Below are positions 1-64,000 of a stretch of 64,000 nucleotides of DNA, one piece after another. This stretch comes from an uncultured Clostridia bacterium (GTDB lineage: Bacteria > Bacillota > Clostridia > TANB77 > CAG-508). The DNA lies in contig CAKPGC010000001.1 in assembly GCA_934154445.1 (NCBI GenBank), positions 93,414 through 157,413 on the forward strand, given 5' to 3'. A program made the position numbers and the translations under genes. Below the pieces are notes generated by a model. It made no database searches, had not been told where the DNA came from, and saw nothing but the letters and a program-made list of their open reading frames with translations. Position 1 is the first letter of the stretch, and each line of letters begins with the position of its first letter.

Positions 1-193
1 TATCTTTAATATCAAATTCAGAACTTTGTTTTATTCCTACAACATGTGCCTCTTCTAGATTTTTAAGTCTACCAAATGGTACCAAAACTTTACTTCCTAC
101 AAATATCATGTTTTCTAAATTTTTAGGAATATTATAGTCAAATGTTCTATTCAATTTTTTTGCCGTACTATTTATTATTACTTCAGCTACCAT
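1..193 (-). CDS. priA: primosomal protein N' (PriA), N-terminal fragment; gene continues beyond window start
   Basis: Minus-strand translation from the ATG at 191-193 gives MVAEVIINSTAKKLNRTFDYNIPKNL...VGSKVLVPFGRLKN, a PriA-like N-terminus. AAGGAG RBS lies 8 nt upstream. Confidence 0.5.
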   Translation of the reverse strand, partial: MVAEVIINSTAKKLNRTFDYNIPKNLENMIFVGSKVLVPFGRLKNLEEAHVVGIKQSSEFDIKD

Positions 194-326
194 TTTTATC
201 TCCTTGTCCCTCTTTGTTCATTCTACTATATTTTTTAAACTAAATCAATAAATTATTTTCAAAATATTAACTTTTTATTTGCTCTATGTTATAATATTTT
301 TTATAAATTATAATAAAATAAATTAG

Positions 327-1199
327 GTGAATATTATGAATGAAGAAAAATTTCAAGTAACAAAAAAGGCTGGAATTTTAGGTATTATTGGAAATATATT
401 TTTATTAATTATAAAAGCAATTGCTGGTTTTACTTTTAAAAGTCAATCAATGATTGCAGACAGTTTTAATAGTGCTGGTGATATTTTTTCATCACTAATG
501 ACTTTTATTGGGAACAGAATTGCAAGTGTTCCTAATGATGAAGATCACAATTTTGGTCATGGTAAAGCTGAATATATTTTTTCGATGTTTATTGGAATAT
601 CTATGATTTTTGTAGCTGCAAAATTATTTTATGATTCTATTAGTACTTTAATTTTAGGAAGCAATCTTAAATTTTCATGGCTTTTGGTTTTTGTTTGTAT
701 AATAACAATATTAGTTAAATCATTGTTATATTTATATACTAAAAAGGCCTATAAAAAGCATGCAAGTATTTTATTAGAATCAAATATGAAGGATCATAGA
801 AATGATTGTATTGTAACATTTTTTACATTAATTTCTATTTTACTTACTTTGCTAGGAATTTACTGGTTTGATGGAGTTGTTGGAATTGGTATTTCTATTT
901 GGATTGGTTATACCGGCATTACTATTTTTATTGAAAGCTATAATGTTTTAATGGATATATCTCTTGAGGGCAAAGATAAAGATGTTATTTTGGATATAAT
1001 TAATGGATATAAAGAAATTAAAAAAATAGAAAATATTTCGTCAGTTCCTGTTGGAGCACAATATATGGTTTTTGTTACAATTTGTTTAGACGGAAATATG
1101 TCAACATTTGAAAGTCATAAGTTGGCTGATAATTTGGAAAAAAATATTTCTGCTTTAGATGTTGTTTATAAGACTATTGTTCATGTTGATCCAGTATAA
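327..1199 (+). CDS. cation diffusion facilitator (CDF) family metal efflux transporter
   Basis: 290 aa with multiple TM helices and the CDF signature HNFGHGKAEY; GGTGA RBS; TATAAT promoter upstream. Confidence 0.85.
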   Translation: MNIMNEEKFQVTKKAGILGIIGNIFLLIIKAIAGFTFKSQSMIADSFNSAGDIFSSLMTFIGNRIASVPNDEDHNFGHGKAEYIFSMFIGISMIFVAAKLFYDSISTLILGSNLKFSWLLVFVCIITILVKSLLYLYTKKAYKKHASILLESNMKDHRNDCIVTFFTLISILLTLLGIYWFDGVVGIGISIWIGYTGITIFIESYNVLMDISLEGKDKDVILDIINGYKEIKKIENISSVPVGAQYMVFVTICLDGNMSTFESHKLADNLEKNISALDVVYKTIVHVDPV

Positions 1200-1299
1200 A
1201 ATTTAAGTAACAATAATAAATAAAAAACGAACCCAAATTATTAAACGTTTTTGTCTAATAATTTGGGTTCACTTCAATTCTGTATGTTACATTTTTTAT

Positions 1300-3309
1300 T
1301 TAAAAAGCTAAGCAAACACGGAATCCACAAGATGGATCTCCCTGTCCTTGACTCATTCCATAAGCAAAAATTCCTCCACTGGTAACTGCCATATAATATG
1401 CTCCACGTGCTAAAGTTGGTACATCCGAAGTACAGAAAGTAGCATTATCAGAATTCCAACCTGAAGTTTCATTTGTCGCATCTCCTATTTTGTTGTTTTC
1501 AGAAATTAATGTTACATATTTTGTACTTTTTGTTGTATTAGAATTAGCCATTGCACTATGCCATTGAGGTGTACTTGCTGCCCCTCCAGTATAAAATCCT
1601 GCAGTTCTTTCCCATACGCAACCATTTAAATCAAATACACCTGTCACGTTTTTTGTACTACTTGCTAATACATCATTTGGTTTATCACTATCCCCATAAC
1701 TTGTAACCGCATATACATTAGCTTTGACACCCGTTGAACTATCATTGTTCACATATACGCTATTATTTAAATTCTTTTTGTTTGTTGCTACCTCATTCAT
1801 ATTTGAATTTTTTCCATCCACCCCATATTTACTTTGTGTTAAATAAGAAATAGCTCCCCATTCGCTATTTTTCATCAAATGACTATTGGTTCCACTTAAC
1901 CCATACATACTTGCTTTGTCTATTTCTTGTGATAGTAAATATGCATCTCCAATGCTTATTAAATCATAAGCATAAGTATTTGCTTTAAATACCGGATATG
2001 ACATATTAGTATTAGTCGTTAATGAAGCAGTTAAAAAATTACTTGTATATCCATTTAAATCTGTATATTTCAATTTTGAATACTCTACAGTTTTTGTTTC
2101 TTCACCTATAGTAGAATTTTGATATCCTGCTACATATTTTGCGACCCAAATTCCTGTTAACTCTTTATCCCATCCTCCATTTACATATTCTATTTTTGAC
2201 TCATCAGTAAATGCTGGATGTACTATATATACATCTCTATTTGTATCAGGATAATTGTTTTCTTTTGTTGCTCTTTGTGCTTTTTGTAATTTACCATTTG
2301 CATCATAATAGTAATCTGTTGTCCCTATTAAAAAAACAACATCTATAATTTTATTTGTGTCATCAATTTTATATGCGTATCTTGGTATCCATACCCAATT
2401 GCTTCCATCTTTACTTTGCACATTTGCCCATCTTTTTTCTTCATAATTATACCACTGTGAATCTGTTGATGTTGTTTGTACTATCTGGAAATTTTCACTT
2501 TCTGTATCTTCTACGAATTTTACTGGTATCATTTTATCAGTTAATTTTGGATTATTAACATTGTTATAATCACAAGCAATAACCGTATTTGTACCTAAAT
2601 CTATTTCATCTCCATAAACAACTTTAACATTATAAATTCCTTGTTCACTTACATAAAAAGATAATTCGTTACTTGTCTTCCAAGTATCACTATCTATAAT
2701 TTTATATTTAACCGTCCAATTATTAATATAACCATTATATATAATATTTGAGACTTCTATTTTATATTTGTTTTTTTCTTTTGTTGTATTTACATCAAAT
2801 GTGCCTGTCTTTTCATTTTTATCTTTATAACGTACATTATAAAATCCATTTTCGACTTGATCTATCATATAGTATATTGTTCCCTCGTATTCAAATCCAT
2901 CAGGAAAAACAACATATCTATATTCAACATTTATTAAATAATTTCTTTTTATGCTATCTAATTTTAAATCCTCTTGAATGCACTTTTTATCAAAATATCT
3001 AAATCCATCACGGATTTTCTGTTTTTCTTCATCAGATGAAACATCTTTGTAAATTATGTCTGATACTAAATCAAGTTTTGATTTTAGCTCGTCTTCGTCT
3101 GTTAGTTTTTTTCCTATTTCATTTTCATTACTCTGGTTTAATTCATTAACTTTATTTTGCAATACTTTTAATTCACTTTTGAATTTAACAAATGATGCTG
3201 AATCAAGTGTTGAAGTTCCAACTGTAACTCCAACAGAGGCTAATATAAGTATTAATATTACTGCTGTTAATAAAGCTATTAAAGTTACACCTTTTTCTTT
3301 TGACCTCAT
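1300..3309 (-). CDS. secreted/membrane-anchored protein: prepilin-like N-terminus fused to a C-terminal FGE-sulfatase (SUMF1/EgtB/PvdO-type) domain
   Basis: Start re-placed at the internal ATG (MRSKEKGVTLIALL...) with a GAGGAGG RBS, because the track ORF's 5' extension overlaps a tRNA. N-terminus resembles a class III signal (KG-VTLIALL) but lacks Glu+5. C-terminus carries FGE-domain motifs NGCVWERT, RGAYY and CGFRVC. Confidence 0.6.
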   Translation of the reverse strand: MRSKEKGVTLIALLTAVILILILASVGVTVGTSTLDSASFVKFKSELKVLQNKVNELNQSNENEIGKKLTDEDELKSKLDLVSDIIYKDVSSDEEKQKIRDGFRYFDKKCIQEDLKLDSIKRNYLINVEYRYVVFPDGFEYEGTIYYMIDQVENGFYNVRYKDKNEKTGTFDVNTTKEKNKYKIEVSNIIYNGYINNWTVKYKIIDSDTWKTSNELSFYVSEQGIYNVKVVYGDEIDLGTNTVIACDYNNVNNPKLTDKMIPVKFVEDTESENFQIVQTTSTDSQWYNYEEKRWANVQSKDGSNWVWIPRYAYKIDDTNKIIDVVFLIGTTDYYYDANGKLQKAQRATKENNYPDTNRDVYIVHPAFTDESKIEYVNGGWDKELTGIWVAKYVAGYQNSTIGEETKTVEYSKLKYTDLNGYTSNFLTASLTTNTNMSYPVFKANTYAYDLISIGDAYLLSQEIDKASMYGLSGTNSHLMKNSEWGAISYLTQSKYGVDGKNSNMNEVATNKKNLNNSVYVNNDSSTGVKANVYAVTSYGDSDKPNDVLASSTKNVTGVFDLNGCVWERTAGFYTGGAASTPQWHSAMANSNTTKSTKYVTLISENNKIGDATNETSGWNSDNATFCTSDVPTLARGAYYMAVTSGGIFAYGMSQGQGDPSCGFRVCLAF

Positions 3310-3335
3310 AATTCCTCCTCTGTATAAAAAATATT

Positions 3336-3410
3336 TGGCTGGGGTACTGTGATTCGAACACAGGAATGTCGGAGTCAGAGTCCGATGCCTTACCGCTTGG
3401 CGATACCCCA
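3336..3410 (-). tRNA. tRNA-Gln (anticodon CUG)
   Basis: Hand-folded cloverleaf: 7-bp acceptor TGGGGTA/TACCCCA, anticodon stem TCGGA/TCCGA, loop CTCTGAC, encoded CCA. Sits 14 nt upstream of the RBS of the 1300..3309 gene, inside the operon. Confidence 0.85.
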
Positions 3411-3519
3411 ATATAAACTTTAATATTTATTTTTATACTACCACAATTTTATAATTTTGTCCATAATTAGATACAATAATTTTAAGGGATTAAAAGTTAT
3501 TTCTCTCAATCCCTTAAGA

Positions 3520-4881
3520 TTATTTCAAATTAAATGTTCCAACATCTTTATTCCATGTGTCTATAACATATTGTTTTTCAGATTTTGGTATTAAAGCAAT
3601 TCTAAATGCAGACATTGGTTTATCTTTTGCATACATACATTCTTGTCCATCTGAACAAACAGATACCCAACCAACGTCATTTACTAATATCTGATATACA
3701 ACAGCGAACTGAGAATAGTCCTTCAATTTAATTTTTATTCCACTAATTCCATAATAATATTCAGATGAAGCAGGAACTGGTTTATTTCCATTTATGTCTG
3801 TAGCATAAAGTGCATTAATTCCACCACCTCCTAATTGGAAATATTTTTTTCCTTTAATCGTTACTAAATCATTTGATTTCATTGATTTATATGTGTTTTT
3901 ACTTGGATTATATCCATGGCTATATAACATATTAGATGTTGTACATCTAGCCATACTTCCTTCTCCCCAATACGTGTGAACATAAGCATTTACCTGTAAA
4001 AAATCATCATCAATATTTCCTGTCACATTAAACGCTAACGCTTCTGTTTTGAATTTAGGATTTTCTCTAACAGCTTCACTTCCCGCTATATCATAATTTC
4101 CATAACCAAATGTCCATCCAATATTTGAGTTGTGTGAAGTATAAACAATATTAATATAAGATGCCTGTGTTATATTAATTTCTATTATTGCTTTATTTCC
4201 TGCATAGTCAAATATTGGCAATTCATAAGAAATATTGTTAGTAAATTCCTTTTCTGCACTTAATTTATCATTTGAAAAATTCCATCCATTTAACTCTCTT
4301 ATTTTTTCACTTACCTTTATAGTTGCATTTACTTTTCCATCAGATATTTTATTTTCAAATAATTTTCCTGCTGGAGCAATATTATCAATTATAATGTTTG
4401 TTTCAATATCTAAGGGTTCATTTTGCAAATTACCAGCATCTTCAGCCGCTCCTTCTATAACTTCTACCTTTAGCTTTCCATCACCACAAATATTGCTTAA
4501 CTCAACTTTATATATAGCTCCATATACTATATCTTGTATTTTGCTAGATTTTACATTTACGTTATCCATGTATTTATTATCAATTTTTGTTTTTATATGT
4601 TCTTTGTCCAAACTTACATTTTTTAAGTTCTTGTCAGTAATCTTTAATTTTATCGTTATTGTATGTGTTTTATTAGCATAATTTTTATAATCAATATTAC
4701 TATTTTGTACACTTACCAACTCTATTTTAGGTTTTGTCCTATCTATATTAATATTAGCTATATAAAACTCATTTTGAAATATATATTTAGCTTGTATAGT
4801 TGTTGATACTGAAATTACAAACATACTTATAAAAAAAATAACTAGTAATTTTCTATAAACTTTATCCTTTATTTTTTTCAC
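3520..4881 (-). CDS. secreted ChW-repeat (clostridial hydrophobic W) surface protein
   Basis: N-terminal signal peptide. C-terminal half has three ChW-like repeats (YTSHNSNIGWTFGYG..., AVVYQILVNDVGWVSV...). Track start is a GTG that abuts the GGAGG and the upstream stop, so the start is uncertain. Confidence 0.55.
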   Translation of the reverse strand: MKKIKDKVYRKLLVIFFISMFVISVSTTIQAKYIFQNEFYIANINIDRTKPKIELVSVQNSNIDYKNYANKTHTITIKLKITDKNLKNVSLDKEHIKTKIDNKYMDNVNVKSSKIQDIVYGAIYKVELSNICGDGKLKVEVIEGAAEDAGNLQNEPLDIETNIIIDNIAPAGKLFENKISDGKVNATIKVSEKIRELNGWNFSNDKLSAEKEFTNNISYELPIFDYAGNKAIIEINITQASYINIVYTSHNSNIGWTFGYGNYDIAGSEAVRENPKFKTEALAFNVTGNIDDDFLQVNAYVHTYWGEGSMARCTTSNMLYSHGYNPSKNTYKSMKSNDLVTIKGKKYFQLGGGGINALYATDINGNKPVPASSEYYYGISGIKIKLKDYSQFAVVYQILVNDVGWVSVCSDGQECMYAKDKPMSAFRIALIPKSEKQYVIDTWNKDVGTFNLK

Positions 4882-4884
4882 CTC

Positions 4885-5508
4885 CTATATAATCTCCTCT
4901 CCTAACGCATACACATCAAATTGATATTTTTTAATTTTTTCTGAATCTTTTGTGTCTTGAATATCCGTAGCTTCTTCATTTTTCTTATCTTCATAATTCC
5001 AATACCATTTTATTGTAATATTTATATTTTCATCTTTATTTATACATCCTACCAACCTTCTAGATAATTCTTCTAAAGTATTCGTCTCTTCTAATATTTG
5101 ATTATTTTTCAAAGCCATAAATTTTAAATTTTTTGGTTTATCATTTATACTATGAAATTCAATTCTATATTTCAAATTTTGGTTTGAATATAATAAAATA
5201 TTGAAGCTTCCACTTGTACCTGGTGCAATTTTTTCATATATAAGTGTATTCTTGTCTATTGTATCTACTAAATTTAATGACTTGAAATCCAAATTTTTAT
5301 AACTTATTTTAAAGTTATATATCTTTTCATTTTTGTTATTTTCTATATTATTTGTTTGAGATATTCCATTTGAAAATATTTTTATAAATAAAAAATCATC
5401 AAATTTATCTATATTCATTGAATTTTTTGAGAAAAATATTATTATGAATAAAATTATTAGAATTAAAATCAATATTAATTTAAAAATTATCTTTTTCTTA
5501 CTTTTCAT
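4885..5508 (-). CDS. secreted ~200-aa protein, paralog of the 6198..6791 product; possible TasA/camelysin (peptidase M73)-like fibre subunit
   Basis: N-terminal TM anchor. Mature region aligns with the 197-aa paralog (KIAPGTSGSFNILL vs KIAPGTEGNFQIKL; KPKNLKF vs KPTNLKF; KWYWNYE vs DWYWKYE; YQFDVYALG vs YTFDVIVSG). AGGTGA RBS. Confidence 0.5.
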   Translation of the reverse strand: MKSKKKIIFKLILILILIILFIIIFFSKNSMNIDKFDDFLFIKIFSNGISQTNNIENNKNEKIYNFKISYKNLDFKSLNLVDTIDKNTLIYEKIAPGTSGSFNILLYSNQNLKYRIEFHSINDKPKNLKFMALKNNQILEETNTLEELSRRLVGCINKDENINITIKWYWNYEDKKNEEATDIQDTKDSEKIKKYQFDVYALGEEII

Positions 5509-5517
5509 GATATCACC

Positions 5518-6087
5518 TTATGCCTTTACTTGTTCTGTATGAACTTTTACTTGAATTTTCTCCATAATATCATTAATAGTATTTGATTTATTTTTATCAT
5601 AAGTAATTTTTATTGTATATTCTCTTTCTTCTTTTTGATTTTTTAAGATTTGTATATATTCAGTTTTATTATTGTTTAAGTTAATCTTCTTTTCACCTTG
5701 ATATAGTTCTATATTTATCGAATTATCAGTATTAGATAATATTTCGATATAATATTTTAAATCAGTTTGTGTTATTTGATTTTTTTCATTATAATTTTTT
5801 ATTTTAAATGTATATATACCATAATTATTTGCTGCAGTTATATCTATACTTGGATTGTTTTCAACCAATAAAATTGGTTCAGCAATCTCTGCTTTTCCTT
5901 TTATAACAATGTCTTCTATGGACTTTGCCATACTATACCCACAAAATAGTAATAGAAGTATTATGAAAATTACTAAAATTCCAGTTAAAATTCTGGAATC
6001 TTTTTTACCAGTATTTTCTTTACTACATATTTTTCCTTTTTTTATTATAGGTAAATTGGTACAGCTTATATTTTCTTTTTTATTCAT
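5518..6087 (-). CDS. membrane-anchored hypothetical protein
   Basis: Start moved to the internal ATG (MNKKENIS...), which has a strong AAAGGAGG RBS. Single TM helix then an Asn/Lys-rich domain. No recognisable family. Confidence 0.45.
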   Translation of the reverse strand: MNKKENISCTNLPIIKKGKICSKENTGKKDSRILTGILVIFIILLLLFCGYSMAKSIEDIVIKGKAEIAEPILLVENNPSIDITAANNYGIYTFKIKNYNEKNQITQTDLKYYIEILSNTDNSINIELYQGEKKINLNNNKTEYIQILKNQKEEREYTIKITYDKNKSNTINDIMEKIQVKVHTEQVKA

Positions 6088-6197
6088 ACAACCTCCTTTT
6101 AGTAGAAGCCAGATATTACGTTTTTTTGGAAGCCATAACATCTGACTTCTAATATTTAAATATATAATTTTATTTTCATATTTTTTACATTTTAAAA

Positions 6198-6791
6198 TTA
6201 ATTTTTAGGCATAACCTGTGTTCCAGATACAATAACATCAAAAGTATAATTATTCATTTGTTTAGCATTTTGAGTATCAATCAAATCGTTTGATTTAATT
6301 TCTTGTTCTGTACTTCCTGTTTCATACTTCCAATACCAATCAACAGATAATGTTTTTATTTTGTTTTCTTCATTTGCATTTATTGTTCCTATTAAATCTT
6401 GTTGTAAATCTGTTAAAGAGTTATATGTTTTTCCATCATATACAAACTTTAAATTTGTTGGTTTTTGAGATTCATTTTCAAATTTTATAACATAATTAAC
6501 TCCCACTTCTGAACCAGTTGCATCTAATTTTATTTGAAAATTTCCTTCAGTACCTGGGGCAATTTTACTACTTACTAATGTTGAATTATTTATTGTGGAT
6601 TTTAAGGAAATTGTTTGCATTTTTTCTTCATTTTCATTTACTTTAAAACTCCAGCTTGCTATATCAGCTGTTCCTTTTCCTGTTACTTTGGACATGTATT
6701 TTGCATATACTTGTCCTCCTGCAAATGATAATAATATTGCAATAATTGCAATAGCCAATAATACTATTTTTTTATTTTTTCTCAATAGCAT
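6198..6791 (-). CDS. secreted protein with SipW-cognate-like signal peptide; TasA/CalY/camelysin-like
   Basis: Signal ...LLSFAGGQVYAKYMS resembles the TasA/CalY GGGT-AAF motif. ~200 aa with PGT.G.F and W..YE motifs, paralogous to 4885..5508. First gene after the promoter at 6909-6937. Confidence 0.5.
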   Translation of the reverse strand: MLLRKNKKIVLLAIAIIAILLSFAGGQVYAKYMSKVTGKGTADIASWSFKVNENEEKMQTISLKSTINNSTLVSSKIAPGTEGNFQIKLDATGSEVGVNYVIKFENESQKPTNLKFVYDGKTYNSLTDLQQDLIGTINANEENKIKTLSVDWYWKYETGSTEQEIKSNDLIDTQNAKQMNNYTFDVIVSGTQVMPKN

Positions 6792-6908
6792 TCCTCCCTC
6801 TTATTCAATTTTTTAATTTGGATTTTTTTATTTGAATTTTGATTTAAGCAAAGTTCTTTTGAACCGCTTTTTGAATTAAATTTATAAAAAATATGAAAAT
6901 GTATTTAG

Positions 6909-6937
6909 ATTATACTTCCAAACAAGCAGTTTGTCAA
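6909..6937 (-). promoter_or_regulatory. sigma-A type promoter (TTGACA-N17-TATAAT) for the secreted-protein operon; Spo0A-box-like TGTCGAA just upstream
   Basis: Minus strand reads TTATTGACAAACTGCTTGTTTGGAAGTATAATC. A 0A-box-like TGTCGAA lies at 6947-6953, flanked by a GTTTGTCA...TGACAAAC inverted repeat. Confidence 0.5.
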
Positions 6938-6988
6938 TAAAAACATTTCGACAAAAAATGACAAACCACTTGTTTTATAAACTATTTT

Positions 6989-7375
6989 TTAGCTTCTATT
7001 AACCCCAATTATTCCTCCTAAAATACCAAAAATAACTGCTATCGCAATCATTATTAAAGATTGTATATTTAAAGAAAATCTCCAATTTAAAATACTAGAT
7101 ATTAAATAAATTAATATCATATATAAAGCACCTATTATTCCGCCATTTGCTAGACCATTTTTTCTTATTTTTACATTGCCTAATGAGCTTCCTATTAATA
7201 TACTTATGGCAGTTATTATCATTATTACCGGATTTATTACGTTTTCTTGTATGTTTGTATATGTCAATATAATTGAGAATATTATTAGCATAATTAGTGT
7301 TGTAATTAAAGAAATTCCTACACCTTTTAATATGTTTATTAATGTTTTGTTTTCTTTCATTTGCATATTTTCCAT
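6989..7375 (-). CDS. small multi-pass membrane protein (TIGR04086-like)
   Basis: 128 aa with 4 predicted TM helices and a glycine-rich C-terminus. Confidence 0.5.
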   Translation of the reverse strand: MENMQMKENKTLINILKGVGISLITTLIMLIIFSIILTYTNIQENVINPVIMIITAISILIGSSLGNVKIRKNGLANGGIIGALYMILIYLISSILNWRFSLNIQSLIMIAIAVIFGILGGIIGVNRS

Positions 7376-7443
7376 AATATTTCCTCCAAAATTTTATTTA
7401 ATAAATTATATTAAAATATCTTTTTAAATATACACTATTATTT

Positions 7444-8247
7444 TTAAATTATATTAATTTTAAATGCTTCAATCCTTAAAGATTTTCCCTCTGTTCCTAT
7501 TCTAATATTTGTACCTTTTGACACAGGCATCCACCCAACATCTTGTATATGCTCTTGAACTTCTAACATTTTGTTAGATTTGATTTCTATAGCTTCTATT
7601 CTCTTACTTTCTCCTGTTGTTCCTGCAATTTGACCATTTTGTACCCAATCAGACCAGCCAATATCTTGTATGTGTACTCTATATGATAAGTCCAATCCAT
7701 TATTCCCTTGTAAAATTATAGCTTCTATTCTTTTATTTTCTCCAGTGGTTCCTGCTGTTTCTCCAGAATTCTCCCAATCCGTCCATCCTTTATCTTGAAT
7801 ATGCACCTTATACATTAGTTGTACTCCATTAATTTTACTTTGATCATTTGCTCTTAATACACCTAAAAAACCTTTATAGTCATGTTGTACTTTACGTACT
7901 GATTTACTTCCCCAATTTAAATCATAAGAATTAAAATTAGATAAATTTCCTTCCCCTGTTGCTATTGATAAATGCCCATAACCATTTCCAACTCCTGATC
8001 CCCATACTGCGATATCTCCTTTTTGTGGTACAAATGATGTGTTATTTGATATTTTTGTGAATGTATCTTTAATTGATAAATTATCAAAATTTTCATAGTA
8101 ATCTTTTGCATTTCCCCATGCTCCGGGTTTTATTCCAAATACTTTATCTAAATACATTTTTATTAAATCTACACATTGTGCTCCTGCTACTCCATCATAA
8201 TCGAATGATTTTCCATTATATGTATTTATAAATTCATTATAATCCAT
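7444..8247 (-). CDS. CHAP-domain peptidoglycan hydrolase with three C-terminal ChW repeats
   Basis: CHAP Cys/His motifs GAQCVDL and GHLSIA. Three repeats of KVHIQDKGWTDWENSGETAGTTGENKRIEAIILQG, matching the ChW consensus. No signal peptide, so endolysin-like. Confidence 0.7.
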   Translation of the reverse strand: MDYNEFINTYNGKSFDYDGVAGAQCVDLIKMYLDKVFGIKPGAWGNAKDYYENFDNLSIKDTFTKISNNTSFVPQKGDIAVWGSGVGNGYGHLSIATGEGNLSNFNSYDLNWGSKSVRKVQHDYKGFLGVLRANDQSKINGVQLMYKVHIQDKGWTDWENSGETAGTTGENKRIEAIILQGNNGLDLSYRVHIQDIGWSDWVQNGQIAGTTGESKRIEAIEIKSNKMLEVQEHIQDVGWMPVSKGTNIRIGTEGKSLRIEAFKINII

Positions 8248-8341
8248 TTTTCCTCCTTTATAATATTATTGTAATTATACATTCTAATTCTATTATGTCA
8301 TTTGTTTTTTTATACTTATTATTTTTTATTATTCAAAGTAA

Positions 8342-8372
8342 AAAACACAAGCATTAATTACTTGTGTTTAAT
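8342..8372 (-). terminator. intrinsic terminator downstream of the tRNA-His/tRNA-Gln pair
   Basis: AAAACACAAG-cattaatta-CTTGTGTTT hairpin followed by a T-run on the minus strand. Confidence 0.5.
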
Positions 8373-8580
8373 CTTTATTTCTATTAATTTTATCTTTCAT
8401 CAATTATATTTTCGTCTATCTTTATGTTGTTTTTTAACCCAATATACGAATTATTAAAATTCATTTTATCAATATTGAAATCTTTTATATTATTTGCCTC
8501 TTCAATTAAACTATTATATAATATTTTTAAGCAAAAAAATAAACAACCTTCAATATCTTATGAAAGTTGCTATTTATTAA

Positions 8581-8655
8581 TGGCTGGGCTGGCTAGATTC
8601 GAACTAGCGCATGCCAGAGTCAAAGTCTGGTGCCTTACCGCTTGGCTACAGCCCA
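8581..8655 (-). tRNA. tRNA-Gln (anticodon UUG)
   Basis: Acceptor TGGGCTG/CAGCCCA, anticodon stem CCAGA/TCTGG, loop CTTTGAC, encoded CCA. Confidence 0.85.
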
Positions 8656-8667
8656 ATATATTACAAA

Positions 8668-8745
8668 TGGGGTGGAAGATGGGACTCGAACCCACGGTCT
8701 CCAGTGCCACAAACTGGCGCGTTAACCAACTACGCTACATCCACC
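8668..8745 (-). tRNA. tRNA-His (anticodon GUG) with 5' G-1
   Basis: Anticodon stem CCAGT/ACTGG, loop TTGTGGC, extra 5' G typical of tRNA-His, T-loop TTCGAGT, CCA end. Confidence 0.8.
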
Positions 8746-8918
8746 ATAGCTTACGTGCTTGTTTTCTTGGCACTTTTATATTTTAACTCATTTTACCTTA
8801 ATTTGTCAACCCTATTTTTGTATTTTATTTAGTAATATTTGACTAATCTATTTATTCTATGTATAATTATAATGTAAAAAAACTTATAACTATATTAAAA
8901 TAGAGGTATTTAACAAAA

Positions 8919-29785: not shown

Positions 29786-30241
29786 GTGATTAATGTGGCG
29801 TATTCCGAAAGAGAGCTATTAGCAAGAATGGTACAATGTGAAGCAGGCGGAGAAGGTGATAATGGTATGAAGGCTGTTGCATCTGTAATAATGAACAGGG
29901 TGAATGTACCCGTAGGAGAATATTCTAGGGTATCACAAGGTGGAAATATTAGAAATATTTTATTCCAAGAAGGTCAATTTGACTGTGCAAGAGAATCAAT
30001 TAGGAATCAATACAACGCTCAAAATATATATAATATGAATCCAACTGATATACATTACAACATAGCTGATTGGGCTTTAGCAGGAAATAGACTCTCAGAA
30101 ACTGGTGAATGCTTATGGTATTTAAATCCTTTTAAACCAACTTGTAATTCCCTTTTTCCTTCAAATGGTTCAGGAACGTTTCACACTAGAATTGCCAATC
30201 ATTGTTTTTACAGGCCTACTGCCTTGTATTCAGAAACTTAA
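29786..30241 (+). CDS. cwlJ: spore cortex cell-wall hydrolase, CwlJ/SleB catalytic-domain family
   Basis: ELLARMVQCEAGGEG...ASVIMNRVN Hydrolase_2 signature; 151 aa. Confidence 0.75.
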   Translation: MINVAYSERELLARMVQCEAGGEGDNGMKAVASVIMNRVNVPVGEYSRVSQGGNIRNILFQEGQFDCARESIRNQYNAQNIYNMNPTDIHYNIADWALAGNRLSETGECLWYLNPFKPTCNSLFPSNGSGTFHTRIANHCFYRPTALYSET

Positions 30242-30255
30242 TTTTGGAGGTTATT

Positions 30256-30573
30256 ATGAACGAAAACTTAAATAATACAAATGAAAAAAGAAATGTTGTT
30301 ACTAATTCTAATTCACCAGAGATATTAACAAATAATATATATACTCCTGCTTTTTTAAGAGAACAAATTGGAAAATTAGTAAGAGTTGAATTTCTTATAG
30401 GCACTAATAATCTAACTGATAGAACTGGTATTTTAGAAGATGTTGGTGCAAGTTATATTTTATTAAGATTAATTGAAAGTGGTAATTTGCTTTATTGTGA
30501 TATTTACTCTATAAAATTTGTATCTATCGCAGAATATCCTTATAGACCTGGAATATATGGTTATCAAATGTAA
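30256..30573 (+). CDS. gerQ: GerQ-like spore coat protein (CwlJ partner)
   Basis: Start re-placed at ATG 30256 (GGAGG RBS). GerQ-like C-terminal region; adjacency to a cwlJ-like gene mirrors B. subtilis cwlJ-gerQ. Confidence 0.5.
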   Translation: MNENLNNTNEKRNVVTNSNSPEILTNNIYTPAFLREQIGKLVRVEFLIGTNNLTDRTGILEDVGASYILLRLIESGNLLYCDIYSIKFVSIAEYPYRPGIYGYQM

Positions 30574-30797
30574 AAAGGTTCTAATACCTTTTTATTTCTT
30601 TTGGAATGATTATTTTACCAGTTATTTTATTTCTTGGTTTTTCTATTTCATATAACATATTTAACAAATCATTTTCTTTCTTAAAAAATATTGCAAAGAG
30701 ATTTTTTCTTATACTAGTAAATATATCATCTTTGACAATTATTAATCCTGTCTCAGCTCTTTTACTCATATTAGTTCCTCTTTTTATATAATTTACT

Positions 30798-30842
30798 TAA
30801 AAAGTTGTCAAAAAGGGATATCCCTATTGACAACTTTTTATT
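30798..30842. repeat. long imperfect palindrome (family member) forming a bidirectional terminator; overlaps the last proS codons
   Basis: AAAAGTTGTCAAAAAGGGATATCCCTATTGACAACTTTTT; on the minus strand ...AAAAGTTGTCAATAG encodes K-S-C-Q-stop of proS. Confidence 0.65.
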
Positions 30843-32092
30843 AATTCATCAATTGAAAATACTTCTTTTTCTCCTGTTTTTGAGTTCTCTAATTCGTATT
30901 TTCCTTCTTCAAACTTCTTGCCCATTACAATCATAAAAGGTGTTCCTAAGGCATATACATCATTAATTCTATTTCCCATATTTAAATTTTCTCTATCATC
31001 AATAATTACTTTAATACCACTATCTTGAAGTTTATTATATAATTCAAATGCTTTTTCCTTATTTTCTTCACTATATATAATTTGTACTTTATAAGGTGCA
31101 ATATTTTTTGGTATTGCAAACCCCTTAATTTTTTCATTTTTAATAATAATATTATTTTCTATTATAGTTGCAATTATTCTTCCTAGTCCTATTCCATAAC
31201 ATCCCATATAATAAGGTTTACTTTGTCCGTTTTCGTCTTGATATGTTAATCCCATTGCTTCAGAATATTTTGTTCCTAATTCAAAATTATTTCCTAATTC
31301 AACAGAATTATATTCTTTCATATCTTCTAGACTTAAACCTTGTAATCTATCTATAAATGTTTCTTTATCTTCAAAGTCTAGGACTTCTTTATTAATTCCA
31401 ACATTTTTTTCTTCATTATATAAAATGATATCTTCACCTAGTTTTGTAATGGCTTGAAATTCTTCAGATACTCTTCCACCCATTGTTCCGCCGTCACTTA
31501 CTACTGGTATAATATTAATACCTATTCTTTTAAATATGTTCATATACACATCATGCATTTTTTCAAATGTTTTGTGCATATCTTCTTGTGTTTTATCAAA
31601 TGAATATGCATCCATCATAACAAATGTACGTGGTCTAAATAAATATCCTCTTGCTCTAATTTCCTTTCTGAACTTTTCTCCAATTTGATAATATGTTGCT
31701 GGCAAATTTTTATATGATAATAATCTATTTGCACCAAATATTGTAGCACATTCCTCTGCTGTTGGAGCTAATCCATAATCTCCTAAATTATTACTCATAT
31801 TAAACATTATATCAGCTTCTTTTGTATATACATCCCATCTTCCAGATTGCTCCCATATTTTTTTAGGCTGTAATTTTGGGAACTCTGCTTGTATACAATC
31901 TGCCTTGTCTAATTCATCAATAATTATGTTTTCAACTATTCTTTCAATTTTGGTCCATATATTTCCATATCCAAAAATCCCACTTTCAAATTGATACAAT
32001 TCTCCTAATTTCATTAATATATCTTGTCCTGAATAATTTTTATCTATATCATTAAAGTTAATTTTCTTTGGGTTTAATTTACTTAATTTCAT
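30824..32092 (-). CDS. proS: proline--tRNA ligase, short form lacking the editing (INS) domain
   Basis: Class II aaRS motifs align with ProRS (LQPKKIWEQSGRWDVY, LAPTAEE, SYKNLPATYYQIGEKFRKEIRARGYLFRPRTFVMMDAYSF), but only 422 aa. Confidence 0.75.
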   Translation of the reverse strand: MKLSKLNPKKINFNDIDKNYSGQDILMKLGELYQFESGIFGYGNIWTKIERIVENIIIDELDKADCIQAEFPKLQPKKIWEQSGRWDVYTKEADIMFNMSNNLGDYGLAPTAEECATIFGANRLLSYKNLPATYYQIGEKFRKEIRARGYLFRPRTFVMMDAYSFDKTQEDMHKTFEKMHDVYMNIFKRIGINIIPVVSDGGTMGGRVSEEFQAITKLGEDIILYNEEKNVGINKEVLDFEDKETFIDRLQGLSLEDMKEYNSVELGNNFELGTKYSEAMGLTYQDENGQSKPYYMGCYGIGLGRIIATIIENNIIIKNEKIKGFAIPKNIAPYKVQIIYSEENKEKAFELYNKLQDSGIKVIIDDRENLNMGNRINDVYALGTPFMIVMGKKFEEGKYELENSKTGEKEVFSIDELIKSCQ

Positions 32093-32110
32093 TTTGATCC
32101 TTCTTTCTTA

Positions 32111-32728
32111 TTACTCTTCATTATTCTCATTATCTTTTTTATCTTCTTCCCTTTCGGGTTCTGGAGCCTCTTTTTCAACTAAATCATCAATTACTATTTG
32201 TTGATTTTCATCTAATTTATATCTTGGAAGCTCTGGTAAGTCATTTAATGATGTGTATCCAAACATTTTTAAAAATGCATTGGTTGTTACATAAGTCATT
32301 GGTTTTCCAGGTAAGTCTGCTTTCCCCGCTTCTTGTATCAATCCATATTCTAATAATTTATAAATACATGCATCAGCACTAACCCCTCTTATAGATTCAA
32401 TTTCAGCTCTTGTTATTTTAGGATTATATGCTATTATTGCAAGTGTTTCCAATGATGCATTTGACAAATTTGGTTTTGATCTCTTGTCTAATATTGGATA
32501 TATATATTCATATAACTCTTTTTTTGTACATAATTGATAACTATCTTCTATTTTTATAATTTCTATTCCTCTATTTTGACCTTTATAATCTTCTTGCATA
32601 GAAATTATTATATTTTCTAAATCATCTTTTGGCAATTCCAAAGCAATCATTAATTCTTTTTCATTTACCTGTCTTCCTGCCGCAAAAAGTATTGCTTCAA
32701 TTACTGATTTTATTTTTTCTATTTCCAT
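32111..32728 (-). CDS. scpB: segregation and condensation protein B
   Basis: MEIEKIKSVIEAILFAAGRQV... ScpB signature, 205 aa with acidic tail. Confidence 0.85.
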   Translation of the reverse strand: MEIEKIKSVIEAILFAAGRQVNEKELMIALELPKDDLENIIISMQEDYKGQNRGIEIIKIEDSYQLCTKKELYEYIYPILDKRSKPNLSNASLETLAIIAYNPKITRAEIESIRGVSADACIYKLLEYGLIQEAGKADLPGKPMTYVTTNAFLKMFGYTSLNDLPELPRYKLDENQQIVIDDLVEKEAPEPEREEDKKDNENNEE

Positions 32729-32756
32729 ATTTGATTATTTTCCTTTCTGGGTTTTG

Positions 32757-33857
32757 CTATATATAAATTTCACTATAATCTTGATTATTATTTCTTTCTT
32801 CACTAGATACATCTCTCTGATATTGTCTGTCAAGTCCTTCTATATATAAATCGTTATTTATAGATAAGATTGACATTTTCGCCTTCATACTTTGTATAAG
32901 ATAATCATGATAATTGGAATTAATATATGGATAATTTTTCATATATAAATATTCATCATTTAAACATTCATTTTGCAATAAAAATGATAAATTAGCATCT
33001 GCTCTTGCAATTTCCTTTGCAGCTTCAACATAACTATCTTTTAAAATTGTAGATAAAAAAGAATTTGTTGATTGTACAATTGTTTTGCTATTTCCATATA
33101 AGTCTATAAATTTATCTGTTATTGGCTGTTTTGATACACTTACTGTGTTATCAATGCTTTGTAAAAATGGTAATACATTTTCCGATTCTTTATATAAATC
33201 TGGTCTTATGCTTTTTGTATATTGCACTAATTGTAAAGTATAATCAATATCATTTTTATCACAATATATTACTATTTTTTCTCCTCTTGGTTTTGCAGAA
33301 TTTGCTAAATTTGAAGTAAACTTCATATAAAAATTAGGATTCTCATTATATGATAATATTAAGTTTGATAATTCAGATATATTGCCATTATTGCAATTTA
33401 TATATACTCTTAACATATCATTAAATTGTGGCATTTGGTATCCAACAGATTTTACATGATAAAATGTCGTCATATCTCTTGTTCCTTGTTGTTCCACTGA
33501 GTATTGTCCATTATTATATAATTGTTCTAGCAATTCTTGTTCATTATAATAATTTTGGTTAAATTCTTCCTGTGTAACCGGTTTTCCAGTCATTGTAACC
33601 AAAGCTTGATATGCCATTGTTCGTGTATTTATTGGTTGCAACATTATATCAGCATTTTCTATTATATTTGAATAAGAATGCAAAAAAGCATCTATTTCCA
33701 TATCCAATTTTGTAGGTTGATTATATTGGGCATTATGTAATATCCATTTTTTATTTTTTTTAACATTAGTGTTATATTCATTTGTTATTTGTGCTTCAGG
33801 TAATGCCTTTTGGTTTCTTTTTTTCCAAAAATTTCTTATCTTTTCTATTATACTCAT
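32757..33857 (-). CDS. hypothetical Asn/Tyr/Gln-rich protein occupying the position where scpA is expected
   Basis: 366 aa, no TM, no kleisin (ScpA) similarity by eye. Confidence 0.45.
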   Translation of the reverse strand: MSIIEKIRNFWKKRNQKALPEAQITNEYNTNVKKNKKWILHNAQYNQPTKLDMEIDAFLHSYSNIIENADIMLQPINTRTMAYQALVTMTGKPVTQEEFNQNYYNEQELLEQLYNNGQYSVEQQGTRDMTTFYHVKSVGYQMPQFNDMLRVYINCNNGNISELSNLILSYNENPNFYMKFTSNLANSAKPRGEKIVIYCDKNDIDYTLQLVQYTKSIRPDLYKESENVLPFLQSIDNTVSVSKQPITDKFIDLYGNSKTIVQSTNSFLSTILKDSYVEAAKEIARADANLSFLLQNECLNDEYLYMKNYPYINSNYHDYLIQSMKAKMSILSINNDLYIEGLDRQYQRDVSSEERNNNQDYSEIYI

Positions 33858-34017
33858 TTGTAAACTCCTACTTTTGTGATTTTATGTATCAATTATATTA
33901 TATTTTTTCTTAAAAATCAATGCTTGTAACACTTTTGTATGAATAATTTGTTTTTTCTTGATTATTCATTTTTTTTATGATATTATTTATTTAATATATT
34001 ATGGAGGTAAATTATAT

Positions 34018-34182
34018 GAGCGAAGATAAAAAAGATATTGAAATTGTTAATGGTGATGGTTCAAATTTAGATATTTCTCATGTATATGACCATATAAATC
34101 CTGCCAAACCAAAATCAAGTGATGACAAACCAAAAAATATTATAATTCCCGAAGAACACAAAAATGTTGATAAAAAATAAAT
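34018..34182 (+). CDS. small acidic/lysine-rich protein (54 aa), not in ORF track
   Basis: ATG preceded by GGAGG (tatGGAGGtaaattatATG); MSEDKKDIEIVNGDGSNLDISHVYDH... Confidence 0.3.
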
Positions 34183-34267
34183 TTTCTGTAAATCACTTGC
34201 AAAAAATATAAATTTATGGTAGAATATTTTACGTTATAGTGTAATAAGACTAAGAGGAGGTGCAAAC

Positions 34268-34534
34268 ATGCCAAATATTAAATCAGCAAAAAAGAGAGTT
34301 AAAGTAATTGAAAAGAAAACTTTAAGAAATAATATGATTAAATCTGCATATAAAACAGCTGTAAAAAAATTCGAACAAGCTATTGAAGCTGGAAATACTG
34401 AAGAAGCAAAAGTATTATTTTCAGAAGCTACAAAGAAAATAGATCAAGCTTGTACAAAAGGTGTTATAGTAAAAAACACAGCAGCTAGAAAAAAATCTAG
34501 TTTATCAAAAAAATTAAATGCTGCTATGGCTTAG
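34268..34534 (+). CDS. rpsT: 30S ribosomal protein S20
   Basis: [13 protein letters not shown]...; GAGGAGG RBS; TTGCAA-17-TAGAAT promoter upstream. Confidence 0.95.
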
Positions 34535-34569
34535 GCTAAAAATAAAAATTATGCATAGTTTTTGTTTTA

Positions 34570-34608
34570 AAAAAGAATTTCTAATTAGTTAGAAATTCTT
34601 TTTTTATT
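34570..34608 (+). terminator. rpsT intrinsic terminator
   Basis: AAAAAAGAATTTCTAATTAGTTAGAAATTCTTTTTTATT. Confidence 0.7.
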
Positions 34609-34689
34609 ATATAGTATTGGTAATATACTGACATGTATTTCCATTGATGTTTATATCTTTAAATGATATTATTTATATAGGTGATAATT

Positions 34690-34941
34690 ATGTTTAGAAA
34701 AATTTTTAATAGTTTTAAAAGTTTAGATAAATTAACTAAATTAATTATGGGTTATGGCATAAAATTTTGTTTTTTAATTTGTATTATTTCTCTTACAATT
34801 CTTCTTACATATAACATTTCATATACACTACCTATCCTATTTACTATTGGTTTCATTTTATTTAAATTAAGCTTAATATTTGGAATTGAATTTGTTATTT
34901 GTGGTTTTATTGTCGATGGAATAAAAAAACAAATAATATAA
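34690..34941 (+). CDS. small hydrophobic membrane protein, hypothetical
   Basis: Track start is a GTG; re-placed at ATG 34690 (AGGTGA RBS); two predicted TM helices. Confidence 0.4.
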   Translation: MFRKIFNSFKSLDKLTKLIMGYGIKFCFLICIISLTILLTYNISYTLPILFTIGFILFKLSLIFGIEFVICGFIVDGIKKQII

Positions 34942-34981
34942 AAAGAGGGATTAAGAGTCCAAGACTCATAATCCCTCAAAA

Positions 34982-36418
34982 TTATTTATTCAATTCAGCT
35001 AGAAACATTTCATTTAACATTTTTGGATTTGCTTTTCCTTTTGTTTCTTTCATAGCTTGCCCAACCAAAAATCCTAATGCTTTATCTTTTCCTGCTTTAA
35101 AATCTGCAACTGATTGAGGATTTGCTTCTAATATTTTCACCACAACCTCTTTAATTGCACCTTCATCAGAAATTTGAATCCATCCTTTTTCTTTTATAAT
35201 ATCTTCTGGATCTCTTGGGTTTTCGAACAATTCTGTTAAAACTTTTTTACCAATACTTGTACTAATTGTTCCTTTATCTATTAATACTATTAATTTTCCC
35301 AATTGATTTCCATCGAAAGGTATAGCTATTGGTTCTGTTTCTGTTTCATTTAATATTCTAGATATATCTGATATAATCCAATTATTAACTGCTTTTGGAT
35401 TATTACATACTTTTATAGCACTTTCAAATAAATCTGATAAATATTTTGATGCAGTAATAATATTAGCATCTTTTTCTGATAATTCATACTCTTCTAAATA
35501 TCTTTGTTTTCTACTTTCAGGTAATTCTGGTAAAGTTTTCTTGATATTTTCAATATATTCTTCTGAAAGTTTTATTGCAACTAAGTCTGGATCAGGGAAA
35601 TATCTATAATCTTGTGCATCCTCTTTGTCTCTCATTGGGAATGTTTTTCCTGATACATCATCCCATCTTAATGTTTCTTGGTCTATTTTTCCTCCATCTT
35701 CTATTACATCAATTTGTCTTTCAATTTCGTATTCAATAGCTCTTACAATGCTTCTAAATGAGTTCATATTTTTCATTTCTGTACGTGTTCCAAAAGGTGT
35801 TCCAGGTTTATGCACAGATACGTTAACGTCAGCTCTTAATGAACCTTCTTGCATTTTACAATCTGATACTTCAATGTATTCTAATATTGATTTTAACTTT
35901 CTCATATATGCTTCTACTTCTTCACTACTACGTAAATCAGGTTCAGATACTATTTCTATTAAAGGAACTCCAGCCCTATTTAAGTCAACTAAGCTTCCTC
36001 CTCCAAAATCATCATGATTTAATTTTCCAGCATCTTCTTCTATATGAATTCTTAATAATCTAATTTTCTTTTTACCATCTTGAGTATCAATCTCTATATA
36101 ACCATGCTCACAAAGTGGTTTGTCAAATTGAGATATTTGATATGATTTTGGTAAATCTGGATAATAATAATTCTTTCTATCATTTTTGCTATTTCTTGAT
36201 ATTTCACAATTAGTAGCCAATCCTGCTTTTACTGCATATTCAACAACCTTTTCGTTTAATACTGGTAGTGTTCCAGGCATTGCCATACAAACTGGGCATA
36301 CATGTGTGTTAGGTGCTGCACCAAATTCAGTTGGACAAGAGCAGAATATTTTTGTTTTTGTTGAAAGCTCTGCATGAACTTCTAGTCCTATTACGACTTC
36401 ATAATCATTTCTTGACAT
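34982..36418 (-). CDS. gatB: Asp-tRNA(Asn)/Glu-tRNA(Gln) amidotransferase subunit B
   Basis: 478 aa, canonical GatB N-terminus [18 protein letters not shown]. Confidence 0.95.
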   Translation of the reverse strand: MSRNDYEVVIGLEVHAELSTKTKIFCSCPTEFGAAPNTHVCPVCMAMPGTLPVLNEKVVEYAVKAGLATNCEISRNSKNDRKNYYYPDLPKSYQISQFDKPLCEHGYIEIDTQDGKKKIRLLRIHIEEDAGKLNHDDFGGGSLVDLNRAGVPLIEIVSEPDLRSSEEVEAYMRKLKSILEYIEVSDCKMQEGSLRADVNVSVHKPGTPFGTRTEMKNMNSFRSIVRAIEYEIERQIDVIEDGGKIDQETLRWDDVSGKTFPMRDKEDAQDYRYFPDPDLVAIKLSEEYIENIKKTLPELPESRKQRYLEEYELSEKDANIITASKYLSDLFESAIKVCNNPKAVNNWIISDISRILNETETEPIAIPFDGNQLGKLIVLIDKGTISTSIGKKVLTELFENPRDPEDIIKEKGWIQISDEGAIKEVVVKILEANPQSVADFKAGKDKALGFLVGQAMKETKGKANPKMLNEMFLAELNK

Positions 36419-37896
36419 TATTTAGCACCTCCCTTAAATTGTGGTTTATAGTTTTCTCTAAATTTAATTTTTTGTTCTAATGTATAAGCAGCATTTAAAA
36501 TTGTTTCTTCTTGGAATCTATTTCCAATTAATTGCATACCTATTGGCATTCCTTCTTTATCTACACCAACAGGAATTGATATTCCTGGAAGTCCTGCAAT
36601 GTTTACTGAAACTGTACATATATCTGCTAAATACATTTCCAATGGATTTGTTGATTTTGAACCTATATCAAATGCCACTGTTGGTGATGTTGGTGTAAGT
36701 ATTACATCATATTTTTCAAACGCTTTATTAAACTCATTCATAACTAATGTTCTAACTTGTTGTGCTTTTTTGTAATAAGCATCATAATATCCTGATGATA
36801 GCACATAAGTTCCAAGGATAATTCTTCTCTTTACTTCATCCCCAAATCCTTCACTTCTTGATTTTTTATAAAGTTCTTTTAAGTTTTTAAATTCTGGTGC
36901 TCTATATCCATAACGAATTCCATCAAATCTTCCTAAATTTGAACTTGCTTCTGCACAAGCAATTATATAATATGTTGCTAATGAATATTGGGCAATATCT
37001 AATGAAAATTCTTCAATTTCTGCACCCATATTTTTATATTCCTGTATTGCTTTTTCTAAAGCTTCTTTTACTTCTTCATTTATACCTTCACCAAAAAATT
37101 CTTTTGGAACTCCTATTTTTAAACCTTTTACATCGTTCTTCAACGCTTTTGTATAATCTTTTTTAGGCATATCTTCAGATGTTGTATCTCTTTCATCATG
37201 TCCAGCAATTAAGTTCAAAAGCATACTACAGTCTCTTACATCTTTTGTTATTGGCCCAATTTGATCAAGTGATGAGGCAAATGCTACTAAGCCATATCTT
37301 GAAACCAATCCATAAGTTGGTTTTAATCCAACTACACCACAGAAACTTGCAGGTTGCCTAATTGAACCACCTGTATCTGAGCCAAGTGCCCATGGAACTA
37401 AGTTTGCTGCAACAGCTGCTGCTGATCCTCCTGATGACCCTCCTGGTACTTTATTTAAGTTCCAAGGATTTTTTGTCTTTTTAAAATATGAATATTCTGT
37501 TGAACCTCCCATAGCAAATTCATCCATATTTAATTTTCCTAAATCTATAATATTTTCTGCATTTAATTTTTCTATTACTGTTGCATCATAAGGTGAAACA
37601 AAATTCTCTAACATTTTAGAACTACATGTTGTTTTTACACCCTTTGTACACATATTATCTTTTATTCCTATTGGAATACCAGCAAAGTCTCCTGATATTT
37701 CTCCCTTATCTATTTTATTTTGTATATCTTCAGCTTTTTCTAAAGCTTCTTGGGTTAATGTTGTTACGAATGCTTCAACATCTTTTTCTTTTTCATTTAT
37801 TCTGTCAACATAAGCTTTAGTTATTTCAGTTACTGTAAGTTCTTTATTTTTTAATTTTTCTTGTAACTCATGAACTGTTAATTCTGTAATATCCAT
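36418..37896 (-). CDS. gatA: Asp-tRNA(Asn)/Glu-tRNA(Gln) amidotransferase subunit A
   Basis: Amidase signature [12 protein letters not shown]; start re-placed at MDITELT (AGGAGG RBS); overlaps the gatB start by 1 nt. Confidence 0.9.
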
Positions 37897-37973
37897 ATTT
37901 TTCCTCCTTTTTAGATTCACAACTTTGCATTTTGCTCAGTTAGAATTTTACTTCAAAACGTTTTTTTAACATT

Positions 37974-38258
37974 TTAAAGAACTTTTGGTATTTTAAACAT
38001 ATTTTGTTCTTTTGATGGTGCATTTTGTAATAAAGCTCCATTATCTTCAAATATTTTTATTTCATCTTTTCTGAATACATTTTTCTTTTCATTTGCACCT
38101 ATTGTAACATCCAATCCATCAACTGGTGCATTATTTACTATATTAGCAAAATTTAATATGTCTTGTAAGTGTAACATATATTTTTCAATCTCATTTTCCT
38201 CTAATTCTAAGTCAGCCAATTTTGCAATGTGTAAAATTTCCTCTCTACTTATTTTCAT
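37974..38258 (-). CDS. gatC: amidotransferase subunit C
   Basis: 94 aa, MKISREEILHIAKLADLELEE... Confidence 0.9.
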   Translation of the reverse strand: MKISREEILHIAKLADLELEENEIEKYMLHLQDILNFANIVNNAPVDGLDVTIGANEKKNVFRKDEIKIFEDNGALLQNAPSKEQNMFKIPKVL

Positions 38259-38281
38259 ATAGGTTTTTCCTCCTTTTTATA

Positions 38282-40033
38282 TTAATGTTTTTCATCAATC
38301 ATAATGTGCACATCTCTTAATTGATCTCTTCTTACATTTCCAGGTGCCCCCATCATTAAATCTTGTGCTTTGCTATTTAATGGGAATGCTATAACTTCTC
38401 TAATTGTTTCTGAATTTGTTAATAACATTAGCATTCTGTCAATTCCAGGTGCAATTCCTGCATGTGGTGGAGCACCAAATTGGAATGCAGTATATAATGC
38501 TCCAAATTTTGTTTTTACTTCTTCTTCTGTGTAACCAGCCATGCTAAATGCTTTAAGCATTATTTGTATATCATGATTTCTTACAGCTCCTGAAGAAAGT
38601 TCTATTCCATTACATACTATATCATATTGATATGCTAAGATGTCTAATGGATTTTGATTTTCTAGTGCTTCAAGTCCTCCTTGTGGCATTGAAAATGGAT
38701 TATGACTAAATGCTAATTTTTCTTGTTCATCTAACTCAAACATAGGGAAGTCAATTATCCAACAAAATTGAAATACATCTTCATCTATCAAATTCAATCT
38801 ATTTCCAAGTTCAGTTCTTATTTGTCCTGCAAGTTCTGTTGCTCTTTTTTCATTATCTGCAATAAAGAAAATTGTATCTTCTTTTTCTAGATCTGCTAAT
38901 TTCAACAATTCCTTTTTTAAGTTATCTGGAATAAATTTATCAATTGGTCCTTTAAAGCTTAGATCTTCTTGCACTTCCAAATATCCTAGTCCACCCATTC
39001 CAATTGACATCGCATAATCTAACATTTTTTCATGGAATCCCTTAGAAAGATGTCCCTTAACCTTTATAGCTCTTACTGTTCTATCAATAAATGGCTTAAA
39101 TGTACATTTTTTAAAGAAATCTGATAAGTCTATAATATATAATGGATTTCTTAAATCTGGTTTGTCTGAACCGTATTTAAGCATTGCATCTTTGTATGTG
39201 ATTCTTGGGAATGGATATTTTGCAATCTTTTTATCAGAGAATTTTTTAAATGTGTTATACATTACTGGTTCCATTACTTGGAAAACATCCTCTTGAGTGC
39301 TAAATGCCATTTCCATATCTAATTGATAAAACTCACCTGGAGCTCTATCTGCTCTTGCATCTTCATCTCTAAAACAAGGTGCAATTTGAAAATATTTATC
39401 AATTCCAGAAACCATTAGCAATTGTTTAAATTGTTGAGGAGCTTGTGGTAAAGCATAAAATTTTCCAGGATGTAATCTACTTGGCACTAAATAATCTCTT
39501 GCTCCTTCTGGTGATGAACTTGTAAGTATTGGTGTTTGAACCTCTAAAAATCCTTGTTCTTGCATTTGATTTCTTAGAAATTGTAAAACTTGAGCACGTA
39601 ATTTTAAATTATTTTGTAACCTTTCATTTCTTAAGTCCAAATATCTATATTGAAGTCTTAAATCTTCTCTTATTTCTTGGTTTGTATTTACTTCAAAAGG
39701 CAAATTTTTAACTCTTTTCCCTAAAACAGTAATTTCCTCTATTTTAATTTCTACAAGTCCTGTTTTTATTTTTGGATTAACTGTTTCTTCATCTCTTTTT
39801 TTAACTGTTCCATAAACTGTAACTGTTGATTCAATTGGAATATGTGATGCAAAATCCACATCTGCTTCTTCTCCAGATGTTACAACTTGTGTAATTCCAT
39901 ACATATCTCTTATGTCTAAGAAAACTAAACCTCCTAAATCACGAATAGTTTCTACCCATCCTGCTATTCTTACTTTTTTTCCTACATCTTCCAAACTAAT
40001 TTCATTACAAGTGTGAGTCTTATACTCGTTCAT
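38282..40033 (-). CDS. aspS: aspartate--tRNA ligase (probably non-discriminating, given the gatCAB operon)
   Basis: 583 aa class IIb aaRS with OB anticodon-binding domain; motif FRDEDARADR; GAPPHAGIAPGIDR. Confidence 0.95.
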   Translation of the reverse strand: MNEYKTHTCNEISLEDVGKKVRIAGWVETIRDLGGLVFLDIRDMYGITQVVTSGEEADVDFASHIPIESTVTVYGTVKKRDEETVNPKIKTGLVEIKIEEITVLGKRVKNLPFEVNTNQEIREDLRLQYRYLDLRNERLQNNLKLRAQVLQFLRNQMQEQGFLEVQTPILTSSSPEGARDYLVPSRLHPGKFYALPQAPQQFKQLLMVSGIDKYFQIAPCFRDEDARADRAPGEFYQLDMEMAFSTQEDVFQVMEPVMYNTFKKFSDKKIAKYPFPRITYKDAMLKYGSDKPDLRNPLYIIDLSDFFKKCTFKPFIDRTVRAIKVKGHLSKGFHEKMLDYAMSIGMGGLGYLEVQEDLSFKGPIDKFIPDNLKKELLKLADLEKEDTIFFIADNEKRATELAGQIRTELGNRLNLIDEDVFQFCWIIDFPMFELDEQEKLAFSHNPFSMPQGGLEALENQNPLDILAYQYDIVCNGIELSSGAVRNHDIQIMLKAFSMAGYTEEEVKTKFGALYTAFQFGAPPHAGIAPGIDRMLMLLTNSETIREVIAFPLNSKAQDLMMGAPGNVRRDQLRDVHIMIDEKH

Positions 40034-40040
40034 TTTTTAC

Positions 40041-40116
40041 CTCCTAAAAAGTTGTCGAAAGGGACACTCCCTTTTTTGACAATATATTTTTTGTTGTCAA
40101 AAGGACATACCTTTTG
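40041..40116. repeat. two tandem copies of the TTGTCAA...TTGACAA palindrome family between the T-box terminator and the aspS SD
   Basis: AAAAGTTGTCGAAAGGGACACTCCCTTTTTTGACAA and TTGTTGTCAAAAGGACATACCTTTTGACAAGTTTTT. Confidence 0.6.
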
Positions 40117-40340
40117 ACAAGTTTTTGCGATGAACATCAAAAAACGTCCACTGCAATATGCAGGGACGAAATAATTTCCGCGGTACCACCCAGCTTGAAA
40201 ACACTTTTAAAAGCATTTTCCACTTTATAAAATTGCTCCAATATGTTTCACATATTAGGTTGACCTCAAAGGGTTTTCAGCCAATGACCCTTATTCTCTA
40301 AAAGTAACTTCTAATTGCTTTGTATTGTACGAACGCAAAT
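40113..40340 (-). promoter_or_regulatory. T-box riboswitch leader of the aspS-gatCAB operon
   Basis: Minus strand has the T-box consensus AGCTGGGTGGTACCGCGG, then terminator hairpin GTCCCTGCATATTGCAGTGGAC + U-tract. Confidence 0.8.
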
Positions 40341-40520
40341 ATATTTATTATTATGTTACTAATTTTAGCACCTTATTCATTGATTTGTCAAGAAATATTC
40401 AGAATTTTTTTATAATTTTCATTAAATATAATTATTTAATATACATTATATAATTTTCATATAAAAAAAGAGACTATTATTTAGCCTCTTTATATGAATT
40501 CATATATTTATATTCACAAA

Positions 40521-40799
40521 TTATTTATTATTTACTAAATCTTTTAATGCTTTACCAGCTTTGAATACTGGAGCTTTTGATGCAGGTATTTTGATTTCTT
40601 CTTTAGTTTGTGGGTTTCTACCTTTTCTAGCAGCTCTTTTTCTAACTTCGAAAGAACCAAATCCAACTAATTGAACTTTATCTCCTTCTTTTAATGCATT
40701 TGTAACTGTTTCTACAAAAGCGTTTACTGATGCTTCAGCTGCTTTTTTTGTGTCACCTGTTTTTGCAGCTATTGCTGCGATTAATTCAGCTTTGTTCAT
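40521..40799 (-). CDS. hup: DNA-binding protein HU
   Basis: 92 aa, [11 protein letters not shown]...[20 protein letters not shown]. Confidence 0.95.
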
Positions 40800-40915
40800 T
40801 TAAATTACCTCCTATAAGATTTAAAAATTTATGTACTTTTATCGCCTGAACTAAGCAATAACTGTACGTTCTAATATGACTATTCGCCAACTTTCGATAA
40901 AATCCTTCTTTTTTT

Positions 40916-42571
40916 CTAATAAATTTTTACTTTTTCTAAAATTTTAACTATTTTATCACCCGCTGGCATCATTTTAAACTCTTCTTTTGTAAATATTTTT
41001 AAAATAATAACTGCCATCACATATATTATTACTGCAACAATTATTGCTATTATTGTAGCCAATCTTTCAATTATTATCCCTTTTAATACTAAATATATAA
41101 AATATGAACAAATTCCCATAATTACAGTTGCAACAATTGGTTTGATAACAAATTTTGAAAATGTTAAATTCAATTTAATATTTTTTCGTAAGGCTGTAAT
41201 AGCAATACAAAATGCAACAAAATGACAAGCCACTGATCCCCAAGCCGCTCCATAAACACCAATGCTTGGAATTTTAATTAAAGTAATATTAAAAATAAAT
41301 TTAACAAATACACCAGTTGCCAATGATATCGTAGGAATCATTAATTTTCCATATCCCTGCAAAGCTCCATTTATAGTCTGATCCAAAATCGTAAAAATTA
41401 TTGTCAAAGAACTTATTTGTAATATCAATGCTCCATCGTTTGCATTTGGGAACAACAAATTCAATATTGGCTGTGCAAAAATAAACATACCAATTGTACA
41501 AGGTAAACCAATTAACATTGATACCAATAATGAAAATGAAGTTTTTTCTGTTATTGTTTTTGGGTCATTTTTAGCTTTTGCAGATGATATAGCAGGAACT
41601 AATGCTGTAGCAAATGCAACATTTATAGCTAATGGTAAACTTGTTAATGTGTCAACTTTTCCTCCTAAAATTCCATATAATGATGTTGCTTGATCTTCTG
41701 TCATAAATTTCTTTAAATTTCTTACTACTGTAAATGAATCAACATTTTTATTTATTGATGACATTATTGCAGTTAGAGTAATTGGTATTGAAACAAATAA
41801 AATCTTTTTAATTATTTCTGATACTCTTTCATATTTATAATTTACAGTATTTTTAATCTCTGTGCTTATTTCTTTTCTTTCTGTTCTATAATATAAAAAT
41901 AAATAACTAAAACCTAAAAATGTTGCAAGTGTAGTAGCCAAATTTGCTCCTGCAGCCATCCATTCAGTTGATACATTTGATAATATTGCCACTATTTCTA
42001 CTACTATAATTGTAAGTAATGTTTTAAAAACTTGTTCTAAAGTTTGAGATTTAGCACCAACACTAATTTTTTGTCTTCCATTAAAATATCCTCTCATAAC
42101 TGATGCAACTGTAACAAAGAAAATCGCTGGTGACAACGCCACTAAGGTCATTTCAGCTTCTGGTATTTGAAGCCATTCATTTGCAATTATATATGCACCG
42201 AAAAAAAGTAGTAAACTTCCTACTAGTCCTATTATTGCAAATGTTGCAAATGCTATTTTAAAAATTCTATGTGCACCCTTATTATCTCCTACAGCCACTC
42301 TTTCTGATACAAGTTTTGAAATTGCACTTGGCACTCCTATTGAAGATATTGTAAGCAATAGTGCATAAATTTGATATCCACTCGCACATATTCCATTACC
42401 TTTATCCCCAAATCCATCTCTATTCGTCAAATATAAAGTATATACTAATCCTAATAGTTTTATTAGAACCTGTGAAAACATTAATGTAATAACACCTTGC
42501 ATAAATCCTTCTTTTCTTGGTTCATTATGAGTCTTACGTTTTCCATGTTCTTTATTACCAATTTTTATCAT
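40916..42571 (-). CDS. spoVB: MOP-superfamily polysaccharide/lipid II flippase, stage V sporulation protein B-like
   Basis: Multi-TM MOP/MATE-like protein. Start re-placed at MIKIGNK (GGAGG RBS) rather than the track's upstream alternative; an in-frame ATG at 42502 is also plausible. Confidence 0.6.
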   Translation of the reverse strand: MIKIGNKEHGKRKTHNEPRKEGFMQGVITLMFSQVLIKLLGLVYTLYLTNRDGFGDKGNGICASGYQIYALLLTISSIGVPSAISKLVSERVAVGDNKGAHRIFKIAFATFAIIGLVGSLLLFFGAYIIANEWLQIPEAEMTLVALSPAIFFVTVASVMRGYFNGRQKISVGAKSQTLEQVFKTLLTIIVVEIVAILSNVSTEWMAAGANLATTLATFLGFSYLFLYYRTERKEISTEIKNTVNYKYERVSEIIKKILFVSIPITLTAIMSSINKNVDSFTVVRNLKKFMTEDQATSLYGILGGKVDTLTSLPLAINVAFATALVPAISSAKAKNDPKTITEKTSFSLLVSMLIGLPCTIGMFIFAQPILNLLFPNANDGALILQISSLTIIFTILDQTINGALQGYGKLMIPTISLATGVFVKFIFNITLIKIPSIGVYGAAWGSVACHFVAFCIAITALRKNIKLNLTFSKFVIKPIVATVIMGICSYFIYLVLKGIIIERLATIIAIIVAVIIYVMAVIILKIFTKEEFKMMPAGDKIVKILEKVKIY

Positions 42572-42883
42572 CTTTCCTCCTATGTCAATACTTGTCAAAA
42601 GGTTCGTACCTATTGACATTTTTCCTTATTCATTACTATTTCGCTACTTTGTTTATTATGCTAATAAATGCATTGCTTTTTAATCATTATAATTTTTATT
42701 TAATTTTTAATCAATACTTTTTACAAATTTTTCAAAAATCATTGACAAATATACTTTTTTGTAATAAAATATTTAAGCATTATGTTAAAATATGATTTAA
42801 ATATAAAACTTCTCCCCGGTAGTTTTAGTTTAAATTTCATATAAATAAAAAATATAATATAAAATAGGAGGGTAATTATTACC

Positions 42884-43321
42884 ATGAATAATACAACATA
42901 TAGCCCAAAAAAGGCTGAAATAGAAAGCAAATGGTACATAATTGATGCAGCAAACAAACCATTAGGTAGAGTTGCAACAGAAGCTGCAAAATTATTAAGA
43001 GGAAAACACAAACCAACATTTACACCTAATATTGATACAGGTGACCACGTTATAATCTTAAACGTTAAAGATGTAATATTAACAGGAAGTAAACTAGATC
43101 AAAAAATGTATAGACATCACTCAGGATACATTGGTGGAATGAAAGAAACTCCAGCAAGAGTAATGTTAGAAAAAAATCCAGAAAAAGCTATGACATTAGC
43201 TGTTAAAGGAATGTTACCACACAATTCTTTAGGAAGAACTCAATTAAAGAAATTAAGAGTTTATGCAGGATCAGAACACGAAAACCAAGCACAAAAACCA
43301 GAAATATGGGAGGTAAAATAA
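42884..43321 (+). CDS. rplM: 50S ribosomal protein L13
   Basis: Canonical sequence, GGAGGG RBS. Confidence 0.95.
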
Positions 43322-43322
43322 G

Positions 43323-43724
43323 ATGGCTAAATCAGAAAAAATTGCTTACTGTGGTACAGGAAGAAGAAAATCTTCAATTGCTAGAGTAAGATTAGTAGAA
43401 GGATCTGGAAAAATAACTATCAATGGAAAAGATATTGATAAATTTTTCGGATTAGAAACTTTAAAAGTTATAGTAAGACAACCACTTGCAGTTACAAACA
43501 CAACTGATAAATATGATGTTATTTGTTCAGTTCAAGGTGGAGGATTTACAGGTCAAGCTGGAGCAATCAGACATGGTATTGCTAGAGCATTAAATGAAGC
43601 AAATAGTGAATTTAGACCAGCTTTAAAAACAAATGGATTCTTAACAAGAGATCCACGTATGAAAGAAAGAAAAAAATACGGTCTTAAAAAAGCTAGAAAA
43701 GCTCCTCAATTTTCAAAGAGATAA
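43323..43724 (+). CDS. rpsI: 30S ribosomal protein S9
   Basis: Canonical sequence ending ...[11 protein letters not shown]. Confidence 0.95.
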
Positions 43725-43746
43725 TATGCTTTTATGCAAAATATCA

Positions 43747-43786
43747 AACCTCGGAAATATTAAAACTTCCGAGGTTTTTTATTGCT
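43747..43786 (+). terminator. rplM-rpsI terminator
   Basis: AAACCTCGGAAatattaaaaCTTCCGAGGTTTTTTATT. Confidence 0.75.
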
Positions 43787-43888
43787 GTTTGGTAATCTTT
43801 ACTATAAAATATCAGCAAGCATTGATATTTCAATACTTCTATTTTTTTATACAACAAATTGCTATTTAATCGAATTGTAATTTGTTAC

Positions 43889-44497
43889 TTACTTGTAATT
43901 TACTATTTCATTTATTTGTTCTATTGTTATTGGCCCTTCTCTTAAAATTTTTATTTCATCAGTACTACAATCTATAATAGTACTTCCTTTTGAAAAAATC
44001 ACATTTCCTTCCATCATTCCATCTAATTTTGGACACATTTTTTCTATTTCATCTAAACTAGTACAAGTAGGTTCTCCACTTTGATTGGCACTTGTCATAA
44101 ATATTGGACTTTCTAATTCTAGAATTAATTTTTTTATTGTTTCTGATGTTGCCATTCTAATTGCAATTGTATCTTTTCCATTTGTTACATATTCCGGTAA
44201 ATCCCTGTTTTTCTTTAATACTAATGTAATTGGTCCAGGCATAAATGATTTAATTAATTTTTTTGCTACATCATTTACAATAGCTATACTTTTTATCTGT
44301 TCATCGTTTGCACACATTACAGGAAAAGCCTTTTTTATTGGACGATTTTTTACAGTTATTAATTTATCATGTGCTGTCTCTGAATTTATTCTAGCACATA
44401 TACCAAAAACAGTATCAGTTGGCACACTAATTACACCATCATTTTTTAATATTTTAACTAGCTTTTCAATTTCATTCTTTTTATATCTTTTTATCAT
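43889..44497 (-). CDS. tsaC: L-threonylcarbamoyladenylate synthase (YrdC/YwlC/TsaC family)
   Basis: 202 aa YrdC-domain protein (PTDTVFGICARINSE...). Confidence 0.8.
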   Translation of the reverse strand: MIKRYKKNEIEKLVKILKNDGVISVPTDTVFGICARINSETAHDKLITVKNRPIKKAFPVMCANDEQIKSIAIVNDVAKKLIKSFMPGPITLVLKKNRDLPEYVTNGKDTIAIRMATSETIKKLILELESPIFMTSANQSGEPTCTSLDEIEKMCPKLDGMMEGNVIFSKGSTIIDCSTDEIKILREGPITIEQINEIVNYK

Positions 44498-44611
44498 CTT
44501 ATTTCCTCTTCTCCATAGTATATTATAATCTATAACATGAAATAATGCAATAAAGCAAGTGCTGGTCTAATATGGGAAAGTTTTGGTAAGCAACTTATTG
44601 AACAGTTTTTA

Positions 44612-45253
44612 GTGAAATATTTTAATTCTATAACCTGCAACGTTGATTCAATTTATGAACTTTTTGATGATTTATTCATTTCACCTGTTGACTGTGAAGA
44701 TAATGGAGTTTTTACTGAAAAGCACTGTTTTAGTTTTATTTTCTCTTTTTTGCCTTTATGGTTTAACTCTAATATTGACAATTTTAATAATCAATTTTTC
44801 AAAGCATTATTAACAACAATAGAAATATTAGAAGAAGAATTAAAAACAACAATTGGTAAGTTAATAGCCAAAGAAACAATAATAAATAATTGGAATAATT
44901 GCAATTATTTTAAAAATGGTATTTTGGAAATTCCATCTCAAACACTAGATTGGATGGAAACTGTTGTTAATATTAATGCAACAATAGTAAAAAACAATCC
45001 TATTAACTTTGTAATTTTTCCATATCCAAATGGTGGTTGGGCTGCACAATGCGTTCCTCCATCTTTAGAAAAGAAATTCAATCAGAGAATTGCTTTTCCA
45101 AAAGAATGGGCAGGACAGACTGATAAGCTCCCCAAAATATCTGGTGTAGTAGATTCAACTTTTTGTCATAATGGTTGTTTTTTCGCCAGAGCCAATAGCA
45201 AAGAGGAAATTATAAAAATGTGTGTCATTGCAACAGCAACTTCTATTAATTAA
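44612..45253 (+). CDS. hypothetical protein (possible truncated DHHA1-like C-terminal fragment)
   Basis: 213 aa with no good RBS; FPYPNGGWAAQCVPPS is weakly DHHA1-like; first gene past the core tsaC. Confidence 0.3.
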   Translation: MKYFNSITCNVDSIYELFDDLFISPVDCEDNGVFTEKHCFSFIFSFLPLWFNSNIDNFNNQFFKALLTTIEILEEELKTTIGKLIAKETIINNWNNCNYFKNGILEIPSQTLDWMETVVNINATIVKNNPINFVIFPYPNGGWAAQCVPPSLEKKFNQRIAFPKEWAGQTDKLPKISGVVDSTFCHNGCFFARANSKEEIIKMCVIATATSIN

Positions 45254-45483
45254 TCCCTAACAGAGAAATCTTAGTTGATTTCTCTATCCTTTTATATTAT
45301 TAAAATTAAACCTCCTCGATAAATTACTATCTTATTTTGTTTATCTTATCACAAAAGCAGATAATTTTCAATTATCTGCTTTATATCTTGTAATTTGTTG
45401 CTGAGATTATCTCTCAAATTTTACTACAAATTTTTTTGAAAATAACCACTAAAAATATAGTGCTTATTTTAATTTTTTCATAT

Positions 45484-46332
45484 TTATCTACATTCATCAA
45501 TAAAGTCTGTTAATTCTAGTTGTTCATATTTTTTATCTTTATCATCAACTTTGTTTTTTTCTTTATAGAAATTACAACAGTCTGTAATAAAACAGTTTTC
45601 ACACTTGCATTTAGATTTGCATATATGTTTGCCTTGTAATAAAATCATTGTATGTGCAATCTGATATGTCAAATAATCTCGTGGTAAACTATTTTCTAAT
45701 CTATCTTTGACAGCCTTTATTTGCTCTTTATTCGTGAAATCTGGATTTTCTGCCCATTTTTCTCTAAAAATCCTTGATGCTACCCTAAAAACATTTATAT
45801 CGACAACCATACTTGGCATATCAAAGCCTAATTCTAACATACAGTCCGCACTTTTATCTCCAACACCAGGCATTTTTAATAATTCTTCTCTAGTTTTGCT
45901 TACAGATTCTTTTTTTGCATTCCAAACATTACCATTATAATATTTTTGTATATATTCAGAAAGCTTAATTATTGTTTGAGCTTTTTTTTGTGGCATACCC
46001 GCCACTTTTATAACTTCTATCATTTCATTTTCATCTGCATTTAATACTTCACTAATAGATTTATATTTGCCCATAAAGGCTCTAACTGCTTTTTTTTCAT
46101 TTTCTAAAGTTGTTCTTAACGACAAAATAATTGCAATTAAAGTATAATATGGATCCTTTCTTTTTTCTTCTATTGGATGAGATGGTCTAGGATATGTTTG
46201 ATTTTCCACAAAAGAATACTTTTCACATAATCTTAATATTATAGTTAATAACTTCTTTGCATCTTCACTTTTATTATACATCTCTATGTTCTCAATAATG
46301 GCATTTTTAGCTTGTTCATCATTTTCTATCAT
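45484..46332 (-). CDS. endonuclease III-like HhH-GPD DNA glycosylase with Cys cluster
   Basis: Aligns with Nth (LIAIILSLRTT, MPGVGDKSADCM, VVDINVFRVASRI, C-x-C-x-C cluster); N-terminal extension. Last gene of a three-gene overlapping operon. Confidence 0.65.
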   Translation of the reverse strand: MIENDEQAKNAIIENIEMYNKSEDAKKLLTIILRLCEKYSFVENQTYPRPSHPIEEKRKDPYYTLIAIILSLRTTLENEKKAVRAFMGKYKSISEVLNADENEMIEVIKVAGMPQKKAQTIIKLSEYIQKYYNGNVWNAKKESVSKTREELLKMPGVGDKSADCMLELGFDMPSMVVDINVFRVASRIFREKWAENPDFTNKEQIKAVKDRLENSLPRDYLTYQIAHTMILLQGKHICKSKCKCENCFITDCCNFYKEKNKVDDKDKKYEQLELTDFIDECR

Positions 46333-46898
46333 TTAAAAACCTCTTTTATTTTTTTTTCTGAATAATTCAAGTAATATTGATTGTTTTCATCCTTATCCAT
46401 TTGAGCAACAGTTTTATCAGAATCAATCGGTCTTAAAACATTACTTAAAGGATAGCTATTTTCTTCTATTTTTAAATTTCCATTATATTTTTGATATTTA
46501 AATGGAATTTCAGTTGTTACTGTCTTATATTCTCCTTTTTCATTCATAAAGCAATATGCTCTAACAATTTCAACTTGTTCTCCTTCAGATAAATATTTAT
46601 CATTAATTATATCTTCTATATAATCTTTAACATTTTCTCTAAGAATTCCTCTCATTTTAATTCCATCATCTATACCGATTATATATTTAAAATTATTATC
46701 TTTGATGCTTGAATATATTTGATTTGCTTTATTATAAGCTCTCACTTCAATATTTCCTTCTTCTTTATCATTTTTTTCTAAATTTTTAATATCATACAAG
46801 CTATAATATTCATAACTCACATTATTTATTTTATTCAATATTTTTGTTACAATTTCAAATTTATCTTTGTTCTTGGTCGCTATTAATATCTTTTTCAT
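46329..46898 (-). CDS. divergent HAM1/Maf-fold (ITPase-like) protein
   Basis: MKKILIATKNKDKFEIVTKIL and ...GIDDGIKM resemble RdgB IIIASGNKGKIREAQEIL / ADDSGIEI from this same window; overlaps both neighbours. Confidence 0.4.
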   Translation of the reverse strand: MKKILIATKNKDKFEIVTKILNKINNVSYEYYSLYDIKNLEKNDKEEGNIEVRAYNKANQIYSSIKDNNFKYIIGIDDGIKMRGILRENVKDYIEDIINDKYLSEGEQVEIVRAYCFMNEKGEYKTVTTEIPFKYQKYNGNLKIEENSYPLSNVLRPIDSDKTVAQMDKDENNQYYLNYSEKKIKEVFK

Positions 46899-48732
46899 TT
46901 ACTTCTCCTTCTAATACCAGATTATAATTTTTTGGGTCCATAGTATAAATTCTCCCTTTTGATATTTCTTCTTGTTTTCTTTTATCCATATTTAGAATAA
47001 TTTCATTCAATGGTAATACATTAAATTGATTCTCAACATACTCTAAATTATTCTTTTCTATTTCTCTTCTTGTCATATATTCTGTTGTATTTCCTTGTTT
47101 TCCATATGTAAATTTAGCAGGTCTTAGAGCAAAAGGAATAAAATTACATCCCAAGAATGATGATGCTTTAAATCCTAAATTAGGATTAATTGTAGTTGTT
47201 ATTGCTTGTAAGTTCTTATTTACTTTACTTTGCTCTTTTAGTTTTTTCCACTCTTGTTCTACTTCATTTATTGAATATTGAAATAAAGAACTCATTATAT
47301 TTTGTGGGGCTGAATTTGAACACCAAGCTCTTGTCATTTCTAATGTATTTTGAGGTTCAATTCCTAAATAATATAATAACTGTTTCTTATATTCTCTATC
47401 TTGTTTAGAAAATGATACCCATGCTATCGGCAATGCTTGTCCTCCAACAAATGCACCATATGATACAAATTCGTCGTCTCGCGGTGTATGTAAATAGTGA
47501 CAGTTTCTAGCTATAAATTGACTAATTTCTTTATCAACTTTTTTATAAATAATATTTTTTAATAATATATTTCCTTTATTTTCAGAGTTATTCAATGTTG
47601 CCATAATCTGCTTTGTAGAATTATTATTATATAAATTACTTAATCTATCAATTTGATTTCGTATTTCTATATTGACTAATTCATAATTCAAGCTCACTCT
47701 TTTATCTGTTAAATACTTCATAAATATATCTAATTTATCTGCTCTATTATTTATTCCACTGTTTATTTCTCTAAGTAATGCTATATCACCTTTAAATAAT
47801 TCTTCTATCTTATATGAACACATCTTTATTAAAACTTGATATTCTAAATCTGTTTTACTTATATATTCTTTTCCTTTTAAAAATTTATCTAAATTTCTAT
47901 CTAAATATGCTTTTATAACTTCTAAAAACGGATTAAAAATCCATTCAAAATTCTGTCTATCTATTGAATTTACATCTTGTAATTGTTTAAAATTTTGTTT
48001 TTCTTTTTCAATTCGTTCTAGCTCTTTAGTTACTACACTTGCTACTTCATCTTCTGAAAGTTCAGTTGTATCTATATAAATTTCATTGTAGACTGAATCT
48101 ATCAAACCTCTAGTTTTATCAATACCATCCCTATTATTTCTTTCTAATACTTCCTTATATGCATCTAATATACTTTCATAAGATTCAGGATTTCTACTAT
48201 ATAATCTTTCAGCTGCTTTTTCATTATTTATATCTAAAAAAATTGTTGTAAATTGTGCTGTATTCATTTCATTAATATTGTGACCTGTTAAAGCATAACA
48301 TCCTTCTCTTTTTACAATATCATTGTTTATAAACTGTAATATTCTCTTTCTTATCAAATCAGATTTAGCAATTATAGCTACAATGCTATTGACTTCTTTG
48401 CTGTACAAACTATCTTCTCTCAGTATTTGCCCGTCTACATTTAGTCTTCCATCTAATATTTCTAATTCCTTTAAAGATTTTTCAATAGTTCGATTCCATT
48501 TGAAAACTTCTTGCAATATTCTCTTTTCTTCTCTAATATCATTTTTATATAAGCTTTCAAGATTAGGATTTATATTTGTTTTTTGAAATATACAAATTGC
48601 TATATATCTATACAATTGTCCCGTATCTAAAACATTAATATTGTACTTTTTCTTTAGATTGTCCAACAATGAATTTTTTCCAGAAGCAACTGGTCCAATG
48701 ATAAATAAATTTTGGTTCATATTTTCCTCCAA
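46861..48732 (-). CDS. large protein with N-terminal (d)CMP-kinase-like P-loop domain and unknown C-terminal 400 aa
   Basis: IIGPVASGKNS...LDTGQLYRY mirrors the Cmk P-loop and LDTGAxYR motifs; the rest is novel. Confidence 0.5.
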   Translation of the reverse strand: MEENMNQNLFIIGPVASGKNSLLDNLKKKYNINVLDTGQLYRYIAICIFQKTNINPNLESLYKNDIREEKRILQEVFKWNRTIEKSLKELEILDGRLNVDGQILREDSLYSKEVNSIVAIIAKSDLIRKRILQFINNDIVKREGCYALTGHNINEMNTAQFTTIFLDINNEKAAERLYSRNPESYESILDAYKEVLERNNRDGIDKTRGLIDSVYNEIYIDTTELSEDEVASVVTKELERIEKEKQNFKQLQDVNSIDRQNFEWIFNPFLEVIKAYLDRNLDKFLKGKEYISKTDLEYQVLIKMCSYKIEELFKGDIALLREINSGINNRADKLDIFMKYLTDKRVSLNYELVNIEIRNQIDRLSNLYNNNSTKQIMATLNNSENKGNILLKNIIYKKVDKEISQFIARNCHYLHTPRDDEFVSYGAFVGGQALPIAWVSFSKQDREYKKQLLYYLGIEPQNTLEMTRAWCSNSAPQNIMSSLFQYSINEVEQEWKKLKEQSKVNKNLQAITTTINPNLGFKASSFLGCNFIPFALRPAKFTYGKQGNTTEYMTRREIEKNNLEYVENQFNVLPLNEIILNMDKRKQEEISKGRIYTMDPKNYNLVLEGEVNEKDINSDQEQR

Positions 48733-48800
48733 CTAATTATTATAATAGATTATTTTCTTTAATTGAATTATTTATTGTGTTATGGCTATAATGTAGATAT

Positions 48801-50040
48801 GGAAATAAATTCCATATCTACATTATAATACAAAAACATACTAAATTCAATATGTTTACTGAAAATTTAAGCTACACTAAAAAAACTTTATGTAATGTAT
48901 TTTCTATGTGAATTTTTTACATTATTTTGATTAACCATAGCATACTCCATAGTAGTATCTATTTTTATATGTCCTAATAATTTTTGAACTTGTTCTATTG
49001 GCATACCTTTATCAATAGCCATTGTTGCCATTGTTCTTCTAAATTTATGTGGATGAACTTTATTTATATTCGCTTCTTTCCCTAAATTTCTAATTAAAAT
49101 TTTAATCCCTGATATTCCTAATCTGTTATAAGGTTTTATAAGTGATACAAATAATGCTTCATTATCATCAGTTCTTGTTTCAAGATATTTCTTTATATAC
49201 ATTTTACTCTTTGCACTAAAATAAACTTCTCTTTCACTATTACCTTTTCCTAAAACAATACAACTTCTTTCTTGAAAATCCATATCTGATATATTTAATC
49301 TTGTAATTTCTCCAACTCTCATACCAGTTGAAATTAATAGTTCTAATATTGCTAAATCCCTTACATTTGAACAAGTATCTCTTAACTTTTCCAAATTTTC
49401 ATCTGTTAATGTTTCTTTTACTCTTCTAGTAGTCTTTACTTTATGAATTCTTCTTACTGGACTTTTTACAATATAGTCCTCATTTTCCAACCAAGCAAAG
49501 AAACTTGATAAAGTTCTTCTTATATTATCTATCGTTACCATACCTGCATTTGAATTATTTTTATAATCTGCTAAATAGTTTCTTAATGTTTCAGTATTAA
49601 TTTCATTTATTGGCAGGTTTACAGCATCAAACATTTTATTTATAGTATCTCTGTAATAATTTAAAGTTCTTTTTGAACACCCTTCGATTTCTTTAGATGA
49701 TATAAACCTATTTAGAATGTCTTCATTATTCCTCTGTATTTCTTCTTTTTGACTTTGTTCTAATTTCTCAATTTTATAATATAAACATATTTCTGTAAGT
49801 GTTTCTTTTAATTTTATTCTTTGGTTATTGTCTAAAAAATCTTCTGTTGCATTAATTACTTTTTCCACAAATAATTCTCTCATGACAATTACCTCCTTAC
49901 ATTTTTTTGATAGTTTGCAGTATATAGAACTCTATCTATATTATACAATATTTAATTGACATAATAAAAGATGAGCATATTTTATATACCCATCCAAATA
50001 TTTATATTTTTTTCAAATTTCAAAATTCAATCTCAGCGAC
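48801..50040. repeat. integrase module, copy 1 (about 1.24 kb: downstream hairpin, integrase gene, about 150 bp upstream region); repeated at 53321..54372
   Basis: Near-identical flanks (GGAAATAAATTCCATATCTACATTATAAT... and ...CAATCTCAGCGACAAATTAC) bound both integrase genes. Confidence 0.7.
48888..49883 (-). CDS. tyrosine-type site-specific recombinase/integrase (XerC/D-phage integrase family), intact copy
   Basis: 331 aa; box I ...STGMRVGE..., box II HPHKFRRT...LLGH...T..Y. Confidence 0.85.
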   Translation of the reverse strand: MRELFVEKVINATEDFLDNNQRIKLKETLTEICLYYKIEKLEQSQKEEIQRNNEDILNRFISSKEIEGCSKRTLNYYRDTINKMFDAVNLPINEINTETLRNYLADYKNNSNAGMVTIDNIRRTLSSFFAWLENEDYIVKSPVRRIHKVKTTRRVKETLTDENLEKLRDTCSNVRDLAILELLISTGMRVGEITRLNISDMDFQERSCIVLGKGNSEREVYFSAKSKMYIKKYLETRTDDNEALFVSLIKPYNRLGISGIKILIRNLGKEANINKVHPHKFRRTMATMAIDKGMPIEQVQKLLGHIKIDTTMEYAMVNQNNVKNSHRKYIT

Positions 50041-50327
50041 AAATTACTATTCATTTATTATAAGTTTATTTTTTTGACTCTTTATCTTTAAATAGATATA
50101 ATAAATATAGAAAATAACAAATCCACAAAAGTGGTTTTGCCGAATCAAGTTTGAAAAAACTCACACCTAACTCGCCAAAGTTACAGATGTAAGTTTTTTT
50201 TATTTATGTAGTTGCTTATCACTCCAGTTTTGTATAAGAACTGCTGTCAACGCAACGTTTAATGTTAAAGAAAACATTAAGGATGATATTAAAAATAGTA
50301 TCACTTTAATCATAAACAATTGTCACA

Positions 50328-51107
50328 CTAATCTCCAATTACTTCTATTGATTTTATTCTTAATTCATCCAAAGGTATATTTGAATTTTCATATTGTACT
50401 TTTACAATTTTTTCTCTCTGTAAATTTCCTATTATTTCAGTATTCTCTGTTATATATGCTTTTAACGCAAATGGAAAATTATAACCAGTATCAGAATTAG
50501 TATCATCCTCTAAACTATATTTTAAATAAACATATCCTGATTCTACATACTCATCGCCAATAGTTACAATTGAAGAATATGTCCTTTTTCCTGTTAATGC
50601 ATCTCTTTTCATTTGATTATAGTCGTTTGATTTTAAAACAATAATCGAATTATCTTTAGTATCAAAAGTATTCTCTCCTATACCATAGCCTTTTTTACTT
50701 AAATCCCCACTACAAATCAATATGTCTCCTTCTTGTATATAGCTTGTATCATATTCCTTCAATGTAAAATAATCTAAACATTTTTGATTTTTATTATTAA
50801 TATTGGATCTAGTATATTCTTTCATCTCAAAACCAAATTCTCCAAAATGTTGTCCATTAAAAATATAAATATATCCATTATGATTTAGTTCCACTATCCC
50901 TTGAATAACTGTATCTTTAATTACTTCTGTAGTTTCATCTTTTTTAGACATATCATATATAATATTTCCTTCTTTATCATAAATAACAGAATACTTATTA
51001 GAATTTTCTGTTTTATCTGTTTTTTTATCTTTATTAAAAAATACTACACCACATAAAAATATTACTAATATAGTACAAATTACAAAAATAATAATTTTTT
51101 TCTTCAT
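50328..51107 (-). CDS. membrane-anchored hypothetical protein (island cargo)
   Basis: Track start is TTG; re-placed at ATG 51107 (GAAGG RBS); N-terminal TM. Confidence 0.45.
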   Translation of the reverse strand: MKKKIIIFVICTILVIFLCGVVFFNKDKKTDKTENSNKYSVIYDKEGNIIYDMSKKDETTEVIKDTVIQGIVELNHNGYIYIFNGQHFGEFGFEMKEYTRSNINNKNQKCLDYFTLKEYDTSYIQEGDILICSGDLSKKGYGIGENTFDTKDNSIIVLKSNDYNQMKRDALTGKRTYSSIVTIGDEYVESGYVYLKYSLEDDTNSDTGYNFPFALKAYITENTEIIGNLQREKIVKVQYENSNIPLDELRIKSIEVIGD

Positions 51108-51152
51108 ATACAAACCTTCTTTCGACAAATTACTAAATTGTAATTTGTTGCT

Positions 51153-64000: not shown

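What the first reader, a model, noticed from the sequence alone, without database searches (positions are those of the whole stretch)
1300..8247. tRNA-flanked operon of secreted fibre/surface proteins with an embedded tRNA-Gln(CUG)
A TTGACA-N17-TATAAT promoter at 6909-6937 carries a Spo0A-box-like TGTCGAA and a GTTTGTCA/TGACAAAC inverted repeat. Five co-oriented genes follow with 3-60 nt gaps:
- a TasA/camelysin-like 197-aa protein with a SipW-cognate-like signal (AGGQVYAKY);
- a membrane-anchored 190-aa protein;
- a 207-aa paralog of the first (KIAPGT.G.F, KP.NLKF and WYW.YE conserved);
- a 453-aa ChW-repeat protein;
- a 670-aa protein with a prepilin-like N-terminus (KGVTLIALL, lacking Glu+5) fused to an FGE-sulfatase domain.
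A tRNA-Gln(CUG) gene sits 14 nt upstream of the last gene's SD, apparently inside the transcription unit. No SipW-type signal peptidase or sortase is nearby. The block is bounded by tRNA-Gln(CUG) on one side and tRNA-Gln(UUG)+tRNA-His on the other, and ends with a CHAP-ChW hydrolase and a small membrane protein. It looks like an accessory cell-surface / biofilm-matrix locus of unknown function.
Basis: partly seen in the sequence, partly recalled or inferred. Interest (0 to 1): 0.65.

Follow-up and report, generated by a model that had tools for sequence, protein, structure and literature searches.

The report
SipW-type surface-fibre operon, RNA-bracketed
This is a conserved chromosomal operon of an uncultured human-gut Clostridium that most likely builds a TasA/BsaA-like surface fibre from three unannotated paralogous subunits, with a previously unnoticed conserved RNA helix enclosing the major-subunit gene; the neighbouring tRNA and pilin-like lectin gene form a separate unit.

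Summary
The genes, tRNAs, consensus promoter and P1/P3 paralogy are real.

- **P1, P2 and P3** are paralogs of a large unannotated family of about 1,950 clusters. The best fold match of P1 is the TasA fibre, at borderline significance. In distant genomes the homologous cassette carries a SipW signal peptidase and/or a sortase next to it. No SipW lies in this locus.
- **P4** shares only the "AKY" signal motif. Its ChW assignment fails.
- **P5** is a type IV pilin-like protein, with Ala or Ser at +5 across its family. In this species it has gained an FGE-sulfatase-like C-terminal module, with weak support.
- **The locus** is core in about 20 related species, so it is not a tRNA-bounded island.
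- **tRNA-Gln(CUG)** has its own conserved promoter and starts a separate tRNA–P5 unit.
- **The CHAP-ChW gene** is a species-specific, phage-like endolysin.
- **New observation 1:** the Spo0A-box and promoter are conserved in 12–13 species.
- **New observation 2:** an 18–25 bp helix pairs the 5′ end of the transcript with the P1–P2 spacer, with covariation across 17 species. It probably stabilises or excises the major-subunit mRNA.

The parts
6909..6937 (-). Sigma-A consensus promoter of the P1-P4 operon (TTGACA-17-TATAAT). The expected transcription start is near 6902.
   Evidence: It scores 12/12. The -35 (as TTGACAAAT) and the -10 are invariant in 13 species (A5).
6946..6963 (-). Tandem Spo0A-type boxes: TGTCA at 6963-6959 and TTTGTCGAAA at 6955-6946, one helical turn apart and just upstream of the -35. 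The -35 region read on the other strand (TTTGTCAA) is a third, inverted 0A-like box.
   Evidence: The sequence is shown. TTTGTCGAAA is exact in 12 of 13 species. The 10-mer occurs twice in the window against 0.11 expected.
6883..6900 (-). 5' arm of a long-range RNA helix (AUUUUCAUAUUUUUUAUA), lying 2-3 nt from the predicted 5' end of the transcript.
   Evidence: Seen as repeat I3. Supported (covariation; present in MFE and centroid folds; -16.5 kcal/mol).
6172..6189 (-). 3' arm of the long-range RNA helix (UGUAAAAAAUAUGAAAAU), lying 11 nt after the P1 stop codon in the P1-P2 spacer.
   Evidence: Present 8-83 nt after the P1 stop in 17 species. Six pairs show compensatory changes, and all one-sided changes are U-A to U-G.
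6846..6870 (-). Small conserved hairpin in the 5' UTR (AAGCGGUUC-loop-GAAC..UUGCUU).
   Evidence: RNAalifold on 13 species predicts 9 pairs, one of them compensatory (GC to AU in 2 species), with variable loop length.
6198..6791 (-). P1, 197 aa. Putative major subunit. It has a signal peptide ending GGQVYA|KY, a conserved but unstructured mature N-terminus, and an Ig-like beta-sandwich.
   Evidence: There are no HMM hits. The family has 1,949 50%-identity clusters. The AF2 model has pLDDT 83.9 with its first 13 residues disordered. The top PDB fold hit is TasA fibre 8aur_A, E 1.2e-3, prob 0.98.
5518..6087 (-). P2, 189 aa. Diverged paralog of the N-terminal half of P1, with a long basic n-region, a TM segment, then GYSMA|KS.
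   Evidence: hhalign of the deep P1 profile against P2 orthologs gives prob 96.5%, E 9e-10. The motif is conserved in orthologs.
4885..5508 (-). P3, 207 aa. P1 paralog with an N-terminal TM segment and no AKY-type cleavage motif. Putative membrane-anchored base subunit.
   Evidence: BLASTP gives E 2e-23 and hhalign 99.9%. Orthologs lack the cleavage motif, and distant P3-likes have long cytoplasmic N-termini.
3520..4881 (-). P4, 453 aa. It has the same TTIQA|KY signal motif, an NIDRTKPKIEL Ig-like start, and a clade-restricted C-terminal half. It is not a demonstrable ChW protein.
   Evidence: There are no HMM hits. Tests against local ChW repeats are not significant. Its 36 C-terminal homologs carry no Pfam domain. 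The N-terminal motif is conserved, including in L027 and L028.
3482..3517 (-). Terminator-like hairpin directly after the P4 stop; probable end of the P1-P4 operon.
   Evidence: It has 15 pairs and a weak U tail. Hairpins of different sequence occupy the same place in other species.
3435..3463 (-). The tRNA's own promoter: TGGACA-17-(TG)gTAGTAT, extended -10 type.
   Evidence: The -35 and TG-n-TAATAT columns are conserved or invariant in 7 of 8 species aligned (A6).
3336..3410 (-). tRNA-Gln(CUG), with CCA encoded.
   Evidence: Found by ARAGORN and Rfam at 61 bits. It lies between P4 and P5 in 16 of the 21 related-species genome loci, inverted in two of them.
1300..3309 (-). P5, 669 aa. It has a class-III (type IV pilin)-like N-terminus, MRSKEKG|VTLIA. 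Residues 1-243 form a pilin-like module conserved in the clade. Residues ~250-669 form an FGE-sulfatase/C-type-lectin-like module added in this species.
   Evidence: Profile A3 against PDB hits pilins at E 1.3e-4 and 2.9e-4, 5vf4 at 2.5e-3 and SUMF2 at 0.096. Pfam N_methyl matches 12/48 relatives and FGE-sulfatase 2/48. The +5 residue is A in 28 and S in 14 relatives, never E. Orthologs in other species are mostly ~250 aa.
1226..1273 (-). Strong intrinsic terminator after P5.
   Evidence: A 20-pair stem followed by a T-run.
6989..7375 (-). DUF3792/TIGR04086 four-TM membrane protein. It is a conserved upstream neighbour in a separate transcription unit; its function is unknown.
   Evidence: Pfam E 1.5e-23 and NCBIfam E 1.6e-25. 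It lies upstream of P1 in most related species.
7444..8247 (-). CHAP + 3x ChW endolysin-like gene with no signal peptide. It is a species-specific insertion and not part of the system.
   Evidence: Supported by Pfam and PHROG endolysin E 8e-39. It is absent from all 21 other species. A prophage with a related ChW endolysin sits next to it in strain L003.

Best explanation
Genes P1-P4 (6791-3520, minus strand) form one operon that makes a SipW-type, TasA/BsaA-like cell-surface fibre or matrix.

**Proposed roles**
- **P1** is the abundant subunit. After cleavage at ...VYA|KY..., its conserved but unstructured N-terminus would act as a donor strand for the Ig-like sandwich of the next subunit.
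- **P2** is a truncated paralog. **P3** is an uncleaved, membrane-anchored paralog. Both would be minor subunits: an adaptor or cap, and a base.
- **P4** carries the same cleaved N-terminal motif plus larger Ig-like and C-terminal domains. It would be an accessory or tip component.
- The processing peptidase (SipW) is encoded elsewhere in this clade. It sits inside the homologous cassette in other Clostridia.

**Transcription and mRNA fate**
- Transcription starts at a perfect sigma-A promoter flanked by conserved Spo0A-type boxes. Control by Spo0A is inferred. Repression is more plausible than activation, because the promoter already matches consensus.
- The extreme 5' end of the mRNA pairs with a site just after the P1 stop codon, an 18-25 bp helix. 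This encloses the P1 cistron.
- I infer that the helix protects, or lets RNase III excise, a stable monocistronic P1 mRNA. The major subunit would then outnumber P2-P4.

**The downstream unit**
- The operon ends at a hairpin after P4.
- tRNA-Gln(CUG) follows with its own promoter. In this species it is probably co-transcribed with P5.
- P5 is a type IV pilin-like protein without Glu5 that has gained a lectin-like FGE-sulfatase-fold domain. It is a separate surface adhesin whose link to the fibre is only positional.

**Shown:** gene structures, paralogy, synteny, SipW/sortase association of homologs, promoter and box conservation, and helix covariation.

**Inferred:** fibre formation by donor-strand exchange, subunit roles, Spo0A binding, and the effect of the helix on mRNA fate.
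For: **Paralogy**
- P1 vs P3: E 2e-23.
- P1 vs P2: hhalign 96.5%, E 9e-10.

**Shared signal motif**
- P1, P2 and P4 share a post-TM motif x-A-K-[YS]. It occurs nowhere else in the six-frame translation of the window.
- The motif is conserved in orthologs and in distant cassettes.
- It has the same T-aromatic-A|x-aromatic pattern as the TasA cleavage site ...TWA|AFND. The mature TasA sequence was verified against 8aur.

**Fold**
- The AF2 model of mature P1 has pLDDT 83.9 and its N-terminal 13 residues are disordered.
- The top Foldseek PDB hit is TasA fibre 8aur_A (E 1.2e-3, prob 0.98). PapD-like domains, CfaB and a PapG pilin domain (2wmp) follow; FimG ranked high only with the first, lower-quality model.

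**Genomic association of homologs**
- L027 reads sortase, LPXTG/Cna-B protein, P1, SipW (TIGR02228, 86 bits, above cut-off), P2, P3, P4-like.
- L032 has SipW directly upstream of the P1 homolog.
- L039 has several P1-family paralogs around a SipW.
- L028 and L037 have a sortase directly upstream.
- This is the neighbourhood pattern reported for the BsaA/TasA family: multiple paralogs per operon, with signal peptidase and sortase genes (10.1101/2024.11.04.621531).

**Fusions**
- The P1 domain is fused to large surface proteins (P0410, P0404, P0373).

**Promoter**
- The promoter and Spo0A boxes are conserved in 12-13 species.
- The 10-mer TTTGTCGAAA is enriched in the window.
- A spore photoproduct lyase gene lies in the window.

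**RNA helix**
- 93% of cells are paired, and 6 pairs carry double changes.
- All one-sided changes in the core are U-G compatible.
- 0 of 500 shuffles reach the observed values, and slid controls pair at 43-65%.
- The helix appears in both the MFE and the centroid fold of the 754-nt transcript.
- The duplex energy is -16 to -22 kcal/mol. Cross-species arm swaps lose about 5-11 kcal/mol.
Against: - No sequence-level link to TasA or Peptidase_M73 was found. Pfam and NCBIfam are silent for P1-P4 and for 82 family members. The profile against PDB does not find TasA. hhalign against TasA aligns only IAPGT with LKPGD.
- The fold match is borderline: TM 0.39, and no hit at E <= 0.001. It is shared with generic Ig-like sandwiches.
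- No SipW, sortase or LPXTG motif is present in the 64-kb window. The cleavage sites also fit an ordinary type I signal peptidase.
- Oligomerisation could not be modelled.
- The transcription start and the RNA helix are predictions. A 12/12 promoter plus an inverted repeat flanking a gene could also indicate an invertible DNA segment.
- The A7 alignment was anchored on the motif, so it leans towards the proposed structure.
Confidence: 0.55

Rival explanations
1. P1-P4 are secreted or membrane-anchored Ig-like surface proteins that do not polymerise. They could be a cell-envelope complex or individual adhesin stalks. The shared N-terminal motif would be only a signal-peptidase recognition site.
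For: The P1 domain occurs as the N-terminal module of single giant surface proteins of 841-3,136 aa, which is easier to reconcile with an anchoring or stalk domain. There is no HMM link to TasA, and the fold similarity is borderline.
Against: The operon holds three paralogs plus an anchored one, as in bsa/tasA-type operons. SipW sits inside the homologous cassettes. The mature N-terminus is strongly conserved yet predicted to be disordered. The top fold hit is specifically the fibre form of TasA.
Confidence: 0.2
2. The 18-25 bp inverted repeat flanking P1 is a DNA inversion site (an inverton). A recombinase would flip the P1 gene relative to the promoter, giving phase variation of the major subunit. 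It would not be an RNA helix.
For: Perfect inverted repeats bracket a surface-protein gene just downstream of a strong promoter. Two tyrosine recombinase paralogs are present in the window. Covariation of the two arms is also expected for recombinase half-sites.
Against: All 27 loci, covering 6 strains and 21 species, show P1 in the same orientation as P2-P4. Every one-sided substitution in the helix core is A to G on the 3' arm, which keeps a G-U pair in RNA but makes a mismatch in DNA. The distance of the right arm from the stop codon varies from 8 to 83 nt, while the left arm stays fixed at the predicted 5' end of the transcript. The direct search for an inverted junction was uninformative, because the JGI collection lacks this species.
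Confidence: 0.1
3. The cluster is functionally tied to a type IV pilus / type II-like secretion apparatus. P5 would be a (tip) pseudopilin, and P1-P4 would be cargo pushed through the wall, as reported for PilA3-dependent BsaC/BsaA secretion in C. perfringens.
For: P5's N-terminus matches pilin alpha-1 helices. The P4-tRNA-P5 order is conserved in 16 of the 21 related-species loci. There is a precedent in 10.1101/2024.11.04.621531. Absence of Glu5 is typical of a first or tip subunit (own knowledge of GspK-type minor pilins).
Against: No PilB, PilC or PilD is in the window. P5-family members elsewhere are solitary genes among housekeeping genes. Distant P1-P4 cassettes have no P5. P5 lies in a separate transcription unit.
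Confidence: 0.1
4. This is a horizontally acquired accessory island inserted between tRNA genes.
For: tRNA genes lie on both sides. A phage-type endolysin is adjacent, and a prophage sits at the same tRNA in one strain.
Against: The order MutS2, tRNA-His/Gln, DUF3792, P1-P4, tRNA-Gln(CUG), P5, CDF, PriA is conserved across about 20 species, with 47-80% protein identity that tracks the flanking housekeeping genes. There is no compositional break. Only the CHAP-ChW gene behaves as an insertion.
Confidence: 0.03

Closest known systems
Bacillus subtilis tapA-sipW-tasA operon (TasA donor-strand fibres; PDB 8aur, 5of1)
   Same: Both have a signal peptide with the T-aromatic-A|x-aromatic cleavage pattern and an Ig-like or jelly-roll sandwich subunit with a free N-terminal strand. 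Both have a major subunit plus an anchoring or nucleating accessory protein. Both are under sporulation/biofilm master-regulator control; in Bacillus this is indirect, through Spo0A acting on AbrB and SinI (own knowledge). The best PDB fold hit of P1 is the TasA fibre.
   Different: There is no detectable sequence homology and no Peptidase_M73 match. SipW is not in the operon. This operon has three paralogs plus a 453-aa fourth protein instead of TapA. The Spo0A-type boxes sit directly on the promoter. The major-subunit cistron is enclosed by an RNA helix.
Clostridium perfringens sipW-bsaA-bsaB-bsaC operon (BsaA/TasA family; Obana 2020 PMC7395162; Kivimaki 2025 bioRxiv 10.1101/2024.11.04.621531)
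   Same: Both are clostridial and have several very divergent TasA-like paralogs in one operon. BsaA fibres are membrane-anchored and have no LPXTG motif. Family neighbourhoods are rich in signal peptidase and sortase genes, which matches the contexts of P1 homologs. Both are positionally or functionally associated with a type IV pilin.
   Different: There is no vWA protein (BsaC) and no cis SipW here. An N-E-K isopeptide triad was not identified. Whether the P1 family falls inside the 2,172-member BsaA set of that paper was not tested.
Modular type IV pilins (e.g. Streptococcus sanguinis PilB/PilC) and Glu5-less minor pilins (GspK type). Own knowledge.
   Same: P5 has a class-III-like leader K-G|[VI]-T-L, a long alpha-1 helix matching solved pilins, a small pilin-size module, and a grafted binding domain.
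   Different: The +5 residue is Ala or Ser throughout the family. The N_methyl HMM score is below its cut-off. No pilus machinery is nearby. Family members are usually solitary genes.
FGE-sulfatase / C-type-lectin-fold binding domains (SUMF2 1y4j; DGR variable protein 5vf4)
   Same: The weak profile hits fall exactly on the HLMKNSEWGA...GVFDLNGCVWE region. The motifs occur in the order IP..Y.YK, W.AKY, SEW, G..DL.G..WE, RG.Y, GFR, as in FGE-sulfatase domains (order recalled from memory). The same module is repeated in giant P1-domain proteins.
   Different: It falls below Pfam thresholds. There is no template repeat or reverse transcriptase in the window and no 3'-end hypervariability, so it is not a DGR target. 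No catalytic role is implied.
5'/3'-UTR pairing of B. subtilis hbs mRNA (PMC5737220) and selective RNA processing and stabilisation in clostridial cip-cel operons (PMC4423207)
   Same: A structure at mRNA ends or intergenic sites is used to set the stability of one cistron, and hence the subunit stoichiometry of an extracellular multi-protein assembly.
   Different: Here a single long-range helix spanning about 710 nt joins the very 5' end to the first intergenic spacer of a polycistronic mRNA and encloses only the first cistron. Its processing has not been shown.
tRNA-mRNA co-transcripts such as E. coli thrU-tyrU-glyT-thrT-tufB (own knowledge)
   Same: The tRNA promoter drives a downstream protein gene with no intervening terminator (15 nt to the SD here; similar in L008, L021, L015 and L026).
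   Different: The arrangement is not conserved as a unit. The tRNA is inverted in L014 and L019 and followed by its own terminator hairpin in L009 and L010.

Membership tests
TasA/camelysin (Pfam Peptidase_M73) | Match to the family HMM or detectable sequence homology to TasA | tested here: not met
   There is no hit for P1, P2 or P3 at E <= 0.1, and none among 82 family members. The profile against PDB does not find TasA. hhalign against TasA gives prob 0.2%.
TasA/BsaA superfamily (structural) | Ig-like or jelly-roll sandwich resembling TasA, with a free N-terminal donor strand | tested here: inconclusive
TasA/BsaA superfamily (genomic) | Association with a SipW-type (archaeal/ER-type) signal peptidase | tested here: inconclusive
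   The feature is met in homologous cassettes: L027 (TIGR02228, 86 bits), L032 and L039. It is not met in this window or in the roughly 20 syntenic species. The rest of the genome was not available.
TasA/BsaA superfamily (mechanistic) | Polymerisation by donor-strand exchange | not testable with these tools
   No multimer prediction was available.
SipW-cognate signal peptide (NCBIfam TIGR04088) | HMM match | tested here: not met
   There is no hit at E <= 1. Only a pattern resemblance exists: G-x-T-x-A-K-Y against G-T-W-A-A-F.
ChW repeat (PF07538), claimed for P4 | HMM match, or significant similarity to the bona fide ChW repeats of the neighbouring endolysin | tested here: not met
   Pfam gives nothing. 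BLASTP gives E 0.017-0.03. A P4 HMM against the ChW proteins scores 3 bits. hhalign gives prob 2.5%. None of the 36 homologs carries a Pfam domain.
FGE-sulfatase (PF03781), claimed for the P5 C-terminus | HMM match at or above the gathering score | tested here: not met
   P5 itself has no hit. Two of 48 relatives match sub-threshold, best E 0.0014.
FGE-sulfatase / C-type lectin fold | Profile or fold similarity to solved members | tested here: inconclusive
   Profile A3 hits 5vf4 at E 2.5e-3 and SUMF2 1y4j at E 0.096, both on the signature region.
Type IV pilin (class III signal, PF07963 N_methyl) | N-terminal G|[FMVI]-T-L-x-E motif with a hydrophobic alpha-1 helix | tested here: inconclusive
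   P5 scores 14.5 bits against a cut-off of 21.2. Twelve of 48 relatives match N_methyl. The profile hits solved pilins at E 1.3e-4 and 2.9e-4 over about 60 residues.
Type IV pilin | Glu at +5 | tested here: not met
   The +5 residue is Ala in 28, Ser in 14 and another residue in 4 relatives; it is never Glu.
Type IV pilin | Prepilin peptidase and assembly ATPase in the genome or locus | tested here: inconclusive
   A regex scan found none in the 64-kb window, and none near P5 relatives. The rest of the genome was not available.
Spo0A-regulated promoter | 0A box TGTCGAA near the promoter, conserved in relatives | tested here: met
   TTTGTCGAAA is exact in 12 of 13 species, and a second TGTC(G/A) box lies 10 nt upstream. 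The 10-mer is enriched in the window. Binding itself was not tested.
Long-range RNA helix (5' leader with P1-P2 spacer) | Base-pair covariation beyond shuffled and slid controls | tested here: met
   Six pairs carry double changes, 93% of cells are paired, 0 of 500 shuffles reach the observed values, and slid controls pair at 43-65%. The alignment was anchored on the motif, so it leans towards the proposed structure.
CHAP-ChW endolysin (the 267-aa neighbour) | CHAP and ChW HMM matches | tested here: met
   CHAP scores 35 bits against a cut-off of 26, and ChW scores 138.7 bits in 3 repeats. PHROG endolysin gives E 8e-39.

The most novel reading that the evidence does not exclude
The P1 family has about 1,950 clusters at 50% identity, no Pfam or NCBIfam model, and is often fused to giant adhesins. 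It could be an unrecognised, widespread branch of SipW-processed donor-strand fibres in gut Clostridia, built as heteropolymers: P3 as the membrane base, P1 as the shaft, and P2 and P4 as adaptor and tip. In this clade the subunit stoichiometry would be set by a new kind of device: a conserved long-range helix joining the 5' end of the operon mRNA to the first intergenic spacer, so that the major-subunit cistron is excised or stabilised as an end-paired mRNA. The invariant Lys that becomes the mature N-terminus (A|K-Y in P1, P2 and P4) might in addition form an intermolecular isopeptide lock, as proposed for BsaA.
Probability: 0.3. Interest if true: 0.7.

Novelty: new variant of a known kind. 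Interest (0 to 1): 0.55.

Why it matters
TasA/BsaA-type fibres are the protein scaffolds of Gram-positive biofilms, but they are annotated almost only in Bacillus and a few clostridia. This locus shows that abundant uncultured human-gut Clostridia (the Hadza, Nepali and other cohorts these MAGs come from) carry a conserved, entirely unannotated version with three paralogous subunits. It also shows that the family reaches thousands of clusters, often next to SipW or a sortase.

That gives a concrete handle for annotating many "hypothetical" surface proteins. It also gives a testable model for how gut commensals build adhesive matrices.

The covarying 5'-end/intergenic helix is a compact, testable example of post-transcriptional stoichiometry control in a fibre operon. 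The Glu5-less pilin-like lectin family (over 4,000 relatives) is a second unannotated class of surface protein.

Tried and rejected
1. **DGR hypothesis for the P5 C-terminus** (best PDB hit 5vf4). The 64-kb window has no repeat of the P5 3' end, and strain variation is not concentrated at the 3' end. Rejected.
2. **Direct test of DNA inversion.** I scanned JGI metagenome contigs for the predicted inverted junction and found 0 hits. The native-junction control also gave 0 hits.
4. **hhalign of the P1-family profile against the verified TasA sequence.** Nothing was found.
5. **ChW tests for P4.** All were non-significant: BLASTP, HMM, hhalign and a homolog Pfam survey.
6. **Rfam scan of 1-9000.** Only the three tRNAs were found, and no known leader or riboswitch.
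7. **Search for the 5'/3' bracket in distant cassettes** (L039, L041, L032) with RNAduplex. Results were not distinguishable from shuffles (one search timed out). The helix is documented only in the CAG:389-like clade, including L025.
8. **Source names or annotations for the seven proteins.** None exist in the collection.
9. **The GTTTGTCA/TGACAAAC inverted repeat as an operator.** It is not conserved as an inverted repeat. It is better read as tandem plus inverted 0A-like boxes.

Full report
**1. What is in the sequence**

| Feature | Coordinates | Size |
|---|---|---|
| CHAP-ChW protein | 7444-8247 | 267 aa |
| DUF3792/TIGR04086 membrane protein | 6989-7375 | 128 aa |
| P1 | 6198-6791 | 197 aa |
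| P2 | 5518-6087 | 189 aa |
| P3 | 4885-5508 | 207 aa |
| P4 | 3520-4881 | 453 aa |
| tRNA-Gln(CUG) | 3336-3410 | |
| P5 | 1300-3309 | 669 aa |
| tRNA-Gln(UUG) | 8581-8655 | |
| tRNA-His | 8668-8744 | |

- The real P2 start is the ATG at 6087, behind an AAGGAGG.
- The promoter TTGACA-17-TATAAT at 6937-6909 is the only 12/12 match in the 11 kb scanned.
- One detail is wrong: the P1-P2 spacer is about 110 nt, not 60 nt or less.

**2. The family assignments do not survive HMM searches**

- Pfam, NCBIfam and PHROGs give nothing for P1-P5. The only exception is a sub-threshold N_methyl hit on P5 (14.5 bits against a cut-off of 21.2).
- There is no Peptidase_M73 hit, no TIGR04088 hit, no ChW hit in P4 and no FGE-sulfatase hit in P5.
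- Only the CHAP-ChW and DUF3792 assignments are confirmed.
- None of the proteins carries a name in any public source.

**3. Where the locus comes from, and whether it is accessory**

- The identical P1 protein is on record on contigs in 55 blocks of the collection; 22 of these contigs were read, and the six shown are gut-metagenome assemblies, Hadza samples among them.
- A genome scan found the cassette in 21 species-level genomes of uncultured Clostridia, such as Clostridium sp. CAG:389 and UMGS1516.
- In the longer loci that reach the flanks the gene order is MutS2, tRNA-His/tRNA-Gln(UUG), DUF3792, P1, P2, P3, P4, tRNA-Gln(CUG), P5, cation-efflux gene, PriA.
- Base composition shows no break across the region.
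- The locus is therefore core for this clade, not an island delimited by tRNAs.
- Only the CHAP-ChW gene is species-specific. It has no signal peptide and matches phage endolysins at E 8e-39.
- In one strain (L003), a prophage sits directly beside the CHAP-ChW gene, and the tRNA-His/tRNA-Gln(UUG) pair found about 330 nt upstream of it in L001 and L005 is absent from the 8.5 kb upstream. The prophage's Amidase_2-ChW endolysin shares 81% identity with the ChW half of the CHAP-ChW protein.
- I read the CHAP-ChW gene as a lysis-module remnant at a phage integration hot spot.

**4. P1, P2 and P3 are one family; P4 shares its N-terminus**

- Profile-profile comparison links P2 to P1 (prob 96.5%, E 9e-10) and P3 to P1 (99.9%).
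- P1, P2 and P4 share a motif immediately after the hydrophobic segment: ...VYA|KYM, ...SMA|KSI and ...IQA|KYI.
- About 10 residues later comes (A)[DE]IA.[WP].[FL].V.
- The A-K-[YS] motif occurs nowhere else in the six-frame translation of the window.
- It is conserved in all orthologs and in distant cassettes.
- P3 orthologs lack this motif. Distant P3-likes have long cytoplasmic N-termini, so P3 is probably an uncleaved, membrane-anchored member.
- The P1 family is large: 1,949 clusters at 50% identity at E <= 0.001. No member matches a Pfam family convincingly.
- Some members are the N-terminal domain of giant surface proteins carrying Listeria-Bacteroides repeats, GLUG motifs and repeated FGE-like modules.

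**5. Is P1 TasA-like?**

At sequence level the answer is no:
- The family profile does not find TasA in the PDB.
- hhalign against the TasA sequence, which I verified as identical to 8aur_A, aligns only IAPGT with LKPGD.

Structure gives borderline support:
- With an 87-sequence alignment, the AlphaFold2 model of mature P1 is good (pLDDT 83.9, pTM 0.77). Its first 13 residues are disordered.
- Its best Foldseek match in the PDB is the TasA fibre 8aur_A (E 1.2e-3, prob 0.98, TM 0.39).
- PapD-like domains and donor-strand pilins follow. No hit reaches E <= 0.001 (the earlier shallow model is).

The strongest evidence is genomic:
- **L027** (roe-deer caecum MAG, P1 47% identical): the order is sortase, LPXTG/Cna-B protein, P1, SipW, P2, P3, P4-like. 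The 145-aa SipW scores 86 bits on TIGR02228, above its cut-off.
- **L032:** a SipW lies directly upstream of the P1 homolog.
- **L039:** a P3-like, a P2-like and two P1-like genes surround a SipW.
- **L028 and L037:** a sortase lies directly upstream.
- This is the neighbourhood pattern described for the very divergent BsaA/TasA family in C. perfringens and beyond. That pattern includes several paralogs per operon, signal peptidase and sortase genes, and membrane-anchored fibres without LPXTG (10.1101/2024.11.04.621531).

The cleavage pattern is also shared. TasA is cut at ...T-W-A|A-F-N-D and P1 would be cut at ...Q-V-Y-A|K-Y-M-S. The family consensus is G-x-T-x-A-K-Y.

My conclusion is that P1-P3 work like TasA/BsaA subunits, but membership of Peptidase_M73 is not demonstrated. 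No SipW is present in this window or in the syntenic loci.

**6. P4**

- The ChW reading rests on motif resemblance only (Y..H....GW......AG....EA).
- BLASTP against the neighbouring genuine ChW repeats gives E 0.017-0.03.
- A P4-ortholog HMM scores 3 bits on them.
- hhalign gives prob 2.5%.
- The C-terminal half has only 36 relatives, none with a Pfam domain.
- In L027 the P4 homolog has the same N-terminus but a different, beta-helix-like C-terminus.
- P4 is best described as an accessory subunit with a variable distal domain.

**7. P5**

- A 48-sequence profile matches the N-terminal ~60 residues of solved type IV pilins (Geobacter PilA-N E 1.3e-4; PilE1 E 2.9e-4).
- It also matches, weakly, the signature region of C-type-lectin/FGE-fold proteins (5vf4 E 2.5e-3; SUMF2 E 0.096).
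- Pfam N_methyl matches 12 of 48 relatives and FGE-sulfatase matches 2 of 48.
- The leader is K-G|[VI]-T-L-[IV]-[AS]-L. The +5 residue is Ala in 28, Ser in 14 and another residue in 4 relatives, and is never Glu.
- Orthologs in most related species are only about 250 aa, so just residues 1-243 are conserved. The 420-residue lectin-like module is an addition in this species.
- That module is 50-60% identical to the C-termini of otherwise different pilin-like proteins. Those proteins are solitary genes among housekeeping genes.
- There is no sign of a diversity-generating retroelement.
- One strain has a frameshifted P5.

**8. Transcription units**

Operon promoter:
- An alignment of the P1 upstream region from 13 species shows that four elements are conserved: a second TGTC(G/A) box, the box TTTGTCGAAA (exact in 12 of 13), the -35 as TTGACAAAT, and the -10.
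- The 10-mer occurs twice in the window against 0.11 expected.
- The organism carries a spore photoproduct lyase gene, so Spo0A is plausible.
- Direct Spo0A control is a reasonable inference. Because the promoter already matches consensus perfectly and a third 0A-like box overlaps the -35, repression seems more likely than activation. This is inference only.

End of the operon and the tRNA:
- A hairpin follows the P4 stop. Hairpins of unrelated sequence occupy the same place in other species.
- tRNA-Gln(CUG) has its own conserved promoter, TGGACA-17-TG.TA(A/G)TAT at 3463-3435.
- The tRNA is inverted in L014 and L019 and is followed by its own terminator hairpin in L009 and L010.
- The tRNA is therefore not embedded in the operon.
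- In this species, and in L008, L021, L015 and L026, P5's ribosome-binding site follows the tRNA within 15-50 nt with no terminator between them. P5 is probably made from a tRNA-mRNA co-transcript, as tufB is in E. coli (own knowledge).

**9.

- The invariant leader sequence ACAUUUUCAUAUUUUUUAUA (6902-6883) lies 2-3 nt from the predicted transcription start.
- It is the reverse complement of a sequence in the P1-P2 spacer, UGUAAAAAAUAUGAAAAU (6189-6172), 11 nt after the P1 stop.
- The complementary site is present 8-83 nt after the P1 stop in 17 species, giving 14-25 contiguous pairs.
- On a 17-species alignment of the two arms, 93% of cells pair and 6 of 21 pairs show compensatory double changes. 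Examples are U-A to C-G and U-A to A-U in L025, and U-A to C-G in L019.
- Every one-sided change in the core is U-A to U-G.
- No shuffle out of 500 reaches the observed values, and slid registers pair at only 43-65%.
- The caveat is that the alignment was anchored on the motif.
- The helix closes the whole P1 cistron in both the MFE and the centroid fold of the 754-nt transcript.
- The duplex is worth -16.5 kcal/mol here and -16 to -22 kcal/mol elsewhere. Swapping arms between L025 and L017 loses 5-11 kcal/mol.

Interpretation:
- The G-U-only pattern argues for an RNA constraint rather than a DNA constraint.
- All 27 loci have the same orientation of P1, which argues against an invertible DNA segment.
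- The direct junction search was uninformative.
- I propose that the helix sequesters the 5' end and/or provides an RNase III site. Either would yield a stable P1 mRNA and a high ratio of major to minor subunits.
- This is analogous in purpose to the hbs 5'/3'-UTR interaction (PMC5737220) and to selective RNA processing and stabilisation in clostridial cellulosome operons (PMC4423207). It differs in geometry.

**10. Verdict**

- It is wrong on the ChW assignment, on operon structure, on the role of the tRNAs and on accessory status.
- The locus is a new, unannotated variant of the TasA/BsaA kind of system, with an additional covarying RNA element.
- Interest is moderate to good at 0.55. The main uncertainty is that fibre formation and RNA processing are inferred, not shown.

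Noticed in passing
window 7444-8247; L003 30-8027: The CHAP-ChW gene is present only in this species. In strain L003, a prophage sits directly beside it; the tRNA-His/tRNA-Gln(UUG) pair that lies about 330 nt upstream of the CHAP-ChW gene in L001 and L005 is missing from the 8.5 kb upstream. The prophage has a tail-fibre gene, an Amidase_2-ChW endolysin 81% identical in its ChW part, and an HTH regulator. The site looks like a phage integration hot spot that has kept an endolysin remnant.
   Followed up: partly
window 48887-50051 and 53394-54368: Two tyrosine-recombinase (phage-integrase family) paralogs lie here, at 48888-49883 and 53404-54198. Their DNA is 82-90% identical, and they form direct repeats about 4.3-4.5 kb apart. 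They flank TatD, GNAT, ASCH and small genes. This could be a duplicated or mobile segment.
   Followed up: partly
window 51120-51129: A second exact copy of the extended Spo0A-box 10-mer TTTGTCGAAA lies at the start of an unannotated 266-aa ORF (50328-51128) that has no Pfam hit. Two copies against 0.11 expected by chance.
   Followed up: no
window 6846-6870: A small conserved hairpin lies in the P1 5' UTR (AAGCGGUUC / GAAC..UUGCUU). It has one compensatory pair and a variable loop across 13 species. Its function is unknown.
   Followed up: partly
L006 6328-8348: In one metagenome strain, P5 is split by a frameshift into 494-aa and 150-aa ORFs. This suggests the lectin-bearing pilin-like gene is dispensable or phase-variable in vivo.
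   Followed up: no
L014 13249-13323; L019 7273-7347: tRNA-Gln(CUG) keeps its position between P4 and P5 but is inverted in two species. In L009 and L010 it is followed by its own terminator hairpin.
   Followed up: yes
P0410 (3,136 aa), P0142 (1,028 aa): A single giant protein combines the P1-type N-terminal domain with Listeria-Bacteroides repeats and several copies of an FGE-like module (FVWVPV ... GFYIGRYE ... NIYDL.GN..EW ... RGG) resembling the P5 C-terminus. This is a Rosetta-stone-type link between the two families.
   Followed up: partly
window 3320-3335: The 12-mer ATATTTTTTATA directly after the tRNA-Gln(CUG) 3' end repeats the core of the P1 leader arm. It is not conserved in other species, so it is probably chance in AT-rich DNA.
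   Followed up: partly
window 6989-7375: A DUF3792/TIGR04086 four-TM protein lies immediately upstream of P1 in most related species. It is absent from the distant SipW-containing cassettes. Its relation to the fibre operon is unknown.
   Followed up: no

What the first reader, a model, noticed from the sequence alone, without database searches (positions are those of the whole stretch)
30798..30842. Family of long imperfect palindromes (TTGTCAAWAGG-N3-7-CCTWTTGACAA) reused at 7 or more intergenic sites, abutting SDs or overlapping stop codons
Copies seen:
- 11884-11918, splB terminator overlapping its stop;
- 12921-12956, directly 5' of the splB SD;
- 30798-30842, bidirectional terminator whose arm encodes K-S-C-Q-stop of proS;
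- 40041-40081 and 40083-40116, tandem, between the T-box terminator and the aspS SD;
- 42583-42625, abutting the GGAGG of the spoVB-like gene;
- 62299-62336, overlapping the oxidoreductase stop with its arm TTGACAGACAGGAG forming the yigZ SD;
- a degenerate copy at 6925-6975 over the secreted-operon promoter.
Arms are conserved (AAAGTTGTCAA / TTGACAACTTT); spacers vary. The right arm contains TTGACA (a -35 hexamer), and some copies contain the Spo0A-box TGTCGAA. Possible roles are a REP-like mobile palindrome, a shared terminator/RNA-stability element, or an operator for a global regulator.
Basis: seen in the sequence. Interest (0 to 1): 0.6.

Follow-up and report, generated by a model that had tools for sequence, protein, structure and literature searches.

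The report
Decayed REP-like palindromes in gut Clostridia
The repeated palindromes are real: they are worn-down copies of a small selfish DNA hairpin (a REP-like element). In sister species of this uncultured gut Clostridium, intact copies of it flank a single-copy tyrosine transposase gene, so this is a known kind of element in a group where it is little described.

Summary
Seven sites in the window belong to one palindrome family: 11880-11918, 12922-12961, 30800-30838, 40047-40087, 40089-40125, 42587-42624 and 62302-62340. The eighth site (6925-6975) is not a member; it is a conserved sigma-70 promoter.

In related uncultured gut Clostridia MAGs near Clostridium sp. CAG:470, the family has a sharply conserved 27-nt master sequence, TGTCAAAAAGGGGCGTCCCTATTGACA. 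Copies in inverted orientation flank a single-copy 245-aa HUH/Y1 transposase gene. Its best structural match is E. coli TnpA_REP (4ER8). The gene sits at a fixed dnaB-[gene]-tilS-ftsH position. This is a REPtron/TIRtron arrangement.

A covariance model built only from sister-species copies recovers six window sites at E<1e-3. The seventh is supported by orthology.

The window copies sit at positions orthologous to canonical copies. They keep the AT-rich arms and still fold, but have lost the GC-rich centre, including the central CG. One copy is lineage-specific.

Filled versus empty sites place insertions at A-run/T-run junctions. This explains the terminator-like look. The elements lie next to stops and SDs, and some are read as codons (ProS ...KSCQ*, TilS insert SCQKGASLLT).

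Verdict: a new member of the REP/RAYT kind, probably relics in this genome. Terminator or stabiliser roles are untested.

The parts
30800..30838 (+). REP-like copy. It reads in the F orientation on the + strand, so in the R orientation in proS mRNA sense. Core 30806-30832 is TGTCAAAAAGGGATATCCCTATTGACA. It supplies the last four codons and the stop of proS (AAA AGT TGT CAA TAG = KSCQ*). It is flanked by A5 and T5.
   Evidence: R1 scores it at 46.3 bits, E=2.9e-10. The RNA hairpin folds at -21.7 kcal/mol. The orthologous copy in L127 has the canonical centre GGGACGCCCC. ProS in CAG:470, L010 and L012 ends NRLAK/KKF/ARLKK with unrelated terminators.
62302..62340 (+). REP-like copy lying inside the 3' end of the FAD-oxidoreductase ORF. 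The tail ...LSIGMPFFDRQE* lies beyond the end of the TIGR00275 model. The copy runs into the yigZ SD and start.
   Evidence: R1 scores it at 31.7 bits, E=3.9e-6. NCBIfam coverage ends at residue 422 of 434. The copy is present in six strains of the species, with one polymorphic base. It is also found in L001 at 32.7 bits.
40089..40125 (+). First copy (R in mRNA sense) of a tandem R-F dimer in the aspS leader, just after the T-box terminator.
   Evidence: R1 scores it at 28.5 bits, E=3e-5. It is orthologous to the canonical copy TGTCAAAAAAGGGCGTCCCTTTTGACA (L119 + strand; GGGACGCCC in aspS mRNA sense) at L119 2247-2273. It is absent from the otherwise conserved leader of CAG:470. The T-box itself is at 40159-40342(-).
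40047..40087 (-). Second copy (F in mRNA sense) of the aspS-leader dimer. It ends 5 nt before the aspS SD (AGGAGG).
   Evidence: R1 scores it at 28.3 bits, E=3.5e-5. It is orthologous to L119 2210-2236, which in aspS mRNA sense reads TGTCAAAAAGGGGCGTCCCTTTTGACA. The hairpin folds at -11.7 kcal/mol.
42587..42624 (+). Copy in the 5' region of the spoVB-like gene, directly upstream of its SD. The adjacent TGTCAATA at 42583-42590 looks like the remnant arm of a lost partner copy.
   Evidence: R1 scores it at 27.2 bits, E=7e-5. An orthologous decayed copy, CTGTCATAGGGAAACTCCTTTTTGACAA, is in L010 (21 bits). In L012 a different repeat occupies the site.
11880..11918 (-). Copy directly after the splB stop, followed by U5 in mRNA sense. 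It is lineage-specific.
   Evidence: R1 scores it at 23.3 bits, E=8.6e-4. It is absent at the orthologous site in L085, L112 and L132. Where the window has AAAA[copy]TTTTT, L132 reads AAAATTTT.
12922..12961 (-). The most decayed copy (TGTCAAAAAGAGACATGCCTTTTTGATA in mRNA sense). It abuts the splB SD (GGAGGT).
   Evidence: R1 gives only 16.4 bits, E=0.076. However, it is positionally orthologous to canonical or near-canonical copies in L085, L112 and L132, within conserved flanks.

Best explanation
The palindromes are copies of a lineage-specific REP-like element. It is a 27-nt imperfect palindrome, 31-39 nt with its variable foot. It belongs to a REP/RAYT-type system of small-genome, 27% G+C uncultured gut Clostridia.

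Shown:
- Sister species carry a master sequence, TGTCAAAAAGGGGCGTCCCTATTGACA.
- Its copies, in inverted orientation, flank a single-copy Y1 (HUH...Y..NP) transposase gene between dnaB and tilS.
- Copies also occur as R-spacer-F inverted dimers between genes.

Inferred from the characterised E. coli TnpA_REP and IS200/IS605 enzymes: the transposase recognises the hairpin on single-stranded DNA, cuts it and rejoins it. This spreads copies, apparently into A-run/T-run junctions.

Consequences of the compact genome:
- Tolerated insertions end up squeezed between a stop codon and the next SD.
- Some insertions are read as codons.
- Insertion into AnTn makes each copy look like a bidirectional terminator.

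In the window's species the seven copies are old, mostly orthologous ones. Their GC-rich centre, including the central CG, has decayed under AT-biased and CpG-depleting mutation. The AT-rich arms survive.

Inferred, not shown: the family is no longer renewed in this genome, for example because the cognate transposase was lost. Any effect on termination, mRNA stability or translation is a by-product and was not tested.
For: - Enrichment: 9 pattern hits against 0.3 expected.
- An independent model from other species recovers the window sites.
- The genome-contig scan returned many low-GC Clostridia MAG loci with near-identical 27-mers. The exact master 27-mer occurs in 16 fetched loci, from at least 8 different MAG assemblies. 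The consensus of 73 copies has the central CG in 68-69 of them, although all these genomes have CpG observed/expected of 0.28-0.46.
- The transposase: 245 aa with HVHIL and YIHNNPV motifs. It scores 51.5 bits on Pfam Y1_Tnp, above the cut-off of 23. Its best NCBIfam match is REP-associated tyrosine transposase, with the full-length model matched at 74.6 bits. The AlphaFold model (pLDDT 81) has 4ER8, TnpA_REP bound to a REP hairpin, as its top PDB match at E=4e-7.
- REPtron anatomy: R - gene - F F in L083, L097, L133-135 and L140, always at rplI-dnaB-[gene]-tilS-ftsH.
- Distant homologues (48-50% identity) are flanked by related inverted repeats that share a GGGACG-type core.
- R-F dimers and orientation bias: before starts, 16 F to 3 R; after stops, 19 R to 8 F.
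- Foot pairs covary: U-A 22, G-C 8, C-G 3 and so on.
- Orthology of window copies with canonical copies.
- Presence and absence: 11886 is unique to the window lineage. The aspS-leader pair is absent in CAG:470. The proS-end copy is absent in three relatives. The in-frame tilS copy is in 22 of 120 TilS clusters.
- No two window copies have the same centre, which fits a population that is not replicating.
- Literature: loss of a RAYT is followed by decay of its REPIN population (RAREFAN preprint 10.1101/2022.05.22.493013).
Against: - No transposase gene lies in the window (tblastn). I could not reach the dnaB-tilS locus of the window's own species, so both the link and the 'relic' status rest on sister species.
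- The element lacks the unpaired GT[AG]G or CGTC tag of classical REPs.
- The transposase scores just under NCBIfam's REP_Tyr_transpos cut-off (74.6 against 80).
In UMGS1516, an unbiased 20.7 kb around the transposase holds only the three flanking copies.
- The window arms are better conserved than the centre. This could also mean continued selection on the arms, or recognition of them.
- Mobility itself was not observed.
Confidence: 0.8

Rival explanations
1. The hairpins are kept mainly because the host uses them as RNA elements. A copy after the stop would cap the upstream cistron as a terminator or 3' stabiliser. A copy against the SD would form a 5' stem-loop that stabilises the downstream cistron or tunes its translation. 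The transposon origin would be secondary.
For: - All seven window copies still fold at -9 to -22 kcal/mol despite sequence decay.
- Copies persist at orthologous positions across species with about 14% coding divergence.
- Their positions are stereotyped: 13-29 nt before start codons, and within 12 nt of or overlapping stop codons.
- 30806 and 11886 are followed by U5.
- REPs are reported to stabilise mRNA and terminate transcription (background in PMC6006769).
Against: - Close relatives do without them at the same sites: the CAG:470 aspS leader, the proS ends, and the splB end.
- Selection for structure alone would allow compensatory drift. It would not preserve a 27-nt master sequence, loop included, across species.
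- The orientation rule follows from a self-complementary R-F dimer and needs no RNA function.
- The mRNA-sense strand of the aspS-leader copies is not terminator-like by the scan.
- In a compact genome, the stop-to-SD spacer is simply the only place where an insertion is tolerated.
Confidence: 0.2
2. The family is still active in the window's genome, with a diverged transposase that reads the arms (TGTCAA/TTGACA) and ignores the centre. On this view the window copies form a living subfamily and are not relics.
For: - The arms are nearly intact in six of seven copies, while the centres differ.
- The 11886 copy is a gain specific to the window lineage.
- Subfamilies with altered, compensating arms exist elsewhere, e.g. 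GGTCAA..TTGACC in L142.
Against: - There is no master sequence: all seven centres differ.
- Most differences from the canonical centre replace G or C with A or T, at the only GC-rich part, as expected from mutation bias in a 27% G+C, CpG-depleted genome.
- A second palindrome family (GGGATT..AATCCC) is also decayed in the window, while it is canonical in relatives.
- The closest relative with a long contig (L012/L142 species) has no transposase at dnaB-tilS.
Confidence: 0.15
3. The palindromes are double-stranded DNA operators for a global regulator, such as Spo0A (TGTCGAA) or a dimeric HTH protein. Alternatively, they are promoter elements using TTGACA as a -35 box.
For: - The sequence is nearly palindromic through its centre, as dimer operators are.
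- The right arm is TTGACA.
- The transposase has a C-terminal helical domain with weak HTH_60, HTH_23 and Sigma70_r4 similarity.
Against: - Copies lie after stops, inside ORFs and directly against SDs, with no room for a -10 box. They also sit between convergent gene ends.
- The loop length varies among window copies.
- The conserved bulge asymmetry and the covarying foot pairs fit a hairpin, not a duplex site.
- The only TGTCGAA in a member is a single-base change from the canonical orthologue.
- The one true promoter with 0A boxes (6909-6960) is not a member.
Confidence: 0.04
4. The sites are ordinary, unrelated intrinsic terminators that look alike by chance or by composition.
For: The genome is AT-rich. 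Some copies have A-run/T-run flanks.
Against: - 9 hits against 0.3 expected.
- E-values reach 3e-10 with a model trained on other species.
- There is a dozen other hairpins with unrelated stems in the same window.
- Five of the seven copies are not at transcript ends.
Confidence: 0.01

Closest known systems
REP/BIME elements with TnpA_REP (RAYT) REPtrons, and REPIN-RAYT systems of Enterobacteria and Pseudomonas (Nunvar 2010; Bertels & Rainey 2011; Ton-Hoang 2012; Messing 2012, PDB 4ER8; as summarised in PMC6006769 and PMC5581495)
   Same: - Short imperfect palindromes dispersed between genes.
- Inverted dimers.
- A single-copy, syntenic, vertically inherited Y1 transposase gene flanked by copies in inverted orientation.
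- The Y---NP motif, and 4ER8 as the best structural match.
- Some copies are intragenic and in frame.
- The repeat population appears decayed in the window's genome, as is reported when a RAYT is lost. Loss of the transposase in this genome is inferred, not shown.
   Different: - There is no unpaired GT[AG]G guide tetranucleotide at the foot.
- The host is a Clostridia lineage. The REP surveys I read list no Firmicutes family (zero mentions in PMC3733652).
- The transposase is longer (245 aa) and has a C-terminal helical, HTH-like domain.
- The copy number seems moderate, not hundreds. It was not measured genome-wide.
TIRtrons/TIRYT (Di Nocera et al. 2013, PMC3733652), equivalent to TnpA_Y1 subclass 2.1 and RAYT group 1 (Quentin et al. 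2018, PMC6006769; Bertels et al. 2017, PMC5581495)
   Same: - A RAYT-like protein with a C-terminal HTH-type extension.
- Flanking inverted repeats, some of them self-complementary, that form moderately abundant repeat families organised as dimers.
- RAYT group 1 is reported to occur in Clostridia.
- Homologues at 48-50% identity here are flanked by plain TIRs rather than hairpins.
   Different: - The 27-mer does not carry the GGGGWSAS motif; its centre is GGGGCGTC. That motif is found in the second family, GGGATTGGGGGACAGGTC.
- Quentin et al. found no REP-like hairpins next to subclass 2.1 genes, whereas here the flanking repeats are clear hairpins.
- Subclass membership of this protein was inferred, not tested against reference sequences.
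IS200/IS605 family (IS608, ISDra2) subterminal hairpins and their miniature derivatives
   Same: - The HUH/Y1 fold: 2VIC, 2XQC and others are the next structural matches.
- Imperfect hairpins flank the transposase gene and are recognised as single-stranded DNA.
- Insertion is next to a short specific sequence.
   Different: - The gene here is single-copy and fixed at one chromosomal slot across species, unlike a multi-copy IS.
- The repeats spread without the gene.
- NCBIfam IS200 scores only about 20 bits, against 55 required.
Rickettsia palindromic elements (RPE) and other intragenic REPs
   Same: Copies are inserted in frame and translated. The 27 nt make 9 codons: the TilS N-terminal insert SCQKGASLLT, the ProS C-terminus KSCQ*, and the oxidoreductase tail.
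   Different: The copies are much shorter than RPEs (about 100-150 bp). They sit only at the extreme ends of ORFs. No CGTC tag is present at the terminus.

Membership tests
REP/REPIN-RAYT system (REPtron) | A short (about 20-40 nt) imperfect palindrome present in multiple dispersed, mostly extragenic copies. | tested here: met
   Seven copies lie in the 64-kb window. There are 73 canonical 27-mers in 55 loci of related MAGs. Genome-wide numbers are unknown because the scan was truncated.
REP/REPIN-RAYT system (REPtron) | A conserved unpaired GT[AG]G tetranucleotide at the 5' foot of the hairpin (or CGTC in the second superfamily). | tested here: not met
   The consensus is aaaagtTGTCAAAAAGGGGCGTCCCTATTGACAa.... 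TGTC pairs with GACA. CGTC occurs only in the centre. No GTAG or GTGG lies at the foot.
REP/REPIN-RAYT system (REPtron) | Copies organised as inverted dimers (BIME/REPIN). | tested here: met
   R-spacer-F dimers occur with 8-80-nt spacers in L027, L083, L092, L104, L105, L119, L127 and L128, and in the window at 40047-40125. The orientation bias fits this arrangement.
REP/REPIN-RAYT system (REPtron) | A single-copy Y1 transposase gene (HUH and Y---NP motifs) flanked by the repeats in inverted orientation. | tested here: met
   This is met in the sister species L083, L097, L133-135 and L140/141. No such gene is in the window. The window species' dnaB-tilS locus could not be reached.
REP/REPIN-RAYT system (REPtron) | The protein belongs to the RAYT clade and not to IS200 transposases. 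| tested here: inconclusive
   NCBIfam REP_Tyr_transpos scores 74.6 bits, against a cut-off of 80, with the full model matched. IS200 scores about 20 bits against 55. phmmer against 4ER8 gives E=0.23. Foldseek's top hit is 4ER8 at E=4e-7, ahead of IS608 and ISDra2.
REP/REPIN-RAYT system (REPtron) | The transposase binds and cleaves the repeat, and the repeats are mobile. | not testable with these tools
   Only indirect evidence exists: filled and empty orthologous sites.
TIRtron/TIRYT (TnpA_Y1 subclass 2.1) | A C-terminal HTH-type extension on the RAYT-like core. | tested here: inconclusive
   AlphaFold predicts a helical domain at 176-244, after a disordered linker. Pfam HTH_60, HTH_23 and Sigma70_r4 all score below their cut-offs. 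Two homologues carry precomputed Sigma70_r4 or HTH_11 hits.
TIRtron/TIRYT (TnpA_Y1 subclass 2.1) | Flanking terminal inverted repeats that share GGGGWSAS. | tested here: not met
   The centre of the 27-mer is GGGGCGTC or GGGACGTC. The motif is present in the separate GGGATT..AATCCC family, as GGGGACAG.
Rho-independent terminators | A stable hairpin followed by a U-run on the transcribed strand, at the end of a transcription unit. | tested here: inconclusive
   30806 and 11886 fit, with -21.7 and -12.1 kcal/mol followed by U5. 12921, 40095, 42593 and 62308 have no U-run, or lie in a 5' leader or an ORF. The scan calls the aspS-leader copies terminator-like only on the antisense strand. No transcript data exist.
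Transcription-factor operator / promoter element (Spo0A box, -35) | Located in promoter regions at a fixed distance from -35/-10 boxes, with a duplex recognition sequence. | tested here: not met
   Members lie at stops, at SDs and inside ORFs. The only promoter-associated site is not a member.
MITE | A 70-300-bp element with terminal inverted repeats and target-site duplication. | tested here: not met
   The unit is 27-39 nt. R-F dimers of 60-130 nt resemble MITEs, but no consistent target duplication was seen. The three filled/empty comparisons point to insertion at A-run/T-run junctions.

The most novel reading that the evidence does not exclude
This is a long-lived REPIN-RAYT-type partnership in Firmicutes. 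A vertically inherited, single-copy HTH-bearing Y1 enzyme, fixed between dnaB and tilS, would maintain a hairpin family that the host uses as intercistronic punctuation, with the R copy capping the upstream cistron and the F copy forming a 5' stem-loop against the SD. If so, it would give the large RAYT subclass 2.1 (TIRYT) its first clear hairpin partner and a tractable functional model. The window's genome would be a natural 'enzyme-lost' control.
Probability: 0.15. Interest if true: 0.7.

Novelty: new member of a known kind. Interest (0 to 1): 0.45.

Why it matters
REP/RAYT systems are described almost entirely from Proteobacteria and a few other phyla. The REP surveys I could read list no Firmicutes family, and they report no REP-like hairpins for the RAYT subclass that occurs in Clostridia.

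Here a clear hairpin family, its transposase, its fixed chromosomal slot and its decay series are laid out across a set of abundant but uncultured human-gut Clostridia.

Practical consequences:
- These copies remodel gene ends: the ProS, TilS and oxidoreductase termini.
- They sit in a T-box leader and against SDs.
- They probably contribute to assembly breaks: many contigs carrying the transposase are under 5 kb.
- Annotation pipelines can mistake them for terminators, promoters or operators.

For this window itself the copies are most likely fossils.

Tried and rejected
- Rfam found no family for either palindrome type. I searched the window at gathering threshold, the aspS region at E-value threshold, and 14 loci.
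- The viral-contig scan gave only 3 unrelated hits, so this is not a phage signature.
- The genome contigs pattern also pulled in a 24-nt perfect palindrome, TGTCAAAAGGTRYACCTTTTGACA, from Oscillospiraceae, Lachnospiraceae and others. I suspected a wider superfamily. However, those sites are low-copy, sit next to small serine recombinases and surface-protein genes, and have no Y1 gene nearby. The shared arms were imposed by my search pattern. I rejected them as related.
- 6925-6975, 17464-17501 and 29068-29089 were tested as degenerate members and rejected.
- I tried to locate the dnaB-tilS locus of the window's own species, by a TilS homologue search and by matching longest-contig lengths with the AspS list. 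Only the L012 species could be matched. The window does not contain dnaB, tilS or ftsH.
- The L012-type repeat GTCCC-W4-GGGAC was searched in the window and not found.
- I considered CsrA-site, DNA-uptake-sequence and CRISPR-like readings from the sequence alone. I dropped them once the transposase association appeared.
- A CpG-specific explanation for the decay, such as a methylase peculiar to this species, was rejected. All relatives are equally CpG-depleted.

Full report
**Observation**

The window is 27% G+C and most of its genes lie on the minus strand. AspS and Spo0A look-ups place it in uncultured human-gut Clostridia MAGs near 'Clostridium sp. CAG:470'.

The palindrome at 30798-30842 reads TAAAAAGTTGTCAAAAAGGGATATCCCTATTGACAACTTTTTA. 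The loose pattern TGTCRA...TYGACA gives 9 hits against 0.30 expected by shuffling.

The same window holds a dozen other stable hairpins with unrelated stems.

- splB, flanked by dfr and a dCMP-deaminase gene
- proS
- a T-box-aspS-gatCAB operon
- a spoVB-like gene
- an FAD oxidoreductase followed by yigZ and spo0A.

**The family outside the window**

About half of the loci are low-GC Clostridia MAGs. They carry a sharply conserved 27-mer, TGTCAAAAAGGGGCGTCCCTATTGACA, or the variant TGTCAAAAAAGGGCGTCCCTTTTGACA.

Across 73 copies the arms, the G-run, the central CG (68-69 of 73) and TCCC are almost invariant. A conserved asymmetry (a bulged A, and a T opposite a G) defines an orientation: F as written, R for the complement. 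The exact master 27-mer occurs in 16 fetched loci, from at least 8 different MAG assemblies.

The first two positions outside the core are variable but complementary: U-A 22, G-C 8, U-G 4, C-G 3 at the first pair. The overall covariation score was matched or exceeded by only 3 of 500 shuffles. This is as expected for a hairpin.

Copies typically come as an R-spacer-F pair filling an intergenic spacer. R lies within a few bases of the upstream stop, or overlaps it. F ends 13-29 nt before the next start codon, against the SD.

**The associated gene**

I scanned the ORFs of those loci for HUH and tyrosine motifs. This found a 245-aa protein (HVHIL ... YIHNNPV) in L083 and L097.
- It scores above Pfam's Y1_Tnp cut-off (51.5 against 23).
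- Its best NCBIfam model is 'REP-associated tyrosine transposase'. The full-length model is matched at 74.6 bits, just under the cut-off of 80. IS200 scores about 20 bits.
- An AlphaFold model (pLDDT 81) has E. coli TnpA_REP bound to a REP hairpin (4ER8) as its top PDB match. IS608 and ISDra2 transposases follow.
- Residues 176-244 form a separate helical domain with weak HTH similarity.

The gene is single-copy and sits at rplI-dnaB-[gene]-tilS-ftsH in every species where I found it, down to 50% protein identity.

In L083, L097 and L133-135, an R copy follows the dnaB stop, then come the gene's own promoter and ORF. An F copy lies 6 nt after its stop. A second F copy lies in frame inside codons 6-14 of tilS. 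In L140 the R copy and the in-frame tilS copy are present, with an extra ORF between the gene and tilS. This is the REPtron layout.

More distant homologues are flanked by related inverted repeats: TTGCCAATGGTTCCGGG... in L138 and GGGTCAGTGGGGACGTTCCTTCTGACAC in L136.

Other relatives lack the gene:
- In the L012/L142 species, dnaB and tilS overlap.
- In L146 the slot holds only a transposase-less pair of inverted repeats of a second family.

**The window copies relative to the canonical family**

A covariance model built from 48 sister-species copies finds six window sites at E from 3e-10 to 9e-4, and 12922-12961 at E=0.076.

Synteny with fetched loci shows orthology:
- The splB-upstream copy corresponds to canonical or near-canonical copies in UMGS1423, UMGS1516 and Clostridium sp. 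28_17, within conserved flanks.
- The proS-end copy corresponds to a canonical copy in CAKOUO.
- The aspS-leader pair corresponds to a canonical R-F pair in UMGS1516.

In each case the window copy differs mainly in the GC-rich centre. In F orientation the canonical GGGGCGTCCC or GGGCGTCCC becomes GGGATATCCC, GGGCATTCC or GGACATACC, and further forms occur. All seven centres differ from one another.

All these genomes are CpG-depleted, with observed/expected of 0.28-0.46. Retention of the central CG in the sister species therefore implies renewal or selection there. Its loss in the window implies neither. This is the pattern reported when a RAYT is lost. The loss itself is inferred, because I could not reach that locus in the window's species.

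The copies still fold at -9 to -22 kcal/mol.

**Gain, loss and target**
- The 11886 copy is absent at the orthologous site in three species. L132 reads AAAATTTT where the window has AAAA[copy]TTTTT.
- ProS ends ...DELIKSCQ* where the element is present (window and CAKOUO). It ends ...NRLAK*...KKF* or ...ARLKK*, followed by unrelated terminators, where the element is absent.
- TilS starts MKEK|VLETIKKYN in 98 clusters and MEKK-SCQKGASLLTE-VLETIKKYN in 22.
- The CAG:470 aspS leader is about 90% identical through the T-box but lacks the pair.

The three filled/empty comparisons each place the element at an A-run/T-run junction. This would explain the AAAAGT...ACTTTT extension and the look of a bidirectional terminator. 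With only three cases, this remains an inference.

**Mechanism**

Shown: the family, its conservation, its dimer form, its association with a RAYT-type gene, its orthology and decay in the window, and its presence/absence polymorphism.

Inferred from the characterised E. coli TnpA_REP and IS608 systems: recognition of the hairpin on single-stranded DNA and cleavage-ligation by the Y1 enzyme.

Inferred from genome compactness: proximity to stops and SDs reflects where insertions are tolerated.

Untested: any effect as a terminator, stabiliser or translational modulator. Only 30806 and 11886 have a U-run in mRNA sense. The consensus scan flags the aspS-leader copies as terminator-like only on the antisense strand.

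**Comparison with known systems**

Di Nocera et al. (PMC3733652) sort REPs by GTAG or CGTC tags and list no Firmicutes. They also describe TIRtrons: RAYT-like genes flanked by inverted repeats, some self-complementary, sharing GGGGWSAS.

Quentin et al. (PMC6006769) equate these with subclass 2.1, which has a C-terminal HTH. They state that no REP-like hairpins were found next to its genes. Bertels et al. (PMC5581495) note that the corresponding RAYT group 1 occurs in Clostridia.

The present family lacks both tags and the GGGGWSAS motif but has every architectural feature of a REPtron. I therefore file it as a new member of the REP/RAYT (TIRtron-like) kind. Subclass assignment is left open.

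**Limits**
- No genome-wide copy number is available, because the scan was truncated.
- No transposase was seen in the window's species.
- No expression data exist.
- The literature search was limited to the open-access library.

Noticed in passing
window 3486-3513 and 34947-34975; L007 15355-15419; L010 3166-3262, 15152-15180, 18672-18700; L133 40-106, 7628-7654, 16650-16676; L146 7396-7422, 9792-9818 and about 9950-9985: There is a second conserved-arm palindrome family, GGGATT...AATCCC. Its canonical form is GGGATTGGGGGACGGGTCTCAAATCCC, which contains the TIRYT-type GGGGWSAS motif and a GGGACG core. The window has 2 copies against 0.02 expected, both with decayed centres. Canonical copies occur in CAG:470, UMGS1516 and the L010 species. 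In L146 a transposase-less inverted pair fills the dnaB-tilS slot.
   Followed up: partly
window 6909-6960 (- strand): A perfect sigma-70 promoter, TTGACA-17-TATAAT, is preceded by tandem Spo0A-box-like repeats (TTGTCAT / TGTCGAA; TTGTCGA-N4-TTGTCGAAA in UMGS1516). It lies upstream of five co-directional ORFs (about 6791 down to 1300) with no NCBIfam match. spo0A itself is at 60676-61494.
   Followed up: partly
window 40159-40342 (- strand): The aspS T-box leader is real (E=1.8e-12) but scores 60.5 bits, below Rfam's gathering score of 93. It was therefore missed in the default scan.
   Followed up: yes
L018, L021, L022, L025 (511-692), L038, L045, L047, L055 (1455-1636), L070, L100, L107, L125 and others: The 24-nt perfect palindrome TGTCAAAAGGTRYACCTTTTGACA occurs in diverse higher-GC Clostridia and in a Phascolarctobacterium. 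It is embedded in longer stems with variable complementary outer parts. It sometimes comes in pairs about 110-135 nt apart. It sits next to small serine recombinases (6 loci) and large surface proteins (7 loci). It looks like an invertible-promoter (inverton) repeat and is unrelated to the window family.
   Followed up: partly
L012 9920-9995 and 7300-7420; L010/L011 9850-9995; L007 9945-10000: The slot between the aspS T-box terminator and the SD holds a different palindromic repeat in each relative. L012 has AGAACCGTCCCTTTTGGGACA twice. L010/11 have a long inverted repeat of about 150 nt, GTGTCCTTTTAGGGACGTTTCTGTTTGGGACATTT.... CAG:470 has only end remnants. L012 also has a (GATGTTA)n-type long inverted repeat upstream of its spoVB-like gene.
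   Followed up: no
L142 4100-4138 and 4619-4657: The L012/L142 species lacks the transposase at dnaB-tilS. It carries a subfamily with compensating arm changes (GGTCAA...TTGACC). One copy keeps the canonical GGGCGTCCC centre, directly before the dnaB SD.
   Followed up: partly
L138 3845-3870 and about 5010-5035: In this species the 50%-identical transposase homologue is flanked by plain 23-nt inverted repeats, TTGCCAATGGTTCCGGGTTAAAA. The downstream repeat lies inside the tilS coding sequence.
   Followed up: no
window 30824-32092 (- strand): ProS is only 422 aa. It matches the bacterial-type proS models in two separated stretches, which suggests it lacks the editing insertion domain.
   Followed up: no
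whole window and all related loci: There is strong CpG depletion (observed/expected 0.28-0.46) with GpC excess (1.2-1.4) throughout this clade.
   Followed up: partly

What the first reader, a model, noticed from the sequence alone, without database searches (positions are those of the whole stretch)
46329..48732. Three overlapping genes next to the integrase: P-loop (d)CMP-kinase-like large protein, HAM1-like NTPase fold, Nth-like DNA glycosylase — candidate nucleotide/DNA-modification or defence module
A 623-aa protein carries a Cmk-like P-loop (IIGPVASGKNS...LDTGQLYRY) on a novel 400-aa C-terminus. Next is a 189-aa protein resembling the ITPase/HAM1 fold of the window's own rdgB. Third is a 282-aa endonuclease III-like HhH-GPD glycosylase with a Cys cluster. 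The three are translationally coupled: starts overlap the preceding stops. They sit directly beside a tyrosine integrase, inside a cargo island that also contains TatD and a nucleoside 2-deoxyribosyltransferase-like gene. Kinase + NTP pyrophosphatase + glycosylase is the enzymology expected for sanitising or sensing non-canonical nucleotides. This fits an anti-phage system aimed at hypermodified DNA, or conversely a DNA-modification cassette. I know of no named system with this composition.
Basis: inference. Interest (0 to 1): 0.7.

Follow-up and report, generated by a model that had tools for sequence, protein, structure and literature searches.

The report
Mobile Mom-like base-modification three-gene module
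Three overlapping genes beside an integrase form a conserved, mobile operon (a CMP-kinase-like domain fused to a phage-Mu-Mom-like base acyltransferase, a HAM1-type nucleotide pyrophosphatase, and an endonuclease-III-type DNA glycosylase); it most likely makes and polices an unusual modified DNA base and is absent from the defence-system library and the papers I could search.

Summary
Gene A runs 46861-48720 and is 619 aa: its true start is ATG 48720, behind a GGAGG ribosome-binding site. Gene B is 46329-46898. Gene C is 45484-46332, outside the stated coordinates.

The window also carries ordinary cmk and rdgB genes, so A and B are extra paralogs. The A-B-C order holds in 12 different genomic contexts, down to 31% identity of A. 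These include a site between a Type III and an MmeI-like restriction-modification system.

One distant relative fuses a HAM1 domain directly to the Mom-like module. PADLOC has no model for A or B, and my literature searches found no description.

Best reading (about 0.4): a base modification handled at the mononucleotide level (NTP to NMP, acylation of the base, re-phosphorylation), with a glycosylase that reads the modification in DNA. Chemistry and biological role are untested.

The parts
46861..48720 (-). Gene A, 619 aa (ATG 48720). It is a fusion of a Cmk-like P-loop kinase, a helical domain and a Mom-like GNAT domain. Residue numbers in this report use the 623-aa ORF numbering that starts at the TTG at 48732; subtract 4 for the real protein.
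   Evidence: ORF. GGAGG RBS and ATG start. 74 homologues with the same architecture.
48019..48702 (-). Cmk-like NMP-kinase domain of A (residues 11-238).
   Evidence: Pfam Cytidylate_kin E 1.3e-17. TIGR00017 scores 50.9 bits against a cut-off of 135.55. PDB Cmk hits down to E 1e-10. 26% identical to the window's own Cmk. Kept: K19, T37, Y41, R42, R128 (= E. coli R110), R198 (= R181), D202 (= D185). Changed: R131 to H151 and D132 to N152; R188 is not kept.
47548..48000 (-). All-helical middle domain of A (residues 245-395). It is the most variable part of the protein.
46933..47547 (-). Mom-like GNAT domain of A (residues 396-600), with invariant motifs CHYLHTPR, EMTRAW, MSSLFQ and LQAITTxINPNLGFxAS.
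46329..46898 (-). Gene B, 189 aa, a divergent HAM1/ITPase-fold NTP pyrophosphatase.
   Evidence: Pfam Ham1p_like covers the N-terminus only, 20.3 bits, below the gathering score of 22.5. AF2 pLDDT 88.7. Foldseek: dITP/XTP pyrophosphatases E 2.7e-10, ITPA TM 0.69. hhalign against the window's RdgB gives E 7e-4 with the DD motif aligned. Invariant T8, N10, K13, E46, G48, K57 and D77-D78-G79.
45484..46332 (-). Gene C, 282 aa, an EndoIII-type HhH-GPD glycosylase/AP-lyase with a 4Fe-4S cluster and a family-specific N-terminal motif, YSFxxxQTYPRPxHP.
   Evidence: HhH-GPD E 8e-14; TIGR01083 nth 101.6 bits against a cut-off of 211.7. PDB EndoIII E 2.8e-17 and Mig.MthI (1kea) E 6.9e-16. Invariant K160, D178, C238, C244, C247 and C253 in 11 orthologues. 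PADLOC REase_II 'nicking endonuclease' E 1.4e-18.
48789..48850 (-). Promoter-like -35/-10 pair (48850-48822) overlapping a perfect 17-bp-arm palindrome (48789-48827), upstream of gene A. A diverged copy lies at 53308-53346, upstream of the second cassette.
   Evidence: Its function as operator, terminator or recombination site was not tested.
48888..49883 (-). XerA-like tyrosine recombinase. It is linked to the triad only in close relatives.
   Evidence: NF040815 scores 249 bits against a cut-off of 220. The block of integrase plus triad (window 45549-49953) is shared with L008, where both flanks differ. The integrase is absent next to the triad in L001-L005, L011, L012, L017-L021 and L025.

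Best explanation
What it is (well supported): a horizontally mobile three-gene operon built around a Mom-family GNAT acyl/aminoacyl-transferase.

How it most likely works (inferred): the modification is handled at the mononucleotide level, in the order known from phage pre-replicative hypermodification pathways.
1. B, a HAM1-fold pyrophosphatase with its catalytic Asp-Asp intact, converts a (d)NTP to the (d)NMP.
2. The Mom-like domain of A transfers an acyl or aminoacyl group onto the exocyclic amine of the base. By analogy with Mom, the donor would be an activated ester such as aminoacyl-tRNA.
3. The fused Cmk-like domain of A re-phosphorylates the modified NMP to the NDP, which returns it to the nucleotide pool and so to DNA. 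Its base- and phosphate-contacting residues are altered (R131 to H, D132 to N).
4. C, an EndoIII-type glycosylase/AP-lyase, acts on DNA according to whether a base carries that adduct. It would either excise the adduct or cut DNA that lacks it.

Together these steps would make the module a self/non-self or anti-invader (conflict) system rather than a metabolic one.

Shown here: gene structure, folds, which catalytic residues are kept or lost, conserved gene order, mobility, and the domain fusions.
Inferred: every chemical step, the identity of the base and of the acyl donor, and the biological role.
For: (1) Conserved operon. A-B-C are colinear in 12 distinct flanking contexts, with A at 31-100% identity. 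The hosts are mostly MAGs labelled Clostridia, Clostridiales, Lachnospiraceae or Bacilli where named; many contigs are unlabelled.

(3) The coupling to free nucleotides is physical. The Mom-like module is fused to an NMP-kinase-like domain in this family. In the distant relative P0289 it is fused to a bona fide Ham1p_like domain (E 1.3e-11). Both partner enzymes act on mononucleotides.

(4) Nucleotide enzymes recur as accessory genes:
- a PfkB kinase directly after C in L019 and L025;
- a CoaE-like P-loop protein in L017;
- NUDIX in L014, L016 and L027;
- Sua5/YrdC, with an acylphosphatase or a Kae1-like protein, in L014 and L027-L029.

(5) B keeps the catalytic DD motif. The Kongming sensor KomB has lost it (bioRxiv 10.1101/2024.12.20.629578).

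(6) C keeps the EndoIII Lys, Asp and Fe-S cysteines in all 11 orthologues.

(7) Conflict-type context. In L025 the triad sits between a Type III and an MmeI-like R-M system, next to a serine recombinase. In L019 it is beside a C5 methyltransferase. In L002-L004 it is beside serine recombinases. In the window and L008 it forms a 4.4-kb unit with an integrase. It is decayed in L009 and L012.

(8) It is not housekeeping: the window has its own cmk and rdgB.
Against: - Mu Mom, the only characterised relative, acts after replication on double-stranded DNA, not on nucleotides (PMC13219725).
- Two residues essential or important in Mom, D149 and R151, appear to be Asn in family A. The register is a manual alignment anchored on G153/G520 and N163-F164/N530-F531, so the chemistry may differ from Mom in unknown ways.
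- The kinase-like domain lacks R131 and R188, whose Ala mutants inactivate Cmk (PMC3603445). It might therefore bind a nucleotide or nucleic-acid end without phosphorylating it.
- A pathway that both makes a modified dNTP and carries a pyrophosphatase could be a futile cycle unless B acts on the unmodified NTP.
- A 3.3-kb cassette that rewrites the dNTP pool would be hard to acquire by horizontal transfer if C attacked unmodified DNA.
- The defence-island association rests on a handful of loci and not on statistics.
Confidence: 0.4

Rival explanations
1. Post-replicative 'momylation' restriction-modification analogue. The Mom-like domain marks adenines (N6) in the cell's own double-stranded DNA using aminoacyl-tRNA, as Mu Mom does, and the variable helical domain supplies target recognition. 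C is then either the restriction arm, which nicks DNA lacking the mark, or a proofreading or eraser arm. The kinase domain and B only clean up modified nucleotides released by DNA turnover.
For: - Mom is the closest known protein, and it works on dsDNA (PMC13219725).
- Mom domains fused to restriction-endonuclease domains have been read as R-M-like (PMC7824862).
- A-like plus C persists without B in the Rhizobiaceae locus L013.
- The helical domain is the most variable part of A, as target-recognition domains are.
- C matches a PADLOC model for Type II nicking endonucleases, and is about as close to the R-M-associated repair glycosylase Mig.MthI as to EndoIII.
- R-M neighbours occur in L025 and L019.
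Against: - It does not explain why the Mom-like module is repeatedly fused to mononucleotide enzymes (Cmk-like here, HAM1 in P0289), nor the PfkB, NUDIX and CoaE-like accessory genes.
- C is as conserved as a repair enzyme and shows no variable specificity region.
- Mom D149 and R151, placed near the flipped adenine in the published AF3 model, are not conserved (and manual alignment).
Confidence: 0.25
2. Three-tier sanitation and repair of one particular non-canonical (for example N-acylated) base, close to the first reader's 'sanitising' idea. B hydrolyses the aberrant (d)NTP to the NMP. The GNAT domain of A removes or transfers away the adduct on the NMP. The fused kinase returns the cleaned NMP to the pool. 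C excises the same lesion from DNA.
For: - The enzyme order B, then GNAT, then kinase fits a salvage route as well as a synthetic one.
- HAM1 enzymes are classic house-cleaning enzymes.
- C has full EndoIII repair machinery.
- B-like genes also occur alone among housekeeping genes, next to an ASCH gene, in about 0.8-Mb oral-metagenome contigs. ASCH proteins deacylate N4-acylcytidines (PMC6972931, abstract).
- ASCH genes also lie near the triad in the window (52878-53336) and in L005.
Against: - GNAT enzymes transfer acyl groups onto amines. Use as a deacylase would be unusual.
- A dedicated repair pathway would not be expected on a 3-4 kb mobile cassette with integrases and R-M neighbours, nor to decay in close relatives.
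- The ASCH linkage is loose (4-8 kb) in two of the three cases.
Confidence: 0.15
3. Kongming-like nucleotide-signalling or abortive-infection defence. A produces a base-modified nucleotide signal on infection, B senses or degrades it, and C is the DNA-damaging effector.
For: - A HAM1-like protein is the dITP sensor in the three-gene Kongming system, where nucleotide kinases and a base-modifying enzyme generate the signal (bioRxiv 10.1101/2024.12.20.629578).
- The triad sits in a defence-island context in L025.
Against: - Defensive HAM1s invariably replace the catalytic Asp by His and are tied to a SIR2 effector. B keeps DD, and no SIR2 gene or adenosine deaminase is present.
- PADLOC gives no hit for A or B.
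- No EndoIII-type enzyme is known to be activated by a ligand.
Confidence: 0.05
4. Ordinary housekeeping genes (cmk, rdgB, nth) that merely lie side by side.
For: Public annotation calls homologues of A '(d)CMP kinase'.
Against: - Bona fide cmk (E 1.9e-75) and rdgB (E 3.5e-55) lie at 28410-29676.
- A, B and C all score far below the NCBIfam equivalog cut-offs.
- A carries about 380 extra residues that include the Mom-like domain.
- The trio moves as a unit between unrelated loci.
Confidence: 0.01

Closest known systems
Bacteriophage Mu Mom (PF25680; PDB 8bv8), a tRNA-dependent DNA adenine-N6 modifying GNAT
   Same: - H58/Y59, R111 and S124 are conserved as H412/Y413, R468 and S481.
- A helix-containing insertion after the GNAT core seems to be retained.
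   Different: - Only 12% identity. The Pfam match covers only the first half of the model and sits exactly at threshold.
- D149 and R151 appear as Asn, and Y159 as Phe.
- The domain is embedded in a 619-aa protein behind a kinase-like and a helical domain.
- The gene is chromosomal and integrase-borne in bacteria. It was not found in phage genomes, IMG/VR or plasmids.
- It always comes with a glycosylase.
- Donor and acceptor are unknown.
Phage pre-replicative hypermodification pathways, such as T4 dCTPase (gp56), dCMP hydroxymethylase (gp42) and dNMP kinase (gp1), plus nucleases against unmodified DNA (from my own knowledge; not checked in a paper here)
   Same: The same logical set of activities: an NTP pyrophosphatase, a base-modifying enzyme, an NMP kinase and a DNA-cleaving enzyme. 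Fusion of the modifying domain to the kinase or to the pyrophosphatase fits consecutive steps.
   Different: - All four proteins belong to different families.
- The host here is a bacterium and not a phage.
- Acyl or aminoacyl transfer replaces hydroxymethylation.
- Nothing shows that DNA is modified in bulk.
Kongming defence system (KomA adenosine deaminase, KomB HAM1-like sensor, KomC SIR2)
   Same: A three-gene system that combines a base-modifying enzyme, nucleotide-kinase chemistry and a HAM1-fold protein. It shows that HAM1 paralogs can be recruited to immunity.
   Different: - KomB has lost the catalytic Asp (His instead), whereas B keeps Asp-Asp.
- The triad has no SIR2 and no deaminase.
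- The kinase is encoded by the system itself and not by the phage.
Endonuclease III (Nth) and the R-M-associated mismatch glycosylase Mig.MthI (PDB 1kea)
   Same: HhH-GPD fold and a 4Fe-4S cluster. C keeps the EndoIII Lys and Asp (bifunctional type). Like Mig, it is encoded next to a DNA-modifying enzyme.
   Different: - It scores below the nth equivalog cut-off.
- It has an invariant extra N-terminal motif, YSFxxxQTYPRPxHP.
- Its substrate is unknown.
- Mig lacks the catalytic Lys.
TmcA/NAT10-type enzymes (P-loop ATPase domain plus GNAT domain that acetylates cytidine N4 in RNA)
   Same: A P-loop NTPase domain joined to a GNAT domain that acylates the exocyclic amine of a base. TmcA (2zpa) appears in the Foldseek list (rank 21).
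   Different: - The P-loop domain here is NMP-kinase-like and not helicase-like.
- TmcA matches only as a generic GNAT.
- No RNA-related partner genes are present.

Membership tests
Mom family (PF25680) | Match to the family HMM at or above the curated threshold | tested here: met
   27.3 bits against a gathering score of 27.1, E 3.3e-6. The match covers profile positions 3-103 of 202 only. It is marginal. PHROG 1384 'Mom-like' gives E 0.0015. Relatives score up to 37.5 bits.
Mom family (PF25680) | GNAT fold, with Mom as the closest solved structure | tested here: met
   [not shown]
Mom family (PF25680) | Catalytic residues R111 and S124, plus H58 and Y59 | tested here: met
   R468, S481, H412 and Y413 are invariant in 20 sequences. 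The register comes from hhalign and agrees with the region matched by Pfam. The residue list is from PMC13219725.
Mom family (PF25680) | Active-site residues D149 and R151 (R151A is inactive in Mom) | tested here: not met
   Manual alignment of the β4-α3 loop (G153/G520, N163-F164/N530-F531) places invariant N516 and N518 at these positions, and F526 at Y159. No structural superposition was available to confirm the register.
Mom family (PF25680) | HTH-like insertion (Mom residues 175-209), essential for activity | tested here: inconclusive
   [not shown]
Mom family (PF25680) | Transfers glycine from Gly-tRNA(Gly) to N6 of adenine in dsDNA | not testable with these tools
   This needs biochemistry.
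(d)CMP kinase (TIGR00017 / PF02224) | Equivalog-level HMM score | tested here: not met
   50.9 bits against a cut-off of 135.55. The Pfam domain model is passed (64.7 against 26). The real cmk lies at 29017-29676 (253.7 bits).
(d)CMP kinase (TIGR00017 / PF02224) | P-loop Lys, the D-S/T-G-x-x-Y-R NMP motif, and the base-binding Arg110 | tested here: met
   K19, D36-T37-G38, Y41-R42 and R128 are invariant or nearly so.
(d)CMP kinase (TIGR00017 / PF02224) | Arg131 (phosphate contact), Asp132 (cytosine contact) and Arg188. The R131A and R188A mutants are inactive. | tested here: not met
   The G-R-D motif is replaced by invariant G150-H151 followed by near-invariant N152. The R188 position is variable. 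Residue roles are from PMC3603445.
HAM1 / RdgB / ITPase (PF01725) | Family HMM threshold | tested here: not met
   20.3 bits against a gathering score of 22.5, N-terminal 63 residues only. A profile of 23 B homologues finds no PDB HAM1 significantly.
HAM1 / RdgB / ITPase (PF01725) | ITPase fold | tested here: met
   Foldseek E 2.7e-10 to a dITP/XTP pyrophosphatase. TM is 0.69 to human ITPA and to S. aureus Ham1.
HAM1 / RdgB / ITPase (PF01725) | Catalytic Asp of the DD(S)G motif and the N-terminal T-x-N-x-x-K phosphate motif | tested here: met
   T8, N10, K13 and D77-D78-G79 are invariant. They align with the window RdgB's ASGNKGK and DDSG motifs.
Endonuclease III (TIGR01083) | Equivalog-level HMM score | tested here: not met
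   101.6 bits against a cut-off of 211.7. The HhH-GPD Pfam model is passed (52.3 against 26.2).
Endonuclease III (TIGR01083) | Catalytic Lys in the HhH motif, catalytic Asp, and a Cys-x5/6-Cys-x2-Cys-x5-Cys Fe-S cluster | tested here: met
   K160, D178, C238, C244, C247 and C253 are invariant in 11 orthologues. They align with EndoIII structures 1orn and 2abk.
Kongming (KomABC) | HAM1-like protein with catalytic Asp replaced by His, always paired with a SIR2 effector, plus an adenosine deaminase | tested here: not met
   B keeps DD. No SIR2 or adenosine deaminase domain is present in the triad or its flanks.
Any system in PADLOC-DB v2 | HMM hits to the system's proteins | tested here: not met
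   No hit for A or B. C hits only a generic nicking-endonuclease model. DefenseFinder was not available.

The most novel reading that the evidence does not exclude
A cellular (bacterial), mobile pathway builds a Mom-type aminoacyl- or acyl-derived base adduct on a free mononucleotide and feeds it into DNA through its own fused NMP kinase. A dedicated HAM1-type pyrophosphatase and an EndoIII-type glycosylase set which DNA survives. This would be pre-replicative DNA hypermodification, or 'poisoned-nucleotide' immunity, outside phages, and would use a tRNA-dependent GNAT on a nucleotide substrate.
Probability: 0.3. Interest if true: 0.85.

Novelty: new variant of a known kind. Interest (0 to 1): 0.68.

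Why it matters
Mom's chemistry, in which charged tRNA serves as acyl donor for a DNA base, was established only recently. It was described as founding a new category of GNAT enzymes (PMC13219725).

This module shows that a rare bacterial branch of that family exists: 327 cluster representatives among 1.84 billion proteins. In this branch the Mom-like domain is hard-wired to nucleotide-pool enzymes and to a base-excision glycosylase, and it travels on small mobile cassettes that can sit among restriction systems.

If the proposed mechanism holds, it would give three things:
- a new route to modified DNA bases in bacteria;
- a new type of modification-dependent self/non-self system;
- new enzyme tools, namely a kinase and a pyrophosphatase specific for an acylated nucleotide and a glycosylase specific for the adduct.

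It also corrects public annotation, which calls these proteins '(d)CMP kinase'.

Tried and rejected
- PADLOC scan of the triad and its neighbours: nothing for A or B.
- Sequence search of PDB with profiles of the A C-terminal region and of B: no Mom hit and no significant HAM1 hit. Only fold comparison worked.
- hhalign of the family profile against single-sequence Mu Mom: E 0.24. I used it only for the alignment register.
- tblastn of A against 50,697 phage genomes: no match. Against plasmids: only ordinary cmk genes. A pattern scan of IMG/VR found no relative. A prophage or plasmid origin is therefore not supported.
- Test for a B-like domain fused inside A-family members, using a B-family HMM: none found. 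The HAM1 fusion in P0289 was recognised only by Pfam.
- Idea that TatD, the NDT-like gene, the 172-aa GNAT and ASCH are part of the system: rejected for the first three. They are absent next to the triad in every other locus. ASCH is kept only as a weak lead.
- Idea that the nearby TsaC/YrdC gene (43889-44497) belongs to the module: it lies outside the block shared with L008, L009 and L012. It is probably the housekeeping gene, although distant Mom-like relatives are linked to Sua5/YrdC.
- The Iyer/Aravind papers of 2009 and 2013 on Mom-like systems are not held in the library. I could not check whether they mention this architecture.
The relative geometry of the kinase and GNAT active sites is therefore unknown.

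Full report
**1. What is in the sequence**

The window has about 27% G+C. Three minus-strand ORFs lie head to tail:
- A: 46861..48732
- B: 46329..46898
- C: 45484..46332

The listed TTG start of A lies inside its own ribosome-binding site. The minus-strand sequence reads …agTTGGAGGaaaatATGaaccaaaat…. The true start is therefore ATG 48720 and the protein is 619 aa, the same length as its closest homologues. Residue numbers below keep the 623-aa ORF numbering.

B overlaps the end of A by 38 nt. C overlaps B by the ATGA tetranucleotide.

A promoter-like -35/-10 pair (48850-48822) overlaps a perfect 17-bp-arm palindrome (48789-48827), just downstream of the integrase gene at 48888-49883.

**2. The three proteins**

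*Protein A has three parts.*

Residues 11-238 are cytidylate-kinase-like.
- Pfam gives E 1.3e-17. The NCBIfam cmk equivalog model gives only 50.9 bits against a cut-off of 135.55.
- The domain is 26% identical to the window's own Cmk.
- Against Cmk structures and the Yersinia/E. coli residue roles (PMC3603445), it keeps the P-loop Lys (K19), the D-T-G-x-x-Y-R NMP motif (T37, Y41, R42), the base-binding Arg110 (R128), and R181 and D185 (R198, D202).
- The G-R131-D132 motif is replaced by invariant G150-H151 and near-invariant N152. R188 is not kept.
- In Cmk, R131 contacts the phosphate and D132 the cytosine, and the R131A and R188A mutants are dead. So this is a nucleotide-binding, probably phosphotransferring domain, but not an ordinary CMP kinase.

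Residues 245-395 are all-helical (AF2). This is the least conserved part, with mean pairwise identity 36%.

Residues 396-600 are extremely conserved (65% mean pairwise identity, with long invariant stretches). They are Mom-like by four independent routes:
- Pfam PF25680 at the gathering score (27.3 against 27.1 bits, first half of the model only);
- the PHROG 'Mom-like DNA modification protein' (E 0.0015);
- Foldseek, with top hit 8bv8 Mu Mom at E 3.8e-7 and generic GNATs at 1e-4 or worse;

The model used has mean pLDDT 83.5.

Silva et al. (PMC13219725) showed that Mom transfers glycine from Gly-tRNA(Gly) to N6 of adenine in dsDNA, after which the adduct rearranges. They list H58, Y59, R111, S124, D149, R151 and Y159 as active-site residues.
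- In family A, H412/Y413, R468 and S481 are invariant and align with H58/Y59, R111 and S124.
- By my manual register, D149 and R151 correspond to invariant N516 and N518, and Y159 to F526.
- The domain is therefore a Mom relative whose acceptor or donor pocket has changed.

*Protein B* scores below the Pfam Ham1 threshold. Its AF2 model (pLDDT 88.7) nevertheless matches dITP/XTP pyrophosphatases: E 2.7e-10, and TM 0.69 to human ITPA. A profile of 23 homologues aligns with the window's RdgB at E 7e-4, placing invariant T8-N10-K13 and D77-D78-G79 on the phosphate-binding and catalytic motifs. This differs from the Kongming sensor KomB, where the catalytic Asp is always His.

*Protein C* is EndoIII-like (PDB EndoIII E 2.8e-17; Mig.MthI E 6.9e-16). 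Eleven orthologues keep the HhH Lys (K160), the Asp (D178) and four cysteines (C238, C244, C247, C253). They also share a family-specific N-terminal motif, YSFxxxQTYPRPxHP. A retained Lys predicts a bifunctional glycosylase/AP-lyase, that is, a nicking enzyme. This fits the PADLOC hit to a 'Type II nicking endonuclease' model.

**3. Not housekeeping, and a real unit**

The window carries a genuine cmk (29017-29676, E 1.9e-75) and a genuine rdgB (28410-28994, E 3.5e-55), adjacent to each other.

A has 74 near-full-length homologues with the same architecture, and the profile search reaches further ones. tblastn with A, B and C against all fetched loci shows the three genes colinear wherever A is at least 31% identical. 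The sets are window/L006/L007, L001, L002-L004, L005, L008, L009, L011, L012, L017/L018, L019, L020/L021 and L025, which gives 12 different flanking contexts.

Exceptions occur only in the most distant relatives:
- L013 (Rhizobiaceae MAG) has an A-like protein that lacks the Cmk-like domain, plus C but not B.
- L016 (Saccharimonadales) has A alone.
- L014 (Streptomyces) has a 437-aa helical-plus-Mom-like protein with NUDIX, Sua5 and a Kae1/HypF-like protein.

B-like genes at 53% identity also stand alone among housekeeping genes, next to an ASCH gene, in about 0.8-Mb contigs from oral metagenomes.

**4. Mobility and context**

- blastn shows that L008 shares only the block of integrase plus triad (window 45549-49953), inserted after nrdDG there. 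L012 shares only the triad.
- L009 is 97% identical to the window but has different flanks, and A is truncated at residue 199.
- L012 has frameshifts in A and C.
- In L025 the triad lies between a Type III R-M system with a serine recombinase on one side and an MmeI-like R-M enzyme on the other. In L019 it is next to a C5 methyltransferase. In L002-L004 it is next to two serine recombinases.
- No relative was found in 50,697 phage genomes, in IMG/VR, or in plasmids apart from ordinary cmk genes.
- The helical-plus-Mom-like profile finds only 327 cluster representatives among 1.84 billion proteins.

**5. Clues to mechanism from the wider family**

The helical-plus-Mom-like core occurs in several forms:
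- alone;
- behind the Cmk-like domain;
- behind an extra N-terminal domain followed by the Cmk-like domain;
- behind unidentified N-terminal regions.

In P0289 (785 aa) it lies behind a bona fide Ham1p_like domain (E 1.3e-11). That gene is surrounded by an acylphosphatase, Sua5/YrdC, NUDIX, GIY-YIG, a 2H phosphoesterase and a histidine phosphatase.

In the deeper triad clade, a PfkB kinase follows C in L019 and L025, and a CoaE-like protein follows C in L017.

Thus the Mom-like module is fused, in different lineages, to the two enzymes that interconvert NTP, NMP and NDP. It is also accompanied by further nucleotide enzymes. Such fusions are most simply explained if the Mom-like step lies between them, on a mononucleotide.

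**6. Explanation and rivals**

My preferred model (confidence about 0.4) has four steps:
- B makes the NMP from the NTP.
- The Mom-like domain acylates or aminoacylates the exocyclic amine of the base.
- The fused, re-specified kinase returns the product to the pool.
- C reads the adduct in DNA.

The whole would serve as a mobile conflict module. Only the anatomy is shown; every chemical step is inferred.

The main rival (0.25) is a Mom-style post-replicative mark on dsDNA, with C as the restriction or proofreading arm. It fits the known activity of Mom, the A-like plus C pair in L013 and the variable helical domain. It does not explain the nucleotide-enzyme fusions.

A sanitation and repair route for an acylated base (0.15) uses the same enzyme order in the opposite chemical sense. 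It would fit the ASCH neighbours, since ASCH proteins deacylate N4-acylcytidine (PMC6972931). It asks a GNAT to deacylate, and it sits oddly with a mobile, decaying cassette.

A Kongming-like signalling system (0.05) fails that system's defining features. The housekeeping reading is refuted.

**7. Comparison with the known, and novelty**

The parts belong to known superfamilies. Mom-type modification with an attached nuclease has been proposed before as R-M-like (PMC7824862).

I found no description of this combination: a Cmk-like/Mom-like fusion, a divergent but catalytically intact HAM1 paralog and a specialised EndoIII paralog. It is absent from PADLOC and from nine successful full-text literature searches. 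I therefore rate it a new variant of a known kind. It could move to 'categorically new' if the nucleotide-level, tRNA-dependent chemistry is confirmed.

**8. Limits**

- All relatives come from metagenomes or MAGs, so the truncations and frameshifts may be assembly errors.
- The D149/R151 correspondence is a manual alignment.
- The defence-island association rests on a few loci.
- No full-length model of A or model of a complex could be made.

Noticed in passing
window 48887-50051 and 53394-54368; palindromes at 48789-48827 and 53308-53346: The integrase gene and its flanks are duplicated at 82-90% identity. The second copy (53404-54198, 264 aa) has an internal deletion. Each copy is followed by a similar 39-nt palindrome and then a different cargo operon. 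The first carries the triad; the second carries ASCH, a 172-aa GNAT, TatD, a DUF4406/NDT-like gene and a 266-aa unknown. This looks like tandem integrase-plus-cassette units.
   Followed up: partly
window 28410-29676: The housekeeping cmk (29017-29676) and rdgB/HAM1 (28410-28994) genes are adjacent and on the same strand. This mirrors the order of the Cmk-like domain of A and the HAM1-like B. The triad's first two activities might descend from a duplicated cmk-rdgB pair. No phylogeny was made.
   Followed up: partly
window 43889-44497; L014 9339-10658; L027 5078-5647: A Sua5/YrdC (TsaC-like) gene lies about 1 kb from gene C in the window. It is outside the mobile block and is probably the housekeeping gene. 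Two distant Mom-like relatives, however, are directly linked to Sua5/YrdC genes, one with a Kae1/HypF-like protein and one with an acylphosphatase. This hints at carbamoyl- or threonylcarbamoyl-adenylate chemistry in those systems.
   Followed up: partly
window 52878-53336; L005 1-274; L022 7594-7998: ASCH-domain genes lie within 0-8 kb of B or B-like genes in three unrelated contexts. The family includes N4-acylcytidine amidohydrolases. The window and L005 copies are 54% identical. This could be chance or a link to acylated cytosine.
   Followed up: partly
window 44612-45253: This plus-strand ORF (GTG start) matches only positions 106-316 of the 318-position MYG1/UPF0160 Pfam model. It seems to be a 5'-truncated gene or a pseudogene, lying between tsaC and the triad.
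   Followed up: no
L009 4282-6958; L012 8001-11222: Two close relatives show decay of the module. In L009 (97% identical), A begins at residue 199 after unrelated DNA. In L012, A and C are split by frameshifts. These are either real loss of function or MAG assembly errors.
   Followed up: partly
proteins P0222, P0224, P0226 and P0228 (840-868 aa): Some family members carry an extra N-terminal domain of about 200 aa before the Cmk-like domain. It has a conserved Cys…His pattern (GQCAVT … NHxWxE) that recalls transglutaminase-like or papain-like enzymes. Pfam gave no hit.
   Followed up: no
L022-L024 (contigs up to 830 kb, human oral metagenomes): B-like proteins at 53% identity occur without A or C, between a 653-aa PfkB-domain protein and def/secA. 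In these small genomes the subfamily may be an ordinary nucleotide-cleaning enzyme.
   Followed up: partly
window 51477-52256: The TatD gene of the neighbouring cassette matches the QatD model of the Qat anti-phage system only weakly (80.7 bits against a cut-off of 230). It passes the general TatD/YchF model. It is not evidence of a Qat system.
   Followed up: yes
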